A stretch of DNA of 64,000 nt, taken from the IMG/VR virus record IMGVR_UViG_3300029305_003710, positions 20,153 through 84,152 of that record, one strand, 5' to 3'. This document shows positions 1-64,000 of this stretch, one piece after another (position 1 is the stretch's first letter; the number at the start of each line of letters is the position of its first letter). The notes below the pieces were generated by a model. It was not told where the DNA came from. It searched no databases and worked only from the letters and a program-made list of their open reading frames with translations. The position numbers and the translations under genes were made by a program. The DNA is from a virus (lineage: Duplodnaviria; Caudoviricetes).

Positions 1-162
1 ACGCAGGAGGCGAGATTTTCCCTTAAACCTTTAGGGATTAGTCGAGATAGGAAGGAGACTTGGGAAGAAGAGAAGCGTCTTCGAGTAGATTTCTTTGACT
101 ATAATGACCCAACTGAAGAATTCGAAGTAATAGGAGCAAAGGGACTGGCGACCGATTTTTAA
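1..162 (+). CDS. 3' end of a CDS running in from upstream of the window (hypothetical)
   Basis: Frame 1 is open from base 1 to TAA at 160-162 (TQEARFSLKPLG...GLATDF*); no start in window. Confidence 0.5.
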   Translation, partial: TQEARFSLKPLGISRDRKETWEEEKRLRVDFFDYNDPTEEFEVIGAKGLATDF

Positions 163-166
163 CTTG

Positions 167-175
167 TGATATACT
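167..175 (+). promoter_or_regulatory. Extended -10 promoter for the deazaguanine cluster
   Basis: TGaTATACT (TATACT at 170-175), giving a ~90-nt leader before ATG 271. Confidence 0.55.
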
Positions 176-183
176 AGCCTTTA

Positions 184-262
184 GTTATATCGTTCCCCTC
201 AAAACGCTATAACAGAAACACTCTTTGGAGTAAACAGAAACAGCAAAAAAATGAAAGGGGAA
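184..262 (+). promoter_or_regulatory. Candidate SD-sequestering pseudoknot leader (riboswitch-like)
   Basis: Hairpin 184-213 (GTTATA-t-CGTT/AACG-c-TATAAC) with loop CCCCTCAA that can pair with AGGGG at 256-260 (the SD); small hairpin ACTC-tttg-GAGT 220-231. Confidence 0.3.
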
Positions 263-270
263 AACAACCA

Positions 271-909
271 ATGAAAAAGAATCTTGCCGATGTGAAGATG
301 TCCCGAATAGCTATCTACTCTATTGTCTCCTACGCAATTATCGCAGTAGCTAGCGACATTTTCGCCAACAAAATGCTCAATCTTGGTGGGTTGACTCTGG
401 CTGGAGGAATTCTTCTAGTCCCATTGTCCTTTTCCATTAGAGATTTGATGCATCGGTGTGTCGGATACGATAACGCCAAAAAGATTGTTTGGGCGACAGC
501 CTTTGTTAATCTGGTAGTGGCGGCTTTGCTCGTTCTGCTGGATATTCTCCCGGCTCTTAGCGGAGAGACTCAGACAATGTGGCATACCCTCATGGGGTCA
601 AGCTGGCGAATCATTGTCGCGTCCTTTATCGCTCAGTTAGTAGCAGACCTTTCCGATACCCATGTGTTTGAATGGTTCACTAGGAAATTTGGCGATAACA
701 AGACTTGGATAAGGGTTGCGGGGTCGAACGTGGTCTCCACATTCTTTGACTCGGTACTCTTTTCCTTCCTCGCTTTCTTCGGAGTTCTGCCGACAGAAGT
801 TATCTGGGCGAGCGTTCTGAGTTCCTTTGTGGTTAAATTTATCGTATCAGAGCTTGCCACCCCTATTGCGTACCTTACAAACAAAGTCGAGTATAAGACT
901 GAAAAATAA
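271..909 (+). CDS. yhhQ: Queuosine-precursor (preQ0/preQ1) transporter, VUT/YhhQ family
   Basis: Multi-TM protein with family-typical segments ANKM..GG..L.G.L..P.SF.I.D, RII.AS..A.L....D..VF and R..GSN..ST..DS..F..LAF.G. Confidence 0.85.
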   Translation: MKKNLADVKMSRIAIYSIVSYAIIAVASDIFANKMLNLGGLTLAGGILLVPLSFSIRDLMHRCVGYDNAKKIVWATAFVNLVVAALLVLLDILPALSGETQTMWHTLMGSSWRIIVASFIAQLVADLSDTHVFEWFTRKFGDNKTWIRVAGSNVVSTFFDSVLFSFLAFFGVLPTEVIWASVLSSFVVKFIVSELATPIAYLTNKVEYKTEK

Positions 910-914
910 TTTTA

Positions 915-946
915 TACCTCGCCGTTTGAGGGGCGGCGGGGTTATT
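915..946 (+). terminator. Hairpin/terminator-like element after yhhQ
   Basis: CCTCGCCG...CGGCGGGG stem followed by TTATTT. Confidence 0.45.
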
Positions 947-956
947 TAAGGAGAAT

Positions 957-1181
957 ATGAATTTTATCGAACTATCTGGCATTATTGCCTCCCTACTAGT
1001 ATTTGTATCGTTCTTGCCAACGGATATTAAGTTGATTCGGTGGCTTAATTTAGTAGGTAGTATCTTCTTTGTCATTTATGGCTTTTCGATTGGAGCTATA
1101 TGGACAGGCGTAACTAATGGAGGGTTATTCTTCGTCCAGCTTTATCATTTAATTAAACTATATTCTAAGAAGGAGAAATAA
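957..1181 (+). CDS. Small inner-membrane protein (YgjV-like)
   Basis: 74 aa, about three hydrophobic helices, IR.LNL.GS..F.IYG pattern. Confidence 0.6.
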   Translation: MNFIELSGIIASLLVFVSFLPTDIKLIRWLNLVGSIFFVIYGFSIGAIWTGVTNGGLFFVQLYHLIKLYSKKEK

Positions 1182-1547
1182 GTGGGAAAATACAATTCTT
1201 TAACAGATGAACAACAAGCGGAATACTTGAAGAACACCTATGGAGTAACGGAGATTACTCTATATGAGACCATTCAGCATTGGTGTCCTCTTGGAGACCA
1301 ACTCGGCACTACTAGGTATGAGATGATAATCGAACCAGGAAAGCAACTTGCCGAACTATGTGAATTGCATAAAAAGTTTACTGATATGGTAGGAACAACT
1401 TATTCTTTAGAAAGCGGATTAGGGCAGATTCTAAATATTCTAAAAGAGGCATACCCAGATTCGAAGTATATTAGAGTGACAGCTTCTTGCCCAACTAATA
1501 AACACATGGCCTGCGATGCCACAGCCGAATACTTTGGAGAGGAATAA
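1182..1547 (+). CDS. QueF-like T-fold protein
   Basis: CPLGDQ resembles the QueF CPxxGQPD active-site loop, followed by an I.P...L.EL..L segment; located in a 7-deazaguanine cluster. Confidence 0.55.
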   Translation: MGKYNSLTDEQQAEYLKNTYGVTEITLYETIQHWCPLGDQLGTTRYEMIIEPGKQLAELCELHKKFTDMVGTTYSLESGLGQILNILKEAYPDSKYIRVTASCPTNKHMACDATAEYFGEE

Positions 1548-2353
1548 TGCTCCTCTATTTTGCAGGATATTCAACCGATAAGGACATTTTCCAAGTTCCA
1601 GGGGCGGAAAACTTCCTTGAATCCTACCTCCTATTCAAGAATAAAGACTACAAGAAATTCCACGAGGAAAGACACCTGCTTGGCAAAAGGCTATTCCTTG
1701 ATTCTGGAGCTTTCTCCGCCTTCACTAGAGGAGAGAAGATTGATATTAATAAATACGCCGAGTTTCTCAAGCAAAATGAAGAGTATATTACTACTTATGC
1801 GACTCTGGACGTGATTGGAGATTGGAAAGGTACGGAAAGGAATACTAAATACCTTGAATCTAAAGGTTTGCACCCTCTTCCTACTTTTCATAATGGCTCT
1901 CCTTACGAAGTTTTAGAGAAAATGGTAGATGAATACGAAGGCGGATATATTGCTTTAGGGGGGTTAGTCCCTCTTTCCACGGACAGGAAGACTATGCAGG
2001 CTCACTTAGATAAATGCTTCTCGATTATTAAGACTCGGTGCAAAGTGCATGCATTTGGAGTGAATGGGGTCTGGGCGTGGCTCAGATACCCTTTTTATTC
2101 GGCAGACGCTACTAGTTGGCTCATGGGAGCAAAATTTAGGCACTTAGTTAATTGGAACCCTAAAACTCAAAAAATGGAGCAAGTAACTAAACGTACCAAA
2201 AAACTTACTACCGATATACCTTTGGTTTATAACGGACATTATGCCGAGATTAACAAACATAACGCCGCTGAATATGTTAAGGCAGCTAACTTCGCAACAA
2301 AACTGTGGGAATCTCGTGGTATTAAATGGGAATACCCGCCATTGAAAGGATAA
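1547..2353 (+). CDS. dpdA: DpdA-type 7-deazaguanine DNA transglycosylase (TGT fold)
   Basis: Motifs FLDSGAFS, LDVIGD, PTFH, IALGGLV, VHAFG and SADATSW typical of phage DpdA. Confidence 0.8.
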   Translation: MLLYFAGYSTDKDIFQVPGAENFLESYLLFKNKDYKKFHEERHLLGKRLFLDSGAFSAFTRGEKIDINKYAEFLKQNEEYITTYATLDVIGDWKGTERNTKYLESKGLHPLPTFHNGSPYEVLEKMVDEYEGGYIALGGLVPLSTDRKTMQAHLDKCFSIIKTRCKVHAFGVNGVWAWLRYPFYSADATSWLMGAKFRHLVNWNPKTQKMEQVTKRTKKLTTDIPLVYNGHYAEINKHNAAEYVKAANFATKLWESRGIKWEYPPLKG

Positions 2354-2354
2354 A

Positions 2355-3038
2355 ATGCAAGAAAAAGCTAAAGAATATTTTGAATTTAACCCAGACAAGT
2401 TAAAAAAGATTAGTATTGATAATCTTCGTCCGAATACTTGGAATCCAAAAGACCCCAATGCTCCAGAATTTGATAAGATTAAGGAATCCATTAGGATTAA
2501 TGGTTTAACACAACCAGTTTTTGTCAGGCAGAATAAAAATGACGAATCGGACTACGAAATTCTAGACGGAGAGAACCGCTATCGGGCTGCAAAAGAATTA
2601 GGGTTCACCGAAATTTACATTTATGACGAGGGAGAAGTTCCAGACGAACTAGCAAAAAGTTTTACTATTTTTCACCAACTACAAAATCCGTTTGACGAGC
2701 TTCAGCTTGCCCCTATTGTATTAGAGCTTAGCTCTTTGAGCTTTGAACTCCCTTACGAGGATAAGGAGATTGAGAAATTCAAGGACTTGACTCAGTTCAG
2801 TTTTGAAGATTATTCCACGGATGGGCCGGAACAGAAAGAAGATTTGGACGACCAATTTAAGACTCTTACGATTAGAATGACCGCAGAACAATTCGAGGAC
2901 GTTCAGAACGCAATTAAGACCGTCTCCGAGGGGGATAATGTTTCGGAGGGGAGGAGTCTTCAATTACTATGCGTTAATGGGTTAAATGGCTATCCCTTCG
3001 ACGGGACAGGAGATATTAACTTGGAGGACGAAGAATGA
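2355..3038 (+). CDS. ParB/Srx N-terminal domain protein
   Basis: I..L.PN.WNP, I.ESI..NG..QP..V, YEILDGENRYRAAKELG. Confidence 0.8.
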   Translation: MQEKAKEYFEFNPDKLKKISIDNLRPNTWNPKDPNAPEFDKIKESIRINGLTQPVFVRQNKNDESDYEILDGENRYRAAKELGFTEIYIYDEGEVPDELAKSFTIFHQLQNPFDELQLAPIVLELSSLSFELPYEDKEIEKFKDLTQFSFEDYSTDGPEQKEDLDDQFKTLTIRMTAEQFEDVQNAIKTVSEGDNVSEGRSLQLLCVNGLNGYPFDGTGDINLEDEE

Positions 3039-4762
3039 AAGCAATAGTTAGTTTAAGTGGCGGTAGAGACTCGGGTACTTTACTGGCTAAGGTAGTTAAA
3101 GAGTTAGGAGCGGAAAATGTTTACGCTATTTCTTTTGAATACGGGAGTAAGCATCCTGCCGAACTTGAGTGTGCTAAAAGGTTAGCCAAGTATTATGGAA
3201 TTAAAGAGCATAAGATTATCACTATCGACCCAAGTATTTTTCAAGGTTCAACCTGTACTCTATTAAAAGGCGGAAACGAAGTCCAGAAGGATATGACTTA
3301 CGATGAGATTATTGAAAGAGACGGAGAAGGACAAGTGGATACTTATGTTCCAGCCAGAAACTTTCTTTTCTCGGCATATACTTGTGCTTATGCGGAATCT
3401 AAGGCTCAGGAAACTGGAGATGAAGTAACTTATTATTTAGGGCAACACGCCGATGACGCTGCGGGTGCAGCATATTCCGACGCAGTAGCGAAAGGGTCGA
3501 TGATTTTGATGGCGGATGGAACGGAAAAGAAAATTGAAGATGTTGAAGTTGGGGATTTGATTTGGGCTTTTAATACTAAAACAAGAAAGCTGGAAAAGAG
3601 CCAAGTCTTTGATAAAATCTTTCAAGGGGTTCGTCCTGTTTACGCTACGGGTGGAGCGAAGGTATCGGCGAATCATATTATGTGGCGAGCGGGAACTCCT
3701 AATAAAAAGTTTTGTCCATTCAGCGATATGAAACGCAAAGATGCTACTTATAAAGCCTTCCGTTTCGACTTCGCTCCGCAAAAAATTGAAGATGAAAATA
3801 ATTTTATTAAAGGATATTTGTGGGGATTGATAGAAGGGGATGGGTGGCAAGGCAAGAGCCATAAAGGGAGTCGTATCGAATTAAATGTCTGTCAGAAGGA
3901 CGAGAGTGTTCTGAAAGAGGCATCTAGTTTGTTCGAAAAAGTTTATCGTTTGAAGCGGGAGATTCGAACTAGACAACGTAAAGATAATGATATGTATGTT
4001 TTATCTTTTGGCGTAGATAATAGTGAATTGTTATTGGCGGATATTGATGAGTTGCTTGATAATAGAGATTTTAGATTAGGATATCTCAACGGGATGATTA
4101 TCGCAGAGGGGTGCTATAATGGGTCTTATTGTGGTCGAGCTATTGAGTTTTGCCAGTCTGAAAAAGCGAACCCTGAAAAGGTAAAGTATATTGATGAGTG
4201 TATGAAGGTGGCTGGTTATTATCATCATCGTTATGTTGGGAAAAAAGATTTTTGTGTAAATTGGAAAATTCCTCGCGCGTTTTGTGTATGTCTTAAATAT
4301 GGGGCGGGTAAATTGGATTCTTTACATAAGAAAATGTGCAAACAAGTAAAGGTGGAGTCGTTAGCCCCCGCTATAAAGATTGATGGTATTGTAAGTGCAG
4401 AATACTTAGGAGAGCAAGAGTGTTATGATTTGACTACCTCGGCGGGCTCGTATTTTGCGGATGGTTTATTGGTTCATAACTGTAGCCCAGCCTTCACGGA
4501 AACAATGGCAAAAGCCACGGAAATTAGTTCGGAAGGACGAGTGCATACGGTTAGCCCGTTTATTAACCTGCATAAGTCAGATATTATTGAGCTAGCGATT
4601 AAACTCGGTTTGCCTCTGGGATATACTTTAAGTTGCTATGACCCGATTGAAAAAGACGGTTATATAGAAGAGTGCGGGAGGTGCGCTACCTGCCTAGATG
4701 TTAAAAAGGCAATGGAAAAGAATGGTCTGGAATATAAGCCCACTCGCGTAAAAATCGCATAA
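3035..4762 (+). CDS. queC: 7-cyano-7-deazaguanine synthase QueC, intein-containing
   Basis: SLSGGRDS PP-loop, YG.KH..E, TYVPARN, YSD|C, P.I.L.K.DI, T.SCY, CG.C.TC zinc site. Confidence 0.92.
   Translation: MKAIVSLSGGRDSGTLLAKVVKELGAENVYAISFEYGSKHPAELECAKRLAKYYGIKEHKIITIDPSIFQGSTCTLLKGGNEVQKDMTYDEIIERDGEGQVDTYVPARNFLFSAYTCAYAESKAQETGDEVTYYLGQHADDAAGAAYSDAVAKGSMILMADGTEKKIEDVEVGDLIWAFNTKTRKLEKSQVFDKIFQGVRPVYATGGAKVSANHIMWRAGTPNKKFCPFSDMKRKDATYKAFRFDFAPQKIEDENNFIKGYLWGLIEGDGWQGKSHKGSRIELNVCQKDESVLKEASSLFEKVYRLKREIRTRQRKDNDMYVLSFGVDNSELLLADIDELLDNRDFRLGYLNGMIIAEGCYNGSYCGRAIEFCQSEKANPEKVKYIDECMKVAGYYHHRYVGKKDFCVNWKIPRAFCVCLKYGAGKLDSLHKKMCKQVKVESLAPAIKIDGIVSAEYLGEQECYDLTTSAGSYFADGLLVHNCSPAFTETMAKATEISSEGRVHTVSPFINLHKSDIIELAIKLGLPLGYTLSCYDPIEKDGYIEECGRCATCLDVKKAMEKNGLEYKPTRVKIA
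3482..4480 (+). mobile_element. 333-aa intein with LAGLIDADG endonuclease in QueC; Ala at position 1
   Basis: N-term AVAKGSMILMADG, block B SANH, LAGLIDADG motifs YLWGLIEGDG and YLNGMIIAEG, C-term CYDLTT...LLVHN|C; removal restores YSDC. Confidence 0.9.
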
Positions 4763-4793
4763 AAATAGTAGAAATTTTGCTAAAATTTCTGGG

Positions 4794-4821
4794 AAATAAC
4801 CTTAGTATCGGGGTTATTTTT
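4794..4821 (+). terminator. Intrinsic terminator after queC
   Basis: AATAACC-ttagtatc-GGGGTTATT followed by a T-run. Confidence 0.5.
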
Positions 4822-4843
4822 TGGTGATTTTCATAAAAAAGTA

Positions 4844-4872
4844 TTGACTTTTCTAAGCAAGTGTGGTATAAT
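4844..4872 (+). promoter_or_regulatory. Sigma70-type promoter, leaderless transcript
   Basis: TTGACT-17 nt-TATAAT with TG extension; ATG 7 nt downstream at 4880. Confidence 0.75.
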
Positions 4873-4879
4873 ATAGGTA

Positions 4880-5179
4880 ATGGGGTTGAGATATAACCTC
4901 GATAAAAGAAAGGAATCTATGAGACTTGCTTCATTATATATCGACACCGACGGCAATATAAATGCTCATATCGTTGTCGATAACTACAAAATGATAAAAG
5001 CCCGCTATCATAAGGTCAATCCGCACCGCCCTACGTATCCGAATGTAACTTTTAAAGGAGAGGATTATGCAAGCGATTCTATGACCTTCTACGGTTACAG
5101 GAAGCGTCCTCGCTATCAAAGTTGGCAAAAAATACATACTTTGGTGCAAGAAGCCCTTAACGAAATGGAGGAGGAGTAA
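4880..5179 (+). CDS. Hypothetical protein
   Basis: 99-aa ORF directly after a consensus promoter. Confidence 0.6.
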   Translation: MGLRYNLDKRKESMRLASLYIDTDGNINAHIVVDNYKMIKARYHKVNPHRPTYPNVTFKGEDYASDSMTFYGYRKRPRYQSWQKIHTLVQEALNEMEEE

Positions 5180-5180
5180 T

Positions 5181-5537
5181 ATGCAGTATTATGCAGAAAT
5201 CCCTCCTGTTGCCACTATGACTGGTCGCAAAATGGAAAGTACTTGGTGGGGCGACTTCAGGGTGGCGGCTGAGCTTGGTGGATTAAAAGGTATCAAAGAT
5301 ACTTATAAACGGGGTTTAGCTCTTGCCAAGAGTGATAAAGTTTACGGAACCGAGTTTAGCCTAGTGCTGAACTGGTTGTGCTGGTTTTACGCTGGAGATA
5401 AAGTAGTTTTAGACGACAACTCGCCAGATACCCAAAAGGCTAAATTGTTTAAAGAGCTTTGGGAAGAGTTTGATAATTGGGTGATGGAGAACTGGAAGGG
5501 CGAAGACTTATCCTATTACATTTCGGAGACTGACTAA
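5181..5537 (+). CDS. Hypothetical phage protein
   Basis: Strong SD GGAGGAGG; tightly coupled ORF. Confidence 0.7.
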   Translation: MQYYAEIPPVATMTGRKMESTWWGDFRVAAELGGLKGIKDTYKRGLALAKSDKVYGTEFSLVLNWLCWFYAGDKVVLDDNSPDTQKAKLFKELWEEFDNWVMENWKGEDLSYYISETD

Positions 5538-5538
5538 A

Positions 5539-5991
5539 ATGAAAATTGTAGAAGCCGAACCTTTTGTTAAAACCCTAATGAACGATTATCTTCCTGATTG
5601 GGAGTTTAGATGGGATAGAGCCACTCGTAGATTTGGCTGTTGCCATCAAAACCTTAAAAGGATTACTCTTTCTAAAACCTTAACGGAACTCAACGAGTGG
5701 AACGATGTAAAAGACACTCTGCTCCATGAGATTGCCCACGCTTTAGCGGGAAATGGTCACGGTCATGATGGGGTTTGGAAAGCTAAATGTATTGAAATTG
5801 GGGCAAAACCTGAACGTTGTTATGATGAGTCGATTAAATGCCCGCCTCGAAAATGGAAGGGGACTTGCCCTGAATGTGGGAGAGTAATTTATAGAAGCCG
5901 TTGTCGAAATATAAGTTGTGGCAAATGTAGCAAAAATTATAATCCTAAATATAAGTTCGTCTGGGAAGAAAATAAGGAAGGAAAAAGTTAA
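5539..5991 (+). CDS. SprT-like zinc metalloprotease domain protein
   Basis: RRFGCC..., I.LS, LLHEIAHAL (HExxH), HGH...WK, C-terminal CxxC...CxxC. Confidence 0.85.
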   Translation: MKIVEAEPFVKTLMNDYLPDWEFRWDRATRRFGCCHQNLKRITLSKTLTELNEWNDVKDTLLHEIAHALAGNGHGHDGVWKAKCIEIGAKPERCYDESIKCPPRKWKGTCPECGRVIYRSRCRNISCGKCSKNYNPKYKFVWEENKEGKS

Positions 5992-5992
5992 A

Positions 5993-6151
5993 ATGGAAAA
6001 ACGCTTACTCGAAATCTACCGTCGTATTAGGGTAGAGGAAGTTAAATTAAAAGAGATTCCTAAAAGCAGACCGAAGGAATATCATTATCAATCCGGTTTG
6101 GTTGACGGATTAAAATTAGCCCGAGATTTAATTGAAGGGTATGGAGAATAA
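5993..6151 (+). CDS. Hypothetical protein
   Basis: 52-aa coupled ORF (MEKRLLEIY...). Confidence 0.5.
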   Translation: MEKRLLEIYRRIRVEEVKLKEIPKSRPKEYHYQSGLVDGLKLARDLIEGYGE

Positions 6152-6152
6152 T

Positions 6153-6482
6153 ATGATTTACGAAGAGGTAGCCGAGCAGATTTATGACGACCTACAACAC
6201 AACCGAATTACTACCTATGAGGAGTATAAGGAGAGGTTAGATAAGGAAAAAGGTGGGGCGGTGATAAACGAAATACTACACAACAGGTGGAGTTTTGGCT
6301 TCTGCGATATGTGCGGGGAATACATTAACTATGATGATGATGTCTGGTATAATGTTTGCTTAGCAGAACCCGAAGAACGAGAAGTGCTAGAAGAAACGCT
6401 ACCTGTCTATCAAAAGAAAGTCGGACACGAGATACAAGATGTTTGTTCTCTGTGTTGGCATAAGTTATTGGGAAAGAAATGA
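6153..6482 (+). CDS. Hypothetical protein with CxxC...CxxC zinc-binding motif
   Basis: CDMC and CSLC pairs; SD GGAG upstream. Confidence 0.6.
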   Translation: MIYEEVAEQIYDDLQHNRITTYEEYKERLDKEKGGAVINEILHNRWSFGFCDMCGEYINYDDDVWYNVCLAEPEEREVLEETLPVYQKKVGHEIQDVCSLCWHKLLGKK

Positions 6483-6664
6483 AAGTTGTTTTAGAGTTTG
6501 AGGGGACAGATTTAGAAAGTTTGAAGAACTTTGAGCGCGCCCTTTGTGCGAAAGATGAGAACTTTGAACTGATTGACAGCATACTTTGGGAGTTGGATTA
6601 CGGCGAGGGGGAGAGCATCCACCGAACCCCGTTCGGGGACATAACAATTAGACAGCAAACGTAA
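6479..6664 (+). CDS. Hypothetical protein
   Basis: 61-aa ORF with ATGA overlap. Confidence 0.55.
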   Translation: MKVVLEFEGTDLESLKNFERALCAKDENFELIDSILWELDYGEGESIHRTPFGDITIRQQT

Positions 6665-6682
6665 AAGGAGAAAATATAGATT

Positions 6683-6922
6683 ATGAGATACGCAATTACA
6701 ATACAAAATGGGGACGATTTTAATTCCGTCAATACCCTGATAGTAGAGGACAGGCTGGCAGAGGGGGAAGTGTCAGAGAAAAGTTGGCGGGACGGAGGCG
6801 AGGAACTGATAGATATTATACGAGAGTGCGGTTATCCCGAGCGAGAAGCCAAGAATATTGTAGAACACAGACTATACTTTATCGTTAACTGCGATGACAT
6901 AGATTATTATCCGCTATCTTGA
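6683..6922 (+). CDS. Hypothetical protein
   Basis: 79-aa ORF; SD AGGAG upstream. Confidence 0.55.
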   Translation: MRYAITIQNGDDFNSVNTLIVEDRLAEGEVSEKSWRDGGEELIDIIRECGYPEREAKNIVEHRLYFIVNCDDIDYYPLS

Positions 6923-6971
6923 AAAACAGGGGGAGGTTTGGTATATTTAAGGAAACTAACAAGGAGGCATT

Positions 6972-7481
6972 ATCGGTAGGTATTATAATAGTCAACATTT
7001 TGGGGGGAAATTTTCGTTCGGGGTTCAAGATTCGACTGACCCAGAGATTTTTGGTATGGAAGAAGACCCAACCTCTATTCATTATTATTTAGATGGTTCA
7101 GATGAGAATAAGGCGTATTGCAAGAAAGTGCTTGATGAACAATATGATATAGTAGGCTTCCCAAAGGAAAAGCGGGTCTATCATATTAATAATGAAAAGG
7201 AACTTGACCCTGTTTATAATGAGAACTCAAAACATATTTATAAAATAGTCAAACGAGCTGAAACCAACGAGATTATTGGCTACGGCGGTGAGAAAAACTG
7301 GTGGAAAGCATTTGCTCCGAAGGAACTACTTAATTTGACTGATGAGGAATTTGATAAGGAATATAAAGTTATTCCTGAATCGAATGAAAAGGTTTTGGCT
7401 GCTGCGAGAATTATCTTAGGAATTAAGATTCTTTCAGAATTAGAGCTAGATGGATATTGCGACTTGGATGCCGAATTGTAA
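6972..7481 (+). CDS. Conserved phage hypothetical protein; probable ATC start (first ATG at 7056)
   Basis: AAGGAGG at 6961-6967, then in-frame ATC GGT AGG TAT TAT (xGRYY...GKFSFGVQ.S.D...FG) resembling a phage family beginning MGRYY. Confidence 0.55.
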   Translation: MGRYYNSQHFGGKFSFGVQDSTDPEIFGMEEDPTSIHYYLDGSDENKAYCKKVLDEQYDIVGFPKEKRVYHINNEKELDPVYNENSKHIYKIVKRAETNEIIGYGGEKNWWKAFAPKELLNLTDEEFDKEYKVIPESNEKVLAAARIILGIKILSELELDGYCDLDAEL

Positions 7482-7495
7482 AATGCTCTAGAAGG

Positions 7496-7539
7496 CCTCT
7501 AAATTGCGTTCTAAGACGCCTTCAGTGTCGGAGACGATA
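7496..7539 (+). repeat. Dispersed degenerate DNA motif, copy A (intergenic)
   Basis: 36/44 nt identical, ungapped, to 32792-32835. Confidence 0.7.
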
Positions 7540-7613
7540 ACTGGAGCGTCTTTTTTGAAAAATCGCTCAGAATGCGAAATAAGCCCTTTTTAGAGCAATT
7601 AGGAAAAATATAC

Positions 7614-7642
7614 TTGATTAAGTTCGTTTTTTGTTATATAAT
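7614..7642 (+). promoter_or_regulatory. Sigma70-type promoter, leaderless transcript
   Basis: TTGATT-17-TATAAT; ATG 6 nt downstream at 7649. Confidence 0.7.
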
Positions 7643-7648
7643 TAGGTT

Positions 7649-8785
7649 ATGATTAGGAAAGTAACAAGTCAAGTATTCAATGATACTAAGAGATTAATAG
7701 CTTCATATTCTAGTTTTAGCAGTGTAGCTAGAGTTACAGGGTTGAGTGCATCGACGGTGGGGTTAATTAATCAATGTTCTTTGTATGAAGACTATCTAGC
7801 CCTGGTGAAGGATAGAAATGAAAAAGCCGATAATAAATTAAAAGCGATGAACCTTCGGATGTTGAGTGGAGAACCTTTGTTTTGGAAGATTCATTCCGAA
7901 TGTAGAGGATTCTCCGTCCCGAGTATTAGCATATGGAGCGGTATCTCTAAAGAAGAAATCAGAAAAATGCGTCGGGCATCAAGTTACGCAGAATATCTAA
8001 GAAGCAACGATAATTATACACGGCAAAAGCCTGAAAGAACAACGGTTTCTGAGAAAGATTTTAAGGAAATTAGATTCTTTCTCCAAGATGGTTATTCAGA
8101 TAAAGAAATTATCGAATTATTTGGGTGTGCAGAGAGCGTATTGGATGAGGTTAAAAAGTACTCGACTTGGGAAGAATATCAAAACGCCAAACAAAAGCAT
8201 CATAATAAGTGTGTTTGGATTAATGATGGCCTCAAACAGATAATTGAAGATGGTATTAATCAAGGTCTTTCGAATTCGCAGATAGCGGCAGAAACAGGAG
8301 TTGGCTTTGCTTCGGTAACTAGAATCAGAAAAGGCACACATAGAGGAAACCCAAATCTTATTACTGAAAAAACTTATAATGCCCTGAAAAAAAATCCGTC
8401 CATAATTACAAGAAAAACTCTTGCGGAGAAAATATCTCAAAGCAAAAATTATAAAGAGTTTAGCTTGATGTATTACGCTGGCAAGAAAAAGGTTAGTTGG
8501 GAGACAGAAGAGGAAATCCCAGAAACAGAAATTCAAGAGAAGATTGAAGAGGTTTCTAAAGAAAGTATAGAACCAGTTAAGATAGAGGAGAAACCTATGA
8601 AGCCAATGAGAGAAGTTGAGGATAAGATAAAGATAGAAGATACGTTTCCTTCCCGAACCTCAGTTTCTTCAAAAGATATAAGCACGAATCAACTGCTTAA
8701 ATACAAATATCGCGGGATTTTTATATTGACTGGAGAGCTTATTACGGGATTAATTGGGTTAGGACTTATTGCTCTCCTAAAATAA
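7649..8785 (+). CDS. Multi-HTH-repeat protein with C-terminal membrane anchor
   Basis: Four HTH-like units (e.g. VARVTGLSASTV, IAAETGVGFASVTRI), most followed by a S.Y/WEEY-like motif; hydrophobic C-terminus. Confidence 0.6.
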   Translation: MIRKVTSQVFNDTKRLIASYSSFSSVARVTGLSASTVGLINQCSLYEDYLALVKDRNEKADNKLKAMNLRMLSGEPLFWKIHSECRGFSVPSISIWSGISKEEIRKMRRASSYAEYLRSNDNYTRQKPERTTVSEKDFKEIRFFLQDGYSDKEIIELFGCAESVLDEVKKYSTWEEYQNAKQKHHNKCVWINDGLKQIIEDGINQGLSNSQIAAETGVGFASVTRIRKGTHRGNPNLITEKTYNALKKNPSIITRKTLAEKISQSKNYKEFSLMYYAGKKKVSWETEEEIPETEIQEKIEEVSKESIEPVKIEEKPMKPMREVEDKIKIEDTFPSRTSVSSKDISTNQLLKYKYRGIFILTGELITGLIGLGLIALLK

Positions 8786-8936
8786 AGAGATATCATACTA
8801 GACTAGCTCGGGAAAATGTGTTACAATATTCAAGAAAGGATTTTATGAAAGACAAAGAAGAAAAAAATACTATCAAAACCGATAGAATGTATATGCCAAG
8901 AATCACTACCAACGACTGCTAAAGAAAGAAGATTAT

Positions 8937-9548
8937 ATGGCAATTTTGGTCGCGGAGAATTGTGAAGGGATTACTCTTCCAGACCCGTTTTATTTTGGTT
9001 TCGCCGAAGACAACAAATCTCTGCTCGTAGGGTTTAGGCTAGACAAAAAAGCCAAGTATGAACGTAGCACTGGTGCTCCTTATTCCTTTGTGAGACTTCT
9101 GAAAAGGTTAGCTGACGAGCCAGACGTTGTCCGAATCGTCTATGGAGAAAATATTTATATCATACCGTTTGAGGGCGATGAGCAGAATCTCCTAAAAGGC
9201 GTAGCCTTTGAGGATGATATACTCTATATGGCCTTCGGGAACACAGAACGGCTTAAACAACTTCTCTTAGACGAGGAAGGTCTTGACCCCGACAAGGTTG
9301 AGGGCTTCTCGGTCGCTATCGACCAAATTGGGTGCAAATGCTCACCCCAAATTATTAATAGCGGAGAGATTGCGAGCGAAGACTGCCAAAAAAACGCAGA
9401 CAGAGAAATCGAGGCTTTAACAACCATCGCACAGATTCTTGCCACTCACTACTCGCTTATAGACCGTCCTAGAGGTGGTTGGGAAGCATTAGGTGGTAAT
9501 CCTTACGACAAGATTATTAAAGAATATGAGGAATTACTCCGTGGATAA
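8937..9548 (+). CDS. Hypothetical protein
   Basis: 203-aa ORF. Confidence 0.65.
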   Translation: MAILVAENCEGITLPDPFYFGFAEDNKSLLVGFRLDKKAKYERSTGAPYSFVRLLKRLADEPDVVRIVYGENIYIIPFEGDEQNLLKGVAFEDDILYMAFGNTERLKQLLLDEEGLDPDKVEGFSVAIDQIGCKCSPQIINSGEIASEDCQKNADREIEALTTIAQILATHYSLIDRPRGGWEALGGNPYDKIIKEYEELLRG

Positions 9549-9897
9549 CTTAGAATTTTATATCCCGCTTTATAATCAAGGGAAACTAGAATTTTATAAT
9601 ATTTTCAGGCATTCGGGAGTAAGGTGGGGACTTTCTATGTATCGGACAGGGAAATTTGATAAGGTATACCCTGATGGAGAAGGAGATAGGTGTCTGTATG
9701 TTTTTGGTGACTTCTGGGCTCGCACGGAATATGAAATGATAATTTCTGAATGGGGAGGAGACGCCTCAAGAAAAGTAGATATGTTTGAGCTCTGTATCAA
9801 GCCTAATGAAAAACTCTTATTTGAAATGATTGAGTCTGTTCCCTTGGAAGAGTGTGAGAAGTTTTTGACAGAATGGTATCGTAAGCGACGAAAGTAG
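9526..9897 (+). CDS. Hypothetical phage protein
   Basis: ORF 9493-9897 with probable ATG at 9526; ...ARTEYEMIISEW...KVDMFE... segment. Confidence 0.55.
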   Translation: MRNYSVDNLEFYIPLYNQGKLEFYNIFRHSGVRWGLSMYRTGKFDKVYPDGEGDRCLYVFGDFWARTEYEMIISEWGGDASRKVDMFELCIKPNEKLLFEMIESVPLEECEKFLTEWYRKRRK

Positions 9898-9962
9898 GGC
9901 GATAAATAGCAAGAAGCGACCTGTACTGGGGTCGTTTTTTGTGAGTTTGATATAAAAGAGGT

Positions 9963-10451
9963 ATGACTTATGAAGAAAGAGAAGCTGAAAGGCAAAAGAT
10001 ATTAGAAAAAAAGGCGAGAGGAGAAAAATTAACCCTAGATGAAACCCGTCTCGCTAACATGAACATGATAAAACCAGGTGAGGTTAGAAATCCTAAAGGG
10101 CGTGGGAAAGGAGTTAAAAGCTGGTCAACTCACTTCAAAAGGTTGATGGGAGATGAAAAACTACTCAAAAGTATTATCTCTAATAAGCCGAGTGCATGGG
10201 AAGGGATTGTCGATGAAATTCCTGCGGATGTTATTGCGGCGGGGCTGATTGCCGTCGTTACAAGGGATGTGGCTAAAGCCGTCGCTGAAGGTAAGTCGAT
10301 TGATAAGAACACCCTACGGGCAATAGATATTCTGAATAAATTAGGTTGGGGGGAGAAGAATATCCTTTCCGTTGATGAAGAACAAGGCTTCTTCGAGAAA
10401 CCAGTTATCAATTTCATAGTGAAGCCGCCTAGGAAAGAGCCGGAATCCTGA
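9963..10451 (+). CDS. terS: Terminase small subunit
   Basis: KPGEVRNPKGRGKG motif; immediately upstream of TerL. Confidence 0.75.
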   Translation: MTYEEREAERQKILEKKARGEKLTLDETRLANMNMIKPGEVRNPKGRGKGVKSWSTHFKRLMGDEKLLKSIISNKPSAWEGIVDEIPADVIAAGLIAVVTRDVAKAVAEGKSIDKNTLRAIDILNKLGWGEKNILSVDEEQGFFEKPVINFIVKPPRKEPES

Positions 10452-10452
10452 T

Positions 10453-12849
10453 ATGGAGATTAGCGAAAAGCAAAAACAAGCGTATGAGCTTGCATTGAAT
10501 CCGCAAATTACAGAACTCCTTTTAGGGGGAAGCGCAGGCGGAAGTAAGAGCTGGACAGTTTGTCAGATAGGCGTTTTGATAGCGAAGATGTATCCTGGTG
10601 TAAGAATCTTTGTCGGTAGGAAAACTCTTAAAAGTCTAAAACAATCTACTATAGCTACGTTAGTGAATAAGGTTCATCCTGCATTGGGGCTTACTTATGA
10701 TGATTATCGGCTAAGATTCTCCGATATGGAATTAGAATATAAGAATGGGTCTAAGATTATTTTTGGAGAATTGGACTATATCCCTTCGGATGAAGATTAT
10801 TCGCGTTGGGGGTCGATGGAGTGCGATTTTGGGATAATTGAAGAGGCTGGCGAGATAGCGAAACAGGGGTTTAGTGTTATTAAATCTAGAACAGGACGTG
10901 GCATATTGGCTAAAGAATATGGGATTCCGGGGTTTGTGATTTTGACTTGTAATCCAAGTCAGAACTTTCTCAAAACCGAGTTTTATGACCCTTATGAAAA
11001 ACTTGGCGGTGGAGGATTCCAAAAGTGGGAGATAGGCGAGATTACGCTGGATGAAGGCAAAGTAACTGAGAGAAAGGTTCCTGCATATAGGGCTTTTTTG
11101 AGAATGGGGGCATATGATAATCCCTTTCTCCCGAAAAGTTATATAGATAACCTGAAGGTTTTGCCCGACCGTGAAAGAAAGAGGTTACTGGAGGGGAATT
11201 GGAATTATGCCGATGATGATAATATGTTATTTAAGTCTGGACTACTTGATAAAGCAACAATCTATGAGTCACCCGTAGGAGAGAAGTTTAACTCCTATAT
11301 TGGGTGTTTCGATGAAACGACGGAGGTCTTGACCGATGAAGGCTTTAAGAAGTTTAGAGATTTGAAGGGTAATGAACGCGTTTTAGCAAGAAGACCCAAC
11401 GGGGTGTCTGAATATATCCCCTATGATAATTACATTGAGTATGACTATGCAGGTGAAATGTATGAGATTGAACGACAAGGGGCAAGTGTTTTTGTAACAC
11501 CTAACCATAAAATGTTGTGTGCCCCCGCTAAAGGGGAGACGGAGCTTCGAGAAATCCAAGAGATAACTGATAAGGAGTGGCGCATTATTCGTCAGCATGA
11601 GTTCCGTCAAGGATTATTTCAAGATGAGTTTCCATTTGAACTGGGCTATAATAAAAAAGATTTCTTTGCCTTTTTGGGGTGGTTCATCTCGGAGGGATGT
11701 GTTTGTGGGCTAGCGAGCGTGAATATCACACAACGCGATGTAAAGAAAAAGGACGCGATTCGCGCTCTGTTGACTAAAATGAGGATTAGATTTTCTGAAA
11801 GTGAGCAAAACTTTAACATAAGCAATAGGAAGCTGGCGTCCTGGCTTCTCGAACATGTCAAAAAATACGCCCACAATAAAGAAATCCCCCGCCTCGTGAC
11901 TTACTGTAGTAATTGGAGTTATGTAGAGGCCTTTCTCGACGCGTATTGCGATGGTGACGGGATGAGAAGAAAAGGGCAACGACTTTGTTATGTGTCGTCG
12001 TCTAAAAAGATTATGGATAGTTTACAGATTATTCTGTCGCACTTTAATCGGCAAGGCCGTATATCGTTGAAAGAGAAGGCGGGGTCTGAAACTATTATCG
12101 AGGGAAGAAAAGTGGTTAGATTGCATGATGTTTATATATTATATGAACGTTGGCAGGATAGTGATGTTTGGGTAAAAAATTATAAGGCGGAGCAAAAAGA
12201 TTTTAACGGGAAGGTGTATTGCGTAGCAAATCGTTATCATACAATTTTTGTGCGCCGGAACGGAGTGTGTTACTGGATTGGGAACTGCGATGTAGCCGAC
12301 AAGGGAAAAGACTTGACTTGCTTTACCTTGATAAAAGATGGGGTAGTGGTTACTCAAAAGATTGCGGGAGCAAGTATTGATAATAATTTTAATCAACCTA
12401 TTGGCAGGATTTTAGCCGATGAGTTAGTGGAGTTCGCTCAAAAGAATGGTTTTACCTCGAAAGAAGCTCGAAATATCGCTATTGAATGCAATGGGGTAGG
12501 TAGCTCCATCCGAGATATGATGAAATTGAGAGGGTGGTATTTTACGGAATATACCGCTACTCATAAAAGTAGAAGTGAAAATTACTATCAGTTAATGTTA
12601 GATATGGACTCAGGGGATATTAAATTGTATCATGAAATGCTAGGGTTAGAGGATTTGAAAAAAGAGCTTTCGGCACACACTTACGAGATGAATCTCCAAG
12701 TACCTGATATATGCAAAAAGGAGAAGATTAAACAAGCTTTAGGTCATTCCCCAGATAGGTCGGACTCTCTTACGATTGCTAATTGGTGTCGGCATCAAAA
12801 TACAGACAAACGTGGGGAACATTACAACTCTTCCAGAATAATTTTTTAA
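10453..12849 (+). CDS. terL: Terminase large subunit, intein-containing
   Basis: Walker A GGSAGGSKS, Walker B IIEEA, LTCNP coupling motif, DNPFLP, LLEGNW, nuclease G|CDVA..G.D, SPDRSDS. Confidence 0.93.
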   Translation: MEISEKQKQAYELALNPQITELLLGGSAGGSKSWTVCQIGVLIAKMYPGVRIFVGRKTLKSLKQSTIATLVNKVHPALGLTYDDYRLRFSDMELEYKNGSKIIFGELDYIPSDEDYSRWGSMECDFGIIEEAGEIAKQGFSVIKSRTGRGILAKEYGIPGFVILTCNPSQNFLKTEFYDPYEKLGGGGFQKWEIGEITLDEGKVTERKVPAYRAFLRMGAYDNPFLPKSYIDNLKVLPDRERKRLLEGNWNYADDDNMLFKSGLLDKATIYESPVGEKFNSYIGCFDETTEVLTDEGFKKFRDLKGNERVLARRPNGVSEYIPYDNYIEYDYAGEMYEIERQGASVFVTPNHKMLCAPAKGETELREIQEITDKEWRIIRQHEFRQGLFQDEFPFELGYNKKDFFAFLGWFISEGCVCGLASVNITQRDVKKKDAIRALLTKMRIRFSESEQNFNISNRKLASWLLEHVKKYAHNKEIPRLVTYCSNWSYVEAFLDAYCDGDGMRRKGQRLCYVSSSKKIMDSLQIILSHFNRQGRISLKEKAGSETIIEGRKVVRLHDVYILYERWQDSDVWVKNYKAEQKDFNGKVYCVANRYHTIFVRRNGVCYWIGNCDVADKGKDLTCFTLIKDGVVVTQKIAGASIDNNFNQPIGRILADELVEFAQKNGFTSKEARNIAIECNGVGSSIRDMMKLRGWYFTEYTATHKSRSENYYQLMLDMDSGDIKLYHEMLGLEDLKKELSAHTYEMNLQVPDICKKEKIKQALGHSPDRSDSLTIANWCRHQNTDKRGEHYNSSRIIF
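11305..12285 (+). mobile_element. 327-aa intein with LAGLIDADG endonuclease in TerL
   Basis: CFDETTEVLT N-term, block B VTPNH, FLGWFISEG and FLDAYCDGDG, C-term VYCV...WIGN|C; excision leaves a 471-aa TerL. Confidence 0.9.
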
Positions 12850-12879
12850 AAGAAACCCCCAGAAAGGGGGTCTTTTATA
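12849..12879. terminator. Bidirectional terminator between terL and the GNAT gene
   Basis: AAAAGAAACCCCC-agaaa-GGGGGTCTTTT between convergent genes. Confidence 0.6.
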
Positions 12880-13339
12880 AAGTACCGTTAAATACAAACT
12901 CTCTAGCGTTTCCGTAGTAGGACTTATCTAAGGTTTGGGTATGCTCCCAACCGTATTTTTTTATCAGTCCTTCAAACATGGGAACTTTGTATTCGGCGAT
13001 GGTGATAAGCGGTTTAGTAGTCCCAAGAAAGATAAAACCTTCAGAAAGAAGTCTAGTAGCTAAATGCCTCCCGCGGGCTTCTTCCTTAACAAACAGAGTA
13101 CAGACCTTTTGTTCGGATTTCTTTAAGATGCAAAGCCCTTCCACGGTCATTCCTTCGTAGCAAGCAAGGATTTCTCGTTCTCCAGTAAAGAGTTCAGGAA
13201 TATACTTAGTATAGAAATGTTTGAAGTGATTGGGATAGTCTTTGGTAATCCAATCGGTCAGGGCATAAGTTTGGAAGAAAAGGTCGTTTAAAGAGAGAAA
13301 ATCTCTTTTCTGGAGCAATTCTTTAGCGGAAACTATCAT
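12875..13339 (-). CDS. GNAT family N-acetyltransferase
   Basis: KVCTLFV..EARGRHLATRLL acetyl-CoA-binding motif A. Confidence 0.8.
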   Translation of the reverse strand: MIVSAKELLQKRDFLSLNDLFFQTYALTDWITKDYPNHFKHFYTKYIPELFTGEREILACYEGMTVEGLCILKKSEQKVCTLFVKEEARGRHLATRLLSEGFIFLGTTKPLITIAEYKVPMFEGLIKKYGWEHTQTLDKSYYGNAREFVFNGTL

Positions 13340-13424
13340 GCTATCGCCTCCTATTAATGTACAATTTTCTTAATTATAATGCGAAAGGCTTGAAAAATCA
13401 AGGATTTTGTTATATAATAAGGTT

Positions 13425-13778
13425 ATGAGTAAACAATTTCATCAAATGGGGTTGCAATCCATCTATTTCAATTTTATGAAGAATGGAACTAAAAGGATTG
13501 AGCTCCGACTAAACGATTCAAAGCGTCAACAGATTAATATTGGCGACGAAATACATTTTGTTTGCGGGACTCAATTTCTTCTCGCCAAAGTTAAAGGCAA
13601 AATTTATTTTGATACTTTTAAAGACTTGTTCGACTTCCTAGGGCACGATATGACTTTAGTGGCTAGTAAGGACACTTCGGAAGAGGAGATGCTTCGAGTG
13701 ATGGAGAAATTCTACCCACTTGAAAAACAACATCAACTAGGTGTAGTCGGATTGGTCATTGAGCCAAAGCTTGATTAA
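13425..13778 (+). CDS. ASCH/PUA-like domain protein
   Basis: YF..MKNGTKRIELRLND.KRQ.I..GD.I.F motif; promoter TTGAAA-17-TATAAT at 13390-13418 with ATG 6 nt later. Confidence 0.85.
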   Translation: MSKQFHQMGLQSIYFNFMKNGTKRIELRLNDSKRQQINIGDEIHFVCGTQFLLAKVKGKIYFDTFKDLFDFLGHDMTLVASKDTSEEEMLRVMEKFYPLEKQHQLGVVGLVIEPKLD

Positions 13779-13817
13779 CCCGATAAAATATAAGAAAATA
13801 GTACCGAAAGGATTATC

Positions 13818-14042
13818 ATGGCAAAAAAAGAAGATATCATCACTCAACTTATTGACGAAACCAAGGAACGTCTCAAAGACGAGAAAATGGTTGGTCTGGT
13901 AGCAGGGGCTATTGTAGGCTATATGCTCCGCGACAAACTTGAAAATAATTCTGAACTCCGTAACACAATCCTAGGGGCTGTTGGCGGCGAAACTGTCGCT
14001 CGCCTGCTCGGAGACGGGAGAACTTCTGATGACGGCAAATAA
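13818..14042 (+). CDS. Small protein with glycine-zipper-like hydrophobic helices
   Basis: GLVAGAIVG and LGAVGG segments; SD AAGGA. Confidence 0.55.
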   Translation: MAKKEDIITQLIDETKERLKDEKMVGLVAGAIVGYMLRDKLENNSELRNTILGAVGGETVARLLGDGRTSDDGK

Positions 14043-14334
14043 ACAAGAAGAGCAACGCAAAAGCATGGAAACCCTTGCTGACTTAATTGGCATGGGAGTT
14101 AAAGAAGTCTACAAAATGTTCCTGCGCAACGTGGTAGTACAAGGTTTAATCTTGTTGGTGATTGCCCTTCTACTAGTCGGAGCTGGCGTACTTATCGCCA
14201 TGGGTATAGTTGTGCCAATCTGGACTTGGGTATTATGCGGAATCGCTCTTATCCCGCTAATCTGGGGCGTCTTACTTATTTCCAATCCCGCTTATCATGC
14301 TCTTGAGGACATTATTGACAGGATTAAAAAATAA
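14029..14334 (+). CDS. Small membrane protein (2 TM)
   Basis: Two hydrophobic helices. Confidence 0.6.
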   Translation: MTANKQEEQRKSMETLADLIGMGVKEVYKMFLRNVVVQGLILLVIALLLVGAGVLIAMGIVVPIWTWVLCGIALIPLIWGVLLISNPAYHALEDIIDRIKK

Positions 14335-14606
14335 TGCTCCCTTTCGAGAACCCTAGCAGAGTTTTTAAAAAGGCTAGGATTAAGCTTGAAAATTTGCTGT
14401 TAGCTCCGACCATCAAAAAAGCGAGATTCCAAGGGGAATCCTTAGAATATTACGTTGTTGACCGAAACGGGTATTGGACTTACATACCACCCCAGTATGT
14501 GAATAAGCATGGTAAATTCCAGAGATGGAAGTTCATTTATCCCTGGGTTCTCTGCGCACTCTTTCTGGTAGGAATAGTTTTAATCTTAAAGGTAGTTTGT
14601 TTATGA
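14334..14606 (+). CDS. Small C-terminally anchored membrane protein
   Basis: Soluble N-domain plus C-terminal TM helix. Confidence 0.55.
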   Translation: MLPFENPSRVFKKARIKLENLLLAPTIKKARFQGESLEYYVVDRNGYWTYIPPQYVNKHGKFQRWKFIYPWVLCALFLVGIVLILKVVCL

Positions 14607-14929
14607 AACGAATCGACAAAAAATTTCCAATCCTCTACGAAAAACGGCCTCTTGTCGATGGGGCTACCGGTGAGATTATAAGATTCCGTGAGCCTTTCTT
14701 TAATGACGACGATTACTATTATGTCGTTAAAACAGAATTGGACGCATACAGACATGAGACTATACCCCAAAAGGAGGCAAGAACTTTTAGAGATAAGCAG
14801 GGCAATCTTCGTCTTGCTCCAAGGCATCGAGATAATGATATAGAGAAGCACGCTCTGTTTGTCCTAGGGATTCTATGCCTGATTTTAGGGCTTGCTGGGA
14901 TTGTCACACTTATCTTGAGGAGTAGATAA
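14603..14929 (+). CDS. Small C-terminally anchored membrane protein
   Basis: ATGA overlap; C-terminal TM helix. Confidence 0.55.
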   Translation: MKRIDKKFPILYEKRPLVDGATGEIIRFREPFFNDDDYYYVVKTELDAYRHETIPQKEARTFRDKQGNLRLAPRHRDNDIEKHALFVLGILCLILGLAGIVTLILRSR

Positions 14930-15196
14930 TGATAACCCCCACAAAATTCTTTAGGAAGTATTGGTAAAAGCTTCTAACCATAGTCCTTGTAGCTATAACT
15001 TTAGGTTTTGTTATCTGGTAAGCCCCCCTTATCTATCAAGGGTTTAGGGATATAATTTGGGTTAGGCTACAACTTTTTAGAGAAGCAACGACTAGAACAT
15101 ATCCCTCCTCCAAGCCCCCCATTCGTTAAAGATTGGGGGCTTTTTTGTGGGGTGATATACTAGAAAGACACTAACATTAACGGGAGCAAAAGTTAA

Positions 15197-16384
15197 ATGA
15201 AAATCCTCTATCACAGCGAGTATGACGGCGAAGAGTTTGACCGTGAACGGTATCTGAACTCTCTCCGTAAGTATGGAGAAATCGACGAAGAATTAGCGGA
15301 CAAGGTTATCAAGGAAAAGATTGAAGCCTTCCCGATTAGACACTACTCCGTATTGGTAAAAGAAGCAATCCCTTTATTCAAGGGAGAAGACGCTGCGAGA
15401 AACTACTACGACGACCACCACGAAGGGAATGTGGGGTTTGAGAGGCTACGCAGGATAACAGGTAAAACACAATAGTTTATGCCTGTCAACTAGCGTAAAC
15501 TTGATATGATATAATATATCAAGGTTTTCATAGCCAGACTCCACTAGGGGTCAGAAGTAAAAAATAACTATGGAGGCAACGAGAGATGAGCAATCAAACC
15601 TCGTGTTTTAGAAAAATCAAAACCTTAAAATATCTGTATGAAATCAACGAGGACGGCACAATCTTACGAAATGTGAAGTCCAAAAAGCACCTCAAAATCA
15701 AACTCGATAAACACCATTCACCGCAAGGGTATTATAGGGTTTGGGTAAAAGGCAAACCCTATATGATACATCGGTTAGTGGCAGAGTGCTGGCTAGGAGA
15801 TAAGCCAGAAAAAGCAGAAATCAACCACATCGACCGCAACTCGCACAACAACCACTACTCGAACTTACGGTATGTATCGCACTCCGAGCAGATGAGAAAC
15901 CGCAAACTCTCCCCAAGGATTATCGAGCAAGCGAAACGGAACTGTCTGAAGTGGACAATGGAAAATGTAGCAAAGCCCGTGAGGATTGAAAGCGAAGAAG
16001 GACAAATGCACTTCCTCTCGATGAGCCAAGCGTCGGCTTATATTGCGGGAAAGACAGGCAAGACGAAAGAGCATATCAGGGCGAAAATGAAAAAGAGGCG
16101 TAAACAGATATACGATTATAAGATTAGTTATCTAAAATGTAGAGACTAGACACGCTGACCCTACGGGGTAAGGAATAGTCCAAGACCGACACTTGTATTT
16201 AGTCGGGACATTAGAAAGGTGGTCGGATGGCAAACGCGCCGAGGAACGCGAACGCGTGAAGCACAATGTTGACGGGGTTTATACCAAAGCCGAGAAGTCT
16301 GACCGAGAGATTGAAAAACAAGCCCATATCTCGGATAATCAGGACGAATATCATAAGACCGCGGTCTCGCTTGACTTTTCTTGA
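15197..16384 (+). CDS. Miniature NrdD C-terminal (glycyl-radical loop)-like protein split by an intron: join(15197..15463,16196..16384), 151 aa
   Basis: Splicing joins FERLRRITG to YLVGTLERWSDGKRAEERERVKH, the class III RNR C-terminal signature. Confidence 0.85.
15464..16195 (+). mobile_element. Group I self-splicing intron (732 nt)
   Basis: 5' exon ends ...ACAGGU pairing with IGS GCCUGU (15481-15486, U.G at the splice site); R-like AGAGACUA (16141) and S-like AAUAGUCC (16175) form P7; terminal G at 16195; splicing restores the frame. Confidence 0.88.
15586..16149 (+). CDS. Intron-encoded HNH homing endonuclease
   Basis: IHRLVAECW, INHIDRN..NN..SNLRYV. Confidence 0.88.
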   Translation: MSNQTSCFRKIKTLKYLYEINEDGTILRNVKSKKHLKIKLDKHHSPQGYYRVWVKGKPYMIHRLVAECWLGDKPEKAEINHIDRNSHNNHYSNLRYVSHSEQMRNRKLSPRIIEQAKRNCLKWTMENVAKPVRIESEEGQMHFLSMSQASAYIAGKTGKTKEHIRAKMKKRRKQIYDYKISYLKCRD

Positions 16385-16652
16385 AAAATAATATAAAATA
16401 AAGAAGACAAGTGTCTTTTCCGTTTTAGCACTTGTTAAACCTCACTTGCCTGGAGGGGGTCTGCATATTCCCCCTCCTCTTTGAGAAAGGGAAGAATGTT
16501 TGATTTAATTAGAGAAGGCTTATTGGAACATACTTACGATTCCGTAGAAGAATATAATGCGGAAGTCCTAAGAATTAGTTGTTCCTTACAAGAAGAATTA
16601 GGTCGAGCCGAACGATTTTATCTCTCTGAAGAAGGGAGAAAGGAAATTTTCG

Positions 16653-16970
16653 ATGAGTGAATTAGCGGGGTATAAAGGAGGTCGTTTACATCGACCAGTT
16701 CCCTTGGAGAGAATCCTTGGGAAATTCAAAAGTGAAATTATCAATTTTGCTGCCGACCAATGGACAGAATATTCGACCGAATGGCTAGCCTCTCAAGTAG
16801 TAGAAATCTGGTGGGAAGACCTCCCCAAAAATGTGTCCGTTAAAGAAGTGGAGCAGATTGTTGCTCGATGGGACAAAGAAATCAGAGACTTGATTGATGA
16901 GTCTTTTGAACCTTCCCCTAGGGAGGAGGCGTTGAAAGAAATCCAACAAGAAACTCTAAGAGGGCTTTAG
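16653..16970 (+). CDS. Hypothetical protein
   Basis: 105-aa ORF. Confidence 0.55.
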   Translation: MSELAGYKGGRLHRPVPLERILGKFKSEIINFAADQWTEYSTEWLASQVVEIWWEDLPKNVSVKEVEQIVARWDKEIRDLIDESFEPSPREEALKEIQQETLRGL

Positions 16971-17122
16971 CAGAATTTACCACTTGATTGATTCCGTGAA
17001 ACGAAGTAAAATAATAAATAGGAAGACTTAGGCTCATACTTTCCACTAAGTCTTCTGTCATGCGGATAACCTCGACTTCGCCCACCCGAGTCGGGGTATT
17101 TTGTTGTGCTACAATCAGATTA

Positions 17123-17701
17123 ATGTATAAACGTCCTAAATGTAAAATCTGTGGCTCGAATACTCACTACACGTATGCGTGCTATAAAAAGCCTAAAAAA
17201 CCTATCGTAAAACGCAAAATAAAGCCCTTTCCAGCGACTTTAAGCTCAAAGACGATAAAAATATCGTCTGCGAAGAAAAACGAGCAATCGAAACGTAAAA
17301 AATTGATTAAAGACCTAGATAAATACACAAGCTTGATTTGTAGATGGAGCAAAGCGGATTCTAACGGTAACGTCCGATGCTACACCTGTGGAAGGTTGAT
17401 GCCAGTCTGGGAAGCCCAATGTGGACATTATATCTCTAGAAAATTTCAGCATACTAGGTGGCTTCAAACTAATGTACGCCCTCAAGGACGTTGCTGTAAT
17501 ATCTATAAATCGGGGAATTATCAAGTTTATGAGCCTAAAATCAAAGCGGAACTCGGAGAAGATGAGGTTCTCAAACTCTGGGACAAAGCTTACGATAAGC
17601 GAAAAATCCCAACTTATGAATTAGAGGAAATGTTAGTTAAGATTAAACAAGATTATAAGGAGTTGATTAATGCCCGTAAAGAAAAAGGCTGGAAGTGTTA
17701 A
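17123..17701 (+). CDS. NinG/Rap-like recombination endonuclease
   Basis: LD...S...R...D..G..RCYTCG, CGHYISR....TRW...NV.PQ...CN...SGN; probable leaderless ATG at 17123. Confidence 0.8.
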   Translation: MYKRPKCKICGSNTHYTYACYKKPKKPIVKRKIKPFPATLSSKTIKISSAKKNEQSKRKKLIKDLDKYTSLICRWSKADSNGNVRCYTCGRLMPVWEAQCGHYISRKFQHTRWLQTNVRPQGRCCNIYKSGNYQVYEPKIKAELGEDEVLKLWDKAYDKRKIPTYELEEMLVKIKQDYKELINARKEKGWKC

Positions 17702-17876
17702 AAAATCCGCCGAAGAGGAATATAGAAAATATACTTGTCTAGAGTGCGGAGCTAGGTTAACGAGCCAAGAAACTCGGCTCTTTTTAGAAGGACTGTATTG
17801 TATAGACCCGAACGGGGATTCAAGACAACTTTGTCTCTCGTGCAAAAGTTACTTTTCTAGGGAAAATACTATATAA
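17670..17876 (+). CDS. Small zinc-finger protein
   Basis: CLEC and CLSC pairs. Confidence 0.45.
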   Translation: MPVKKKAGSVKKSAEEEYRKYTCLECGARLTSQETRLFLEGLYCIDPNGDSRQLCLSCKSYFSRENTI

Positions 17877-17919
17877 TTAGAATATATCACCCAAAAGGAA
17901 AGAATAGCAGGAAAATAAA

Positions 17920-18645
17920 ATTGGACTAGATATGTATGTTTACCGAAAGCAAAAATTATCTTCAAATATCAGGGAGATAATGAATTGTATATCTGAAAAA
18001 AAAGCTGAGCCAAAAGCTAAACGCCTTTTTGAAGAGACCGAAGTTCTATATCTTAGAAAAGCTAATCAGATTCATAAATATTTTGTAGATAAATTCGCTG
18101 ATGGGAATGACGACTGCAAGCCAATCTATATCGAACTAGACGACCTTAAAGAACTAAAAGCAATTTGCGAACAAATTATTAAAGAAAGCTCATTGGCGGT
18201 AAACATTCTCAAGGGAGGATGGGGTAGTATTTTTCAAAAGAAGGATAAAAAGGTGAAACTTGGAAAACCTGATTATGAAGAAAAGACTTTCCGCCCACTT
18301 GAAGAAAAATGCTTATCTGAACTAAAAGCAGGAGATTGTTATTTTGCAAACGAGGGCAACACCCTTCGCTATATCGAAGAAATCGAAGACAAGGGTGATG
18401 AAGTTCGGATAGCTTATCAGGAGCTTTATCTGGGGAAAGAAATCGAAGATAAAAGCTTGGCGGAGAAGCTTCTCCCAACTCAAGAAGGATTTTTCTTCGG
18501 GAGCACAGATTACGATGAATGGTATCTTGCCGACCTTAAATCCTATATTGAGCAAGTAGATGAAATTATCAAAGACCATCAAGCCTTGATTGGCAGCGGA
18601 GTGAAGGACTGGGACATCGATTATTATTATCAAGCGAGCTGGTAG
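17920..18645 (+). CDS. Conserved phage hypothetical protein; probable ATT start (first ATG at 17932)
   Basis: (I)GLDMYVY..., YLRKANQIHKYFV, GFFFGSTDYDEWY, YYYQASW resembling a phage family beginning MGLDMY. Confidence 0.7.
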   Translation: MGLDMYVYRKQKLSSNIREIMNCISEKKAEPKAKRLFEETEVLYLRKANQIHKYFVDKFADGNDDCKPIYIELDDLKELKAICEQIIKESSLAVNILKGGWGSIFQKKDKKVKLGKPDYEEKTFRPLEEKCLSELKAGDCYFANEGNTLRYIEEIEDKGDEVRIAYQELYLGKEIEDKSLAEKLLPTQEGFFFGSTDYDEWYLADLKSYIEQVDEIIKDHQALIGSGVKDWDIDYYYQASW

Positions 18646-18993
18646 ATGGACTTTTCTGTTCTGAGGGAGGGGGCGTATCTCTGTTCTTATTCGGTTAATG
18701 GGGATTCCAACGAGCCGCCGTTTATCGCTAAACTGAAGAAAACTAAATCAGGATTTAAGTTAGATGTAGGGGAGGGCGGGATTGAGGTTATCAAACCAAT
18801 AGCCTGTATCGAGGATTTCTTAAAAAGGGGTTACAAAGTCGTCAAAAGGAATGGTAAGGTAGGTTCGAAGGATGTCTTGAGGGTTTGGAGCGAGACTAAT
18901 TTTACGGTCTATCCCAATCGCGCTGGGATTCCACTTTATTGTAAATTAGCTGAGCAACTGGTAAGAAAGGATAAAGGTAAAAGTCTATCTTGA
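18646..18993 (+). CDS. Hypothetical protein
   Basis: 115-aa ORF abutting the previous stop. Confidence 0.55.
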   Translation: MDFSVLREGAYLCSYSVNGDSNEPPFIAKLKKTKSGFKLDVGEGGIEVIKPIACIEDFLKRGYKVVKRNGKVGSKDVLRVWSETNFTVYPNRAGIPLYCKLAEQLVRKDKGKSLS

Positions 18994-19029
18994 ATACCGT
19001 CTTGGCTTATGGTACATTAGGAGTGGAGT

Positions 19030-19200
19030 TAAGAGCGGTGGAAAACACCGAAGCATAGATAAACCGCCGACTCAAGACCTTGAGGCTATGCTCAGTGGTC
19101 AAAGTCTTCCTTTCATGGGGAGCAAAAAGGTTCCTATCGCTAGTCCATGGTAAAGATAGGTCAGTCCACCCGCTACGGGTGGATTTCAGTCCTGAAGGAA
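19030..19200 (+). ncRNA. Candidate structured RNA/leader upstream of the GIY-YIG gene
   Basis: Helices CGGTG/CACCG (19036-50), AGCATAG/CTATGCT (19052/19092) enclosing CTCAA/TTGAG, CCTATC/GATAGG, TCCACCCG/CGGGTGGA; -10-like TACATT at ~19012. Confidence 0.35.
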
Positions 19201-19207
19201 GATATAA

Positions 19208-19909
19208 GTGCAAGACAGAAATCTTTTTAGTATTATCCATTGCGAGAATAGCACTCCTGAAGCTAAGGCCTTAAAACCTAAAGGTCGTCCCAAACGGCAA
19301 AAGGGATTTATAACTCCTAAAAAGGGAATCTTTTATCTGTATTTTCTGAAATGCCAACATAGATGGGATTATGTTGGGGTAACAAAAAATTGGCGGGGGC
19401 GAATAAAAGAGCATATCAAAGGAGAAGGAGCGAAATTCACACGTCGTCACTCCCCTATAAAGGTGATAGGGGTATGGAGACTTGGAGAACTCAATTATAG
19501 CGAAGCCGAGGAAATTGAGGACAATTTTACTCTAGAGATGATGGCGAAACATAAAGGAAGGGTACGAGGCGGGCATTTTTTGGAAGAAAAATTAAAACCG
19601 GAAGAACTCCTTAAATGCTATGTCGTCCAAGAGGGGTGTATTGCCAAATATGAACGAATAAATGTCCCGATGGATATGATTGGGAGTTGTCATTCTATCG
19701 CATCAAAACAAAAAACAAAAGCAAAGCGGGCAAAAATATCTAGACGTTGTAAAGATAAGCAGGTCGCAAAAATGCTAGGGTTAAAAGGAATGTCTTTTGA
19801 TGAGGCGGTGGATACCCTATACGATTATTGGGTGTCGGAGGGGGAGTTGACAAAAACGAGAGATTGTGCCGAGAAAAAGATTTTACAAAAAGGATGGTAT
19901 ATCCCGTAA
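19208..19909 (+). CDS. GIY-YIG nuclease domain protein (start uncertain)
   Basis: FYLYFLKC....YVGVT.N...RI.EH..G.GAKFT. Confidence 0.75.
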   Translation: MQDRNLFSIIHCENSTPEAKALKPKGRPKRQKGFITPKKGIFYLYFLKCQHRWDYVGVTKNWRGRIKEHIKGEGAKFTRRHSPIKVIGVWRLGELNYSEAEEIEDNFTLEMMAKHKGRVRGGHFLEEKLKPEELLKCYVVQEGCIAKYERINVPMDMIGSCHSIASKQKTKAKRAKISRRCKDKQVAKMLGLKGMSFDEAVDTLYDYWVSEGELTKTRDCAEKKILQKGWYIP

Positions 19910-20670
19910 TAAGTTTTTTCTTTAGGGACAGATTTGGTCTGAAGGCATAATATAAGGATGGAGGTAAAAGGGGTATATTGTCTTCGGATAGGCTTCGCCT
20001 TATCCGTGGTCGTTGGCACGACCAAATTAGTTTGTAGTTTAGAAGGTGAATTGTTTAGGAAGATGTTTTCGATTGGTCGCAAGATGGAGTGGACAAGCTG
20101 GTTGAAGAAATAGACCCCCTTACCCCCATAAGCATAAGGCAAATAAAACAACTTAAACTTGTGGAGATAAAGGAGGTCTAATGGCAATCTGGAGAGTTGT
20201 CTCGGCAGTGTCATAGTGGGTTCTATCCCTTCGGCTCGATGTATCTCAATCGCCAGCCTCATTTTAATTAGAGTCAAATGTTTCGTTGAACTCTTGAACC
20301 CAAACAAAACCGCTCGCCCAAACATTCCCTCGTATATATAGCCATAATGGTCTTCCCATTATGCGAAAGAACCTTCGCTTGGTTAGGCTACTTGTCTAAA
20401 CTCTTGTTCCCATCTATAAATAGAAGTTTCTGTCTAGCTTTTGCCATTCGAGCATTCCAGACTTACACTGGTCTCGGTAGATTCCGTGTCTTGTCACCCA
20501 AGAGCAAAAACGATTTTATCCTTGGGAGAATAATTACGTTTATGTTCGACTACTCCCTGCACACTTTACAAGAATTAGCTCTTTGTGATATACTAGTTCT
20601 TGTAGTGTGTTTTTGTAGTTAGCTCTATTATAACACATTTGTGTTGTAAGGCTGTGGTACACTATGTTCT

Positions 20671-20690
20671 AGCCTCCCTTCGGGGAGGTT
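20671..20690 (+). terminator. Terminator hairpin, identical copy near 25478-25493
   Basis: CCTCCCTTCGGGGAGG followed by a T-run at both sites. Confidence 0.6.
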
Positions 20691-20761
20691 TTATGCTATA
20701 ATAAGAGTAGATTATTTTTCTTATAAACAGAGCCCCTAGAGGGTCTAATACTAGGAAACCT

Positions 20762-22129
20762 ATGAACTTCAAAAACAGAATTATCACTGCCCTTGGTGGC
20801 GTGCCTAAAGAGACCAACAGTGTCCGTGGCAACGACTTCCTTCGCTTTGGAGCTAGAGAACGGCTCGTCGATGACTGGAAGGAAGTCAAAATGGACGACG
20901 AAGATGTTTATAAAGGCTATCCGTATGCGGCAATACAAAAACGTGCAAACAAAGTAGCAACCCTTGCAAGGGAAAATCTCTATACTTGGGCAAAACCCGA
21001 AGTGGTAGACGAATTCCAAAAACATGACCAAGACCCTCTTCACCCTTATCTCAAATTAATTGAGGACTCGGAGGATTTCTCATTTAAACAGTTTTGGAAA
21101 ACTATTTGTATTTATTTAGACTTAGCAGGTGCTTTTTATCTAGGCGCTGTTAGGAATGGTAGGTTCAGCAAAGACCCTAACTATCCAAGCATCTTTGGTG
21201 ATATTACCAAATTTGTTCTACTTAACCCTTATGAAATCAAACGTGTTCTCGATTCCGATGGGAAGGTTGCGGGCTATTTAGAAACCAAAAAAGACGGCAG
21301 GCAACGTGAGTGGCCTACTCACATGATTATCGCTATGCGGGAGCTTAATCCTTTTAACTGGGATAGGGTGTGGAGTATGACCGACGCCGCTAAAGAAGAA
21401 ACTTATACCCTTAAACAATCGGGAAACTTTACTCGTGAGACCTTGAATGGGAATCTTAATGCTCCTGGTATTCTTACTACTGACGTAATCCTAGAGGACA
21501 ATCAGTTTGCTGATTTTGTATCTAGGGTTAAGAATCATACCAAAGGCGAACCTGTATTTGGCAACGGCACTGGGGCTATCAAATGGGAATCTATGCAACA
21601 AGACCTTGATAGAGCTGCTCTCATGGACATCAACGAAATTAATCGCACAGCTCTATTCGCCGTATCAGGGACTTCTAAAACCGCTTTAGGGATTGAACAA
21701 TCTGGCACTACTCGTGAGACTGCTAGAGTTCAGACCGAACAATTCATCTCCGACACCGTCCAACCTAGGCTAGAAGATATTATCGACTTCTTGAACCTAG
21801 ATTACAAACGATTCTACGCTAGAGAATATAAAACTACCGGCTATTGGATTGATATTAAATCCGCCGCGTCTCGTGATTACACTACGGAAACCCAAGCAAC
21901 CCAAATGCGACAAGCACAATCGAGTCTGGCGTTTGAACTAATGCAAAAAGGCTATACTACACAATCCTCCTACGATTATGCGGAAGGCAAGATTGAACTT
22001 TCTGGCCTTGAGCTTGAAAAGGGTTGGATAAACCTCAAATCGCTGAGGAGTCTAGTATCCCTCCCAAAAATACCCCCTCAGACGCTCCAGAATCGCCTAC
22101 AAGCGACGATAATGAAAAAGATGATATGA
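20762..22129 (+). CDS. Portal protein
   Basis: Position after terminase; G.AF segment, N...PG.L.T..., ....I......G.S...LG, T.QPRLE.I.D.LN typical of HK97-like portals. Confidence 0.85.
   Translation: MNFKNRIITALGGVPKETNSVRGNDFLRFGARERLVDDWKEVKMDDEDVYKGYPYAAIQKRANKVATLARENLYTWAKPEVVDEFQKHDQDPLHPYLKLIEDSEDFSFKQFWKTICIYLDLAGAFYLGAVRNGRFSKDPNYPSIFGDITKFVLLNPYEIKRVLDSDGKVAGYLETKKDGRQREWPTHMIIAMRELNPFNWDRVWSMTDAAKEETYTLKQSGNFTRETLNGNLNAPGILTTDVILEDNQFADFVSRVKNHTKGEPVFGNGTGAIKWESMQQDLDRAALMDINEINRTALFAVSGTSKTALGIEQSGTTRETARVQTEQFISDTVQPRLEDIIDFLNLDYKRFYAREYKTTGYWIDIKSAASRDYTTETQATQMRQAQSSLAFELMQKGYTTQSSYDYAEGKIELSGLELEKGWINLKSLRSLVSLPKIPPQTLQNRLQATIMKKMI
22018..22048 (+). other. Candidate programmed -1 ribosomal frameshift site
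   Basis: Slippery A AAG GGT (22018-24) in the portal frame, 8-nt spacer, hairpin CCTCA/TGAGG (22033-48); the -1 frame is the 760-codon downstream ORF. Confidence 0.45.
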
Positions 22130-24306
22130 CTCCCATCTCGGAAGAAAACTCGGCTAAAATAAGCCAAAATCAGGCACCAGAATCGCAGGGGTGGGTGGGG
22201 ATTAAAACGAGCCCTATTGGAGTGAGAGAACGGCTCTCCGAGATTTTGAAAAAAGATTTATACAATGGGGATTTACAAGGAGAAACGAGCAACATTCCTG
22301 CTGAGGAGAATCCTCATTTTACGGCAGTTTACGGATTAACAGCCCAAGGCATGAAGGGGATAAGAGAATATCTAAATGAGAAAATCCAGACTCTTTCTAG
22401 TGTGAAAATTAAAAATATAGATGTTTTCGAACCGGATAGAGACTATAAAGTTATAGTCGCCCGTTTGGAAAAAACCGCTGATATTAGCAATCTACACCAA
22501 GAGCTTTTGGAAAGGGGGCATTACGACCAAGAGTTTCCAGAGTATAAACCCCATATCACTTTATGCTATGTTAATAAAAACGCTAATGCTGATAAGTTTT
22601 TAGAGGCTTTTCGAGACCTGAAAGGGCAGACAATCAAAATTATCGGGTATGATTTGTCATATCCAGAGGATACACAAGAAAATACTACCCTTATCTTTAG
22701 GGAAGGCTTAATCCCTCATCAAGAACTGCTAGAAAACTCAAAAAAAGCTGAAACCTCTGAAGAAGTAACTTTGGATTCCCGACTTCAGGAATCCAAACAT
22801 AACCATCAAGAATGCGACTGTGGTAAAGTTGAAGTTTTGATAAACGAACTTGGGGAAGACGGCAAAACTCTCGAAGAATCTTATAAAAAATTTCTAACTG
22901 ATATTGAATCAGTTCAAAAGGAAACTTACAAAGCCTGCGTCTCGAAACTTACAGTAAATGCTTTTACCGAAGAAGATATCATCGGGGAGCGTAAAAAACG
23001 CAACCTGACTAATAAGTTGAAGAGTATCATTCAAAACTACTGGTGGATTCTCACTCCCTTGCTGGCTAACTCTCTGATGAAAGACCGAAACGAAGAATTT
23101 GGCGAGAACGTAAAGTTTGTTTTTACTAATGAACTCCAAAACAAGGTCGAAAATAATGCCTCAAGGGTTGCCGAGGGACACATGGAAACCATCTTGAACG
23201 ATGTCCTCACGGCTTCCAACCGAGCCTACACCGAGATTACAGAACGAAAGGCTGCCGAACTGATTATCGAGGCTTACAAGGCCAATCAGCCTAAATATGT
23301 AAAGTATTTTGAAGAGCAACCAAGTATGACCGAGGCTCTACAAGCCATCAGGAATACCGATATTTTGGACGAAAACCGCAAGATTTATGAACGAGCCAAC
23401 GAACTCGCCATGCAAGGCTACAAGCGGGAAGATATTATCAAAGACATTCGAGCTAGGTATAATCAACTAAGCGAAAAACGAGCAGAAGTTATCGCAAGAA
23501 ACGAAACCTCAAGGGCGTATTCTCATTCTCAATATGAGGCTGATACGCAATTCCTCAACTCAATTGGACAGCTAGACACGGCCTATAAGGAGCTTTACTC
23601 CCTCCGACCGGAGAACGAAAAGGACAAAATCTGCCCTATCTGTGAGGCGATTATCAACCAAGGGCCAATTCCCTTTACTCAGAACTTTGTCTCGTTAGGG
23701 GAAACAATCACAACGGAGCGGGACGGGAAAGTTTATAACTTTCTCTGCAACTACGAGAATATCGAGGGAGGGACAATTCATGTGAATTGCTTTTGTAGGT
23801 ATAGACTAATCTTAAACGGAAAGACTTTGAATGAAGTACCTGATAATGGGCTTGATATTGATGGCCCTAATGATGGGAGGATTGATAATAATAGCTTTGA
23901 TAGCGAAGCCAAAACATTGAACGACACCTACGACGCTACCGGACGCAAACATGACGAAAAAGGCAGATTTACAGAGAAGATAGGGCAAGTTAAAGAGAAA
24001 GATGGGGCTTATCATGTCGTCACGGGGCACACAGAGGGAATGTTCCCGATTGAAGAAACTCGTATCTTTGACGAGAAAAAAGACGCAGAAATATTTAGTG
24101 GTACTTTAAGGGCTGGGGCTAAATCTAAAACAGAAGCTTCAGTAGAAATCAGAGGGAGAGGAAGAGAATATTGGATTTCCTATGAGTTTACTGATTCCGC
24201 TATACCAGAAACCGGAGAATATAAAACTTACTCCGAAGCTGCTTTGGCGAAAGAAGGGTTCGAACTTGGAAGACAACTATCTTTAAGGAGAGGACGTAAA
24301 AAGTGA
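22024..24306 (+). CDS. 2H-phosphoesterase + MuF (head morphogenesis) multidomain protein
   Basis: Two HxT motifs (NPHFTAVYG, KPHITLCY); MuF RAEVIARNET.RA, CPIC, HVNCFC; HDEKGRF motif. Confidence 0.8.
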   Translation: MDKPQIAEESSIPPKNTPSDAPESPTSDDNEKDDMTPISEENSAKISQNQAPESQGWVGIKTSPIGVRERLSEILKKDLYNGDLQGETSNIPAEENPHFTAVYGLTAQGMKGIREYLNEKIQTLSSVKIKNIDVFEPDRDYKVIVARLEKTADISNLHQELLERGHYDQEFPEYKPHITLCYVNKNANADKFLEAFRDLKGQTIKIIGYDLSYPEDTQENTTLIFREGLIPHQELLENSKKAETSEEVTLDSRLQESKHNHQECDCGKVEVLINELGEDGKTLEESYKKFLTDIESVQKETYKACVSKLTVNAFTEEDIIGERKKRNLTNKLKSIIQNYWWILTPLLANSLMKDRNEEFGENVKFVFTNELQNKVENNASRVAEGHMETILNDVLTASNRAYTEITERKAAELIIEAYKANQPKYVKYFEEQPSMTEALQAIRNTDILDENRKIYERANELAMQGYKREDIIKDIRARYNQLSEKRAEVIARNETSRAYSHSQYEADTQFLNSIGQLDTAYKELYSLRPENEKDKICPICEAIINQGPIPFTQNFVSLGETITTERDGKVYNFLCNYENIEGGTIHVNCFCRYRLILNGKTLNEVPDNGLDIDGPNDGRIDNNSFDSEAKTLNDTYDATGRKHDEKGRFTEKIGQVKEKDGAYHVVTGHTEGMFPIEETRIFDEKKDAEIFSGTLRAGAKSKTEASVEIRGRGREYWISYEFTDSAIPETGEYKTYSEAALAKEGFELGRQLSLRRGRKK
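22076..22103 (+). repeat. Dispersed DNA motif, copy D
   Basis: 27/28 nt match to the reverse complement of 54764-54791. Confidence 0.75.
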
Positions 24307-24608
24307 ATATCTATTTGTATTCGATTTCCTGCGAAGGTTGTTCTGGCAATCACGCCTTGAGCAAAATCCAACAAGCCTGCAAACAACAAGATGTAGATTT
24401 CCAAGAACGCCGAACTATCTTCTGGGACAGATGGGAGAAAGAAGCCGATGAGATTATGAAACTCAACCCAGGGCTTGAACTTCCTTTCTACTACTTCGAG
24501 GAGACTGGAGACACTCTGCCTGGGTCGAGTCTCCTACTCCTAGACACTATTGAACGCTGGGTTAAAAAGAACAAGGAGCTGTATGCCAGTCAGAAAAGTC
24601 AAACTTAA
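24303..24608 (+). CDS. Small thioredoxin/glutaredoxin-like CxxC protein
   Basis: N-terminal SCEGC and later LPFYY; GTGA overlap. Confidence 0.45.
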   Translation: MNIYLYSISCEGCSGNHALSKIQQACKQQDVDFQERRTIFWDRWEKEADEIMKLNPGLELPFYYFEETGDTLPGSSLLLLDTIERWVKKNKELYASQKSQT

Positions 24609-24720
24609 AGATGGAACAGTAGGTTATTAGTGGGGAACTACTGGGAAAATCTACAAACGTAAAAAGGACGCGGAAAAACAGGGGTTAGCGATATTATTAA
24701 GCCAAAGGAAAAAACGTAAA
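24583..24720 (+). pseudogene. Small phage ORF interrupted by an in-frame TAG (or amber read-through extension of the next ORF)
   Basis: SD AAGGAG; MPVRKVKLKDGTVGY-TAG(24628)-WGTTGKIYKRKKDAEKQG..., in frame with ATG 24721. Confidence 0.45.
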
Positions 24721-25452
24721 ATGAAAATCTCTAGACAAACTTATAATGAACTAAAAGAACGACTCAATAAGTTAGAAAAGCTCGTCAACGGCGGTGAGGG
24801 AAGTGGAAACTTCGGACACGCAGGGAGACCAGGGGAAAGAGGTGGTTCTGCTCCAGAAGGGAGTGGGGGAGATATAAAGACTAATCTCCGTGAGGGGTAT
24901 GGAAGATTTTCGCAGGCTAAACTCGATGAGGATGATTTTTCGCTTCCTGCGAGAGAAGATAAGGGAAAGATATTAAGTAGAGTTGATGGGGAAGCAGTAA
25001 GGGATGTTATTTTCGTAAAAGCAGTAGCATCTCAATTAGGAGAACAAGAGTGGCGGGGAAAATTAGATGGCATTAAAGACCCGACGACAAAAGAGTATGC
25101 TGAGACACAAAGGCAATTAGCAAGAGATATGGTATTTGTTGCCGAGGCTATTTTGGATGGGGTCACTACAAGCGCGGGGATAGATTATTTGCAGGGAAGT
25201 CGTAAAGACGCGGACGCGAAGATGGCTCGATTGTCATTAGATATGAGGGGATATGATACGGCTTTAACGAAGTTAGGGGAGGCTGTTTATAAAGGAGCGA
25301 ATGAGCAGCAGTCTAAAATGTTGCGAGAAAATGATAAAGTATTGCAAGCGTCTTACGATAAATTGGAAAAAGCTTATAGAAAATACACCGATGCGTCGGG
25401 GAATGCGGAAAAAGAAGTCGATATCTCTGACTTAATCAAACCCCGTAGATAA
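24721..25452 (+). CDS. Head-associated protein with GGEGSGNFGHAGRPG motif
   Basis: The motif recurs in phage head-morphogenesis-linked proteins; helical C-terminal region. Confidence 0.65.
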   Translation: MKISRQTYNELKERLNKLEKLVNGGEGSGNFGHAGRPGERGGSAPEGSGGDIKTNLREGYGRFSQAKLDEDDFSLPAREDKGKILSRVDGEAVRDVIFVKAVASQLGEQEWRGKLDGIKDPTTKEYAETQRQLARDMVFVAEAILDGVTTSAGIDYLQGSRKDADAKMARLSLDMRGYDTALTKLGEAVYKGANEQQSKMLRENDKVLQASYDKLEKAYRKYTDASGNAEKEVDISDLIKPRR

Positions 25453-25576
25453 TTCCAAGCTGTGTTATAATACACTCCTCCCTTCGGGGGAGGTTTTTTA
25501 TATCAGAGGTAAAAACTCCCTATTTGGTAAAATAGAAATAGATATTATACCTTTTTAATGTTAGGCAAAGGATTCA

Positions 25577-27952
25577 ATGAAAACAATAAATAATCATGCC
25601 ATACGGACGGTTCTAGCGGAGCAAGGCTCTAAATTCCAGAATCGTCATCCGTATAAAATTGCGATTGAAGGAGTAGAAGGTGGAGTTGCCTCAAAGTCAG
25701 ATATTGAGCGTCTTGAGGAGGAGATTCGTCTTCTAGAGGTAGATTTGACGTTTAAGGGGGAAGTAGAAACCGAAGCTGATTTGCCGTCGGATGCTACGAT
25801 TGGAGATGTTTATCTTGTCAATGAGAACGGCTCTCTTTATGTATATACAGGAGAGGCTTGGCGACCTATGAGCGAAGGAGGATTCGACCCTCTGTATATT
25901 ATTTTTCACGAGACAACAACCTCTACGGTGACTAGGGCTGAATTTTTAGAGGCATATACTGCAAAACGACCAATTATTATTGTAACGAACTACAACTATT
26001 GTGGAGCAATTTGGTATCCGACTTACAACCTTAGTACTGTAGTGCCTAGTGGTGCGTTTTCTTTGAATGTCCCTACTACGGCCGTTACCCAATATTCCCT
26101 TGCTACTGGCGTGCGGGGGCCGTTAACAGTTATTCGTGCCCTTAAAATGAATATTCCTGCTGAAGATAATGGCTTCTTGACCATTGATGATGTTTATGGA
26201 ACAGATTTTTATCTTAATGAAATTGATAATCTAGAATCGACTCTGGTTGACCATCCTCTTTCTGCTAATCAGGGCCGAGTCCTCAACGAAAAGATTGAAC
26301 AGCGAGTTAAAGAAAATGCAGGCGCTCCAACTGCATCTACTGAAGGCGTTATAGGCTCTCTTCTAGAGGATACGACGAATGGTGAATTGTATCAGTTGAA
26401 GTCAATCGACACCTCTGTCACTCCGAATATATATAATTGGGAAAAGGTTGGGAGTGGGGGAACACAATCTGATTATGATGTTAACGATTCTTCAGACCCC
26501 GCATATATTAAGAATCGTCCTTTTTATGACCTTTCAATAGAGCTTCCTGAAGCTTTGGGCGGAGGTGAGATTTTTAGTGGCACTCCCTATTGTTTCTTAA
26601 GTACTAAAACAGGAGGAAATGCTTTTCCTGAAGGAAGCGATAAATGGAACGATGCAATAGTCCAATCTTTAATGAATCAAGGCTATCTTGTTCAGGCTGA
26701 CTCTGGAGCTAGCCTTACACGAAGTTTTCTTGTTGCGGTTGGTCTTGACCCTAATTATTATGGAAGAAGCTCTCTTGTTCTGCTCTTCTCTGACTCTGTA
26801 GATTTTTCGGTTATTTCGGGTGGAAGTACGATTTTGATAAATGCTGGCTCGATAGACGATGTGACATGGAGCTGGAATGAACAAACGCTTACTCTTACAG
26901 ACGCGGGTAATCACTTTTACGCTAACCTTACAGGAAGCGACAGATATGGTTCAACTACCAGATTTGAACTTAGCATCTGGCCTCAATTTAAAGTAATTAC
27001 TATACGTCAAGAGTCTGGCTATATAGGAGAATCAATCCGTTCTTATAGTTTTGGAGGGACTTTAAATGGAACTCTTAAAACTATTGAGCCTAAATACTTG
27101 CCTGATGCTACTTCCTCTAAAAAAGGAGGCGTAACGTTAAGTCAGATTGGGAATTCTATCGCTACTGGGTCATATCTAAGAAAGTACGAATCTAGCGGTT
27201 TAACAGCGATAGATTTAAGAGCTGCTCCTGTTGTTGATTGGAACTCAGATAATATAGCCTCCCCTCAGACGATTCTTAACAAACCTTTTGGTTCAATTGC
27301 CGCAGGATATACTTATCCTGGCTCAGGAACTCAATCACTTTATTCCTACTCTCCTGACTGGCACGTTCTAGAATTTGAGTTTACTTCGACCTCTGATTCT
27401 TATGCAGATAAGTTTGGAGTCACGCAAGCCCTTCTGAATACTGCTGGGGGAACTTTGCACGGCACAGGGTATTGTATCGTCACTGGCACCGATACGTATG
27501 CAACATCTTGGAATAATTTTCTTGACGCCGTAGCTGATTTGGTTGACAGGGGAGGAGCTCCAAGTGTAGCCTTCACATATAGATGTGTTGATATGGAAGG
27601 AGAGCCACCCTATACTGGGTCTAAGACCTTTACAGGGATAACTAACAATAATGGTATTTACACCGCTCAAGGGGAAGCGACATACTATTCTGATTTTGAA
27701 AGGTATTTCATCACGAACTTCTCGTTCTGGAAAGAGACCGTCAATAACGCAGAGGTATGGTGTTATCACCTCTCCTTCTCGATTAGCGACCCATGGGGAA
27801 GTGTTGGGCCTGAAGTACAAGGTGGTGGGGCTATCACTGCTGTTGCTACGACTACCGCGGTGATGACCCAACAGTTAGACGCGAGCTATATCCCATTAGA
27901 CCCGAACGTCTTTACTATCAACGCTCAAGGCCAGATAACTTTACGCTCATAA
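25577..27952 (+). CDS. Virion fibre/adhesin-like structural protein
   Basis: FKGEV....DLP.....GD.Y.V...LYV..G..W module, DNL.S.....PLSANQGRVL fibre motif, Ser/Thr/Gly-rich beta domains. Confidence 0.7.
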   Translation: MKTINNHAIRTVLAEQGSKFQNRHPYKIAIEGVEGGVASKSDIERLEEEIRLLEVDLTFKGEVETEADLPSDATIGDVYLVNENGSLYVYTGEAWRPMSEGGFDPLYIIFHETTTSTVTRAEFLEAYTAKRPIIIVTNYNYCGAIWYPTYNLSTVVPSGAFSLNVPTTAVTQYSLATGVRGPLTVIRALKMNIPAEDNGFLTIDDVYGTDFYLNEIDNLESTLVDHPLSANQGRVLNEKIEQRVKENAGAPTASTEGVIGSLLEDTTNGELYQLKSIDTSVTPNIYNWEKVGSGGTQSDYDVNDSSDPAYIKNRPFYDLSIELPEALGGGEIFSGTPYCFLSTKTGGNAFPEGSDKWNDAIVQSLMNQGYLVQADSGASLTRSFLVAVGLDPNYYGRSSLVLLFSDSVDFSVISGGSTILINAGSIDDVTWSWNEQTLTLTDAGNHFYANLTGSDRYGSTTRFELSIWPQFKVITIRQESGYIGESIRSYSFGGTLNGTLKTIEPKYLPDATSSKKGGVTLSQIGNSIATGSYLRKYESSGLTAIDLRAAPVVDWNSDNIASPQTILNKPFGSIAAGYTYPGSGTQSLYSYSPDWHVLEFEFTSTSDSYADKFGVTQALLNTAGGTLHGTGYCIVTGTDTYATSWNNFLDAVADLVDRGGAPSVAFTYRCVDMEGEPPYTGSKTFTGITNNNGIYTAQGEATYYSDFERYFITNFSFWKETVNNAEVWCYHLSFSISDPWGSVGPEVQGGGAITAVATTTAVMTQQLDASYIPLDPNVFTINAQGQITLRS

Positions 27953-27979
27953 ACCCTTGGCTCTATTTGCCCTTTGGAA

Positions 27980-28120
27980 TATAATTATCTATGTTCTGGA
28001 GTCGGAAGACCTGCAAATAACCCCTTGCTAAAGCAGGGGGTTATTGGTATAATAGAGTCGCATATCCGAACAGATACGCCACCGTAGTATAACTAATAAC
28101 CCTTCCCAAGCGGAGGGGTT
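27980..28120 (+). ncRNA. Two tandem promoter-short RNA-hairpin units
   Basis: TATAAT at 27980 and 28048, each followed by 55-65 nt ending in a strong hairpin (28016-45, 28098-120); no ORF. Confidence 0.35.
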
Positions 28121-28165
28121 GTTGGTATAATGGAATCACATTGACAATTAAAAGAAAGGAAAGTT

Positions 28166-28537
28166 ATGGCAGACAATAAAGCGAAAGCCCTAAAAGACGC
28201 CGAAGCCAATTCCAATATTAAAATTAAAGTTTACTATTCTGGTGAAACGCCAGCAGAATGTGGCGTGAAGGAATGGGAACACAATCTTGAGCCCATTGGC
28301 GGGAAAAACATCCCGTGGCTATTTAAGTACTACCCAGATAAAAATCAAAAAAGTTGTGCACAGTTCGTTAATTCGTTGGCTGTGTATCGTAGTATTTCAA
28401 TAGGTCTGGCAGAAATTTTGGACGCTGTTATAGTTAACGTCAAGCAAAGAGACGCGTTAGCTAGGCTGGTAGACCACTTATTATGGGGAGAACTTGGTAG
28501 CGATAATGCCAATGAAGGCGATGGCATTTCTCTGTGA
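28166..28537 (+). CDS. Hypothetical protein inside the small-RNA array
   Basis: 123 aa; own TGnTATAAT promoter (28126) and SD GGAAAG. Confidence 0.65.
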   Translation: MADNKAKALKDAEANSNIKIKVYYSGETPAECGVKEWEHNLEPIGGKNIPWLFKYYPDKNQKSCAQFVNSLAVYRSISIGLAEILDAVIVNVKQRDALARLVDHLLWGELGSDNANEGDGISL

Positions 28538-28548
28538 TATAATGTGAC

Positions 28549-28683
28549 CACAGCTGAGAGGCTAAGTAGGCTGACGTATGACGTCGTAAGGGAAGCTAGA
28601 CGCTCTAGCCATCCGAAAATAGCCTCGGCCACCGCCACCACTGAACCGGGAGTTCCTGGTCGGGTTAAGTGTGGTGGTTTTTT
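28549..28683 (+). ncRNA. Candidate small RNA
   Basis: TGnTATAAT at 28538; closing helix GCTGAG-AGGCTA/TAGCCT-CGGC; long terminator hairpin ACCACCAC...GTGTGGTGGT plus T-run. Confidence 0.45.
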
Positions 28684-28696
28684 GTGCTATAATCGA

Positions 28697-28832
28697 ACCG
28701 CGAGGGAGAGCGCCGGCTTCTAGCGTCTGGGTTTCCGAACGGAAGTAAGGCGAACGAGCTGTTTTCGCCGAGAATCTCCTTTGTCGCTAGCCCCCTCGCG
28801 TCCATTTAGCTGCCTTTCTGGGCGGTTTTTTG
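28697..28832 (+). ncRNA. Candidate small RNA
   Basis: TGnTATAAT at 28688; CGCGAGGG/CCCTCGCG (28699/28800), CTAGCG/CGCTAG and two internal hairpins; terminator 28809-31. Confidence 0.5.
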
Positions 28833-28942
28833 GTGTAATAAGGACATATCGTTTCGAAGATGAAAGCCTAGCTCTAAAGGCCGATTGCTATAATAGGTGT
28901 AGATATTATTAATTATTCTTTTTGCAAAGGAAAAAATTTATT

Positions 28943-30370
28943 ATGTACGCTAATAGACACCCTTATAGGGTCACGGCAGTAAATAGCGTTTCTAAGACTG
29001 CTAATAGACACCCGATTAAGGTTCTTATCGAAGGAGGGGTTGTCACCCCCGAAGAGTTCGAGGAACTCGAAAAGAAGGTTGACGCTTTAGCGACTGACCT
29101 TTCTTACAAAGGCGGAGTGCCGACTTATGATGATTTACCAGCCGACCCCGAGCAGGGCGATGTTTATACCGTAGAAGACACCGGTGTTCTTTATGTTTGG
29201 GACGGGATTCAATGGGTAGCACTCAACGATTCTAAAAAAGCCATAACAGGTAGTTCTGACCCTACTTCTTCTACCGAAGGGGAACTCGGTCAACTTTACC
29301 TCAATACTACGAGCGGAGAGTTGTTCTATTGTTCTGCGACCGGGGGCACTTACACCTGGACTTCTCTCGACTCGCCCATCCAGTCTATCTCGGTCAACGG
29401 AACTGCGGTTACCCCAGACGCGAATAAAAACGTTAATTTGACGATACCAGATGGGATTAAAACCCTGACGACGGCGGATTACAACTACCCGATGGATAAT
29501 CCGACGAGTGTGGCTTGGTGGCTTTTGGACACAGGTATTTATAAAATACCGTGTGGTTTGAGAATGACTAAATTCAGTGGACAACCGTCATTTCAACAGA
29601 CTGACGCAGACGTCGCAATGCTGTGGGTTTTTAATGCTGAAAATAATGAGACGCAATACTCAAAAAAGTATATATACTCTAGCGGTCGGTATGGCGTGTT
29701 TTGTTATGAGGCGAGCACAGATGGCACTCAAGAGTCTTGGCCGCAGTCCACTGACGACTGGGCTTTATTAACTCAAAAGAATGTTACGAGTTCTTTGAAC
29801 ACAGGCTCTACCACTAAAGGCTATGTTCTTGATGCCCGTCAAGGTAAAGTCCTTGCTGACCGTATCGGCAATCTCTCAACTCTCACTACTACCGCTAAAA
29901 CCTCTGCCGTAGCCGCGATAAATGAACTTGATTCAGAACTTGATAACGCAAAACCTCTCTCCGGCTCTACCGCCCCCACCACTTCTACGGTAGGAACTCT
30001 AGGTCAAACCTATGTCGATACCTCTACTGGAGATATTTACTACCTCTCTGAGATTGATGAAACTACTTCTCCTACGACTTACACTTGGGAGAAGCTATCT
30101 GATGCAGCGACGAAGGGCTATGTCGATAACGCTATTATTAACGGCGGCACCACTCAACCTACGACCTCTACAGTCGGCGCTGTCGGTACTCAGTATAACT
30201 GTGTAAATAATGGTGAGCCAGAAATTTATATCTGTACTGCCGTAGATACTTCAACCACTCCAAACACTTATACTTGGAAGAAAGTTGGTCTAACTCTTCA
30301 GCTTAGCACTACTGACCCAGGTGAAGGTTCTCCGCTTGCAGACAATACATTACTCGGTATTTACGAATAG
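28943..30370 (+). CDS. Virion fibre-like structural protein with repeated PT.ST.G..G..Y modules
   Basis: Shares the NRHPY N-terminal motif and the YKG.V....DLP module with the 25577 protein. Confidence 0.7.
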   Translation: MYANRHPYRVTAVNSVSKTANRHPIKVLIEGGVVTPEEFEELEKKVDALATDLSYKGGVPTYDDLPADPEQGDVYTVEDTGVLYVWDGIQWVALNDSKKAITGSSDPTSSTEGELGQLYLNTTSGELFYCSATGGTYTWTSLDSPIQSISVNGTAVTPDANKNVNLTIPDGIKTLTTADYNYPMDNPTSVAWWLLDTGIYKIPCGLRMTKFSGQPSFQQTDADVAMLWVFNAENNETQYSKKYIYSSGRYGVFCYEASTDGTQESWPQSTDDWALLTQKNVTSSLNTGSTTKGYVLDARQGKVLADRIGNLSTLTTTAKTSAVAAINELDSELDNAKPLSGSTAPTTSTVGTLGQTYVDTSTGDIYYLSEIDETTSPTTYTWEKLSDAATKGYVDNAIINGGTTQPTTSTVGAVGTQYNCVNNGEPEIYICTAVDTSTTPNTYTWKKVGLTLQLSTTDPGEGSPLADNTLLGIYE

Positions 30371-30379
30371 GGGGTCTAA

Positions 30380-32176
30380 ATGGCTAGTGGAACTCTTACT
30401 CTAACTACTCAATCTGTTGATTATGGTGGTGGTCGTGGTGGTATGACCATGTACAACACTATCAACTGGTCAACCAGTGGCAACACTCTTACTCTCTCCA
30501 ACGGGGGTAGGAGTGGAGGAGATTATTGGACGCTCTATAATGCATCTGGTTCAGCTGATTATATGGCTGTTCTCAAAATCCAAGTTAATTATGGCTCTGG
30601 TTGGACAACTATTTCTGAACAATCAGCTTATATCGGAACTGTTGCTCAAGGTGGCTTAAGAATTGGGGCTAAATCAGACGAATTTCTAAATAATTTGGGA
30701 AGCTATACTTTGACAGGAAACTGTTCAATTCGAGCTTTGTACTATGCTACAAGAGAACCAGCTCCAACTTCTGATTACCCATACGCTTTTCCAAGTGAAA
30801 GCTATTCTGAAGCAAGCCAGACACCAGTTGTAGTCGATGTCGTGGTAGCTCCAGATACACCAACGATTACAAATGTTATTCCTTCCAATCATTCAGTAAC
30901 GTTTGACTATGGAACAACATCTTTTGGAATTCCATCAACTGGTAATGTTTGGCTTAGTTGTTTATCACAATATGCTGTAAGTTCTGTGTTTACTATCACA
31001 AGCAAAACTACAACGGGTATGTCAACAGAAACGATTACGAAATACTCAGATGGTTTTCTAAAAAAAGATATAGTAGGAAATACAATCTACTTCCTTGGCG
31101 CAACAGCAGATAACGGTTCAGCAACTGCCGCGACATCTCCGATTCAGTTCGTAACTCTTCCAAATGAAACTGCGGTGAGTATTGTTTCAATAAGCGATAC
31201 AAGCATCCTTATTCGCTTTACAGCTCCAGCTAATGGTGGAGCCCGAAAACAATATTTTGAATATAGTATAGATGGTGGAAAAACTTGGGAAACTTATGCA
31301 CAATCTTCTTCGACGAAAGAAGTTGGTTGGAATGAAGAAATTTCTAATCTGACATCCAATACTGAATATACGATTTTGACAAGAACAAGAACGACAGCTG
31401 GCGTTACTCCCGGAGCTACATTAACTGTCACAACATCAACACCGTCAAATCCTGTTATTTCTGAATTTGAAGCTAGTAATGGTAGTGTAAGTAGCACTGC
31501 TGGTAAGTTTGATTATTCACTTGAAGCATTTTCTGGCTATCCAGTTCCAGCTACAAAAACCATCACTGCGACAGACTCAAATGGTACGATTGTTTACACA
31601 AATGTCGAGACTAAATCTGGCTATTTTGATGAACATATATGGATTTCAGATAATGTGGTTTACAATGAACAATACTCATTAACTTGTAGAGTAGAAAATT
31701 CTACAGGTTATGACGAAGAAACTATAATAGGTTCAACATGCTATGCTCCTTTAGAAGTTGTATATAATCCATCAACTAAAAAAGTTATTATTACTTGTGA
31801 CCCAGGAGCAGGCTATTGCGGTATTAAAATTAAGTATAAACTAGACGATGGTTCTGCAATAGAATGTATTGCTATTCCTTCTGGCACAACTACATCTCAA
31901 TCATTTGAGCTTGATGTCTCTCAATTAGCAGGAGGCTCTCACACCCTTCATTTTGTATATACAAAATATGATTCTTCTGACCCATACGTACCTTTTATCA
32001 ATGCTCCTGCCTTCACATTCAACATTGGAGTTAGACTTTACGGCTCAAAGAATACTAATGATTTAGCTGAAAAGCTTATCAAAGTCTATGCTCCAGTTAA
32101 TGAATTATCAAAATCTCTGAAAGTTTACGGGTCTAAGAATACGAATAACTTAGCAAAACTCATCCATGAGAAATAG
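30380..32176 (+). CDS. Fn3/Ig-like domain virion protein
   Basis: P..PT, EYSIDGG.TW and L..NT.Y Fn3 patterns; duplicated VYGSKNTN C-terminal motif. Confidence 0.7.
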   Translation: MASGTLTLTTQSVDYGGGRGGMTMYNTINWSTSGNTLTLSNGGRSGGDYWTLYNASGSADYMAVLKIQVNYGSGWTTISEQSAYIGTVAQGGLRIGAKSDEFLNNLGSYTLTGNCSIRALYYATREPAPTSDYPYAFPSESYSEASQTPVVVDVVVAPDTPTITNVIPSNHSVTFDYGTTSFGIPSTGNVWLSCLSQYAVSSVFTITSKTTTGMSTETITKYSDGFLKKDIVGNTIYFLGATADNGSATAATSPIQFVTLPNETAVSIVSISDTSILIRFTAPANGGARKQYFEYSIDGGKTWETYAQSSSTKEVGWNEEISNLTSNTEYTILTRTRTTAGVTPGATLTVTTSTPSNPVISEFEASNGSVSSTAGKFDYSLEAFSGYPVPATKTITATDSNGTIVYTNVETKSGYFDEHIWISDNVVYNEQYSLTCRVENSTGYDEETIIGSTCYAPLEVVYNPSTKKVIITCDPGAGYCGIKIKYKLDDGSAIECIAIPSGTTTSQSFELDVSQLAGGSHTLHFVYTKYDSSDPYVPFINAPAFTFNIGVRLYGSKNTNDLAEKLIKVYAPVNELSKSLKVYGSKNTNNLAKLIHEK

Positions 32177-32213
32177 CTCTAGCCCTTCCCCAAACGGAGG
32201 GGCTTTTTGTTGG

Positions 32214-32236
32214 AAACCCCTCATTTTATATAATAG
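32214..32236 (+). promoter_or_regulatory. Conserved 23-bp promoter motif (second copy 37922-37944)
   Basis: AAAC(C/T)CCTCATTTTATATAATAG, 22/23 identical; each copy follows a terminator and precedes structural genes. Confidence 0.65.
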
Positions 32237-32267
32237 AGATAGAACAAATATATCTTAAGGAATTAAA

Positions 32268-32642
32268 GTGTCAGACACAGTATTAACTGCCCTCATCGCT
32301 GCGGGCGTTCCTGCTATCGTGACTATCGTGTCGGCAATTCTCCAACATCGGTCTAAAAGGTTGACCGAGGCAATGAAAAAGAATTGCGACCACATGGACG
32401 AGAGATTTGATGAGTTACGCCGAGAAATGAAGAATGGGCAACAGAAGGATGAACAAGCTATTACACGATTAGAGCTGATGATGCTGATGACCCAAGACCC
32501 TGAAAATGTTTTAGAGATTGAAAAACTCGCTCGCAAGTATTTTGACCCCAATGGGCTAAACGGCGACTCGTATATGAGCAAAATATATAGTGATTACGCC
32601 AAAGAGTATAATGCCGACCATACTTTTGTAACCCATCTATAA
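32268..32642 (+). CDS. Membrane-anchored coiled-coil protein (holin/XhlA-like)
   Basis: N-terminal TM helix followed by a coiled coil. Confidence 0.5.
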   Translation: MSDTVLTALIAAGVPAIVTIVSAILQHRSKRLTEAMKKNCDHMDERFDELRREMKNGQQKDEQAITRLELMMLMTQDPENVLEIEKLARKYFDPNGLNGDSYMSKIYSDYAKEYNADHTFVTHL

Positions 32643-32652
32643 AGGAGAAATT

Positions 32653-32925
32653 ATGACCCCAGAAATCAAACGCTTATTAAAATTATCAAGCATTCCAAAC
32701 TTTAAGCTATCTGCTAAAGAACAAGCTACTTTAGAGGCTTGGAAGGCTACTCAAAAGCCAATCAAGCCCCGCCGAAAAATGCGTTCTGAGCCCTCTAAAT
32801 CGCGTTCTAAGGCCACTTCAGACCTGGAGACGATAGAAGTATCGTCCGAAGCAGAAAAAGGCAAAATTGGAAAAATTCAGAACGTTGTCAGGACTGAAGA
32901 TTTAATTTTGAACTCGGAGTCTTAA
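32653..32925 (+). CDS. Hypothetical protein (contains dispersed motif copy B)
   Basis: SD AAGGAG; 90 aa. Confidence 0.6.
   Translation: MTPEIKRLLKLSSIPNFKLSAKEQATLEAWKATQKPIKPRRKMRSEPSKSRSKATSDLETIEVSSEAEKGKIGKIQNVVRTEDLILNSES
32792..32835 (+). repeat. Dispersed DNA motif, copy B
   Basis: 36/44 nt identical to 7496-7539. Confidence 0.7.
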
Positions 32926-32926
32926 T

Positions 32927-33166
32927 ATGGACGACGGGAGGTTATTATCTATCAGGTGCCCTGGGCAGATTTACGACAAAAAGAAAAACGAACTAGTTAA
33001 GTGTAACCGCTTGTGTGTAAAGGTGTTTCCTGGGTCTTCTGGGGAATCTGTTTGCCCAAAGTGTAAATTGAAGTTTAGATTTTATGTAGATTCTCAAGCA
33101 AGGTCTAATCTGGCTGTCAGAGCAAAGCCTGTTCCACCTCAAGAAAAGAGCGATTTGCTAAACTAG
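32927..33166 (+). CDS. Com-like zinc-finger protein
   Basis: IRCP...CNRL...CPKCK, upstream of the capsid gene. Confidence 0.55.
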   Translation: MDDGRLLSIRCPGQIYDKKKNELVKCNRLCVKVFPGSSGESVCPKCKLKFRFYVDSQARSNLAVRAKPVPPQEKSDLLN

Positions 33167-33236
33167 AAATAGATACACAGAGCGGATTAACCGCCAGTTG
33201 TCAAAAAGAACACTTAAAAATGAGAGGTTCTAAAGA

Positions 33237-35441
33237 GTGAACATTTACAAAAATACAATAGAAGTCGCTCGGAACTCTTTTAACGATGAGGGTGAGGGGA
33301 TTGTCTCCTTCCCTAACGGTCTAGTTATCTCGGACTCTGAAGTTCAGAGAAACGGAACTAGATACGATATTGATTCTCTTGACATCTCGAAATACGCCGG
33401 TCAGCTTACTGCCGACCATGAAGATAAGTTGCAAAACATTATCGGACGTGTTGAAGGGGTGAAAAAGAACAATGGTCGTGTTACCGTTGACCGTATCGTT
33501 TATGCCGTCAAGCAAAATCCGCTAGCTAGATTAGCTTACGATTTGTTGGTCGGTGGGTTCTCGAAGGCTTTTAGTACGGAAACGATGGGAATCTCTAATA
33601 CTGCGGACGGAACTCTAGCTAATCATGAGTTGGTCGGACTGTCGCAGGTAGTTGTTCCTAACAATTACTCCGCGTGCATTAACTCCCTCAAGAAAAGCCT
33701 TAATCAGGCTAAAGCTGATGGACTAGATGTAAGTGGAATCGAAACAATCCTAAATGGAGAAAACCAAATGGATGAAGAAGTAAAAACTCCATCTGAAGAG
33801 GTTAAAGAAGTCGAAGCTCCCGCAACTGAAGAAGTTAAAGAGGCTGAGCCTGTCGAGGAAGCAACTAAACCCGTTGAAGAGGTTGAAAATGCTTCCGAGG
33901 AGAAAACTGAAAACTCTGCTGAAGAGGAAGCTCCTGCTGAATCTGAAGAGCCTGAAACCAAAGAAGCAGACAAACCTGCTGACGAGGTGGAAGAGGTTGA
34001 AAAAGAGCTTGAAGCTGACAACTCCGCTGAAGAGATTGAAGAAAACGAAGTCGAAACGACCGACAATGAAATCTCTAACGAAGAAGTCAAAGAACTCTTC
34101 GACAAAATCGACAACTTAACCAAATTAGTTGAAGAAAGAACTGGGTTCGATGAACCCGACGGCGAGATTAAGGTTGAAAAAATCGTCGAAGAAGACCTTA
34201 GAAACTCGGCGGATGAAACTGAAGAAAATTTAACAAAGGAAGAAAATTCAATGACTAAAGATGAATTTGCCAACGCTTTCGCTGAAGCTATGAAAAACTA
34301 CTTCGGTGACGCTAAAGCCCCTGAGTTCAAGAAAGAAGAGAACTCTGCGGATTATTCCAAACTTGATTCCAAAGAAATCTTTGGCAAACAAGTCAACGCT
34401 GCCTGGGACGCTTTCCGTGGTGGCAACATCGAGGCCCGCAAGACCCTCAATGAACTTAACAAAGTAAACTACAACGCTCTCAAAGAAGCTGGCATTGTTA
34501 AGAACGCCATGACCATCGAGTCCATGGGCAACTTTGTCCTTCCGCCTGAGATGTATCGTGAGATTATCGGGCATCGTAACGATTACTCCGCTATTCTCGA
34601 CGCTACCGACTGGCAAGATACTGACCGCCTAGAGTTTGCGTTCCTCCGCCGCAACGGTGATATTTCCATGAAGAATGTCGCTCTCTGCGATGATGGTGAA
34701 AATGGCAACCTCAAACCAATCTCCGAATACTCTGCGGAACCGGTCACCGAGAAACTTGAAGAATTGGCTGCTGTTACGGTTGTTTGTACCGCTGCTACCC
34801 GTTTCTTCGCCGCTGACCTTCTTGGCGATGTCGCTGCTGGTTATCGTAACGATTATGACCGCAAACGTGCTCAACTCGTAATCGCGAAACTCGAACAAGC
34901 TGTTATTGAGACCGGAAATGAAGTTTCTTATGACGCTACTTCCGATACTGGAGCTATGGTTGCGTGGCTTGACGCCATGAGCAAAATTTCCGATACCACG
35001 ACTGAGGGGACTCTTGTGTTTAATAGCAAGACCTTTGCTAAACTCAAGGCTCACGCTCTTGAGGCTGGTGTTAATGGTCCGCTCTCCGAAATCTTTACGA
35101 CCGGCGATATTCCTCGTATCTTTGGTATGCGTTATATCGTTGTTCCAAATGATTTGATGCCAACCATTGAATCTGACGATTCTGTCGCCTTCGAGGTTCA
35201 AGGCGTTAATGTGCCTATCACTCACGCTGTCTTCTATGGCGACCTTCGTGAGTTTACTGGCCGCACTTCTGGTGGTTTACAGTATGACCTCTCTACCGAT
35301 GCTTCTTACGAAGTTGACGGTATAGTCAAATCCGCCTACCAAAGAAACGAACTTGTCCTTCGTGGCTCGTTCTTCCGCGGTGGTGCTATCAAGGATAACA
35401 GCCGTATCGCTGGTATTCTTCAAACCCCTGCTGAATCCTAA
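33237..35441 (+). CDS. Prohead protease-scaffold-major capsid protein polyprotein (HK97 fold)
   Basis: N-terminal protease-like domain (ADH, AFS, ELVGLS.V.VP.N), very acidic linker, capsid region MGNFVLPPEM..EII...YGD......G. Confidence 0.85.
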   Translation: MNIYKNTIEVARNSFNDEGEGIVSFPNGLVISDSEVQRNGTRYDIDSLDISKYAGQLTADHEDKLQNIIGRVEGVKKNNGRVTVDRIVYAVKQNPLARLAYDLLVGGFSKAFSTETMGISNTADGTLANHELVGLSQVVVPNNYSACINSLKKSLNQAKADGLDVSGIETILNGENQMDEEVKTPSEEVKEVEAPATEEVKEAEPVEEATKPVEEVENASEEKTENSAEEEAPAESEEPETKEADKPADEVEEVEKELEADNSAEEIEENEVETTDNEISNEEVKELFDKIDNLTKLVEERTGFDEPDGEIKVEKIVEEDLRNSADETEENLTKEENSMTKDEFANAFAEAMKNYFGDAKAPEFKKEENSADYSKLDSKEIFGKQVNAAWDAFRGGNIEARKTLNELNKVNYNALKEAGIVKNAMTIESMGNFVLPPEMYREIIGHRNDYSAILDATDWQDTDRLEFAFLRRNGDISMKNVALCDDGENGNLKPISEYSAEPVTEKLEELAAVTVVCTAATRFFAADLLGDVAAGYRNDYDRKRAQLVIAKLEQAVIETGNEVSYDATSDTGAMVAWLDAMSKISDTTTEGTLVFNSKTFAKLKAHALEAGVNGPLSEIFTTGDIPRIFGMRYIVVPNDLMPTIESDDSVAFEVQGVNVPITHAVFYGDLREFTGRTSGGLQYDLSTDASYEVDGIVKSAYQRNELVLRGSFFRGGAIKDNSRIAGILQTPAES

Positions 35442-35475
35442 TTAAACAAAAACTTTAATAATCGGGAGTGATAAA

Positions 35476-36186
35476 GTGGACTTAACCCTTTATATCGAAC
35501 TGACGGGTAACACCGTTCTAGAAAGCCAACGAACTAGGTATGAAGCGATTATCGCTCGTGCCACTGCACAGCTAGAAAGTTTGCTGGGTTGGTCTTTCAC
35601 TCCCGAAGCTCTTTACCAAGAAAAGGGCAAGACGCAGAATGGCTGTGTCTGCCCAGATACACCACAATCTGACTTACTCCCTGCTGATGAGGTTAAAGGG
35701 ATTATCAAAGTCTTCCCCTACAACTGGAAAGATAAATTCCTGATGACCGACCCTTATACAGATGTATATAGTGCTAAATTAGTTAGGGTGTTAGATAACC
35801 GAGAATTTGTCACCTATAAGACTTTCGACCTAATTACTAAACAATATATGGCTAACGGAATCGGGAAGTATATTGAGAAGTGCAAAACTTGTTATTGTGA
35901 TTGCGATTGTAAGGATTGTGTCCAATTAGCTGTTGACGGCGAGTGGCTTAAAAAGAACGACGAATCTGGCTCTGAACAAGGATTGCCACTCGATTTGTTG
36001 TATCTCTTATGCGATATGGTAGACTACTATGCCGACCCTACTCATGACATTAAGTCTGAATCCGTAGATGGACATTCATGGTCTAAAGGTGATGTCAAAG
36101 CCCCTCACGAAACTGAAATGGCTCTGGCTATCCTCAAAAAGTATGCTGGGCCTTACGGGAGTATAGTTAGGATTCCGACGATATGA
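35476..36186 (+). CDS. Head-tail connector/adaptor
   Basis: Position after capsid; KSESVDGHSWS adaptor-type motif; Cys cluster. Confidence 0.65.
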   Translation: MDLTLYIELTGNTVLESQRTRYEAIIARATAQLESLLGWSFTPEALYQEKGKTQNGCVCPDTPQSDLLPADEVKGIIKVFPYNWKDKFLMTDPYTDVYSAKLVRVLDNREFVTYKTFDLITKQYMANGIGKYIEKCKTCYCDCDCKDCVQLAVDGEWLKKNDESGSEQGLPLDLLYLLCDMVDYYADPTHDIKSESVDGHSWSKGDVKAPHETEMALAILKKYAGPYGSIVRIPTI

Positions 36187-36563
36187 ACCGACTGCTAAAT
36201 TATCAAGACACCGTGAGACTGATACAAACCACTCAAAACGGTTGGGGAGATAATTCAATCGGTGTAGACATATTCGTCCCAGCCTTATTCCATGAGGGAA
36301 CATCTCAATCTCAATCAAGTTATGTAGAAAGAATTGCTTGCGACGCCCATGTCTACCTCGACCCCTCCAATGAGTTTATTCAAGCCAATGCTTTTAGGCT
36401 AGAGGGTATGTATATCGTGGCTAACTTATACGGGGGGATTGAAAGCGAAAGCTGGTATAAGATTTCCCGTGTAGTGGTTGGGCAACGAAAACTCCTCACC
36501 AACGAAATCAACAACGTCCACTGTTTTCTAACCAAGTGCGACGCTTTGGAGGAAGAGCCATGA
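36183..36563 (+). CDS. Head closure/stopper protein
   Basis: Synteny; beta-rich 126 aa. Confidence 0.5.
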   Translation: MNRLLNYQDTVRLIQTTQNGWGDNSIGVDIFVPALFHEGTSQSQSSYVERIACDAHVYLDPSNEFIQANAFRLEGMYIVANLYGGIESESWYKISRVVVGQRKLLTNEINNVHCFLTKCDALEEEP

Positions 36564-36922
36564 GTGTAACGATTGAGAACCATACGGCTTACATCAAGTC
36601 TAGTATTGAAAATAATGTGGATTTAGCCATCCGCTTAATGCTTGAGGACATCCACCGAGAATCTAACCCGATTACCCCTAAACGTCCTGCTCCAGTTGGC
36701 GGGACACTCCGCACGATGGTCTTAAAAGGGCTAGATGGCCCGCATAAAGGTTATATCGTCTGGAACGCTCCCTATGCGGAATATCAGGAACGTGGCTACA
36801 CAACTGGGCCTGTGACTCATTACTCGACTCCAGGGACTCATGCTCACTTCGCTGAAGAATCCGTTAAAAAAGTAGTAAATCGAAGTAGAGATTACTTCGT
36901 CCAAGCAGGAGTTATCAGATGA
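36560..36922 (+). CDS. HK97 gp10-like/minor capsid neck protein
   Basis: TP....GTLR, WNAPYAEYQERG motifs. Confidence 0.65.
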   Translation: MSVTIENHTAYIKSSIENNVDLAIRLMLEDIHRESNPITPKRPAPVGGTLRTMVLKGLDGPHKGYIVWNAPYAEYQERGYTTGPVTHYSTPGTHAHFAEESVKKVVNRSRDYFVQAGVIR

Positions 36923-37323
36923 GCGTGGCACAATCCTTCGTCAAATTACTCGAATCAAAAGGTTATGGTGTATTTGGGCAGAACATCTTTCTGTATCGTG
37001 TCCCTAACTCTTTAAAAACACAAACCGAGCTGTTTTACATTATCCCTAGCGGGGGCTCTATAACAAGAACTTATCCCACTGGCGCTAAAGTAAAACTCTA
37101 TCAGTTTTTAATCTACTTCCGCTCCAATAAGGCAGAAAGGGTCGATAAAGTCCTTTCTAGCATGGAAGAAGAATTAAACTGCTCTGGGTGTGTGAAATTA
37201 GAGGATTACGAGCTGGTCAGTATAAACACAAGTCAACTTCCGGCTGACCAAGACCTCGATTCGGAAAACCGCATGGTTGGACTTTTGCAGGTTCAACTAG
37301 AGGTATATAAGGCTTGTAATTAA
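36919..37323 (+). CDS. Tail terminator protein
   Basis: Synteny; YQFLIYFR segment. Confidence 0.55.
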   Translation: MSVAQSFVKLLESKGYGVFGQNIFLYRVPNSLKTQTELFYIIPSGGSITRTYPTGAKVKLYQFLIYFRSNKAERVDKVLSSMEEELNCSGCVKLEDYELVSINTSQLPADQDLDSENRMVGLLQVQLEVYKACN

Positions 37324-37347
37324 AAACTTAAACAAGGAAAAACTATA

Positions 37348-37866
37348 ATGGCAAAAGTTGTAAGAGGCCCTTGGACTTTGAAGTGGGGCGAAAATACGAT
37401 TACTGACGTAACCGAAATCGCCTTTAACTACGACCCAGCGACCAATGATTACGAAACCGTGCAGGGCGATACCTACCAATTTGAGGGGAACATTGCAAGT
37501 AGCGTAGACCTGACCTTGCTTGCGACGGACGTGGACGCTCTCCGTGTTCTCTTCCCGCAATACTATGTTGCGACTGGTGGAACTCTCTCTACTGGCGAGA
37601 CTGTTACGGCCGTAGATGGCGCTATCGACATCGTGGCCGCTTCTTGTGAATCGACCGATACGGTCTATCCGCTTGATGTCATCTCTTGTAATGGTGAAGT
37701 CACCCGCATTCCTAATGCGAAGACTGCTCTTTCGGGAATTGATATCGATGGGACTGGGGCTAAAACGGTTACGGTTAGTTTCCGCAAAATGCCTGGTGCT
37801 TCCGGCACGACCTATGGTGCTGTTCAAATGTTCGCAGAAAACGGCATCACTCCCGCAGAATCCTAA
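37348..37866 (+). CDS. Major tail (tube) protein
   Basis: Strong SD, position between connectors and chaperones, followed by a terminator. Confidence 0.7.
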   Translation: MAKVVRGPWTLKWGENTITDVTEIAFNYDPATNDYETVQGDTYQFEGNIASSVDLTLLATDVDALRVLFPQYYVATGGTLSTGETVTAVDGAIDIVAASCESTDTVYPLDVISCNGEVTRIPNAKTALSGIDIDGTGAKTVTVSFRKMPGASGTTYGAVQMFAENGITPAES

Positions 37867-37883
37867 ACTCTGCTACGAGGACA

Positions 37884-37908
37884 AAAGAGACCCTAAGGGG
37901 TCTCTTTT
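37884..37908 (+). terminator. Intrinsic terminator after the tail tube gene
   Basis: AAAGAGACCC-taa-GGGGTCTCTTTT. Confidence 0.65.
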
Positions 37909-37980
37909 GGTACGACAGAGAAAACTCCTCATTTTATATAATAGTAGTAGAAACAAACAAATCTTAAACAGGAGTACCCT

Positions 37981-38301
37981 ATGAGTACCAGAATCAACTT
38001 AAATGATAATGTCGAAGCTAGCTACCCCTTCACCATTGGTGGGGTCGATTTTGACTTGAAATATCCTACCCTTGAGGAACTAGAACCAATCCAAGCCATC
38101 AACGCAGAGCGGGAAAAAGCCCTAGCCGAGAAGGACGCAGAAAAAGTAGCAGAACTTGACGACAAACTTGAGAACACTTTTTACGGGTTTATTCAACCTG
38201 TTGACGGAGTGTCCGACATTCGAGATATTCTCAAGAAACAGTCCTTCCAAGTAGTCAAAGCTTTCAATAAGATGGTAACTACTCAACTGTCGGTTGACTA
38301 A
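37981..38301 (+). CDS. Tail assembly chaperone
   Basis: Synteny upstream of the tape measure gene. Confidence 0.55.
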   Translation: MSTRINLNDNVEASYPFTIGGVDFDLKYPTLEELEPIQAINAEREKALAEKDAEKVAELDDKLENTFYGFIQPVDGVSDIRDILKKQSFQVVKAFNKMVTTQLSVD

Positions 38302-38579
38302 TGGCTATTGTTAAAGCCAAGCCAATCCCAGGCAAAACACAAACAGGACAATCAAAAAGGGAGGTATATGCGGAGGTGGCGTATTACTATCCACAATACA
38401 CTCTACAAGAGGTGGCTAAACTTCCCGCAAGGGACGTAACGCTTTTGCTGAGAACTGCCAGACGCTTACAGGCGGTAGAGATGTATAACCTCGTACAGAT
38501 AGCGACTGCTCCTCATACGAAGAAAGGGCAGGGGGTCAAAAAGTTATCAGACCACTATAAGAAAGAATCCCAGCGATGA
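38301..38579 (+). CDS. Second tail assembly chaperone
   Basis: Synteny; helical 92 aa. Confidence 0.5.
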   Translation: MAIVKAKPIPGKTQTGQSKREVYAEVAYYYPQYTLQEVAKLPARDVTLLLRTARRLQAVEMYNLVQIATAPHTKKGQGVKKLSDHYKKESQR

Positions 38580-41500
38580 ATTTTGACGGCGGAACCGTAA
38601 GATATAACATTGAAGTAGACACGAGTAAATTTACCCGTGATTTGGACGCTCTTGATAAAGAGTTTGAGCGTTTGTCCACTAAATACGACGCCCTTTTTGA
38701 GAAGGGCATTATTGATGAAAAAGACATCAAGAAAATCGAAGAACTTAAACAGGAACTCGCCCTTTTAGGTAAGGTTATCGAGGAAGCCGAAGAAGGCTCT
38801 GACGAATACGAATACGCTCTCCAACAAGCTAACAAGGCGATGGATGAATTTGCCTCTACTTTAGGAGAAACTAGGGTCGCCGCCAAAGAAACCGTAGAGC
38901 CAATGGAGAGCCTTGGGAGTGCTATCTCTAGCCTTGCGGGGAAAGCTGGGCTATCTGCCCTCAAAGGGCTAGCGACTGGGGCTACGACTGCTCTAGTGGG
39001 GTTAGCCAAAAAAGGTATCAGTGCTACAAACTTCCTAGAAACTTCACAGACGGCGATGAGCGGTCTTTTGGGCTCAATGGAATTGGGGAGGCAGGCTATG
39101 GGGGTTGCCGCCGACTTCTGGTCTAACAATCCGTTTAACCGTTTTGACGTTACAGACGCTACTAAACAACTTGTTCAATATGGTAGGCAAGTCGGACAAC
39201 TCGGCGATGATTTGAAAATCCTCGGCAACGTGTCGCTATCTACTGGTGTGAGTATAGATGAGCTTGCTGTTAGATATGGTAGAGTAGCCTCCTCTGGTAG
39301 GGCGATGACGGAAGACATTGAGATTATGTCTAACCGTGGCGTGCCAATTTATCGAGAACTCGCCAAAGTATTGAACACTACTCAACAGGGCGTGCGTGAT
39401 TTTGCCTCTCAAGGCAAGATAGATTTTGAGACCTTTAGAAAGGCTATGGAAGGGGCGGTTGACCCTGAAGCCATGGAGAAATACGAGCAGACGCTTGACC
39501 GTGCCAAAGACAAGTTGAGCGGTTCTATCACTACCCTAGCAGGGGCACTCGCTGGCTACAAGATTGAAAATAGTCAAGTCGTTATCGCTAATGAAGGCTT
39601 GTATCGTTCGTGGATTAACCTACTCCGAGCTATCGCTGGGGATTCTAGCGAGGGGACAGGTCTAAGAAACCCCAAACTCCTTGAGGGCTTACAAAAGATA
39701 GGCGAAGCTATCGCCAAGGTGATTGACAAAATCGCTGACAACATTGAGCCTGTCTTTAATGTATTAGGCCAGATAGTCAACTTTATTGGCGACAACTCTG
39801 CTTTGATTATCCCTATCGCTGGAGTGGCTCTAAATGTTATATCGGGATTAGCCAGCAAAGTCCCTCTGTTAGGGAGCGTGTTTGGAAGCTTCGGCAAAAA
39901 CGTTTCCGGCATATTAGATATTGTCAAAAAGCTGTTGAAGTTTAAGCCTAGTGTATTAGGGTTTATCGCTGTGGTCGGGACGGCTCTAGTGTCCTTAATG
40001 TCCACAGACGACGAGTTTAAGCAATCGGTTGCGGAACTCTTTACTTCGCTAGGAAGTATCATTAAAGATTTACTCCCCGTCTTTCAAACTCTAGTCTCTG
40101 CTTTTCTGACGCTTGCTAAAAGCAGTGTGGTCACTGGTGCTTTGAAAATTATTGTCAATCTTGTCTCGCAACTCGCTTCCTTACTCGCAAGCGTGCCGTC
40201 TGAAGTTTTAATCAGTATCGTAACCGCTATTCTAGCTATCAAGGCTTCGAGTATTAGTCCTTGGCTGTTGTGGATTGCCGCTATCGGAGTGATAATCGAC
40301 ATTCTAAAAGACCTTGCCCCCAACTTCTACGAGGCGGCTCATAACGCAATTATTGGATTAGTAAACGGGTTTAATGAAGGAGTAAGAACCGTTGTAGAAA
40401 CGGCTAAAAATCTTGCCAAATCTGTCGTAAACGCCTTTAAGAGTGCTTTGGGGATTCACTCTCCTTCCACTGTGATGTATGGGGTAGGACAGAATGTAGG
40501 GATAGGTTTAGCTGACGGCATTACAGATTCCTCCTCCGTCGTTCAAAAAGCGATGGACAATCTCGCCAAAGATGTACTTTCTAAAGCAAATCAAGTTATA
40601 ACTAATCGTAAAGATTTTGGTTTAATTGATGCTAACGGAATGTATAAAGATTGGAAGAAAGTTGCCAATCTCTTTACCATTGGAAGCGAACAGTATGAAC
40701 AAGCCATCGAGAAGATGGAGGAAGCCCGCAAACAAGTCAACCTTGAGATTATCAGCCTACAAAATGAGTATAACTCCAAGCTAGATGAATCCATCAAAAA
40801 GATTAAGAGCTTTTATAATCTATTCGACGAGGTGTCTACTAAAGGTGGCAAGAACGCTCAACAGATTATCAAAAACCTAGATAAACAAGTTGCCCAAACC
40901 GCTGAATGGGCGGAAGCTCAAAAGATTATCTCGGGGCTTGACCTTGACCCACAATTCATCGAAGAACTCAAAGAGATGGGGGTGGATTCCGTCTCCGAAC
41001 TCTCCTCGATTGCTAACATGACAACTTCCGAGCTAGAGCAGATGAACACTCTCTGGCTCAAGAAACAAACCATCGCCACTGAAACCGCCACTTCTCAACT
41101 AGCCGACTACAAACAAGATGTCCTCGACCAAGTGGCTGAGCTCGCTGACGGAATTGACGGAGAAACCGTTTCGCTCACTGAAGAGGGTGGAAGATTAGTT
41201 TCCTCTATTAGTGAGGGAATCACTGGTGCTTTGCCTACCCTCGCGGGTTCTCTAGCCCAGATGAGCGACTATATCGCTGACGCTACTAAAAGCATGACTT
41301 CTAGTACGAGCGGATACACAGGCGGGTACGACACAGACACAGGTGGCGGGAACGAAACTGAAAACCTCTCTAACTTACTGGGTCTAGGGAACATTGAAGA
41401 AACCGCTAAAAAGTGGGTCTCCGAGAAACTCCATGTCCTTATTGGGATTATTGGAGGCGGGTTAGCCCTTAAACTCTTACCAGGGATTGCTTCTAAAATC

Positions 41501-44179
41501 AAATCTGCTGGTGGGATTTCCAAACTTTTATCTGGTTTATTCGGAGCAGGTAAAAGTGCTAAAGCTATCTCTACTGCTCTTGATGTAGGCTCTCATATTG
41601 ACTTATCAGGAATCAACAATCTTACAAGTGGGCTTTCTAAAACCAGTAAGGGTATGAGTAAACTTGATAAAGTCTACCTAGCTATCGCCAAAGGTGCAGT
41701 CATAATTGGGCTTATTGCTCTCGATATTATAGCTATCTCTTACTCGATTAAGAAGATGAACGAAAACCTTGAAGGGATTTCTTGGGAAGACTTTGGTTCT
41801 AAACTTGATATGATGGCTGCTGCGATTGCAGTCATGGCGGTACTTGACGGCATTATCGGTATCAAACCTATCGCCGCTGCTGTGGCAATCGGTGGAGCGG
41901 TTATGCTCGAGCTTGCTGCGGATATTGTGGCTGTATCGAATGCTATTATGGAGATGGACAAAGCCATCCCAAATAATGTGGATAGAATTAAACCAAAAAT
42001 CGGTCTTCTTGCTGAAACTATATTGTCATTCGAGGCTTTAACCGCTTTAGCGGGGGTTTTAGCGGCGTTTGAAAGTCTAGGAATCCTAGTTGTAGTCGGG
42101 ATTGCCAAAGAAATTGAAGAAGTAGCCGTGGCTCTATTCAAAGTTGATAAGTTTATCCCTAGCGATATTGACCGTGTGGGCAAAAAAGTCCAGTTCTTGG
42201 CTGACACAATTAGGTTTATCAACCGCGTGAATCTAGGCGAAGTTATAAATGCTATCGTAACCTCATGGAGTGTTAACCCCGTTAAAAAGGTTGCGGATAT
42301 GTATGCCGAAGTAGCATTTTACCTTGGACAGATTAACGGTATTAACATAAACTATCAGCACACCGCCGATAATATTGTGTTTATCAAAGACACGATTGCT
42401 TACTTGCAAACCCAGACCGATGCAATCACAGGAGCATTAAACGCCCTAAGAGAAGAAGCGGAAGCCGACACAACCGAACAAGCTGGCAGAATCCTCATTA
42501 TTTACGGGCAGGTAGTGGATTCTCTTAATAAGATTGCTTCCCTCGACGTAAAACAATCCGATATTGTCAAGGGCGTAACCAAGATTTCCGAATGCGTCGA
42601 AACAGTTGGGACTACTTTAAATAAGATTAGGTATGCCCATCTCGGCAACGCTGAAGAAAATGTTGAAGCCGTCAAGAACATTCTTGAAGATTTCGGCTCG
42701 CTACTCCCGACCTTTGAAGAACTCCTCAAAGAGGAAAACAAAGTCCAAGTCGACAAACTAAACTCCGTAGTTGACGATATGAATAAAGTCTTCTCCCATA
42801 TGAAGGACAAGTTGATGGGTATGGGCAGTTTTACGAACCGCGAAAAACACGTTGCCGCTGCCAAAGGGATTATCGAATCTTTTGAAGGGATTGCTCTCAC
42901 TGCAAAAAGCCTAGCGGACGACAAACATAAGTTTAGCCTCTCTGCTACCAACGCCGTTGTCGATGATATTTCCTCTGTCTTTGCGAAGATTAAGGAGAAG
43001 ATTAAAGTTGACGACAACATCAAGAAAAAGGGCATTACAGTCGGGCATTACCAATCTCTCATTAACAAATTTACGGAGATTACACAAGAATTTCAAAAAT
43101 GGGCGTCCTTTATCCCAGACGACGGTTTAAAGTCCTATGAAGCTAAAGTTGGAGATATGACCGACCTCTTGTGGGAGCTAGGGCAGATAAACACTTCTGA
43201 TGCTGACAACCTTTCCACGAAAGAGTGGGTAGTTGGCATGGCTACTAGCATTGCCAAAAAGTTCCTAGAGCTTACCACTGCTCTCGACCAAATCGGGGAC
43301 AAGAACTACGAACAAATTGTCGGCAATATGACCTCCGTAGTCACTCAACTAGTTAGCGGAATTACCACTGGGGCTTCTGACAAACTAGTTGAGGTGGAAG
43401 ATATTGGGGCACAACTTGGCAATCGTTTAAGAGATGGTCTGCTCTCTGTTCAAGATTCTCTAGTAGGAGTGGGGGCACAATTACAATCTGCTCTCTGGCA
43501 AGGTATTCAAGACAAATTTGCCGATGAATATCAACAAGGCGTTTATCTAGCCTACTCCTTGAGAGATGGGATTGTATCTGTTCTAGGGACTTTCCAAACC
43601 GTCGGTGGGCAAGTCCAGTCTAACTTCTGGCAAGGCGTTCAATCAAGATTCCAAGACGAGTATTACCAAGGTAGAGCTATGGGCGAGAGATTCCGCCAAG
43701 GACTATATGACATAGATTATGGAAATGCCGGTTGGTGGGCTGTACAAGGCTTTATAAACGGGGCTTGGGGGAGAGCTGGAAATGGTGATGGCGTTTATCA
43801 TACGGGTTGGTGGATTGCTAACAACTTCCTACAAGGCTTGAAAGACAGAGGTGGTCAAGGTTCTCCGTGGAAGACTACTATTCAATCTGGTAAATGGGCT
43901 GGCGAAGGTCTTATTGACGGGTTGAAGTCAATGGAATCCGAAGTCATTAATGAAGCCGAAGTTTTGGCTGACGGGATTGTTAACGCCCTAGACTTATCTG
44001 ACACTACTGTCACTCCAACACTAGATATGGCTACCCTCTCTCCGTCTAGCGGGTTTGAAGAAGAGTATGCTGTGGGGGGAGGAAGAAACATTGTCATCAA
44101 TCAGTCTAATGTAAATTACTCCGAGTATGATTACGAACAGTCGCTACGAGATTTGAGTTGGGCACTTTCAACAGTTTAA
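38576..44179 (+). CDS. Tape measure protein
   Basis: 1867 aa, Ala/Ile/Gly-rich amphipathic repeats, tape-measure N-domain (V.DAT.QL..YG), LGIHSPSTVM, GSPWK motifs. Confidence 0.92.
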   Translation: MNFDGGTVRYNIEVDTSKFTRDLDALDKEFERLSTKYDALFEKGIIDEKDIKKIEELKQELALLGKVIEEAEEGSDEYEYALQQANKAMDEFASTLGETRVAAKETVEPMESLGSAISSLAGKAGLSALKGLATGATTALVGLAKKGISATNFLETSQTAMSGLLGSMELGRQAMGVAADFWSNNPFNRFDVTDATKQLVQYGRQVGQLGDDLKILGNVSLSTGVSIDELAVRYGRVASSGRAMTEDIEIMSNRGVPIYRELAKVLNTTQQGVRDFASQGKIDFETFRKAMEGAVDPEAMEKYEQTLDRAKDKLSGSITTLAGALAGYKIENSQVVIANEGLYRSWINLLRAIAGDSSEGTGLRNPKLLEGLQKIGEAIAKVIDKIADNIEPVFNVLGQIVNFIGDNSALIIPIAGVALNVISGLASKVPLLGSVFGSFGKNVSGILDIVKKLLKFKPSVLGFIAVVGTALVSLMSTDDEFKQSVAELFTSLGSIIKDLLPVFQTLVSAFLTLAKSSVVTGALKIIVNLVSQLASLLASVPSEVLISIVTAILAIKASSISPWLLWIAAIGVIIDILKDLAPNFYEAAHNAIIGLVNGFNEGVRTVVETAKNLAKSVVNAFKSALGIHSPSTVMYGVGQNVGIGLADGITDSSSVVQKAMDNLAKDVLSKANQVITNRKDFGLIDANGMYKDWKKVANLFTIGSEQYEQAIEKMEEARKQVNLEIISLQNEYNSKLDESIKKIKSFYNLFDEVSTKGGKNAQQIIKNLDKQVAQTAEWAEAQKIISGLDLDPQFIEELKEMGVDSVSELSSIANMTTSELEQMNTLWLKKQTIATETATSQLADYKQDVLDQVAELADGIDGETVSLTEEGGRLVSSISEGITGALPTLAGSLAQMSDYIADATKSMTSSTSGYTGGYDTDTGGGNETENLSNLLGLGNIEETAKKWVSEKLHVLIGIIGGGLALKLLPGIASKIKSAGGISKLLSGLFGAGKSAKAISTALDVGSHIDLSGINNLTSGLSKTSKGMSKLDKVYLAIAKGAVIIGLIALDIIAISYSIKKMNENLEGISWEDFGSKLDMMAAAIAVMAVLDGIIGIKPIAAAVAIGGAVMLELAADIVAVSNAIMEMDKAIPNNVDRIKPKIGLLAETILSFEALTALAGVLAAFESLGILVVVGIAKEIEEVAVALFKVDKFIPSDIDRVGKKVQFLADTIRFINRVNLGEVINAIVTSWSVNPVKKVADMYAEVAFYLGQINGININYQHTADNIVFIKDTIAYLQTQTDAITGALNALREEAEADTTEQAGRILIIYGQVVDSLNKIASLDVKQSDIVKGVTKISECVETVGTTLNKIRYAHLGNAEENVEAVKNILEDFGSLLPTFEELLKEENKVQVDKLNSVVDDMNKVFSHMKDKLMGMGSFTNREKHVAAAKGIIESFEGIALTAKSLADDKHKFSLSATNAVVDDISSVFAKIKEKIKVDDNIKKKGITVGHYQSLINKFTEITQEFQKWASFIPDDGLKSYEAKVGDMTDLLWELGQINTSDADNLSTKEWVVGMATSIAKKFLELTTALDQIGDKNYEQIVGNMTSVVTQLVSGITTGASDKLVEVEDIGAQLGNRLRDGLLSVQDSLVGVGAQLQSALWQGIQDKFADEYQQGVYLAYSLRDGIVSVLGTFQTVGGQVQSNFWQGVQSRFQDEYYQGRAMGERFRQGLYDIDYGNAGWWAVQGFINGAWGRAGNGDGVYHTGWWIANNFLQGLKDRGGQGSPWKTTIQSGKWAGEGLIDGLKSMESEVINEAEVLADGIVNALDLSDTTVTPTLDMATLSPSSGFEEEYAVGGGRNIVINQSNVNYSEYDYEQSLRDLSWALSTV

Positions 44180-44189
44180 GGAATAAACT

Positions 44190-44954
44190 ATGAGAATAAG
44201 ATTATCAAGCGGAATTATATTTGGAGCGGGGAACTATCAGATACAGACCATAGATGGTTTAGAGACCCCTGCGATTAGGAACGGTAGTGCTGTTTATGCT
44301 GGGGCTGATGGTGGGTATATGATTAGCCAGTACTATGGGCATCGCACGATTACCATTAAAGGATTCTTTGGTGGGTGTGTTTCTGATTTAAGAAAAGAAT
44401 TACTCTCGAAGCTCTACATGAGATATTACACGGGGATTATCATTGAGGACTTTAACGGGGACTGTTGGTTCACTCAAGGTTATGTGACAGATATAAAATC
44501 AACGATTAAATCTCCTAAAGTTGGAGAATATCAGATTACCTTACTTTGTCCTGACCCTCTGCTTTACCCAGCCGAGAACTTCCTAGCCTCCTCCCCAGTA
44601 ACGATTACAGAAAATCTAACTGTCAATGGAGATACTACGATTTTGAGACACGGGGATTCGGACGCTTTCCCAGTGATTACCTTGATTGGAGAATTTACCA
44701 ATCCTGTTATCTCGATTGGGGACTACGCTTTCGGGCTTAATCTCACGACTGACAACACGAGTATAATCACAATAGACATGAAAAACCGCACTGTAAAAGC
44801 TGACGACGGGACTTCTTTAGCAGAATATAGACTAGTTGACTCTAGGTGGCTACACCTAGGGTTAGGAGCTAACACGATTACCATTGAAACAGAAAATAAC
44901 TCTGATACGGGGACAGCTAAATTAAACTATTCCGCAGGGTATAGGGGTATTTAA
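44190..44954 (+). CDS. Distal tail protein (Dit)
   Basis: Follows TMP; DGG......Y..R.ITI.G, L.CPDP..Y, I..G.N.I. Confidence 0.8.
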   Translation: MRIRLSSGIIFGAGNYQIQTIDGLETPAIRNGSAVYAGADGGYMISQYYGHRTITIKGFFGGCVSDLRKELLSKLYMRYYTGIIIEDFNGDCWFTQGYVTDIKSTIKSPKVGEYQITLLCPDPLLYPAENFLASSPVTITENLTVNGDTTILRHGDSDAFPVITLIGEFTNPVISIGDYAFGLNLTTDNTSIITIDMKNRTVKADDGTSLAEYRLVDSRWLHLGLGANTITIETENNSDTGTAKLNYSAGYRGI

Positions 44955-47900
44955 TGGCAACAAAAATAAGTACAACTGAGATAGAGCTAGGGTCAATTAC
45001 ATATTCGGGCGTGACTAGCACAACTCCTGCTAGCAATGTAGTTTCTCGTGATTATGCATATGTTCGTAATGTTACAAGCACCTCCGCGGAGGTTGTGTTT
45101 ACGAGAAAATATTGGTATGTAAACCCTTATTCGTATTCATGGACACAAAGCTCTTATACTTGGGGAACTGGTGGTGGAGTGTATGCGGCTTACTTTAATG
45201 GGGCGAGCGACCCTGGAGCTTGGACAGAGCAAAATGTGGGGACGTATTCAGTCGAGACAACTACATATCCTGCTTATTCCACTAATTATCTTTTCGAGAA
45301 ATCGCAGACCTTTACCATAACTTTGACTAACGGGTATTGGGAAGGCTGGATTCAATTCTGGGATGTATACAACTACTGTGGGCTGAATAAGTCAAACACC
45401 ATGGGGTCGTATAATATTTATGTTCAAGAATTTTCTGCTCCGTCTGGACTGTCTGTTTCTATTTTAGAGAAGTATCCAACAGGAGCGAAATTTAGCGTCT
45501 CTATTGATAGTTATGGTCGTCCTTCGGATGCGGCTGGCCGTTATATTGAGGCTGGGATTACGACTACTAATGCCTATCCAGCGTCGCCCTACCGATATAG
45601 CACGGCTATGGAAGTTACTAGTGCAGAGATTACAGTATCAAACGCTTCTGGCTCAAGTTCTCCTGCACTAACTATCTATCCTAATACTCAATACTACTAT
45701 GGTGGTTATGCGTGGAATACCCAACTTGCTACATATCAATCTTTCGGGTCTTTTGTTACGTTGCCACCTCAAGACACTCTGTCCCTCAATACCGCCCATT
45801 CTTCTAGCTTAGATATAGATTATTCTGTTCCCGCTGATGGAGGAGCTTTAACTAAAACCCTGGAATACTCGATTGATGGGGGAACGACTTGGGTTACTTA
45901 CGATACGATTTCTGGTGGTAGTGCCACCACAGGCAGCTTCACCATTACTGGGCTTTCCGCTGGTACTACCTACACGATTAGTTCTAGAGTAACTACAACA
46001 GCAGGAACTACCCTAAATGCTGATATTATTGGACGAACTATTGGGCCGGAGAAGCCAATCGTTTCCGTCCAAGTGGATTCTGACACCCAGATTACTATTA
46101 CTTATAAAGAAACGGCTTTCAACTCCCAAGCCGGTAGAGACTTACAACTTTATGGAGACACAAGCTCAACCCCCACAACACTTTTAACTACTCAATCTAG
46201 CCCGACCGATAATACAGAATACACTTATATCCACACTCCCCTAGCCTCTAACCAGAGATATTATTACAGGGCTTTGGCTCATGCTGATTTTGATGGGGTG
46301 AGTGTTCCTAGCGAATATTCTGACGAGGTTTTTGCTTGGACTTTCCCGCCGAAGCCGACCATCGCCGACATCACATGGGTTGAGTATCCTACCGCAATCA
46401 CCCAAAAATACAGCGTTACAATTTCTGTTCCGTCCGACGCGGGGGCTTTGCCAAAGGACGTGGAATATCGCATAACCGTAAATGGGACGACTTCCGAATG
46501 GGATTGGCTTCAAACGGTTAGCTCAGGCGATGCTACTACTTTTACCGCGAATATTGTTGTTACAAATGCCACCGCGACTCAATATACAGGAACTTTAGAA
46601 ATAAGGTCAACGTCAGCAGCAGGCCCGAGCTTGGTAGATTCTCAAACTTTTATTGTAAAGGCAAATGCTGGTGCCCCTACCGTCTCTAATTGGGATTTAG
46701 TAGATGCAAACTCCGCAGTCTCTAGTGTTTTAGGGACGAGTGAGGTTTTTATCGAAGGATATTCTCTTCCTAAATTCTCGGTTAATCAATCTGATATTAC
46801 TTTAGCTGAAGGGGCGAGTATTGCTCAAATTACTGGCACGTTCGGAGGAATAACTCAGAATCTAACTTTGGATAGTGGGGTCTATTCGACTATATTCTCC
46901 ACCCCTACTAGTGGCGAAAAAATTGGTACATTCTTTATAAAAGATAATTTAGACGGAGAATATATCGATTCGGTCAGTAGGACTGTGTTAGCTTACAGCG
47001 AGCCTACAATTACCGGAAATTACAGTTACGTCTCGGAAGATGGGAAGATTGGAATTTCTATTGCGGGTGAGTTTGCTCCCTTTATAGTAGACAATGTGGA
47101 CAAGAATATTCTTACCGTGTCCTATAAGGTCTCTTCCGATACGACATTAGTGGATTGGACAAATGTGCAGGTTGAAAAAAACGGCACGGATTATACGGCT
47201 TATATCAATAACGTCCCGACGAATTTTAACGACACTTACCTAGTAGAACTAAAAATCGTCGATGCTCTCGGCAACCTTGCGACTTATTCATTCGAGGTTT
47301 CGGCTCTTGACAAAGAACGCTTCCTAGCTACACCGCAATACGACATTGAGGTTTGGACTAGAGACGGGGACTTTGTGGCTGATATTTCTAAATACCTCAC
47401 CACGGATTTAAGTATCACTTGGAAACTTAACGATGTAGAAGAATTATCATTTTCTATCTCGCTAGACGCTTTGGAACTTTTAAGACAGAACGGGGTCTCC
47501 ACAATAGACCTGCTCACGCCTTATGCTCATGATATCAGGGTTAGAAGGAACGGGGAATATATTGTAGGTTGTCAAGTTGTAGAAGCCAACGTAAAAGTCG
47601 ACAACGACCAAATCCCTACCGTAGAGGTCAAAGCCACTGGGTTCTTGAATATTTTTAAAGACCAATATATTAGTGAGCCTATGGCGGGTTATACTTACCC
47701 TGAAATGGCTCATAAACTAATCAACAGAGCCCAACACGCCGATTGTCTAGTGAAAAACCCAACAGGCGATATTGACGCCTCTTATTGGCTAAGTGATACA
47801 TCAAGCGTCGCCCAAACTACAGTAAGTTATGCTGGGGCTGGAGCTATTCAAGCCTCTGCGTCCTCAAGTCCGACCACACTTAGCACACAACTAAACGTCA

Positions 47901-48913
47901 GAAGTGGCACTTTAATAAGTGTGAATGTGTGGGTCTCTGGGGCGATAGGAACGGTCAATGTTTATGAACGAGAACTCATAAACCAATCTTCCAACCAAGT
48001 TTTAATCGGGAGTCTTTCCCTAACCTCTGCTGGGACTTATACCCAGTTAGTTGTAAATTCTTATACCACGAGTTTTGATAACGGCTATATCTACTTCTCG
48101 GAAGCCCAGACTGGCACTCCGCTTAGAATAGATAACTGTTTCGTGTCGAGAATAGACGACGAGGATTCTCTTAATAATCATTATGTCGGCTGTATCTACT
48201 CTGGGCTAGATGACACTACTGGTGGGACAGGGCATAATTACGCCACCTCAGGTTATACAGATAGAGAATTTAACTATGAGCTCCAAAATGTCAAAGACGC
48301 CATCATGGATTTAACCCAGATGGGCGAGGATTACTTTGAGTTTGAATTTACCCCTGATAGGATTTTCAATACTTATGATAGAAAAGGGTCAGACCGAACT
48401 GATATAGAAATTATGTATCCTGGCAACGTCCACTCCATGACTGTCGAACGGAGTGCTGCCGACCTTGCGAATAAAATACAAGAAATTGGCTCTGGTATCG
48501 GCGACGAAAGGCTAGAAGTAGTCTTGTCAAACTACGATTCGAGGTTGCTTTATGGCACGAGGGAATCTGCCGTGACCCAAAACAACGTTTCTCTGGAAGA
48601 AACCCTTGAGGGACTCGCACAAGGTGAACTTGATGAACGAAGTGAGCTTATACCCGTTATCAGTGTGCAGATTCAAGACGGAAGCATTAACTGTGGGAAC
48701 GTCCAAACTGGCGATGTTTTAGCTGTGAGGATTGGTGACTACTTAGGCGTCTTAGGGCAACAACAAAACCTCAGTACTAGAATCCATTTAGAACTTCTAG
48801 GAGGGGTTGAAGGTTGGTATCGGGTCAAGCAAATTCAAGCTAGAGTCGCCCAAGACGGCGGAGAAGCCCTTACTCTAAAACTTGAATATGTGGGCGGGTT
48901 TGAGGAGTCTTAA
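44954..48913 (+). CDS. Tail tip protein: N-terminal Fn3/Ig domains, C-terminal baseplate hub (Tal-like) with inserted carbohydrate-binding-like domain
   Basis: EYSIDGG.TW Fn3 patterns; hub segment W.LNDVEEL.F, I.YPGNV.SM...RS, GD.L.V. Confidence 0.7.
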   Translation: MATKISTTEIELGSITYSGVTSTTPASNVVSRDYAYVRNVTSTSAEVVFTRKYWYVNPYSYSWTQSSYTWGTGGGVYAAYFNGASDPGAWTEQNVGTYSVETTTYPAYSTNYLFEKSQTFTITLTNGYWEGWIQFWDVYNYCGLNKSNTMGSYNIYVQEFSAPSGLSVSILEKYPTGAKFSVSIDSYGRPSDAAGRYIEAGITTTNAYPASPYRYSTAMEVTSAEITVSNASGSSSPALTIYPNTQYYYGGYAWNTQLATYQSFGSFVTLPPQDTLSLNTAHSSSLDIDYSVPADGGALTKTLEYSIDGGTTWVTYDTISGGSATTGSFTITGLSAGTTYTISSRVTTTAGTTLNADIIGRTIGPEKPIVSVQVDSDTQITITYKETAFNSQAGRDLQLYGDTSSTPTTLLTTQSSPTDNTEYTYIHTPLASNQRYYYRALAHADFDGVSVPSEYSDEVFAWTFPPKPTIADITWVEYPTAITQKYSVTISVPSDAGALPKDVEYRITVNGTTSEWDWLQTVSSGDATTFTANIVVTNATATQYTGTLEIRSTSAAGPSLVDSQTFIVKANAGAPTVSNWDLVDANSAVSSVLGTSEVFIEGYSLPKFSVNQSDITLAEGASIAQITGTFGGITQNLTLDSGVYSTIFSTPTSGEKIGTFFIKDNLDGEYIDSVSRTVLAYSEPTITGNYSYVSEDGKIGISIAGEFAPFIVDNVDKNILTVSYKVSSDTTLVDWTNVQVEKNGTDYTAYINNVPTNFNDTYLVELKIVDALGNLATYSFEVSALDKERFLATPQYDIEVWTRDGDFVADISKYLTTDLSITWKLNDVEELSFSISLDALELLRQNGVSTIDLLTPYAHDIRVRRNGEYIVGCQVVEANVKVDNDQIPTVEVKATGFLNIFKDQYISEPMAGYTYPEMAHKLINRAQHADCLVKNPTGDIDASYWLSDTSSVAQTTVSYAGAGAIQASASSSPTTLSTQLNVRSGTLISVNVWVSGAIGTVNVYERELINQSSNQVLIGSLSLTSAGTYTQLVVNSYTTSFDNGYIYFSEAQTGTPLRIDNCFVSRIDDEDSLNNHYVGCIYSGLDDTTGGTGHNYATSGYTDREFNYELQNVKDAIMDLTQMGEDYFEFEFTPDRIFNTYDRKGSDRTDIEIMYPGNVHSMTVERSAADLANKIQEIGSGIGDERLEVVLSNYDSRLLYGTRESAVTQNNVSLEETLEGLAQGELDERSELIPVISVQIQDGSINCGNVQTGDVLAVRIGDYLGVLGQQQNLSTRIHLELLGGVEGWYRVKQIQARVAQDGGEALTLKLEYVGGFEES

Positions 48914-49434
48914 TGGCTAGTTATCAAGAATCGCTCTTAACTAGGCAAGTAGTTAAACTCCAGCAGGAAATGATTTCTCTAAAAGCTCCCCAAAAGTATC
49001 TCGTTGGGAACGCCAAAGGGCACGTTTCTAATACTGTAAGAGTTACAAGTAGGCTTTTAAGCGAGCAGACTGTGAACGAGGGAACGGAAGAATCCCCTGT
49101 ATGGGTTACTTATCAATTAAGGGGCATTTTAGGGGTTTTTAGATTCGAGGGCGATAAGCTTGGTAAAACTGTTATTCCTATCCTGAAATTCCAGCTTTAT
49201 AGCTCTAATGGACAAAAAAGCTATCCCGTTGCTACTATGGAAATGGGGAAGGTGTTTATCCAACTTATGGAGTCAACGGCGATGGACGCTCCGAACATCA
49301 TGGAGTTTAGCGTTGATATGCTTTTGACCGCTCAAAAACCAGCGGATGTCTTTTATGGCGATTTTTGGTGTGTTGGGAATGATTCTGGTATATTAACCTA
49401 CATTAGAGATTTGAAAAGGAATGGGAATGAGTAG
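48913..49434 (+). CDS. Minor tail protein
   Basis: N-terminal coiled coil L..Q...LQQE...LK..Q shared with the next two ORFs. Confidence 0.55.
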   Translation: MASYQESLLTRQVVKLQQEMISLKAPQKYLVGNAKGHVSNTVRVTSRLLSEQTVNEGTEESPVWVTYQLRGILGVFRFEGDKLGKTVIPILKFQLYSSNGQKSYPVATMEMGKVFIQLMESTAMDAPNIMEFSVDMLLTAQKPADVFYGDFWCVGNDSGILTYIRDLKRNGNE

Positions 49435-49900
49435 TCTTCCGCAAAAAATCCACAAACTAGAACAAGACATTATCCAGTTTAAGGCTTCTCAAGCACTCGG
49501 TGCATCTTCTAGCCAAGTTATCCCAGTTTATCATTTGGACATTACGGTTACTGCCCTTTGGTATCTTGGGTTGGGTGTTGTCTTCAAATTTACCTCTGGC
49601 AGTGTTATCAACCCACTCGTCATGCCAAGGCTCAAGGCTTATATAGACGGTGTAGAATATACCGATGTCGACCTCCTGCAAGGGATTGATTACGATGAGT
49701 ATTTAGTGGCTCTTGATGCCGCCGAATGGACGGGGGAAACCTATGCTCTACCCGATGAACACTCTACGGGGTTTCGAATATTCATCGTAGACAACAATGA
49801 AAAAGGACTGAGCGATACTAGCGTGTTTAGAATCGTGGGCACGGTGTATGCCACCTGTCAGGGCGATTGTAAAGTCTATACTACGGAGAACTACTACTGA
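49421..49900 (+). CDS. Minor tail protein
   Basis: N-terminal coiled coil L...I..LEQDI...K..Q. Confidence 0.55.
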   Translation: MGMSSLPQKIHKLEQDIIQFKASQALGASSSQVIPVYHLDITVTALWYLGLGVVFKFTSGSVINPLVMPRLKAYIDGVEYTDVDLLQGIDYDEYLVALDAAEWTGETYALPDEHSTGFRIFIVDNNEKGLSDTSVFRIVGTVYATCQGDCKVYTTENYY

Positions 49901-50286
49901 TGAAAACCATAACTGAACGTGTTGTAGCTGCCCAGAGCGAGATTCAAGGGATTAAGGCGGAACAAAAAACTCAAAATGATTCCTTTCAGTTCTATCGATA
50001 CAGAACAGACAATCTGTATTTCGACAGCGGGTATAAAGTCTGGAGGATTACCTTTTGCCCGTTGGTGGACACCCCCGAGAAGGTTCTCTGTCAATTTAGG
50101 AAGCTAAACGACACCTCTCCAGCGGCGGACGCGTCTAATTTAACAGTGAAAATTAGCAACCCCCTAGAAGCAAGGTTTACCGAAATTGGCATGGGGGACT
50201 ATAACCTTCCCTCGGCTCAACGCAGAGTGTATGTGACTTGTATTACGAATTGCAAAGGCTATCTTAAAGTCGAACAAATAATATAA
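49900..50286 (+). CDS. Minor tail protein
   Basis: N-terminal coiled coil I..........EI..IK..Q. Confidence 0.55.
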   Translation: MKTITERVVAAQSEIQGIKAEQKTQNDSFQFYRYRTDNLYFDSGYKVWRITFCPLVDTPEKVLCQFRKLNDTSPAADASNLTVKISNPLEARFTEIGMGDYNLPSAQRRVYVTCITNCKGYLKVEQII

Positions 50287-50295
50287 GGAGGATTT

Positions 50296-50703
50296 ATGAC
50301 GAGCAGAGGCTACGCCACAGACTTAATTGAAAGCATAGCAGAGTTAATCTGTGCCTGTGGGCATATAAGGGAGCTGCTAGACGGAGAAAAAGACGCAGAG
50401 CTACTAGAGCTTTATAAACGGATACTAAAACTCCGTCGAGAACAAATGGAAAAGCTATTAGAGTTAGCCGAAAAACCCGACCCTAGATATCACTGTATCG
50501 TGAAACACGCTCTAGGAGCATGGTGGAGGGCTGTCGAGATATACGAAGCCACTGGTAAAGACGAGGATTTTCAAATGGCTAAAGACTGTGGTGGGGTGGC
50601 AGCAAGTGCTTTAAGCAAGTATCTTGGCATGAAGTTTGAAAGCTGTTCACGTTGTCTCTTTGATAGACTTCTTGTGGCTCAACTCACGAAGACGGAATCC
50701 TGA
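50296..50703 (+). CDS. Hypothetical helical protein with Cys/His residues
   Basis: SD AAGGAGG; HC.VKH and CSRC motifs. Confidence 0.65.
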   Translation: MTSRGYATDLIESIAELICACGHIRELLDGEKDAELLELYKRILKLRREQMEKLLELAEKPDPRYHCIVKHALGAWWRAVEIYEATGKDEDFQMAKDCGGVAASALSKYLGMKFESCSRCLFDRLLVAQLTKTES

Positions 50704-50741
50704 TACAATATGAATAAGATAAACTAACTTAAGGAGTTATA

Positions 50742-52061
50742 ATGAACGACATAGAGGCACAACTCATCACGGTAGGTGTTGCACTTGCCGTAGTGGCAGG
50801 GGCTTATCTAGTCGACTTACTCTGCGCCCTTGCTAACATATTCAGGTTATCTGAGTTCTCATGGCGGAAACTTGGCAGAGGTCTAGCAAAGTGTTTGCTA
50901 ATCGCAGTTGGTACAGCAGGGTTTGTCGCAATTATCAACTTACTTAACTGGCTCACTAGCCGACTGGACATCGATGTTTCTGGTATTCTTGGGGATGTTT
51001 CTGTAGTAGGACTTCTCGGGATTGTTCTTACGAGTGCAGTCAAGTATCTAACTAACAGCTACAAGAATATCCAATTCTTCTTCCTTGGCGACGGCAAGTC
51101 TGAGCTCGATACCTCAGGTTCTAGCCCAGATTACCAAGGGATTGCGGAGGAGGCGAAAAAGTTTGTCGAAGCGGTTTTGCCCGCTAGAATGCTAAACGAG
51201 CAACAAACCTCTAAAGAAGCCTCGAAAGAGGTTGATAATTCTCAAGTTGGGCAAGGAGATAGCGTCAACCCGCTTACTCGAAGACTCCCCGACGGAGATA
51301 ACGACTACGGCAACGGCTGGCAGTGTTCTAAATACTCCTACTATCTTGCGACGGGGATTAGAATGCACTACGCCCCTCATCCTGACTACGGCCCGTGTAA
51401 CGGAAGAGATATGGTAAATTATCTTTGCAATAACTGTGGGTACGTAAGATGTGGAAAGATTGCTGGAGCTATCTTTGCCACTAATGGTGGAGATTACGGA
51501 CATACGGGGATGGTCGTTGACCCCAACAGCAACACGGTGAATGACGCCAACTACACACCACTAACCGTTTCCACTCACTACTTTAATCTTGACGCTGCTG
51601 GAGCGACCTATTGTTGCCCACCAGGTATGAAGCCCGTTGACCCAGAGCCGACCCCCGTCCACACAGACATCAAAGTCGGCGACACCGTAACCTTGAAAAA
51701 CTGGGTTGATTACAATGGAACTCCTCTGCATAAAACTAGGGATTATTATTTCGTCTCCGAGCTAAACGGTGACAGAGCAGTTTTGAGGGCAGATTCAATG
51801 GACGGGGCAGTCTATGCTGCTGTCAACACTAGCAATCTTGAAAAAGTCTCGCCATCAGCCCCGTCTGACAAACCTCAAATCGGCGACCATGTAACCACTT
51901 CCGCTCTCCAAGACCAAAACGGAACTTGGCTAAATCTCAAGATTATCAATGACGGAAACTCGATTTGGACTGAGATTAATGGTCTAGGCAACGCCGTGCT
52001 TAGGACTGCTAATGGGACAGTCAGGTGTGGCGTTCCCGTGGATTCCCTCTCCAAGGTCTAA
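50742..52061 (+). CDS. Holin-like N-terminus fused to CHAP endolysin with SH3-like cell-wall-binding domains
   Basis: Three N-terminal TM helices; WQCSKY (Cys), GHTGMV (His), V.DAN; IKVGDTV and QIGDHV repeats. Confidence 0.75.
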   Translation: MNDIEAQLITVGVALAVVAGAYLVDLLCALANIFRLSEFSWRKLGRGLAKCLLIAVGTAGFVAIINLLNWLTSRLDIDVSGILGDVSVVGLLGIVLTSAVKYLTNSYKNIQFFFLGDGKSELDTSGSSPDYQGIAEEAKKFVEAVLPARMLNEQQTSKEASKEVDNSQVGQGDSVNPLTRRLPDGDNDYGNGWQCSKYSYYLATGIRMHYAPHPDYGPCNGRDMVNYLCNNCGYVRCGKIAGAIFATNGGDYGHTGMVVDPNSNTVNDANYTPLTVSTHYFNLDAAGATYCCPPGMKPVDPEPTPVHTDIKVGDTVTLKNWVDYNGTPLHKTRDYYFVSELNGDRAVLRADSMDGAVYAAVNTSNLEKVSPSAPSDKPQIGDHVTTSALQDQNGTWLNLKIINDGNSIWTEINGLGNAVLRTANGTVRCGVPVDSLSKV

Positions 52062-52088
52062 TGAAAGTCAGAGCAATCTGATACACTA

Positions 52089-52190
52089 GAGATAGGCACG
52101 CAGAGGGGGTAGTCTTACCTCCGCTATCCCCGCTAGAATCTTGCGTGTCTCTCCTTTCTTTAAGAAGCCCCCTTGACGGGGGTTTCTTTT
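52089..52190 (+). ncRNA. Candidate small RNA with terminator
   Basis: TGnTACACT at 52082; ~12-bp closing stem GGCACGCAG/TTGCGTGTC; terminator GAAGCCCCC/GGGGGTTTC-TTTT. Confidence 0.4.
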
Positions 52191-52229
52191 GTTATAATAA
52201 AAATAAGACCATTTGAGGGGGGGTGCAAC

Positions 52230-52790
52230 ATGGGTCAGCTCCTTAAAGATTGCCATCATATCTTTTTCCCGAGAAAAGTCTGGAGTTTTGGATATTATAA
52301 GAGATTACGTGAATTTTGGTATTGCAAAGTCCAAATCCCAAGGGATAGTCTACATAGGAATATTCATACCCTAGTAAAAGGTGTACCACTCCCAAAACCT
52401 GCTGAGTGTAAAAGGGTTTATCAGGCTCTTAATAGTTTGCCTTTATTTGAGACTGATAATTTCATGACTCGGCTAGAAACTTTAATCCGATTATTCGGGG
52501 ATTCTCCCACTGCCGATGCTTTAAGACTTCAAAAAGGAGGTAAGATTATGAAAGTCAATTTAACTTTAGATTCCTTTCCGATGTCGCTTATGGATATGAT
52601 GGTAGAAGACCTAAAAAAACGTCTTCCTTCTATCGATGTACAGGTTGGTGGTGAAGACACGGTGTTTGTATCCTTCTCTACGTCTGATATAGTGAAGGTG
52701 CAAGAAATCTCTATCATCTGCGACAAGTATGTTTTTGGAAGCGGTTTAGATGGATGTGAGGTTTTCTGCCGAGATGAAAACGCCCCTTAA
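52230..52790 (+). CDS. Hypothetical protein (HH...H.NIH metal-binding N-domain) with in-frame internal gene starting at 52548
   Basis: CHHIFFP...LHRNIH; AAGGAGG plus in-frame ATG at 52548. Confidence 0.55.
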   Translation: MGQLLKDCHHIFFPRKVWSFGYYKRLREFWYCKVQIPRDSLHRNIHTLVKGVPLPKPAECKRVYQALNSLPLFETDNFMTRLETLIRLFGDSPTADALRLQKGGKIMKVNLTLDSFPMSLMDMMVEDLKKRLPSIDVQVGGEDTVFVSFSTSDIVKVQEISIICDKYVFGSGLDGCEVFCRDENAP

Positions 52791-52971
52791 GCGGGGACAG
52801 TCAAAAGTACTTTATGACAGGATAGAGAAATATGGGGCTAATGTCATCGACATTGGCACTCATGTGTACATTGTTGGTAAGGTGTCCTACCCTCACCTTT
52901 TCGCTGTATTGTTTGAGTGTCTTGCTTTCGGTGTTGTCGAATGCGAAGTTGGCATATCCAAACCAGGCTGA
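52774..52971 (+). CDS. Hypothetical protein
   Basis: 65-aa overlapping ORF followed by a terminator. Confidence 0.45.
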   Translation: MKTPLKRGQSKVLYDRIEKYGANVIDIGTHVYIVGKVSYPHLFAVLFECLAFGVVECEVGISKPG

Positions 52972-53015
52972 TAGAAAGGAGAAATGAGCCTCCCGTTTTA
53001 TGGGGGGCATTTTTA

Positions 53016-53351
53016 TTGACATAATTTTTCTTATGGTATATACTGAGGTTGTGTTTGGGGGTATCCCAAACAAGTATCTATCTCGCAGAAAAACAAAAAC
53101 AAACACTCTCTACATTAAGTCCCCCTCTTACGCCGAGGGGGTATCTTGACCAAAAGGTTCTTGCGTGGTAAGATGTGTGTTGCGAGGAGAAGAGGTTAAT
53201 TCCTACCGTCTTCCTCTCTTTGCGTTTACCCCCCTGAAGACCCCCACAAGGGGTTTTTCTTTTCCCGAAAATTTGGTATACTAGAGATGGCCTGGGTAGG
53301 GTCAATAACTCTTTCAGAAATCCCCCTTTCCTGTACCTAGAGGGGGATTTT
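53016..53351 (+). ncRNA. Three tandem promoter-short RNA-terminator units
   Basis: TTGACA-17-TATACT (53016-44), TTGACC-17-TAAGAT (53146-74), TGnTATACT (53277), each followed by hairpin(s) and a GC hairpin terminator; no credible ORF. Confidence 0.45.
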
Positions 53352-53388
53352 TCTTGCTAACAACCTCTAATAAGGGTATAATATAACC

Positions 53389-54078
53389 ATGACGATGCGC
53401 AAAAAATACCCTCACGAATATCATGCTTGGGTGGGGATGCGGAATAGGTGCAAGAACTCAAAAAAGATTAAGGATGAAGGGATTGTTTGTTGCGACAGGT
53501 GGGCAACATTCAAAAACTTTTTGGAAGACATGGGGCCCCGTCCTGAGGGGACATATCTCACAAGGCACAATTTAGATGGGAATTTTAACAAAGAGAATTG
53601 CTATTGGGGGCACCCCAAAGGTATTTACGTCGATAAAAAGCTAAGAGAAGAAAATTGGATAGAGTTTTCGGCATGGGCAGATACGAGACGACGATGCTAC
53701 AACCCAAATTATAGATATTTTTGGCGGTATGGAGGACGAGGTATTAAGGTTTGTGACAGATGGTTGGGAACAAATGGATTCAAACACTTCTTAGACGACA
53801 TGGGGAAGCGTCCGCCAGACAAGACTTCGCTCGACCGTATTGACGTGGACGGAGATTATTGCCCAGAAAATTGCCGATGGGCAAATTGGCATGAGCAGGC
53901 CAGAAACAAGGGCAACAATCGTAAGGTAATCGGAGTGTCTCCATGCCGCGCAAAAGGGACTTGGCAAGCAGATTTAGTCGTAAAAGGATGTCGTGTCCTG
54001 CACCATGAGTTTCAGGACTATAAGAATGCAGTTGTATCGCGGCGATTAGCTGCTAAATTATACGGTTTAGAGTTCTAA
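53389..54078 (+). CDS. HNH endonuclease with duplicated domain and AP2-like C-terminus
   Basis: Two W..MR.RC...CDRW..F..FL.DMG.RP units; second has SLDRIDVDGDYCPENCRW; GVS....TWQA; leaderless promoter TTGCTA-17-TATAAT. Confidence 0.8.
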   Translation: MTMRKKYPHEYHAWVGMRNRCKNSKKIKDEGIVCCDRWATFKNFLEDMGPRPEGTYLTRHNLDGNFNKENCYWGHPKGIYVDKKLREENWIEFSAWADTRRRCYNPNYRYFWRYGGRGIKVCDRWLGTNGFKHFLDDMGKRPPDKTSLDRIDVDGDYCPENCRWANWHEQARNKGNNRKVIGVSPCRAKGTWQADLVVKGCRVLHHEFQDYKNAVVSRRLAAKLYGLEF

Positions 54079-54612
54079 CTCTACTGGTGAGAAATTTGTT
54101 ACCTCGACGCAGAGATTGACATACGAACTTGGGTGGAGAAGAGAATCTCCCGCCAGCTGAGGGTCATTCGAGCGGTGCCGGTGTCCATGCAGGTTTATCG
54201 CTTTATGCCCATACATACCTTCCAATGCTTGTATAGTGGTGTAGGGGACAGGGATGTGAGTAATGATATAAGTTAATCTACCTGGCATGGTGGGGGAAGG
54301 GAGAACCAGCATTCTGTGGATTTCCTCAAAGCCAGCGTCGTGATACCAGTGGTCGCTTTGGTTGTCATGATTCCCCTTAATAAGAAGTTTATGCCCATTC
54401 AAGGATTTTAGGAGTTGTTGAGATTCCGAGGCTTTGCCTAGGAAACAGTCCCCTAAGTTATAAACCGTGTCTTCTGGTTTGACGAGTTCGTTCCAGTTTT
54501 TGATAATAGTTTGGTTCATCTCCTCGACTGACGAGAAGTGTTCTCTGCCCTCGAATTTAAGAGAAGCCTGATGGTTTATGTGAAGGTCTGACACGAAGTA
54601 AATTTTGCTCAT
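54067..54612 (-). CDS. Calcineurin-like metallophosphoesterase
   Basis: SDLH, LGD, GNHD, TH.P and HGH.H motifs. Confidence 0.88.
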   Translation of the reverse strand: MSKIYFVSDLHINHQASLKFEGREHFSSVEEMNQTIIKNWNELVKPEDTVYNLGDCFLGKASESQQLLKSLNGHKLLIKGNHDNQSDHWYHDAGFEEIHRMLVLPSPTMPGRLTYIITHIPVPYTTIQALEGMYGHKAINLHGHRHRSNDPQLAGDSLLHPSSYVNLCVEVTNFSPVELEL

Positions 54613-55133
54613 AAATCCGTCCGAAGATTTAGTTCTTCTAACATATCTGTTCGTAGATTATGAAAGTCCTCCTCTGTAAATTGCGTTAAAGGCCTCTCAG
54701 AGGCTCTAGAAGGGGTTTTTCGGTTCGAGACGGTAACAACTTCATCTTCGACATCAGAAGCCCCTTGTAGGCGATTTTGGAGCGTCTGAGGACATATATT
54801 TTCGTGGGCTTCTAGTAGCTCAATCGCGCAAGCGTATCCTAGTGCCATGTAAGCTGACATATCTTGGAATTTTTCGTCCAACAATTCCTGCGTGGGGTAA
54901 ATACCTTTGTCGATATTTTCAGCGATGTCCTCTAGGGACTCCCAGTGTTTCGAGGCGTAATAAAGACAAATCATTAAAGGATTGGTCTTAAAGGTAGAGC
55001 AAGCCTTCTTAAAGTTGCTCAACCTGTCTCCGTCGTCATCTGTGTCAGCGTACTCGGCTCGCTTTTTAATCAAGATGTTGTCGACCAAGGTGCGTAGATG
55101 TTGATAATGTTGTTCGAATTCTTGTAATTTCAT
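54609..55133 (-). CDS. Nucleotide-modification-associated/MazG-like helical protein
   Basis: KRAEYA...D.LSNF, KH..S, EK..D...Y pattern; probable start MKLQEF at 55133. Confidence 0.5.
   Translation of the reverse strand: MKLQEFEQHYQHLRTLVDNILIKKRAEYADTDDDGDRLSNFKKACSTFKTNPLMICLYYASKHWESLEDIAENIDKGIYPTQELLDEKFQDMSAYMALGYACAIELLEAHENICPQTLQNRLQGASDVEDEVVTVSNRKTPSRASERPLTQFTEEDFHNLRTDMLEELNLRTDL
54670..54791. repeat. Dispersed DNA motif, copy C (inside a CDS)
   Basis: Contains CCTCTGTAAATTGCGTT and GAGACGGTAAC (like copy A) and the 28-mer inverted relative to 22076-22103. Confidence 0.6.
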
Positions 55134-55140
55134 ATTCTTC

Positions 55141-56556
55141 CTATGCCACGATTTGGCGATAACGTTCGCTATTAACGACCTCATTCATCAAGTCTTCAGG
55201 GGTTTTGCCTTCCATAGCAAACCTAAAAGCATTCTGGTTTGAACCACTGATAAGCGTCACATTGCGGTCAAATTTAGTCGCAGGGACATTATCGGAACGA
55301 GCGTCCACGTTCCAGAACACCACTGTTGGCAATTTAAGTCCAGCTTCATTCCATTTGCGACGAGCATTTTCAAAAGCAGTTTCGTCTGCTCCAGTTATAC
55401 AGTAATCAAACTCCATATCGGAAATGATGTAAATCACTTTCGGCATATTTTCAAAGTCGTTAGAAGCCTTGGCCGCAGTAAGAAGAGCATCAAAAGCAGC
55501 TTCGATATTAGTATTCGCACCCCAATCGGCAGTTTCAATGTTATGGAGCTTTTGCGTGAGGGTATCCCCTGCTATTTCAACGAGCCGTGGTTGTTCGGAA
55601 AATGTCATAAACTTATTAGCGAACACCCCCTTGTTCCTCTCGGCGAAGTAAAGTGCAAGAGACGTGGAGATGTCCATTGGGCGTCCATACATTGAACCAG
55701 AGACATCTGCTATAACGATAGCGTTTAAGTCTTCTGGGACAAAATTATCAAGCGATTTCCAAATCGCATTAGAAGTATCGTTGTCGCCTTTGCGAACATT
55801 TTGCAGAACCTCCGCAGTAGTCACAGTTGAGGTGTTAATTTTGGCTTTGCCCTCGTTTACTTTAGTAACAAAAGCAGAGAAACGTTCCTCGTCATGTTTT
55901 TTGAAAGCAGTTGTGTGTTTACGGAAGGCTTGGGAAGGAAGCTTATCGTATTGGATTTCTCCCCATCTATTCGCTGACATATCCTGTTCGAGCAGTCGGA
56001 TTTTCTTTCTGAGTTTAGATAGCAGTTTACGATATTCACTCGCTTTGAGTCCTAAAGCTTTAGCCCAGTTCCTCGCTGCCTTACGGGTGCTTATAGAAGA
56101 AGTATTTTCTGAATCCATCCACTTTGCAAGGAGCGAAGGTTGCTCGGATTTCTCGTCCTCGGCGAGTTGTTTTTTAACAATCTCGACCGCCACAGGGTTG
56201 CTTGCTCGGTTATAGAGAAGGTCGTCCCACCGTCCGTATTCGGGAATAAATTTGAGCATTTTATTGGCAGTATCAAAATCAAGGGCAGCAAGTTCTTCCA
56301 TACACTTCCGGAAAATATCTCTCTCGCCCTGCCCCCCTCGAATATCTCGAATATAAAACAGAGTTCGTAGAGCTGTGGTCTTGTTTTTCGCATAAGCCTT
56401 TCTAAACAGGCCAACTGCTTCTTCGGGTCTAGCACGCTTGCTTGCTCCAAGAGCAAAAAAATCAAGGCATGGATTGAGGCTACTTGCGTTAGTTACACCA
56501 CCGTTTTCGGTGGTAGCCTTATTCGTTGCCTTTTGTAGTTCTTCTAAGTACCCCAT
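55141..56556 (-). CDS. DUF2828 family TROVE/Ro60-like protein with C-terminal vWA domain
   Basis: TENG, LDFF, RDIRGG.GER, YGRWDDL, LLAKW, DVSGSM (MIDAS), TFS, T.....FD.LL, ISDMEFD, VVFWNV. Confidence 0.88.
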   Translation of the reverse strand: MGYLEELQKATNKATTENGGVTNASSLNPCLDFFALGASKRARPEEAVGLFRKAYAKNKTTALRTLFYIRDIRGGQGERDIFRKCMEELAALDFDTANKMLKFIPEYGRWDDLLYNRASNPVAVEIVKKQLAEDEKSEQPSLLAKWMDSENTSSISTRKAARNWAKALGLKASEYRKLLSKLRKKIRLLEQDMSANRWGEIQYDKLPSQAFRKHTTAFKKHDEERFSAFVTKVNEGKAKINTSTVTTAEVLQNVRKGDNDTSNAIWKSLDNFVPEDLNAIVIADVSGSMYGRPMDISTSLALYFAERNKGVFANKFMTFSEQPRLVEIAGDTLTQKLHNIETADWGANTNIEAAFDALLTAAKASNDFENMPKVIYIISDMEFDYCITGADETAFENARRKWNEAGLKLPTVVFWNVDARSDNVPATKFDRNVTLISGSNQNAFRFAMEGKTPEDLMNEVVNSERYRQIVA

Positions 56557-56590
56557 GTTTCCTCCTTATATTAGTGAGGCGAACTCGTAC

Positions 56591-56686
56591 CAAGACACAA
56601 ATTTTGTACTGGAATTGAACCAGCGAAAGTTTCTGTTAAGGAAACGTTCCAACCATTGGGCTAAGGTGAGTTGCTGTATGTGTCTT
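56591..56686 (-). ncRNA. Stem-ACAGCAA scaffold RNA 2 with tRNA-like D, anticodon and T arms but no acceptor stem
   Basis: AAGACACA-t-ACAGCAA...TGTGTCTTG; TAGCCCAATGG (D-like), GTTTC-cttaaca-GAAAC, GCTGG-ttcaatt-CCAGT. Confidence 0.65.
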
Positions 56687-56696
56687 TAATGTTCGC

Positions 56697-56810
56697 TAGA
56701 CATTATATTAAGTGCTCTACCATTGAGCTATATGAGCCATGCTCATAATCGGATTCGAACCGACAACATCTCCATTATCAGTGGAATATGTTATTTGCTG
56801 TTAATGTCTA
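56697..56810 (-). ncRNA. Stem-ACAGCAA scaffold RNA 1 carrying a circularly permuted tRNA-Ile(GAU)
   Basis: TAGACATTA-ACAGCAA...TAATGTCTA encloses, in order, anticodon arm (loop CTGATAA), T arm (TTCGAAT), acceptor 3' strand TATGAGC-A, TG linker, acceptor 5' strand GCTCATA and D arm (GCTC-AATGGTA-GAGC). Confidence 0.8.
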
Positions 56811-56858
56811 CAATTCAAGTATATAGCATGAGGCTGATTTTTACAAGTATGATATCCA

Positions 56859-56885
56859 AAATCCCCACTTCGTAAAGTGGGGATA
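56859..56885. repeat. IS200/IS605 end-like hairpin, probably acting as terminator
   Basis: ATCCCCACTT-cgt-AAAGTGGGGAT resembles CCCCCACTTGAAAGTAGGGGAT at ~63777. Confidence 0.4.
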
Positions 56886-56888
56886 CTG

Positions 56889-56984
56889 TTATAGATAAAA
56901 CCCTGTCTCGATGTATTCAAGCCCGAAGCGGTTTCTAGCTCGCACAATCCTTGGGTTTCTATAACGCTTCTTATGCGTCTTCAT
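56889..56984 (-). CDS. Possible 31-aa basic peptide
   Basis: MKTHKKRYRNPRIVRARNRFGLEYIETGFYL*; no clear SD. Confidence 0.3.
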   Translation of the reverse strand: MKTHKKRYRNPRIVRARNRFGLEYIETGFYL

Positions 56985-57060
56985 AACTTCGGGAGTAGGC
57001 AGTTCCCTTTGTTTCCTTGTTTAAGTTTTATCTCCACCAACCTTTAGTGCCTATGACAAA

Positions 57061-58614
57061 TTATACCACACCATACTTAGGTTTGATTGCTTCCCAAATC
57101 TTCGAGATGCACTCTTGCTCCTTGTCTTTGCGGAGCATGAACAGATAGGGTTTCAAGTTTTGATAATTATCGAGAAGCCCAAGTTCCTTGTCTGTCAGGT
57201 GAGAAGTTTCGCTATCGGCGTCTTGGACGGCTCGCCAAATCTCGTTAAACTCCTTCGTGAATTCTCGTTGCCAAGTAATCGCTTGGGGCAGAAGTTCGTC
57301 AACCTCTACTTCTTCGGCGACTAGCTTGCCGTCTCGCATAATTTCCCAGATTCTTCGCTTATTAAAGCCCGAGATTAAGCGGTGTCGTTCAAGCCACCAG
57401 GAGCCTTTTATCTTGACACGCTCGCCAGTCTGGGGGTTCAGTGCAACTACGCCTTCTACCTCACCCTTGATATATTTTTTGTAGTCAGTAATCTGCTCTG
57501 CATAAGGAAAGGGTGATAGTTCTTGAGGGTTTAGTTCTTCCCCCTCGAGGGTTCTAATGCCCCAGCAAATTAGCATTGGCTCGTAATGTTTCGTGACGAT
57601 AATGGCTTCGTCGCCTTCAAAGTTTTGGCAAAGTTCGCAAAAGTAAGATAACCCCTCGATAAGGTTTTCTTGTATCGCCGGGGTGATGAACTTCTTGGCA
57701 GCGTCCACATACTTATTATCAAAACTCCCTCGTGAAGCGACGATAAGCCCGAAAATGGGGTCTTTTTTCACGATAATCATATAGCCGTCGCTTTTGGAGG
57801 TGATGACGGATTTGTTGAGATTAACCTTTGCAGCAAACGGCTCGCCAAGATTGAAAAACTTTTCTGGCGGGTTGACGACAATGTTTCTACCATTGAGGAT
57901 TAGCCCTCGGCATTTCCGCGTGACATCAGTCCAATAACCTTCGTAGTCGCACTGTTTTGTATAGTTATAGATTTTCAAGGGCAAAGTGGGGTGTGTTGCG
58001 ACGCGGATGTTCCCTGCCTCGACTTCTTTTTGCAGTCGCTCGAACCAACTCTCACTTACACAAGTATAAGTTCTCTTGAAATGAAAGCCCTTACACTTCC
58101 ACCCGTATTCGAGGGAAGCCCATATCCTGTTGGGTTTTGCCCCTACATCTCGAGCGGCTTCTGAAATACTCCGATAGCGTTTAAGGGTTTCGACACAATA
58201 GACGGGGACGAGTTCCATCTTATTGCTAGTGCTTTGGTTAAGAGTATAGATTCTATGCTTCATATTTTCCGACGAAGATACCCACTCAAGATTTTCAACT
58301 CGATTGTCTCGACGGTCGCCGTTTTTGTGGTTGACTTCTTTTCCCCCGTCTGGGTTAGGGATAAATACTTCTGCCACAAGGCGATGGACATATTTTCCTT
58401 GCCAGCCCGCAGTGTTATAAAGCCTAGCCTTAATATAGGCAGTTTTATCTTTTTTCGTCGGCTGGGGGTTGAGCACTTTCCCCTTATATCGCCATTCTCC
58501 AAGTTTGTGTTGGACAACACGAGGCACACTCCTTACTCTGCCGAGTGAACTTACCTCATATAACCCTTCATACCCCTTAACGGGCAACCATTTTTCTTGT
58601 AGTATTTCCTCCAT
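57061..58614 (-). CDS. NUMOD4-HNH endonuclease fused in frame to a T4 Rnl1-like RNA ligase
   Basis: N-term W.PV.GYEG.YEVS..GRVRS, VHRLVA, VNHKNG...DNR..NLEW; C-term IYNY, CRGLI, KFFN.GE, KSDG (motif I), ASRGSF, EGVV, RVKIK. Confidence 0.85.
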   Translation of the reverse strand: MEEILQEKWLPVKGYEGLYEVSSLGRVRSVPRVVQHKLGEWRYKGKVLNPQPTKKDKTAYIKARLYNTAGWQGKYVHRLVAEVFIPNPDGGKEVNHKNGDRRDNRVENLEWVSSSENMKHRIYTLNQSTSNKMELVPVYCVETLKRYRSISEAARDVGAKPNRIWASLEYGWKCKGFHFKRTYTCVSESWFERLQKEVEAGNIRVATHPTLPLKIYNYTKQCDYEGYWTDVTRKCRGLILNGRNIVVNPPEKFFNLGEPFAAKVNLNKSVITSKSDGYMIIVKKDPIFGLIVASRGSFDNKYVDAAKKFITPAIQENLIEGLSYFCELCQNFEGDEAIIVTKHYEPMLICWGIRTLEGEELNPQELSPFPYAEQITDYKKYIKGEVEGVVALNPQTGERVKIKGSWWLERHRLISGFNKRRIWEIMRDGKLVAEEVEVDELLPQAITWQREFTKEFNEIWRAVQDADSETSHLTDKELGLLDNYQNLKPYLFMLRKDKEQECISKIWEAIKPKYGVV

Positions 58615-58642
58615 ACACTATTAGTATAATGGAAGAATTATT

Positions 58643-59530
58643 TTACCGCAAATCTAGTCTGGCGGCGTCGAAGGTTGCATTTCCCTTTTTATCAAAAGTA
58701 ACTTCGAGAAAACTATTGTCGCCGATTGGCACAGAAAACCCTGCATACCAAACCCACGCTTCGGAGTGGGTGTCGCAGAACACTAATTGTTTAGAGCCTT
58801 TGTCTGCATCAGAAATCTGGTAGGTCTCGATAGTCTTCACGGGCGTATGCCCAACAATCTGATTGAGTCCCCACGGAGCGTGTCCTTCGTTGTTTTCATC
58901 GCCTAAGAGGTCAGACTTATCTGCCCAAAGCGGTGAGGGATTGCCTAGCCCGCCACGGCTCGACCCTGCTTGCCCAAAAGCCCTAAAGAGTTTGTCGTCG
59001 GGGTTTGATAATCCTTCTAAAAAACCATAGCCTAAAATGTTCGCAACCTTACAGGCTAAAGTCCCCTCTTTCCCGTTTAGGAGTTCAAGCAAGCTCGGAT
59101 AGTGGTTTTTAAGGAGAAGTTTGAGGTCTTCAAACCACCTTTCATCTAGCCCACCGTGAGTAAATAAATAATTTCCTTTGGAGTAAGCCATATCAAAGAC
59201 AGGCACATTTCCGTCAAGCCTTGTCTTGTAGAGGTCTTTGACAAGCGAGTGCGTTTCTTCCTTATAGCCTGAACAAGCAAAATCTCCTCCCCAACCTTCT
59301 GATAAATCGTGATTGCCGAGTAAAAGAGTAATCTTTTGAGGATTATCAAGTTTCAAATCAACTAGTTCTTTTAAGGTGTTGTAGGATTGTTCTGGAGTAG
59401 CCAGCCAATCATCAACATAGTCCCCCAAAAAGATTATTCGGTCGTATTTAGGCAAAAGCTCTTTAGCTTTTTTGATAATCCTAGGCTTACAATGTATGTC
59501 ACCAAAAACAGCCACCTTCAGTATCTTCAT
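58643..59530 (-). CDS. Calcineurin-like metallophosphoesterase
   Basis: GDIH, LGDYVD, GNHD, THGG and VGHT motifs. Confidence 0.88.
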   Translation of the reverse strand: MKILKVAVFGDIHCKPRIIKKAKELLPKYDRIIFLGDYVDDWLATPEQSYNTLKELVDLKLDNPQKITLLLGNHDLSEGWGGDFACSGYKEETHSLVKDLYKTRLDGNVPVFDMAYSKGNYLFTHGGLDERWFEDLKLLLKNHYPSLLELLNGKEGTLACKVANILGYGFLEGLSNPDDKLFRAFGQAGSSRGGLGNPSPLWADKSDLLGDENNEGHAPWGLNQIVGHTPVKTIETYQISDADKGSKQLVFCDTHSEAWVWYAGFSVPIGDNSFLEVTFDKKGNATFDAARLDLR

Positions 59531-59877
59531 GAATTATTCTCCGTTAGGTAATCGTATAAGTCTCCTGGGGTCTTGAGGTCGTATTTTTTCTTCCCCGCGG
59601 TGATTGTTCGAGAGGATTTTTTAGCTTTGCCCCGATTAGGACATTCCCAGAGCCACCAAGAGATAGTGCTCCCGTATTTTTGGTCGGGGTTATCTCCCAT
59701 AATTCGCTCTAGCCAATCTACAATGTGAGAGTTAATATCCGTTCCAAAACTCATAAAGTCGGACATTTCCCCTCCGTAGTCTTTGAGGGCTTGAGTGAGC
59801 TTAAACTCCCGTTCCTCTTGAGCGATAATGAAGTTAATAATCTCTGTGAATAGTTCTCTGTCCATTTTAGCCTCCAT
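59527..59877 (-). CDS. Hypothetical phage protein
   Basis: ISWWLWE and DLYDYL segments; coupled ORF. Confidence 0.65.
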   Translation of the reverse strand: MEAKMDRELFTEIINFIIAQEEREFKLTQALKDYGGEMSDFMSFGTDINSHIVDWLERIMGDNPDQKYGSTISWWLWECPNRGKAKKSSRTITAGKKKYDLKTPGDLYDYLTENNS

Positions 59878-60370
59878 ATTTTGTTACGTTATCTTGTGCC
59901 CGATAATTTTCTTCTGCAAGCGAAGCGAGCTTTCTAACGGCAAGAAAATTGTCGCAATATCGATTATATACTACTTCTGCCACGTCGCAATTATAAGCCC
60001 ATTCAAACTCAAGCTTTAGAGCGGCTTGATATTCTTTCTTAGTTTGAACATAGTCGTCCCTATCAGAGGCACTTGATAATCCTAAAGCTTCTTTATTCTT
60101 GTTAGCACCACTTCGGATTTGTGCTCGAATGGTTTTAGTATCGTTCTTCGCATAAGCATAGGCACGGCGAGTTTTAGCCAGAATAATACCCGTTTCAGCA
60201 ATAATCTGGGGCAGATTGGAGAGATAATATCGGATTTGTTCGTCGTTTAAGGACTCTAAGTCCCCTCTGGCAGTAGACAATTCAAGCTCCTTGACGGATT
60301 GGTCGATTTTAGAGACATATCGATTAAGTCTTTCGAGTCTTTCTGAGGTGGTTTGTAGTAAGTCTTCCAT
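59867..60370 (-). CDS. Coiled-coil hypothetical protein
   Basis: 167-aa helical ORF. Confidence 0.65.
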   Translation of the reverse strand: MEDLLQTTSERLERLNRYVSKIDQSVKELELSTARGDLESLNDEQIRYYLSNLPQIIAETGIILAKTRRAYAYAKNDTKTIRAQIRSGANKNKEALGLSSASDRDDYVQTKKEYQAALKLEFEWAYNCDVAEVVYNRYCDNFLAVRKLASLAEENYRAQDNVTKYGG

Positions 60371-60373
60371 ACC

Positions 60374-60601
60374 CTAAAACCTTGATTCTTTACTAGTAAG
60401 ATGCCATCCATGACAATAAGGGCATGGATAATATCTTTTAGGCTGTCTCTGATGAGGAATCTTATTCCATTTACGAGATGCCTGTCTCAAGGCCTTTCTG
60501 CACTCCTCCTCGGTTGCAAAACGTTTCTTCTTTTTGCAAGTCTGGTATTCCTTAAATCCTGGGCTACTCATTAAGTATTTCTCCAGAAGTTTCAATAGCA
60601 T
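60374..60601 (-). CDS. Small Zn-ribbon-like protein
   Basis: CKKK.RF.T, YYPCPYCHGWHLTS. Confidence 0.6.
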   Translation of the reverse strand: MLLKLLEKYLMSSPGFKEYQTCKKKKRFATEEECRKALRQASRKWNKIPHQRQPKRYYPCPYCHGWHLTSKESRF

Positions 60602-60902
60602 GAATTAGAGAATTGGCATATTTTGTTACGCCATTTTGAAGCCCGATGAAATAAATTTGTACGAGTAGTTTAACTGCGTTATCGGATAGCCCTTCTTTTA
60701 TTGCCTCTTCGAGCATCAAGTTGCCTGTCTCTTTTAACGAGTCTTTATAGTCTTGTGCGGTTTTAAAGATTAAAAGTCTTAATTCCTTGGACATAGCTTC
60801 GTTATTGTTTTCGGGATAATTTAGGGCATCACTATTAAGACGAAGCTGTAAAGGCTTAAAAAAGTCGTCAGAAATAAGCTTTTTGTAGAGGTCATCATTC
60901 AT
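60564..60902 (-). CDS. Hypothetical protein
   Basis: 112-aa coupled ORF. Confidence 0.5.
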   Translation of the reverse strand: MNDDLYKKLISDDFFKPLQLRLNSDALNYPENNNEAMSKELRLLIFKTAQDYKDSLKETGNLMLEEAIKEGLSDNAVKLLVQIYFIGLQNGVTKYANSLIHAIETSGEILNE

Positions 60903-61882
60903 ATAGCTTTCCCATTAAAGTTTAGTCTAATATTTCTATGAGTTTTCCGGGAGAATCCTTTAGGCAAAGATTTGCCAGATTTGACTAAGTTTTGGACTAA
61001 TTTGGGGTTAGGAACTCTTTGAAAAATCTTCCCATTCTCCACAAAAGCGTTAGGAATTTCTTCTTTTGAGGTGTATTCCAATGGAATTTCCGAAGGATTT
61101 GAGACCTCAATTTTAACCGTGTCGTAAATGGAAACTGACAATTTATCATCTCCAAGATTGACCGTTTTAGAAATTTTGCCCACAGTAGAGTCCTTAAGTC
61201 TTTGTTTAATTTCTAGGATTTGGTTATTCAAAGCTTCCCGAATGGCTAGTTGTGTTTTTAAAGCCTCGTCTTGGGCCTGAAGTTCTTGCTCTAATTTAAT
61301 TAAAGTAAGACTGCTCTCTTTGATACAGGCATCGTCATAAGTCGAATTAAGGGCTTGTCTAAACTTATCAAAAATCTCTTCGTCGGGATAAAAACGTCTA
61401 CATTTGTATGCTTGTTCTGAGGGCAAATCAGGGTTATAAAGGACTAAATCCCAAAACTCTCTCTCGGAAAGAAATAAATTCCAATAAATTTGGGCAATAA
61501 TATGATTATCTAAATGTTCCCAAACTTCGTTCATGTGTTCAGGAAGAAAACTTTTTATCTCTAGTCCAGCGGAGACTTCTTTTATAAGCCCGTCAGGAGA
61601 ACTAAGTGCGTTTGGGTAAGAATCGTTCAATATTGCCCCGGCTTCTATCACCGTGACATGATTTAAATCCGAATAAAGCTGACGGGCCTCATCTTCAAGC
61701 AGATGTCCTCTCGCAGTGTATTTATTCCCATTGAAATCATCTTCTTTCTTAGAATCTTCAATAACATCCTTTAGGCTTTCCCCAGCTAGGAGTTTCCATG
61801 CCGAGGTTCCGGTAACCTTCCCTTTACGAAGCTGATGCCACTCTTCGCTGCCTTGAATCAAATCATATAAGATTGTAACCAT
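60899..61882 (-). CDS. YqaJ/lambda-exonuclease-family recombination nuclease
   Basis: QGSEEW..LR.G.VTGT, RGH.LE..AR, SSPDG, LEIK, AQI. Confidence 0.85.
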   Translation of the reverse strand: MVTILYDLIQGSEEWHQLRKGKVTGTSAWKLLAGESLKDVIEDSKKEDDFNGNKYTARGHLLEDEARQLYSDLNHVTVIEAGAILNDSYPNALSSPDGLIKEVSAGLEIKSFLPEHMNEVWEHLDNHIIAQIYWNLFLSEREFWDLVLYNPDLPSEQAYKCRRFYPDEEIFDKFRQALNSTYDDACIKESSLTLIKLEQELQAQDEALKTQLAIREALNNQILEIKQRLKDSTVGKISKTVNLGDDKLSVSIYDTVKIEVSNPSEIPLEYTSKEEIPNAFVENGKIFQRVPNPKLVQNLVKSGKSLPKGFSRKTHRNIRLNFNGKAI

Positions 61883-62520
61883 TACGATTCCTTTGCTCTG
61901 GCTAAAATGGCATTCCTCACCTTTTTAGAACGGGCTAAAAGGTCTCTTTCTTCGTCAGTGATTAATTGTGCAAGATTATCAAAATCAATTCCTTCTGCAC
62001 CATCTAATTCCTGTTCGGCAACCTTTTCCCAGTTCTGCACTTGAGAAGGAAGAGCCCAGTCTGGTAAAGATTCTCTAGGGTCAGAAGTAAATTGTTTAAA
62101 CTCGTTAATTGTCATCCAGCGGTTATCTAAATAATAAAGATATCTCCCTATCCCGAACTGGACAGCGGCTCTTTTTAGCCCATCAGAAACAGCTCCTTTC
62201 AACGGAGAAGCCTTAGAGCTTTCGCCGACATCTTCTCGTGTAACCCATTCACCAGTAGGAAATTTAAGAGAGAGGGAGAATTTTGTACCGATAAGTTTCC
62301 CGTTTTCAAAGATAGGTTCATGGCTAGTTTGCCAACCTTCAGGCCCACAAACTTCATCAAGCCGCTTCTCTACGTCTCTGGCAGTTATATAAAAAAGTGG
62401 GATACCTTTATCGCCTTTCTTGCTGGTTGCTCCAACCCTAAATTTCAAGACGTTTTTTGGGAATGGATTTTTTAACTGTTCGATAAAAGCCTGTTCTCGA
62501 GTTTTTGGTTTTTCCGCCAT
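61882..62520 (-). CDS. sak: Rad52/22-family single-strand annealing protein (Sak-like)
   Basis: YITAR.V..RLD.V.G...W, .ED.G, KGA.SDG.KRAAV.FGIGRYLY. Confidence 0.85.
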   Translation of the reverse strand: MAEKPKTREQAFIEQLKNPFPKNVLKFRVGATSKKGDKGIPLFYITARDVEKRLDEVCGPEGWQTSHEPIFENGKLIGTKFSLSLKFPTGEWVTREDVGESSKASPLKGAVSDGLKRAAVQFGIGRYLYYLDNRWMTINEFKQFTSDPRESLPDWALPSQVQNWEKVAEQELDGAEGIDFDNLAQLITDEERDLLARSKKVRNAILARAKES

Positions 62521-62579
62521 AATGCCTCCTTTCCTTTAATTATATCGAAGAAACGAGATTTAGGCAAGCTGGAAGGCTT

Positions 62580-63810
62580 GTCAACTACCCCTAGCTAAAG
62601 CAAGGGGCTTGGTACGAACACCCGACTAGTGCCAGATTTTTTAGAACCCTATCCCCGTAGTTGCTACGGTTAAGTCCTTCTCGAAGAATGTTTATTGCCG
62701 CATTTTGGTCACGGTCTATTTCTAGCCCACAATACTCGCAATGATAACTTCTTTCCGATAAAGACAAATTATCTTTTATTTTTCCACAGTGGGAACAGGT
62801 CTTAGAGCTGGGGAACCATTTGTCAATCTTCACTAGGTATTTACCTCTATCGGCGAGTTTATAGGCGAGAAAAGAAATAAACATCCCCCACCCATTATCG
62901 TTAGTGGACTTGCCTAATTTCAATGACTGACTCATAGCTTGCATATTCAAATCCTCGATGCACACAATATCATACTGTTTGGCTATCGCAGTGCTGAGAT
63001 TATGTAGAAAGTTTTTGCGTTGGTTTGCAATCTTTCTATGCAATCGAGCGACGACTATGCGTTGCCTGTTTCTATTTCGACCTCCCTTCGTTCTCTTTGA
63101 GAGAATTCGTTGGGCTTTTGCTAATTTAGCTTCGGATTCTCGGAAATATCTTGGATAATTAGCAGAAAAACCAAGATTATCAACGAATAGGGATTTACTA
63201 GAATAATCCAAGCCAATAGCCGATTGAGGTTTAGCTGGAGTCGGATTATGCTCATATTCAACTAAAATGCTTACAAAATACTTTCCATCGAGGTCTTGGG
63301 AGATAGTGGCAGATTTTATCTTCCCGACCACCTCTCGATGTTTTATCATTTTGACTAGACCAATTTTCGGAAGTTTTATGTAATTATCTATTATAGCTAG
63401 ATAATTGGTAGTATAGCTTTTTCTAGATTTATGTTTTGATTTATATTTTGGAAACCCAACCTTTTTCTGAGTGAAAAAATTACGGAAAGCTTGTCCAAGA
63501 TTCATTTGCACATTACATAAAGCCCAACTATCCACTTCTCGTAGCCAAGGAAACTCTGTTTTGTATTGAGCCGGGGTATTTTTTAGAGTTGTTTTGGTTT
63601 TTTCATAATAAGCGATTTTGTCACTGAGCATTTTATTCCAGATGAATCTAGAACAGCCAAAGTTTTGCTGGAAAAAGCTCTCTTGTGCAGAGGTAGGGAG
63701 TAGTCTAAACTTATATGCTCGATTAGCCATATCTATATTATAATATATTTCTAACAAAAATACAAGCGCAATTCCTCCCCCACTTGAAAGTAGGGGATTC
63801 CTTGCTCAAC
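62580..63810 (-). mobile_element. TnpB-only IS200/IS605 (IS1341-like) element; left boundary approximate
   Basis: Subterminal hairpins at 62586-62608 and ~63776-63800; right end ...GGGGTAGTTGAC at 62580; no tnpA. Confidence 0.75.
62591..63730 (-). CDS. tnpB: RNA-guided endonuclease TnpB
   Basis: RAYKFRL.PT, GLD (RuvC-I), IEDLN (RuvC-II), SSKTCSHCG zinc finger, DRDQNAAINI (RuvC-III); leaderless promoter TTGTAT-17-TATAAT puts the start at 63730. Confidence 0.93.
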   Translation of the reverse strand: MANRAYKFRLLPTSAQESFFQQNFGCSRFIWNKMLSDKIAYYEKTKTTLKNTPAQYKTEFPWLREVDSWALCNVQMNLGQAFRNFFTQKKVGFPKYKSKHKSRKSYTTNYLAIIDNYIKLPKIGLVKMIKHREVVGKIKSATISQDLDGKYFVSILVEYEHNPTPAKPQSAIGLDYSSKSLFVDNLGFSANYPRYFRESEAKLAKAQRILSKRTKGGRNRNRQRIVVARLHRKIANQRKNFLHNLSTAIAKQYDIVCIEDLNMQAMSQSLKLGKSTNDNGWGMFISFLAYKLADRGKYLVKIDKWFPSSKTCSHCGKIKDNLSLSERSYHCEYCGLEIDRDQNAAINILREGLNRSNYGDRVLKNLALVGCSYQAPCFS

Positions 63811-64000
63811 CCATTGAAGCGGATTTTACGAGTTGAGATTTATCTTCCATTTAGACCTCCTTTTCCTCTGTCATAAAGGAAAAATCTGTCAAAATCAAGG
63901 CAGGTTTTGGCGCAAAATGATGGTAAAATAATAATTAAAAAGTGTCCCCAGGAAAGGAGTCTGGGGACGGGGAGGTAAATGCACCTCCAGTATAGCAAGT

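What the first reader, a model, noticed from the sequence alone, without database searches (positions are those of the whole stretch)
56581..56696. Second scaffold RNA with a different tRNA-derived payload lacking an acceptor stem
Seen: the scaffold repeats (AAGACACA-t-ACAGCAA...TGTGTCTTG versus TAGACATTA-ACAGCAA...TAATGTCTAG). The insert here is in normal tRNA order: D-like TAGCCCAATGG, a 5-bp stem with 7-nt loop CTTAACA (UAA at the anticodon position) and T arm GCTGG-TTCAATT-CCAGT. The would-be acceptor strands (CTCACCT/ACAAAAT) do not pair. An outer GCGAAC/GTTCGC helix encloses the unit. Inference: a constant protein-binding module (stem + ACAGCAA) is loaded with interchangeable tRNA-mimic effectors, analogous to Y RNAs but with a distinct consensus.
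Basis: partly seen in the sequence, partly recalled or inferred. Interest (0 to 1): 0.75.

Follow-up and report, generated by a model that had tools for sequence, protein, structure and literature searches.

The report
Second phage Y-like tRNA-mimic RNA
This is a real small RNA gene: a conserved "handle" (an 8-bp stem plus ACAGCAA) holds a tRNA look-alike with no acceptor stem, just upstream of a phage protein that folds like the RNA-binding ring Ro60; it belongs to a widespread family that is in no RNA catalogue I could search.

Summary
On the minus strand, 56686-56591 has an 8-bp terminal stem, one unpaired U and ACAGCAA. A D-loop-like stretch, a 5-bp/7-nt anticodon-like arm (CUUAACA) and a T arm follow, then the 3' stem strand and a trailing G. 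No acceptor stem can form.

It is not a one-off. A covariance model built from 32 similar units of other phages, without the window, scores it 61.3 bits (E 3e-12). Its three helices covary. The handle is strand-specific beside DUF2828 genes: ACAGCAA occurs 405 times on the gene strand and 48 on the other in 163 loci. Of 20 near-complete phage records holding this RNA type, 19 encode DUF2828.

The DUF2828 protein is predicted to fold like Ro60 (Z 23.8). The canonical Ro60-site motif GNCGAA is absent, and no Rfam family matches the unit.

Best reading: a Y-RNA-like partner RNA of a divergent Ro60-like protein in an RNA-repair cassette, co-transcribed with a permuted YrlA-like sister unit. Protein binding and function are inferred, not shown.

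The same handle occurs in the unexplained Dictyostelium Class I RNAs. This scan has noted the system before on other DNA, in at least 50 genomes.

The parts
56818..56846 (-). Sigma-70-like promoter (TTGTAA-17-TATACT); it would start transcription at about the first base of unit 1
   Evidence: consensus scan only; 2 sites found against 1.3 expected, so weak
56697..56810 (-). Unit 1: handle plus a circularly permuted tRNA mimic (anticodon-like arm CUGAUAA, T arm, closed acceptor hairpin, D arm), YrlA-like
   Evidence: Rfam YrlA 39.6 bits, E 3.6e-7, below the gathering score of 69; sequence; closed unit
56591..56686 (-). Unit 2 (the finding): handle plus a normal-order tRNA mimic without an acceptor stem, with the trailing G
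   Evidence: R2 61.3 bits, E 3.3e-12; R1 29.2 bits
56679..56686 (-). Unit 2, 5' strand of the terminal stem (AAGACACA)
   Evidence: covariation of this stem in relatives
56671..56677 (-). ACAGCAA, the invariant single-stranded handle motif
   Evidence: Invariant in alignments A4 and A6. This is partly by construction: the units were selected on an exact ACAGCAA core or with a pattern containing it. The independent evidence is the strand bias, 405 against 48
56649..56663 (-). D-loop-like stretch UAGCCCAAUGGUUGG; the GG is conserved in the class, but the D stem is weak here (2 bp in tRNA register)
   Evidence: RNAfold prefers an alternative 5-bp hairpin
56629..56645 (-). Anticodon-like arm: 5-bp stem and 7-nt loop CUUAACA (C32, U33, 'anticodon' UAA, C37)
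   Evidence: this helix covaries in the class; loop positions 32, 33, 37 and 38 are conserved
56608..56624 (-). T arm GCUGG-UUCAAUU-CCAGU
56592..56599 (-). Unit 2, 3' strand of the terminal stem (UGUGUCUU)
56579..56696 (-). Span closed by the outer 6-bp helix GCGAAC (56696-56691) / GUUCGC (56584-56579), ending a few nt before the ribosome-binding site
   Evidence: In the minimum-energy fold; conservation not testable
55141..56556 (-). DUF2828/DUF7788/vWA protein (471 aa) with a predicted Ro60-like fold and a DxSxS MIDAS motif; the presumed protein partner
   Evidence: Pfam; AF2 model pLDDT 89; Foldseek top hits all Ro60; Z 23.8, 398 residues aligned to 1yvr; invariant D284, S286, S288
57061..58614 (-). 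Rnl1-type RNA ligase with an N-terminal NUMOD4/HNH module
   Evidence: Pfam
58643..59530 (-). Metallophosphoesterase (candidate RNA end-healing enzyme)
   Evidence: Pfam
54067..54612 (-). Second metallophosphoesterase, downstream of DUF2828 and a 191-aa ORF with no Pfam match (54609-55184)
   Evidence: Pfam

Best explanation
Unit 2 is the second of two tandem Y-RNA-like non-coding RNAs. They are probably transcribed from one promoter together with the downstream gene for a Ro60-like (DUF2828/vWA) ring protein, inside a phage RNA-repair cassette of RNA ligase plus two phosphoesterases.

Shown:
- The terminal stem plus ACAGCAA plus trailing G is a conserved, covarying, strand-specific handle.
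- The handle travels with DUF2828 genes.
- Unit 2 belongs to a recurrent subclass whose insert keeps a tRNA elbow (GG of the D loop plus a T arm) and an anticodon-like arm, with no acceptor stem.

Inferred:
- The handle is the binding site for the Ro60-like ring, as the Y RNA stem is for Ro60.
- The tRNA-like body is the effector module. It could recruit tRNA-recognising enzymes, or it could stand in for tRNA in front of host tRNA-cutting defences.
- Lacking an acceptor stem, it cannot be charged. It should escape RNase P and 3'-end processing, so it would stay intact as a ribonucleoprotein.
For: Handle:
- In 163 DUF2828 loci, ACAGCAA occurs 405 times on the gene strand and 48 on the other. 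About 55 per strand are expected by chance.
- Closed units number 321 against 11. Of these, 253 lie within 700 nt of the gene.
- Six of the 7 stem pairs show compensatory changes in 63 units.
- All 99 R1 hits in 87 loci are on the gene strand. They include cultured Mycobacterium, Bacillus, Listeria and Staphylococcus phages.

Subclass:
- A pattern without the 3' strand found at least 117 IMG/VR loci, and 107 of 118 close with the complementary strand.
- All 52 DUF2828 genes found in those loci are on the same strand.
- 41 of 49 further records encode DUF2828 elsewhere, and 19 of 20 that are at least 90% complete. DUF2828 is matched in 709 of 50,697 phage records overall.
- In the 32-unit alignment, 92.5% of cells pair, against 67% in shuffles and 32-48% with partners slid. 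The covariation score is 0.60 against 0.14, reached by 0 of 500 shuffles.
- The window's unit scores 61.3 bits.
- The anticodon-like loop keeps C32, U33, A37 and A38 while positions 34-36 vary.

Protein: Ro60 fold, Z 23.8 against about 11 for vWA-only matches.

Precedent: Y RNAs lie upstream of Rsr, are processed from one precursor and mimic tRNA (PMC4201824). A phage Ro60 binds two upstream Y-like RNAs (PMC12135203).
Against: - No binding, expression or RNA-end data exist for this RNA or any member. No RNA run holds the stretch.
- The canonical Ro60-site motif is absent, and the protein does not match Pfam TROVE. The Ro60 analogy therefore rests on fold and synteny.
- In large phages the units can lie tens of kb from DUF2828, among tRNA genes. 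Some hold full tRNAs. The handle could therefore serve tRNA biogenesis rather than an effector particle.
- Unit 2 has C, not a purine, at loop position 37, and a weak D stem.
- No close relatives could be fetched, so orthologous covariation of this exact unit is unknown.
Confidence: 0.75

Rival explanations
1. Unit 2 is mainly a cis-acting 5' leader of the DUF2828 mRNA. It would be an autoregulatory operator: the protein binds its own leader, or the outer helix modulates access to the ribosome-binding site. It would not be a free RNA.
For: Unit 2 ends about 35 nt before the ATG, and no terminator lies between them. The outer helix 3' strand lies next to the Shine-Dalgarno sequence. Units lie immediately upstream of the gene in about half of the loci.
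Against: In the other half of the loci the units lie downstream of the gene. In large phages they lie kilobases away in tRNA arrays. A leader-only role also does not explain arrays of 2-5 units, or a conserved tRNA elbow and anticodon arm.
Confidence: 0.1
2. The handle marks client RNAs (pre-tRNAs and tRNA-like transcripts) for processing, folding control or protection. Unit 2 is a decayed tRNA that stayed in its handle and has no effector role of its own.
For: Some handles enclose high-scoring tRNAs: L154:4929-5001 at 73 bits, L087:4091-4163 at 67.5 bits and L088:5331-5403 at 60.6 bits. There is a continuum from a full acceptor stem to none. Units are interspersed with tRNA genes in Felix O1-type and large phages.
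Against: This phage keeps its 8 real tRNA genes elsewhere, without handles. About half of 55 non-redundant normal-order units have no room for an acceptor stem. In the 32-unit alignment drawn largely from them, the anticodon and T helices still covary, which argues for selection rather than decay. Loop positions 32, 33, 37 and 38 are kept.
Confidence: 0.1
3. Chance resemblance or a pseudo-tRNA relic: a dead tRNA gene next to a repeat.
For: ARAGORN finds no tRNA. Rfam tRNA gives only 19 bits. The single-sequence fold has z = -1.39.
Against: R2 gives E 3e-12 with a model that never saw the window. No comparable hit exists elsewhere in the 84-kb genome apart from unit 1; the next best are real tRNA genes at 17-19 bits. 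Linkage to DUF2828 is strong.
Confidence: 0.03

Closest known systems
Bacterial and phage Y RNAs bound by Ro60/Rsr: YrlA/YrlB (Rfam RF02553) and Deinococcus Yrn1 (Chen et al. 2014, PMC4201824)
   Same: - Small RNAs encoded next to, and on the strand of, a Ro60-fold protein.
- The ends pair into a stem that carries a short conserved motif.
- Two or more RNAs per locus, processed from one precursor upstream of the gene.
- At least one has a tRNA-like module with T and D features.
- The paper draws Yrn1 with the T and D arms in the opposite orientation to YrlA and with an anticodon-like arm between them, which is the topology of unit 2.
   Different: - The protein is DUF2828/DUF7788, not Pfam TROVE.
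- The handle is ACAGCAA after the 5' strand, not GNCGAA(N)G or GGUCCGA.
- Unit 2 gives no YrlA hit.
- Arrays reach 5 units within the fetched DUF2828 flanks, with freely exchanged inserts.
- The anticodon-like loop has the canonical 7 nt, whereas Yrn1 has 6.
Thermus phage phiLo Ro60 with Yrl1 and Yrl2 (NAR 2025, PMC12135203; PDB 9KOP, 9L5Y)
   Same: A phage-encoded Ro60-fold protein with two Y-like RNAs directly upstream. Binding has been shown in vitro for that system. Its structure is among the fold matches (Z 15).
   Different: The phiLo RNAs were picked by a CGAA motif in a bulge and are not described as tRNA mimics. That protein was retrieved from UniProt as a Ro60 homolog.
Dictyostelid Class I RNAs (Kjellin et al. 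2021, PMC7919456)
   Same: The handle architecture is the same. A covarying short stem joins the 5' and 3' ends. The motif CCUUACAGCAA follows the 5' strand directly. The body is variable. The RNA starts with G or AAG and has UG after the 3' strand, for example GUUGAC-CUU-ACAGCAA...GUCAAC-UG in the paper's own sequence files. The short phage units are also about 60 nt.
   Different: They are eukaryotic, transcribed from a DUSE promoter, reported as unique to Dictyostelia, and have no tRNA-like body. Their known binder is an RRM protein (Rnp1A). I did not test whether Dictyostelium encodes DUF2828 or whether it binds these RNAs. I could not run my models on those sequences.
tRNA and permuted or pseudo-tRNA genes
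   Same: T arm, D-loop GG, a 5-bp/7-nt anticodon arm with U33, and a short variable region in tRNA order.
   Different: There is no acceptor stem (2-3 of 7 pairs) and no CCA end. Position 37 is C. ARAGORN finds nothing, and Rfam tRNA gives 19 bits against a cut-off of 29.

Membership tests
Y RNA (Ro60-associated ncRNA) | Encoded within a few kb of, and on the same strand as, a Ro60 protein | tested here: met
   Unit 2 ends about 35 nt upstream of a same-strand gene. Its product is predicted to fold like Ro60 (Z 23.8, rmsd 3.6 A over 398 residues). The protein is not a Pfam TROVE match.
Y RNA (Ro60-associated ncRNA) | 5' and 3' ends pair into a stem | tested here: met
   8-bp stem; compensatory changes in relatives.
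Y RNA (Ro60-associated ncRNA) | Conserved Ro60-site sequence (GGUCCGA in animals, GNCGAAN0-1G in bacteria) | tested here: not met
   GNCGAA lies in the first 30 nt of 1 of 392 units, and GGUCCGA in none. Unit 2 has only CGAA, inside the outer helix.
Y RNA (Ro60-associated ncRNA) | Physically bound and stabilised by the Ro60 protein | not testable with these tools
   Needs EMSA or RIP.
Rfam YrlA (RF02553) | Reaches the family's gathering score (69 bits); permuted T - acceptor hairpin - D order | tested here: not met
   Unit 2 has no YrlA hit at E up to 10. Unit 1 scores 39.6 bits. Unit 2 has normal order.
tRNA | Cloverleaf with a 7-bp acceptor stem; detected by ARAGORN or Rfam RF00005 | tested here: not met
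   ARAGORN finds 0 genes in the window. RF00005 gives 19 bits against a cut-off of 29. The acceptor pairs at 2-3 of 7 positions.
   R1 29.2 bits, E 3e-4. R2 61.3 bits, E 3.3e-12. Both models were built without the window. The gene is adjacent.
Dictyostelid Class I RNA | Short terminal stem plus the 11-nt motif CCUUACAGCAA next to its 5' strand; about 42-65 nt; DUSE promoter | tested here: inconclusive
   The stem and 7 of the 11 motif bases (ACAGCAA) are in the same place. Length (96 nt) and promoter differ. No model comparison was possible.
Ro60/TROVE protein (the partner) | HEAT-repeat ring plus a vWA domain with MIDAS; Pfam TROVE match | tested here: inconclusive
   Fold and DxSxS MIDAS are met. 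There is no Pfam TROVE hit at E up to 0.01. There is no sequence-level PDB hit.

The most novel reading that the evidence does not exclude
The stem-ACAGCAA-G handle is the general recognition tag of DUF2828-type Ro60-like rings, from phages to amoebae; the Dictyostelium Class I RNAs would be its eukaryotic form. Acceptor-less units such as this one would display an exchangeable anticodon arm on that ring. They would act as decoys or sensors for host tRNA-cutting defences, working with the neighbouring ligase and phosphoesterases. A preprint reports that a Ro60-like protein of phage Bas63 counters the Ppl defence (10.1101/2024.10.10.617714). That protein sits upstream of tRNA genes, as the DUF2828 gene does in the Felix O1-type phage I looked at. 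I did not verify that it belongs to this family.
Probability: 0.2. Interest if true: 0.85.

Novelty: new variant of a known kind. Interest (0 to 1): 0.68.

Why it matters
Ro60/Y-RNA particles are conserved from bacteria to humans, yet what their tRNA-like modules do is still open.

This work gives a second, sequence-distinct Ro-like protein family its own cognate RNA family, with a sharply defined handle and naturally swapped bodies. That amounts to a ready-made mutational series for asking what the handle binds and what the tRNA mimic is for.

The family is present in tractable phages: Listeria A511, cluster E mycobacteriophages, Staphylococcus and Bacillus phages, and Felix O1-type coliphages. 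Some of its members are currently annotated as tRNAs.

The shared handle also offers a testable lead for the long-unexplained Class I RNAs of Dictyostelium.

Tried and rejected
The closest relatives of the protein (70-93% identical) could not be fetched, so unit 2 has no orthologue-level covariation test.
- A single-protein scan of viral contigs found no relative. Blastn of the RNA region against cultured phages found no match.
- No RNA holder is listed for the stretch. Contigs of four DNA runs were identical to the window, so they gave no variants.
- Rfam at gathering thresholds finds nothing in the window.
- R1 found no unit at E up to 0.1 in the E. coli phage bumzen, Campylobacter F361 or Vibrio D483 loci. 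Reading bumzen showed variant units ending GGUCUGG, so that was a sensitivity limit, at least for bumzen.
- The supplement of Chen et al. 2014 and the 2020 Annual Review are not held. I could not see whether DUF2828-type phages were in their list of 22 phages.
- Paper searches for DUF2828, for ACAGCAA with phage, for YrlA, and for Y RNA with phage found no description of this handle. A 2026 preprint on tRNA mimics concerns other families.
- A search for longer homologues returned only two fused phage forms. It did not answer whether Dictyostelium has DUF2828.
- I considered and rejected a role as an RNase III-type processing hairpin, because the helices are too short (6 + 8 bp). I also rejected a functional tRNA, because there is no acceptor stem.

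Full report
**Context**

The window is part of an 84,152-bp IMG/VR virus record that CheckV rates 100% complete. Four feces-metagenome runs hold half or more of its sampled words. It is a tailed phage with long structural genes.

On the minus strand around the finding lie, in order:
- a metallophosphoesterase (58643-59530);
- an Rnl1-type RNA ligase with an N-terminal NUMOD4/HNH module (57061-58614);
- a roughly 500-nt non-coding gap;
- a 471-aa DUF2828/DUF7788/vWA protein (55141-56556);
- a 191-aa ORF with no Pfam match;
- a second metallophosphoesterase (54067-54612).

**The observation**

Read on the minus strand, the gap holds a promoter-like site, TTGTAA-17-TATACT at 56846-56818, and then two units with the same frame.

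Unit 1 (56810-56697) is UAGACAUUA-ACAGCAA...UAAUGUCUA-G.

Unit 2 (56686-56591) is AAGACACA-U-ACAGCAA...UGUGUCUU-G. Between the handle strands it carries, in tRNA order:
- a D-loop-like UAGCCCAAUGGUUGG;
- a 5-bp stem with the 7-nt loop CUUAACA;
- 4 nt;
- a T arm GCUGG-UUCAAUU-CCAGU;
- an 8-nt tail.

The strands that would form an acceptor stem pair at 2-3 of 7 positions. A 6-bp outer helix, GCGAAC/GUUCGC, encloses the unit and appears in the minimum-energy fold.

ARAGORN calls no tRNA in the window. Rfam at gathering scores finds nothing. At relaxed thresholds Rfam matches unit 1 to YrlA (39.6 bits, E 3.6e-7, gathering score 69), with the outer stems mismatched. Unit 2 gets only a 19-bit tRNA hit.

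**Is it more than chance?**

I collected 160 loci encoding relatives of the protein from metagenome and viral contigs, plus cultured phages.

- In 163 loci (903 kb), ACAGCAA occurs 405 times on the gene's strand and 48 on the other. About 55 per strand are expected.
- 321 against 11 occurrences are closed by a complementary 8-mer within 175 nt.
- 253 closed units lie within 700 nt of the gene, upstream or downstream, usually as arrays of 1-5.
- An alignment of 63 short units gives the consensus UAGAC-N-C-U-A-ACAGCAA...G-N-GUCUAG. Six of the seven stem pairs show compensatory changes, and there is an invariant G two bases after the stem.
- The covariance model R1, built from that alignment without the window, finds unit 2 at 29.2 bits (E 3e-4 for the whole window, both strands) and nothing else of note.
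- In 87 loci all 99 R1 hits are on the gene strand. They include Mycobacterium phage Wilder, Bacillus phage Nate, Listeria phage A511 and Staphylococcus phage S-CoN_Ph7.

**Is unit 2's body a real class?**

A pattern made of the 5' half of the handle plus a T loop 38-62 nt later returned at least 117 IMG/VR loci.

- In 107 of 118 matches the 3' handle strand, which was not in the pattern, follows.
- After removing duplicates, 55 units have normal order. Nearly all also have a 5-bp/7-nt hairpin 2-7 nt before the T arm and a UGG motif upstream.
- About half have no room for an acceptor stem, and 13 have 6-7 of 7 acceptor pairs.
- On a MAFFT alignment of 32 such units without the window, the three helices pair in 92.5% of cells. 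Shuffles give 67%, and sliding the partners gives 32-48%. The covariation score is 0.60 against 0.14, reached by 0 of 500 shuffles.
- The model R2 built from that alignment scores the window's unit 2 at 61.3 bits, E 3.3e-12, end to end, without a single non-canonical pair.
- Over the larger set of 66 normal-order units, the anticodon-like loop keeps C32 (74%), U33 (80%), A37 (85%) and A38 (80%), while positions 34-36 vary. The window's copy has C at position 37.
- Within this phage only the two units match. Its eight real tRNA genes lie elsewhere, without handles, and none has the unit's "anticodon".

**Linkage to the protein**

- All 52 DUF2828 genes found inside the pattern-derived loci are on the RNA's strand.
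- Of 49 records whose fetched stretch lacked the gene, 41 encode it elsewhere. Among those at least 90% complete, 19 of 20 do. The one exception I looked at was an unclosed chance match.
- For scale, the protein family is matched in 709 of 50,697 cultured-phage records.

**The protein**

- An AlphaFold model (pLDDT 89) matches Ro60 structures first and over its whole length: Foldseek E 3e-8, TM about 0.6.
- VIA-align gives Z 23.8, rmsd 3.6 A and 398 residues against Xenopus Ro60. The Thermus phage Ro60 gives Z 15 and Deinococcus Rsr gives Z 12.6. vWA-only matches give about 11.
- The DxSxS MIDAS motif is invariant.
- There is no Pfam TROVE hit and no sequence-level PDB hit. It is a distant, separately named Ro60-like family.
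- Mycobacteriophage annotators already call it "Ro-like RNA binding protein".

**What it is**

The anatomy matches the Ro60/Y-RNA theme described by Chen et al. 2014 (PMC4201824):
- two or more RNAs next to the gene;
- processing from one precursor;
- a terminal stem with a short conserved motif;
- a tRNA-like module.

Unit 1 is the YrlA-like permuted form. Units of this kind beside other DUF2828 genes score 30-58 bits, always below Rfam's cut-off. Unit 2 has the other orientation, which that paper drew for Deinococcus Yrn1.

Two things differ from known Y RNAs. The handle is different: GNCGAA lies in the first 30 nt of only 1 of 392 units. The family is also modular. The same handle holds plain hairpins (median unit 61 nt), permuted mimics, normal-order mimics and even high-scoring tRNAs.

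I therefore read unit 2 as a Y-RNA-like partner of the Ro60-like protein. Its body presents a tRNA elbow and anticodon arm but cannot be aminoacylated or end-processed. The step from co-occurrence to binding, and any role in tRNA repair or counter-defence, is inference.

**Rivals**

- A pure 5'-leader role fits this locus. It does not fit the half of loci where units lie downstream or far away.
- A "tRNA client tag" role is suggested by handles around true tRNAs. It does not explain selection on acceptor-less bodies.

**Comparison and novelty**

No Rfam 15 family matches the handle. None of my paper searches found it.

A 2024 preprint noted that Bas63 gp130 looks like Ro60, counters the Ppl defence, and that nearby "tRNAs" might be Y RNAs. 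In the Felix O1-type phage bumzen I found four handle units between the tRNA genes downstream of the homologous gene. About 250 related records hold most of that region.

Dictyostelid Class I RNAs have the same handle, GUUGAC-CUU-ACAGCAA...GUCAAC-UG. I did not test whether that reflects a shared protein partner.

This scan has already noted the DUF2828/handle system on other DNA, in at least 50 genomes. My tests were run independently on this window.

I class the finding as a new variant of a known kind: a Ro60/Y-RNA-type particle with a different protein family, a different handle and exchangeable tRNA-derived bodies.

Noticed in passing
L001:4525-4595 (Mycobacterium phage Wilder): The annotated 'tRNA-Asn' overlaps a handle unit with a permuted YrlA-like body (GGACUCCU-ACAGCAA...). 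It is flanked by two short handle units (4460-4515 and 4655-4722). It is probably a Y-like RNA, not a tRNA.
   Followed up: partly
L154:4904-5018, L087:4066-4181, L088:5305-5422: Full, high-scoring tRNAs (60-73 bits) sit inside complete handles, with their acceptor stems intact.
   Followed up: partly
L165:1944-2720 (Escherichia phage bumzen, Felix O1-type): Four handle units with a variant 3' end (GGUCUGG), one with UCAGCAA, lie between annotated tRNA genes downstream of the vWFA/DUF2828 gene. One carries a permuted tRNA mimic. About 250 related phage records hold most of the region.
   Followed up: partly
L003:1498-2049 (Listeria phage A511): A ROOL RNA match (87.5 bits, below the gathering score of 99.1) lies about 1 kb upstream of the DUF2828 gene gp57. 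Two handle units (2690-2750 and 2779-2840) lie in between.
   Followed up: no
window 57061-58614 (-): The RNA ligase ORF begins with NUMOD4 and HNH homing-endonuclease domains fused in frame to the Rnl1-like domain.
   Followed up: no
G000:C1:11066-11789 (outside the window; L290:1090-1816): An array of eight ordinary tRNA genes (Trp, Tyr, Pro, Asn, Phe, Gln x2, Gly) without handles. None shares the 'anticodons' of units 1 (GAU) or 2 (UAA).
   Followed up: yes
PMC7919456 supplement, file 56: The Class I RNA search of outgroups listed an Arabidopsis candidate with the same frame (GUUUUC-AUU-ACAGCAA...GAAAAC-UG) and one from Capsaspora. The authors did not accept them as Class I RNAs. The DUF2828 papers found are mostly on plants.
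   Followed up: no
L001:1119-2078 (Wilder): A band-7-like membrane protein gene lies about 1 kb upstream of the Ro-like gene.
   Followed up: no
P0121, P0122: Two long DUF2828 fusions were found. One (954 aa) also carries PF13597. The other (868 aa) carries the recombinase domains PF07508 and PF00239, which suggests an inserted mobile element.
   Followed up: no

What the first reader, a model, noticed from the sequence alone, without database searches (positions are those of the whole stretch)
56697..56810. Complete tRNA-Ile(GAU) encoded in circularly permuted order inside a stem-ACAGCAA scaffold
Seen in the sequence (minus strand): anticodon arm TTCCA-CTGATAA-TGGAG (56786-56770), variable ATGTT, T arm GTCGG-TTCGAAT-CCGAT, acceptor 3' strand TATGAGC plus discriminator A, a 2-nt TG linker, acceptor 5' strand GCTCATA, TA, D arm GCTC-AATGGTA-GAGC and A26. 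Re-ordering at the 26/27 junction gives a canonical cloverleaf with U8, G18G19, an A15-U48 pair, a UUCGAAU T-loop, A73 and a perfect 7-bp acceptor. The acceptor is closed by a 3-nt loop and the free ends are held in a 9-bp outer stem. Established knowledge: permuted tRNA genes are known from some algae and an archaeon, and YrlA-type Y RNAs have a closed acceptor stem but lose the anticodon arm. I do not know of this anticodon-retaining permuted form in phages. Inference: it is either a precursor that is circularised (an RNA ligase is two genes away) and reopened at the acceptor loop, or a non-aminoacylatable tRNA decoy presented by the neighbouring Ro-like protein.
Basis: partly seen in the sequence, partly recalled or inferred. 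Interest (0 to 1): 0.92.

Follow-up and report, generated by a model that had tools for sequence, protein, structure and literature searches.

The report
Phage Y-like RNA: inside-out tRNA-Ile
Next to its gene for a Ro60-shaped RNA-binding protein, this phage encodes a small RNA that is a complete isoleucine tRNA written in rotated order with its amino-acid end sealed, and related phages show that the retained anticodon hairpin is a conserved, selected part of a widespread RNA family that the YrlA literature describes as lacking one.

Summary
On the minus strand, 56810-56697 reads: 9-bp closing stem, ACAGCAA, anticodon arm (CUGAUAA), variable loop, T arm, sealed 7-bp acceptor, D arm, A26. ARAGORN finds nothing in the native order. 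After rotation at 26/27 it calls tRNA-Ile(GAU).

It is not a tRNA gene. It belongs to a large phage family of "stem + ACAGCAA" RNAs that lie beside DUF2828 genes. The window's DUF2828 protein models as Ro60. The closest known kind is YrlA (Rfam 39.6 bits, below the cut-off of 69; the Ro-binding GNCGAA motif is absent).

New here:
- About half to two thirds of family members keep a full anticodon stem-loop: U33 39/41, A37 37/41, A38 39/41, with a variable triplet.
- The break point moves between members (26/27, 28/29, 29/30, or open at the loop).
- Many short members carry only an anticodon hairpin.
- The discriminator does not track the anticodon (5/14), and Ser/Leu loops lack long variable arms. 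The family mimics tRNAs rather than supplying them.

Most likely function (inferred): a Ro-like particle that displays a tRNA/anticodon-loop mimic as bait or platform in tRNA-damage conflicts.

This scan has already found the handle family in at least 26 other genomes. I rate it a new variant of a known kind.

The parts
56818..56846 (-). Promoter-like site TTGTAA-17-TATACT; its -10 hexamer ends 7 nt before the first base of RNA1
   Evidence: consensus scan only; 9 of 12 matches
56697..56810 (-). RNA1: the whole 114-nt handle RNA carrying the circularly permuted tRNA-Ile(GAU)
56802..56810 (-). 5' strand of the 9-bp closing (outer) stem, TAGACATTA
   Evidence: stem covaries in 63 relatives (helix 1: all 7 pairs show changes on both sides)
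56795..56801 (-). ACAGCAA box, invariant in the family; presumed binding site for the Ro-like protein
   Evidence: invariant in all aligned members; binding is inferred, not shown
56770..56786 (-). Anticodon arm: stem 27-31/39-43 (UUCCA/UGGAG, with U27-G43) and 7-nt loop CUGAUAA (anticodon GAU)
   Evidence: predicted independently by RNAalifold with compensatory changes; helix 3; loop statistics
56765..56769 (-). Variable loop AUGUU; U48 pairs with A15 (Levitt pair)
   Evidence: 15:48 covaries across 39 relatives: A:U 18, G:C 17, U:A 3, one mismatch
56748..56764 (-). T arm GUCGG-UUCGAAU-CCGAU
   Evidence: helix 4, 100% of cells paired
56731..56747 (-). Sealed acceptor: 3' strand UAUGAGC, A73, UG, 5' strand GCUCAUA (7 bp, 3-nt loop, no encoded CCA)
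   Evidence: helix 5
56713..56730 (-). U8 A9, D arm GCUC-AAUGGUA-GAGC, A26
   Evidence: A14 in 39/39, GG in 39/39; helix 6
56697..56712 (-). 3' linker CUUAAUA and 3' strand of the closing stem, UAAUGUCUA
56592..56686 (-). RNA2: second handle RNA (AAGACACA/UGUGUCUU + ACAGCAA). Its cargo is in normal tRNA order: D-like element, hairpin GUUUC-CUUAACA-GAAAC, 4-5 nt variable region, T arm. It has no acceptor stem.
55141..56556 (-). DUF2828 + DUF7788/vWA protein (471 aa), Ro60-shaped; the presumed protein partner of both RNAs
   Evidence: Pfam; PHROG 850 'RNA-binding protein'; AlphaFold2 pLDDT 89.3; the top 13 PDB matches are all Ro60, including 1yvr, 9kop (Thermus phage phiLo) and 2nvo
57061..58614 (-). 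NUMOD4/HNH domain fused to a T4 Rnl1-type RNA ligase; the next ORF upstream of RNA1
   Evidence: PF09511; phrog_562
54067..54612 (-). Metallophosphoesterase, in the same leftward gene block
58643..59530 (-). Second metallophosphoesterase, in the same leftward gene block

Best explanation
RNA1 is a Y-RNA-like partner RNA of the phage's Ro60-shaped DUF2828 protein. Its closing stem plus ACAGCAA box is the family 'handle', presumed to be the protein-binding module. Its cargo is a full tRNA body in rotated order: the chain enters at position 27 and leaves at position 26, and the acceptor end is sealed by a 3-nt loop. It can therefore fold into the tRNA L-shape with an intact anticodon stem-loop, while it cannot act as an ordinary tRNA as transcribed. 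Shown here: the anatomy, family membership, covariation of all helices and of the 15:48 tertiary pair, conservation of the anticodon-loop frame (U33, A37, A38) with a free triplet, and the Ro60-like fold of the neighbouring protein. Inferred: the particle displays a tRNA/anticodon-loop mimic. This mimic would serve as bait or competitive substrate for host enzymes that attack anticodon loops, and/or as a platform that brings the adjacent Rnl1-type ligase and phosphoesterases to damaged tRNA. In either case it would be an anti-defence or RNA-repair device. In origin it looks like the 3' part of one tRNA-Ile copy joined to the 5' part of the next. That is the intermediate predicted by the 'dimeric tRNA' model for how YrlA arose.
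For: Anatomy and tRNA call. YrlA is the best Rfam match over the full length of the model (E = 3e-7). Family: an anticodon-blind pattern scan of IMG/VR gave 39 distinct permuted tRNA-like handle RNAs. A DUF2828 homologue lies within the fetched locus for 13 of the 33 IMG/VR RNAs, often less than 1 kb away, although the scan used RNA features only. Handle RNAs also flank DUF2828 genes in Felixounavirus, Listeria A511, Bacillus, Staphylococcus, Campylobacter, Aeromonas, Enterococcus, Klebsiella and cluster L mycobacteriophages. Covariation. Anticodon arm as a selected part: 25 of 39 members have a complete 5-bp stem closing a 7-nt loop, against a mean of 4.1 and a maximum of 12 in shuffles. 41 of 63 model hits have such a loop, with U33 39/41, A37 37/41, A38 39/41 and 19 different triplets. 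49 canonical anticodon-type hairpins occur among 236 handle RNAs against 6.8 in shuffles, and 22 of them are the sole cargo. In near-identical mycobacteriophages the triplet changes (GUU, GGU, GAU) while the frame is kept and the stem covaries. Mimic rather than tRNA. Protein. Context: the Rnl1-type ligase is the next gene and two phosphoesterases lie in the block. Experimental precedent: deleting the Ro60-like gp130 of phage Bas63, which lies directly upstream of its tRNA genes as the Felixounavirus DUF2828 gene does, sensitises the phage to the Ppl defence system (PMC11482910). Natural tRNA-Ile-cleaving toxins exist (PMC9424206).
Against: There is no expression, binding or cleavage data for this RNA or this protein. 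Binding of ACAGCAA by the DUF2828 protein rests on co-occurrence only. Thermodynamic folding alone prefers a longer hairpin that pairs AUAACAU with AUGUUGU and breaks the T stem (-32.4 against -28.0 kcal/mol for the tRNA-like fold). That extension is not conserved in relatives. Ppl, the one defence known to be countered by a homologue, is described as a DNA-directed PHP/ATPase system, which does not obviously call for an anticodon-loop decoy. RNA1 itself, unlike most relatives, carries 10 of the 12 bacterial isoleucine identity elements listed in PMC9976931 Table 1 (A73, C4-G69, U12-A23, U20, C29-G41, G34 A35 U36 A37 A38 against the sequence). This keeps a charging role open.
Confidence: 0.6

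Rival explanations
1. Opened and chargeable mimic. RNase P cuts the sealed acceptor before G1, the UG tail is trimmed, CCA is added to A73, and IleRS charges the resulting two-piece, handle-clamped tRNA-Ile. The RNA may then act as a charged tRNA look-alike on or off the ribosome.
For: The acceptor is 7 bp with G1-C72 and A73. M. smegmatis YrlA, which also has a 7-bp stem, is cut by RNase P and receives CCA in vivo (PMC4201824). 9 of 39 relatives encode N73-CCA exactly at positions 73-76 inside the loop, against 0.6 expected. RNA1 has A73, C4-G69, U12-A23, U20, C29-G41 and G34 A35 U36 A37 A38, which is 10 of the 12 bacterial Ile determinants in PMC9976931 Table 1 (against the sequence). The phage's 8 ordinary tRNAs include no tRNA-Ile.
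Against: RNA1 encodes no CCA. Across the family the discriminator fits the anticodon in only 5 of 14 cases, and the other three Ile-type members lack both A73 and C4-G69. Ser/Leu-type loops sit beside 2-5 nt variable regions. G16 and U21 are not met. A 9-bp helix, 22 nt of linker and a 53-kDa protein attached at position 26/27 have no precedent in a decoding tRNA.
Confidence: 0.12
2. Permuted pre-tRNA. The handle is excised, positions 26 and 27 are ligated (by the neighbouring Rnl1-type ligase) into a circle, and the acceptor loop is then opened to give an ordinary tRNA-Ile, as with the permuted tRNA genes of Cyanidioschyzon.
For: The re-joined sequence is a textbook tRNA-Ile. An RNA ligase gene is adjacent. 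The phage has no other tRNA-Ile. Wang et al. raised this possibility for YrlA (bioRxiv 10.1101/312249).
Against: There is no bulge-helix-bulge motif at the junction: the linkers are 15 and 7 nt on a 9-bp stem. No bacterial or phage splicing endonuclease of that kind is reported. The handle is invariant and also occurs on cargoes that can never become tRNAs. The break point varies between relatives. About 20 of 44 handle anticodons duplicate an ARAGORN-called tRNA in the same locus, so they do not fill gaps; some of those calls overlap the handle RNA itself.
Confidence: 0.04
3. Structural relic. The tRNA-like body only stabilises the Y-like RNA or tethers a generic tRNA-elbow-binding effector such as PNPase, as proposed for YrlA. 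The anticodon arm is a leftover of a tandem-tRNA origin with no function of its own.
For: This is the published view of the YrlA tRNA domain: nuclease protection, or effector binding at the T/D elbow. About a third of family members lack the hairpin and are open at the loop like classical YrlA. The T and D arms are far more conserved than the anticodon stem.
Against: A relic would decay. Instead U33, A37 and A38 are kept in 37-39 of 41 loops, the stem covaries, and the loop stays at exactly 7 nt in 44 of 63. Anticodon hairpins are the only cargo of 22 short handle RNAs and are 7-fold enriched over shuffles.
Confidence: 0.2
4. Chance resemblance or mis-assembly: not a real gene.
For: ARAGORN and Rfam gathering thresholds report nothing in the native sequence.
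Against: 63 covarying full-length homologues, a conserved genomic partner, and a promoter-like site placed exactly at the 5' end.
Confidence: 0.01

Closest known systems
YrlA-type bacterial and mycobacteriophage Y RNAs bound by Ro60/Rsr (Rfam RF02553; Chen et al. 2014, PMC4201824; Wang et al. 2018, bioRxiv 10.1101/312249)
   Same: The order is T arm, sealed acceptor, D arm, with the 5' and 3' ends paired in a protein-binding stem. U8, A14, G18G19, the T-loop and a covarying 15:48 pair are conserved. The RNA is encoded beside, and probably co-transcribed with, a Ro60-shaped protein gene, often in pairs (A and B forms) and near RNA ligases. Many YrlAs have a 'V' hairpin 5' of the T arm.
   Different: The score is below the Rfam cut-off (39.6 against 69 bits). 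The Rsr-binding GNCGAA(N)G motif is replaced by ACAGCAA. The protein is DUF2828, not a Pfam TROVE match. The stem in the anticodon position is closed locally by a canonical 7-nt anticodon loop, whereas YrlA is stated to lack an anticodon loop. The chain breaks at 26/27 rather than at the loop.
Circularly permuted tRNA genes of Cyanidioschyzon merolae, other algae and one archaeon (as summarised in bioRxiv 10.1101/312249)
   Same: The 3' half is encoded before the 5' half. The acceptor is initially a closed loop. Rotation restores a canonical cloverleaf.
   Different: Those are true pre-tRNAs, processed at a bulge-helix-bulge junction by the splicing endonuclease and a ligase. Here there is no such motif, the junction carries a conserved protein-binding handle, and the family's identity elements are incoherent.
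Thermus phage phiLo phiRo60 with Yrl1/Yrl2 (PMC12135203) and Bas63 gp130 (PMC11482910)
   Same: These are phage-encoded Ro60-fold proteins with RNA genes encoded next to them. phiRo60 (9kop, 9l5y) is among the top structural matches of the window's protein. gp130 has an anti-defence phenotype.
   Different: The phiLo Yrls are stem-bulge-stem RNAs with a CGAA motif and no described tRNA body. For Bas63 the partner RNAs were only guessed at.
The 'stem + ACAGCAA handle' RNAs already flagged by this scan in at least 26 other genomes
   Same: Same handle, same DUF2828 neighbour, tRNA look-alike cargo.
   Different: This copy is the most complete tRNA among those I examined: perfect acceptor, break at 26/27, and most of the Ile identity set. 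This report adds the family-wide reading of the anticodon arm, the moving break point, and the hairpin-only cargoes.

Membership tests
YrlA (Rfam RF02553) | Score at or above the curated gathering threshold (69 bits) | tested here: not met
   39.6 bits, E = 3.1e-7, model positions 1-114 of 114; nothing at the gathering threshold
YrlA (Rfam RF02553) | tRNA-like module in the order T arm, closed acceptor-like stem, D arm, with conserved tertiary-pair nucleotides | tested here: met
YrlA (Rfam RF02553) | GNCGAA(N0-1)G Ro60/Rsr-binding motif near the 5' end (PMC4201824) | tested here: not met
   No such motif lies outside the T-loop in 56697-56810. An invariant ACAGCAA occupies the equivalent place.
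YrlA (Rfam RF02553) | No anticodon loop: the anticodon-position stem is formed by the distal 5' and 3' segments (bioRxiv 10.1101/312249) | tested here: not met
   A local 5-bp stem with the 7-nt loop CUGAUAA. The Rfam alignment marks the distal pairs as non-standard.
Ro60/Y RNA ribonucleoprotein | Encoded beside a Ro60 (HEAT-repeat ring + vWA/MIDAS) protein | tested here: met
   Met at the fold level: model pLDDT 89.3, the top 13 PDB hits are all Ro60, TM 0.5-0.62 at 11-16% identity; DxSGS MIDAS motif invariant. Pfam TROVE is not matched and the protein is DUF2828 + DUF7788/VWA_2, so orthology to Ro60 is not shown.
Ro60/Y RNA ribonucleoprotein | The RNA is physically bound by the protein | not testable with these tools
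   Only co-occurrence: a DUF2828 homologue lies in the locus of 13 of 33 IMG/VR RNAs found by an RNA-only scan, plus all phage groups inspected
Circularly permuted tRNA gene | Rotation yields a sequence recognised as a tRNA | tested here: met
   ARAGORN calls tRNA-Ile(gat). The cloverleaf is within 1.6 kcal/mol of the MFE. tRNAscan-SE and Infernal could not be run on the rotated sequence.
Circularly permuted tRNA gene | Bulge-helix-bulge processing motif at the junction, and maturation to a linear tRNA | tested here: not met
   The motif is absent by inspection: linkers of 15 and 7 nt flank a 9-bp stem. Maturation is not testable here.
Functional tRNA-Ile | Bacterial Ile identity set (A73, C4-G69, U12-A23, G16, U20, U21, C29-G41, G34 A35 U36 A37 A38; PMC9976931 Table 1) | tested here: inconclusive
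   10 of 12 are present in RNA1; G16 and U21 are not (sequence, table). There is no free or encoded CCA end. The family as a whole shows no coupling between anticodon and discriminator (5 of 14 fit).
Stem + ACAGCAA handle RNAs beside DUF2828 genes | A covarying closing stem of 7-9 bp, ACAGC(A/G)A directly 3' of its 5' strand, and a DUF2828 gene nearby | tested here: met

The most novel reading that the evidence does not exclude
Phage Ro60-like particles carry interchangeable anticodon stem-loops, alone or on a full inside-out tRNA body. Their 'anticodon' triplets turn over quickly between related phages because each one is a decoy or sensor matched to a host anticodon-loop nuclease. RNA1 would be the isoleucine version, possibly opened by RNase P and even charged. 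If so, this is a programmable RNA-based counter-defence, and it would give the tRNA-like domain of Y RNAs its first concrete function.
Probability: 0.25. Interest if true: 0.9.

Novelty: new variant of a known kind. Interest (0 to 1): 0.68.

Why it matters
What the tRNA-like domain of bacterial Y RNAs is for has been open since 2014, and the published description says the anticodon loop is gone. This phage RNA and its relatives show the opposite for a large, mostly unannotated family. The anticodon stem-loop is kept with its U-turn frame, its triplet varies even between near-identical phages, and in many members it is the only cargo. That points the search for the missing effector at enzymes that read or cut anticodon loops. 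It links the family to the neighbouring Rnl1-type tRNA-repair ligase, and to the one genetic phenotype known for a homologous protein (counter-defence in Bas63). It also turns the question into simple bench tests. In addition, RNA1 is the intermediate expected from the tandem-tRNA model of Y RNA origin. There is a practical point for annotators too: tRNA finders either miss these genes or, as in some mycobacteriophage records, call them tRNA-Asn or tRNA-Thr.

Tried and rejected
1. DNA similarity to deposited phages found nothing for the RNA region or for 16 kb of the window. Single-protein search for related loci in IMG/VR also found nothing. Relatives had to be reached by tblastn and by an RNA pattern scan.
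2. I tried to fetch the experimentally studied M. smegmatis YrlA, to test whether its 'V' hairpin is an anticodon arm. The primer CACTTCTAATGGAATGGTCGC from PMC4201824 gave no hit in genome contigs. What remains is a lead: the primer itself reads ..CA-CTTCTAA-TG.., which fits a CUUCUAA loop.
3. Burroughs & Aravind 2016 and the two Sim/Wolin reviews are not held. I could not check whether they mention the ACAGCAA RNAs or the anticodon hairpin.
4. MAFFT alignments of the family (A1, A2, A5) mis-register the acceptor and the 3' stem, so they were not used for a model. A model was built from the window sequence alone instead. This biases hits towards RNA1-like loops, so the count of seven GAU loops is probably inflated.
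5. RNAalifold proposed pairing ACAGCAA with the variable loop and T stem. I rejected this because ACAGCAA is invariant, the partners do not covary, and the pairing destroys the fully conserved T arm.
6. I rejected the extended hairpin of the MFE fold because it is not conserved in relatives.
7. Handle anticodon arms are not recent copies of neighbouring tRNA genes: they share only 5-13 of 17 identical positions (a script that stopped early). About 20 of 44 handle anticodons also occur in an ARAGORN-called tRNA of the same locus, but some of those calls overlap the handle RNA itself.
Full report
**1. The observation.** The order is:
- 9-bp closing stem (TAGACATTA ... TAATGTCTA) and ACAGCAA, followed by an 8-nt linker
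- anticodon arm TTCCA-CTGATAA-TGGAG and variable loop ATGTT
- T arm GTCGG-TTCGAAT-CCGAT
- acceptor 3' strand TATGAGC, A73, TG, acceptor 5' strand GCTCATA
- TA, D arm GCTC-AATGGTA-GAGC, A26, and a 7-nt linker

ARAGORN finds no tRNA anywhere in the window, and Rfam reports nothing at gathering thresholds. When the two halves are re-joined at 26/27, ARAGORN calls tRNA-Ile(gat). For that rotated sequence the cloverleaf lies 1.6 kcal/mol above the minimum-energy fold. The native RNA folds better than all 200 shuffles (z = -3.7). A promoter-like TTGTAA-17-TATACT ends 7 nt before the first base. A GC-rich hairpin followed by a short run of T (about 56882-56858) closes the upstream gene.

**2. What Rfam sees.** With relaxed thresholds the best match is YrlA (RF02553). 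It scores 39.6 bits with E = 3e-7 and covers model positions 1-114, but the curated cut-off is 69. The T arm, sealed acceptor and D arm align well. The two distal helices that form the YrlA 'anticodon-position' stem are marked as not pairing, because here that strand folds back on itself. The tRNA model scores 28.8 bits (cut-off 29) by skipping the D arm.

**3. Surroundings.**
- The window is a complete 84,152-bp virus record. It has 8 ordinary tRNA genes elsewhere (Trp, Tyr, Pro, Asn, Phe, Gln, Gly, Gln) and none for Ile or Leu.
- A second RNA with the same design of stem + ACAGCAA lies at 56686-56592, eleven bases downstream of RNA1. Its cargo is in normal tRNA order and lacks an acceptor.
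- Next comes a 471-aa gene (56556-55141) that matches DUF2828, DUF7788 and VWA_2 and PHROG 850 'RNA-binding protein'.
- I modelled this protein from an alignment of 18 homologues taken from the fetched loci. The model has pLDDT 89.3 and pTM 0.89. Its 13 best PDB matches are all Ro60: Xenopus 1yvr, human, Deinococcus 2nvo, and Thermus phage phiLo 9kop/9l5y.
- The ORF immediately upstream of RNA1 is a NUMOD4/HNH domain fused to a T4 Rnl1-type RNA ligase. Two metallophosphoesterases lie in the same block.

**4. Relatives.**
- The protein has homologues in 709 deposited phages of very different hosts. They are annotated as 'Ro-like RNA binding protein', 'DUF2828' or hypothetical.
- Inspecting 12 of these loci showed the same RNA topology in mycobacteriophage Wilder, Enterococcus phage EFDG1 (two copies) and Klebsiella phage FBKp34.
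- It also showed short stem + ACAGCAA RNAs beside the gene in Felixounavirus, Listeria A511, Bacillus, Staphylococcus, Campylobacter and Aeromonas phages and in a gut phage contig.
- I then scanned IMG/VR with a pattern that says nothing about the anticodon region (ACAGCRA ... T-loop ... TAGC). After structural filtering this returned 39 distinct permuted tRNA-like handle RNAs.
- For 13 of the 33 IMG/VR ones a DUF2828 homologue lies in the same fetched stretch, often within 1 kb.
- A covariance model built from RNA1 alone found 63 full-length matches in 0.92 Mb.
- On that alignment 92.8% of pair cells are paired, against 57.1% in shuffles and 37-47% with slid partners. The covariation score is 0.773 against 0.198 (0 of 500 shuffles reach it). 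Every helix has compensatory changes. The alignment was fitted to the model, so it leans towards the structure.
- The 15:48 tertiary pair covaries in the pattern-derived set: A:U 18, G:C 17, U:A 3, one mismatch. A14 and G18G19 are invariant.

**5. The anticodon arm across the family.** This is the point of the finding, so I tested it three ways.

(a) In the 39 anticodon-blind members, I asked whether positions 39-43 are fully paired either by a local strand closing a 7-nt loop, by the strand that follows A26, or by a mix of the two.
- 25 of 39 have a complete 5-bp stem closing a 7-nt loop. Shuffles give a mean of 4.1 and a maximum of 12.
- The break point differs between members. It is at 26/27 in 7 (window, L056, L041, L090, L092, EFDG1 copy 1, L130), at 28/29 in 6 (including Wilder), and at 29/30 in 7.
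- 5 further members have one local pair (break at 30/31); 4 of these can equally form the fully distal, classical YrlA stem.
- Another 5 are fully distal, which is the classical YrlA topology, open at the loop.

(b) RNAalifold on the six clear 26/27-type sequences predicts the hairpin on its own, with compensatory changes in 4 of its 5 pairs.

(c) In the 63 model hits, 41 have a 7-nt loop at that place. The loop frame is C32 28/41, U33 39/41, A37 37/41 and A38 39/41, and there are 19 different triplets at 34-36.

The frame of a real anticodon loop is therefore conserved while the 'anticodon' is free.

**6. The anticodon hairpin as a module.**
- Among 236 distinct handle RNAs in all fetched loci there are 49 hairpins with a 5-bp stem and a U33/R37/A38 7-nt loop. 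Shuffles give 6.8 (maximum 14).
- 22 of these hairpins are the only cargo of short RNAs, sitting mostly about 10-13 nt (range 1-21) after ACAGCAA. The stems covary, for example three different stems around CUUUUAA. Campylobacter phage F361 carries CATTA-CTGATAA-TGATG, the same loop as RNA1.
- Within cluster L mycobacteriophages, which share 73-100% identity over the RNA, the loop reads CUGUUAA (Wilder), CUGGUAA (Zakai, one of only two differences from Wilder), and AUGAUAA with a compensated stem (CELFI, Chaser).
- GenBank records annotate this RNA as tRNA-Asn or tRNA-Thr in a few of these phages and not at all in the rest.

**7. Is it a working tRNA?** For the family in general the answer looks like no.
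- The discriminator fits the anticodon's bacterial identity rule in 5 of 14 testable members (rules from PMC9976931).
- Ser- and Leu-type loops sit beside variable regions of 2-5 nt instead of a long arm. This includes RNA2 of this window.
- Many acceptor 5' strands do not begin with G.
- About 20 of 44 handle anticodons also occur in an ARAGORN-called tRNA of the same locus (some of those calls overlap the handle RNA itself), with unrelated stems where the two are separate.

RNA1 itself is the exception. It has G1-C72, A73, C4-G69, U12-A23, U20, C29-G41 and the full G34 A35 U36 A37 A38, which is 10 of the 12 listed bacterial Ile determinants. The other three Ile-type members have neither A73 nor C4-G69.

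The sealed acceptor may not stay sealed. M. smegmatis YrlA, which also has 7 bp, is cut by RNase P and gains CCA in vivo (PMC4201824). Also, 9 of 39 relatives encode N73-CCA at exactly the right place inside the loop, against 0.6 expected. RNA1 has A73-UG and no CCA. I therefore keep a charged or opened form as a minor rival (0.12).

I rate the circularise-and-reopen pathway as unlikely (0.04). There is no bulge-helix-bulge junction, the handle is invariant and is shared with cargoes that cannot become tRNAs, and the break point moves.

**8. What is known.**
- Chen et al. 2014 found YrlA RNAs next to Ro60 in more than 250 bacteria and phages. [quoted passage not shown]
- Wang et al. 2018 state that YrlA lacks the anticodon loop. 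They discuss the resemblance to permuted pre-tRNAs and the dimeric-tRNA origin model.
- RNA1 is the 3' part of a tRNA-Ile followed by the 5' part of the same tRNA. That is what a truncated tandem duplicate would give, and it fits that model closely.
- A primer printed in Chen et al. (..CA-CTTCTAA-TGGAATGGTCGC) suggests that the M. smegmatis 'V' loop is itself CUUCUAA. I could not retrieve the locus to confirm this.
- I found no paper that links DUF2828 to these RNAs, and none that describes permuted tRNAs in phages.
- A 2024 preprint reports that Bas63 gp130 is Ro60-like by structure and lies directly upstream of the tRNA genes, and that deleting it sensitises the phage to the Ppl defence. The authors guess that some 'tRNA genes' are Y RNAs (PMC11482910).
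- The Felixounavirus DUF2828 gene has just that position, and four handle RNAs lie among its tRNAs. That gp130 is this orthologue is my inference.
- This scan has flagged the handle family in at least 26 other genomes.

**9. Mechanism.**
- Shown: anatomy, family, covariation, tertiary-pair covariation, conserved loop frame with a free triplet, Ro60-like neighbour, ligase and phosphoesterase context.
- Inferred: the DUF2828 ring binds the stem/ACAGCAA handle and presents an L-shaped tRNA mimic whose anticodon loop is the business end.
- The most economical use is in the tRNA-damage arms race, either as bait or competitor for host nucleases aimed at anticodon loops, or as a platform for the Rnl1-type repair ligase next door. 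tRNA-Ile-specific toxins exist (PMC9424206).
- Weak points are the absence of any expression or binding data, an MFE fold that prefers a non-conserved extended hairpin, and the DNA-directed nature proposed for Ppl.

**10. Verdict.** The RNA is a new variant of a known kind (YrlA-type tRNA-mimic Y RNA), and it belongs to a handle family that this scan has met before. The added value is the demonstration that a genuine anticodon stem-loop is a conserved, modular cargo.

Noticed in passing
window 56592-56686 (-): RNA2 is a second handle RNA (AAGACACA/UGUGUCUU + ACAGCAA). Its cargo is a tRNA body in normal order without an acceptor stem. Its anticodon-position loop is CUUAACA (UAA, with an unusual C37), next to a 4-5 nt variable region, so it is not a real class II tRNA-Leu.
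   Followed up: partly
L001:3024-3145 (Wilder), L133 (Zakai), L134 (CELFI), L135 (Crossroads), L136 (Chaser): The cluster L mycobacteriophage homologue is annotated as tRNA-Asn or tRNA-Thr in a few GenBank records and left unannotated in most. The triplet differs between near-identical phages (GUU, GGU, GAU), and Crossroads has an 8-nt loop.
   Followed up: yes
L007:1008-1071, L107:6080-6142, L087, L034, L038, L051, L112, L128, L012:2706-2773, L061, L122: These short handle RNAs (cargo 33-57 nt) carry only a canonical anticodon-type hairpin (Ile, Asn, Lys, Ser, Thr, Cys, Glu types), placed mostly about 10-13 nt after ACAGCAA.
   Followed up: partly
L102, L107, L128, L129, L130, L046, L065, L074, L088 (acceptor loops): 9 of 39 permuted members encode N73-CCA exactly after a 7-nt acceptor 3' strand, inside the 'sealed' loop (0.6 expected by chance). 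This suggests that the loop is opened in vivo, or that these members derive recently from tandem tRNA genes.
   Followed up: partly
(family-wide): Displayed triplets are enriched for NNU with A37: 13 of 20 in the anticodon-blind set and 29 of 41 in the model set. This is the class of loops that carry t6A37 in real tRNAs. AT-rich composition and model bias may explain part of it.
   Followed up: no
L108:4723-4839, L128:7258-7371, L130:1609-1720: ARAGORN calls an ordinary-order tRNA (Asn, Gly, Lys) lying wholly inside a stem + ACAGCAA handle. This is a third way of mounting a tRNA body on the handle.
   Followed up: no
L027:3747-7542: The closest protein relative (51% identity) is surrounded by six handle RNAs of all types: short, classical permuted, permuted with an 8-nt loop AUUGAAAA, hairpin-only, and normal-order with a T arm.
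   Followed up: partly
window 57061-58614 (-): A single ORF joins a NUMOD4/HNH homing-endonuclease module to a T4 Rnl1-type RNA ligase.
   Followed up: no
window 62591-63757 (-): An IS605 OrfB/TnpB-type (Cas12f-like TNB domain) gene lies inside the phage genome.
   Followed up: no
closing stems of all family members: The closing stems covary, but most begin with (U/A)AG(A/G) and end with (C/U)CU followed by U or G. The first two or three pairs may therefore be read by the protein together with ACAGCAA.
   Followed up: no
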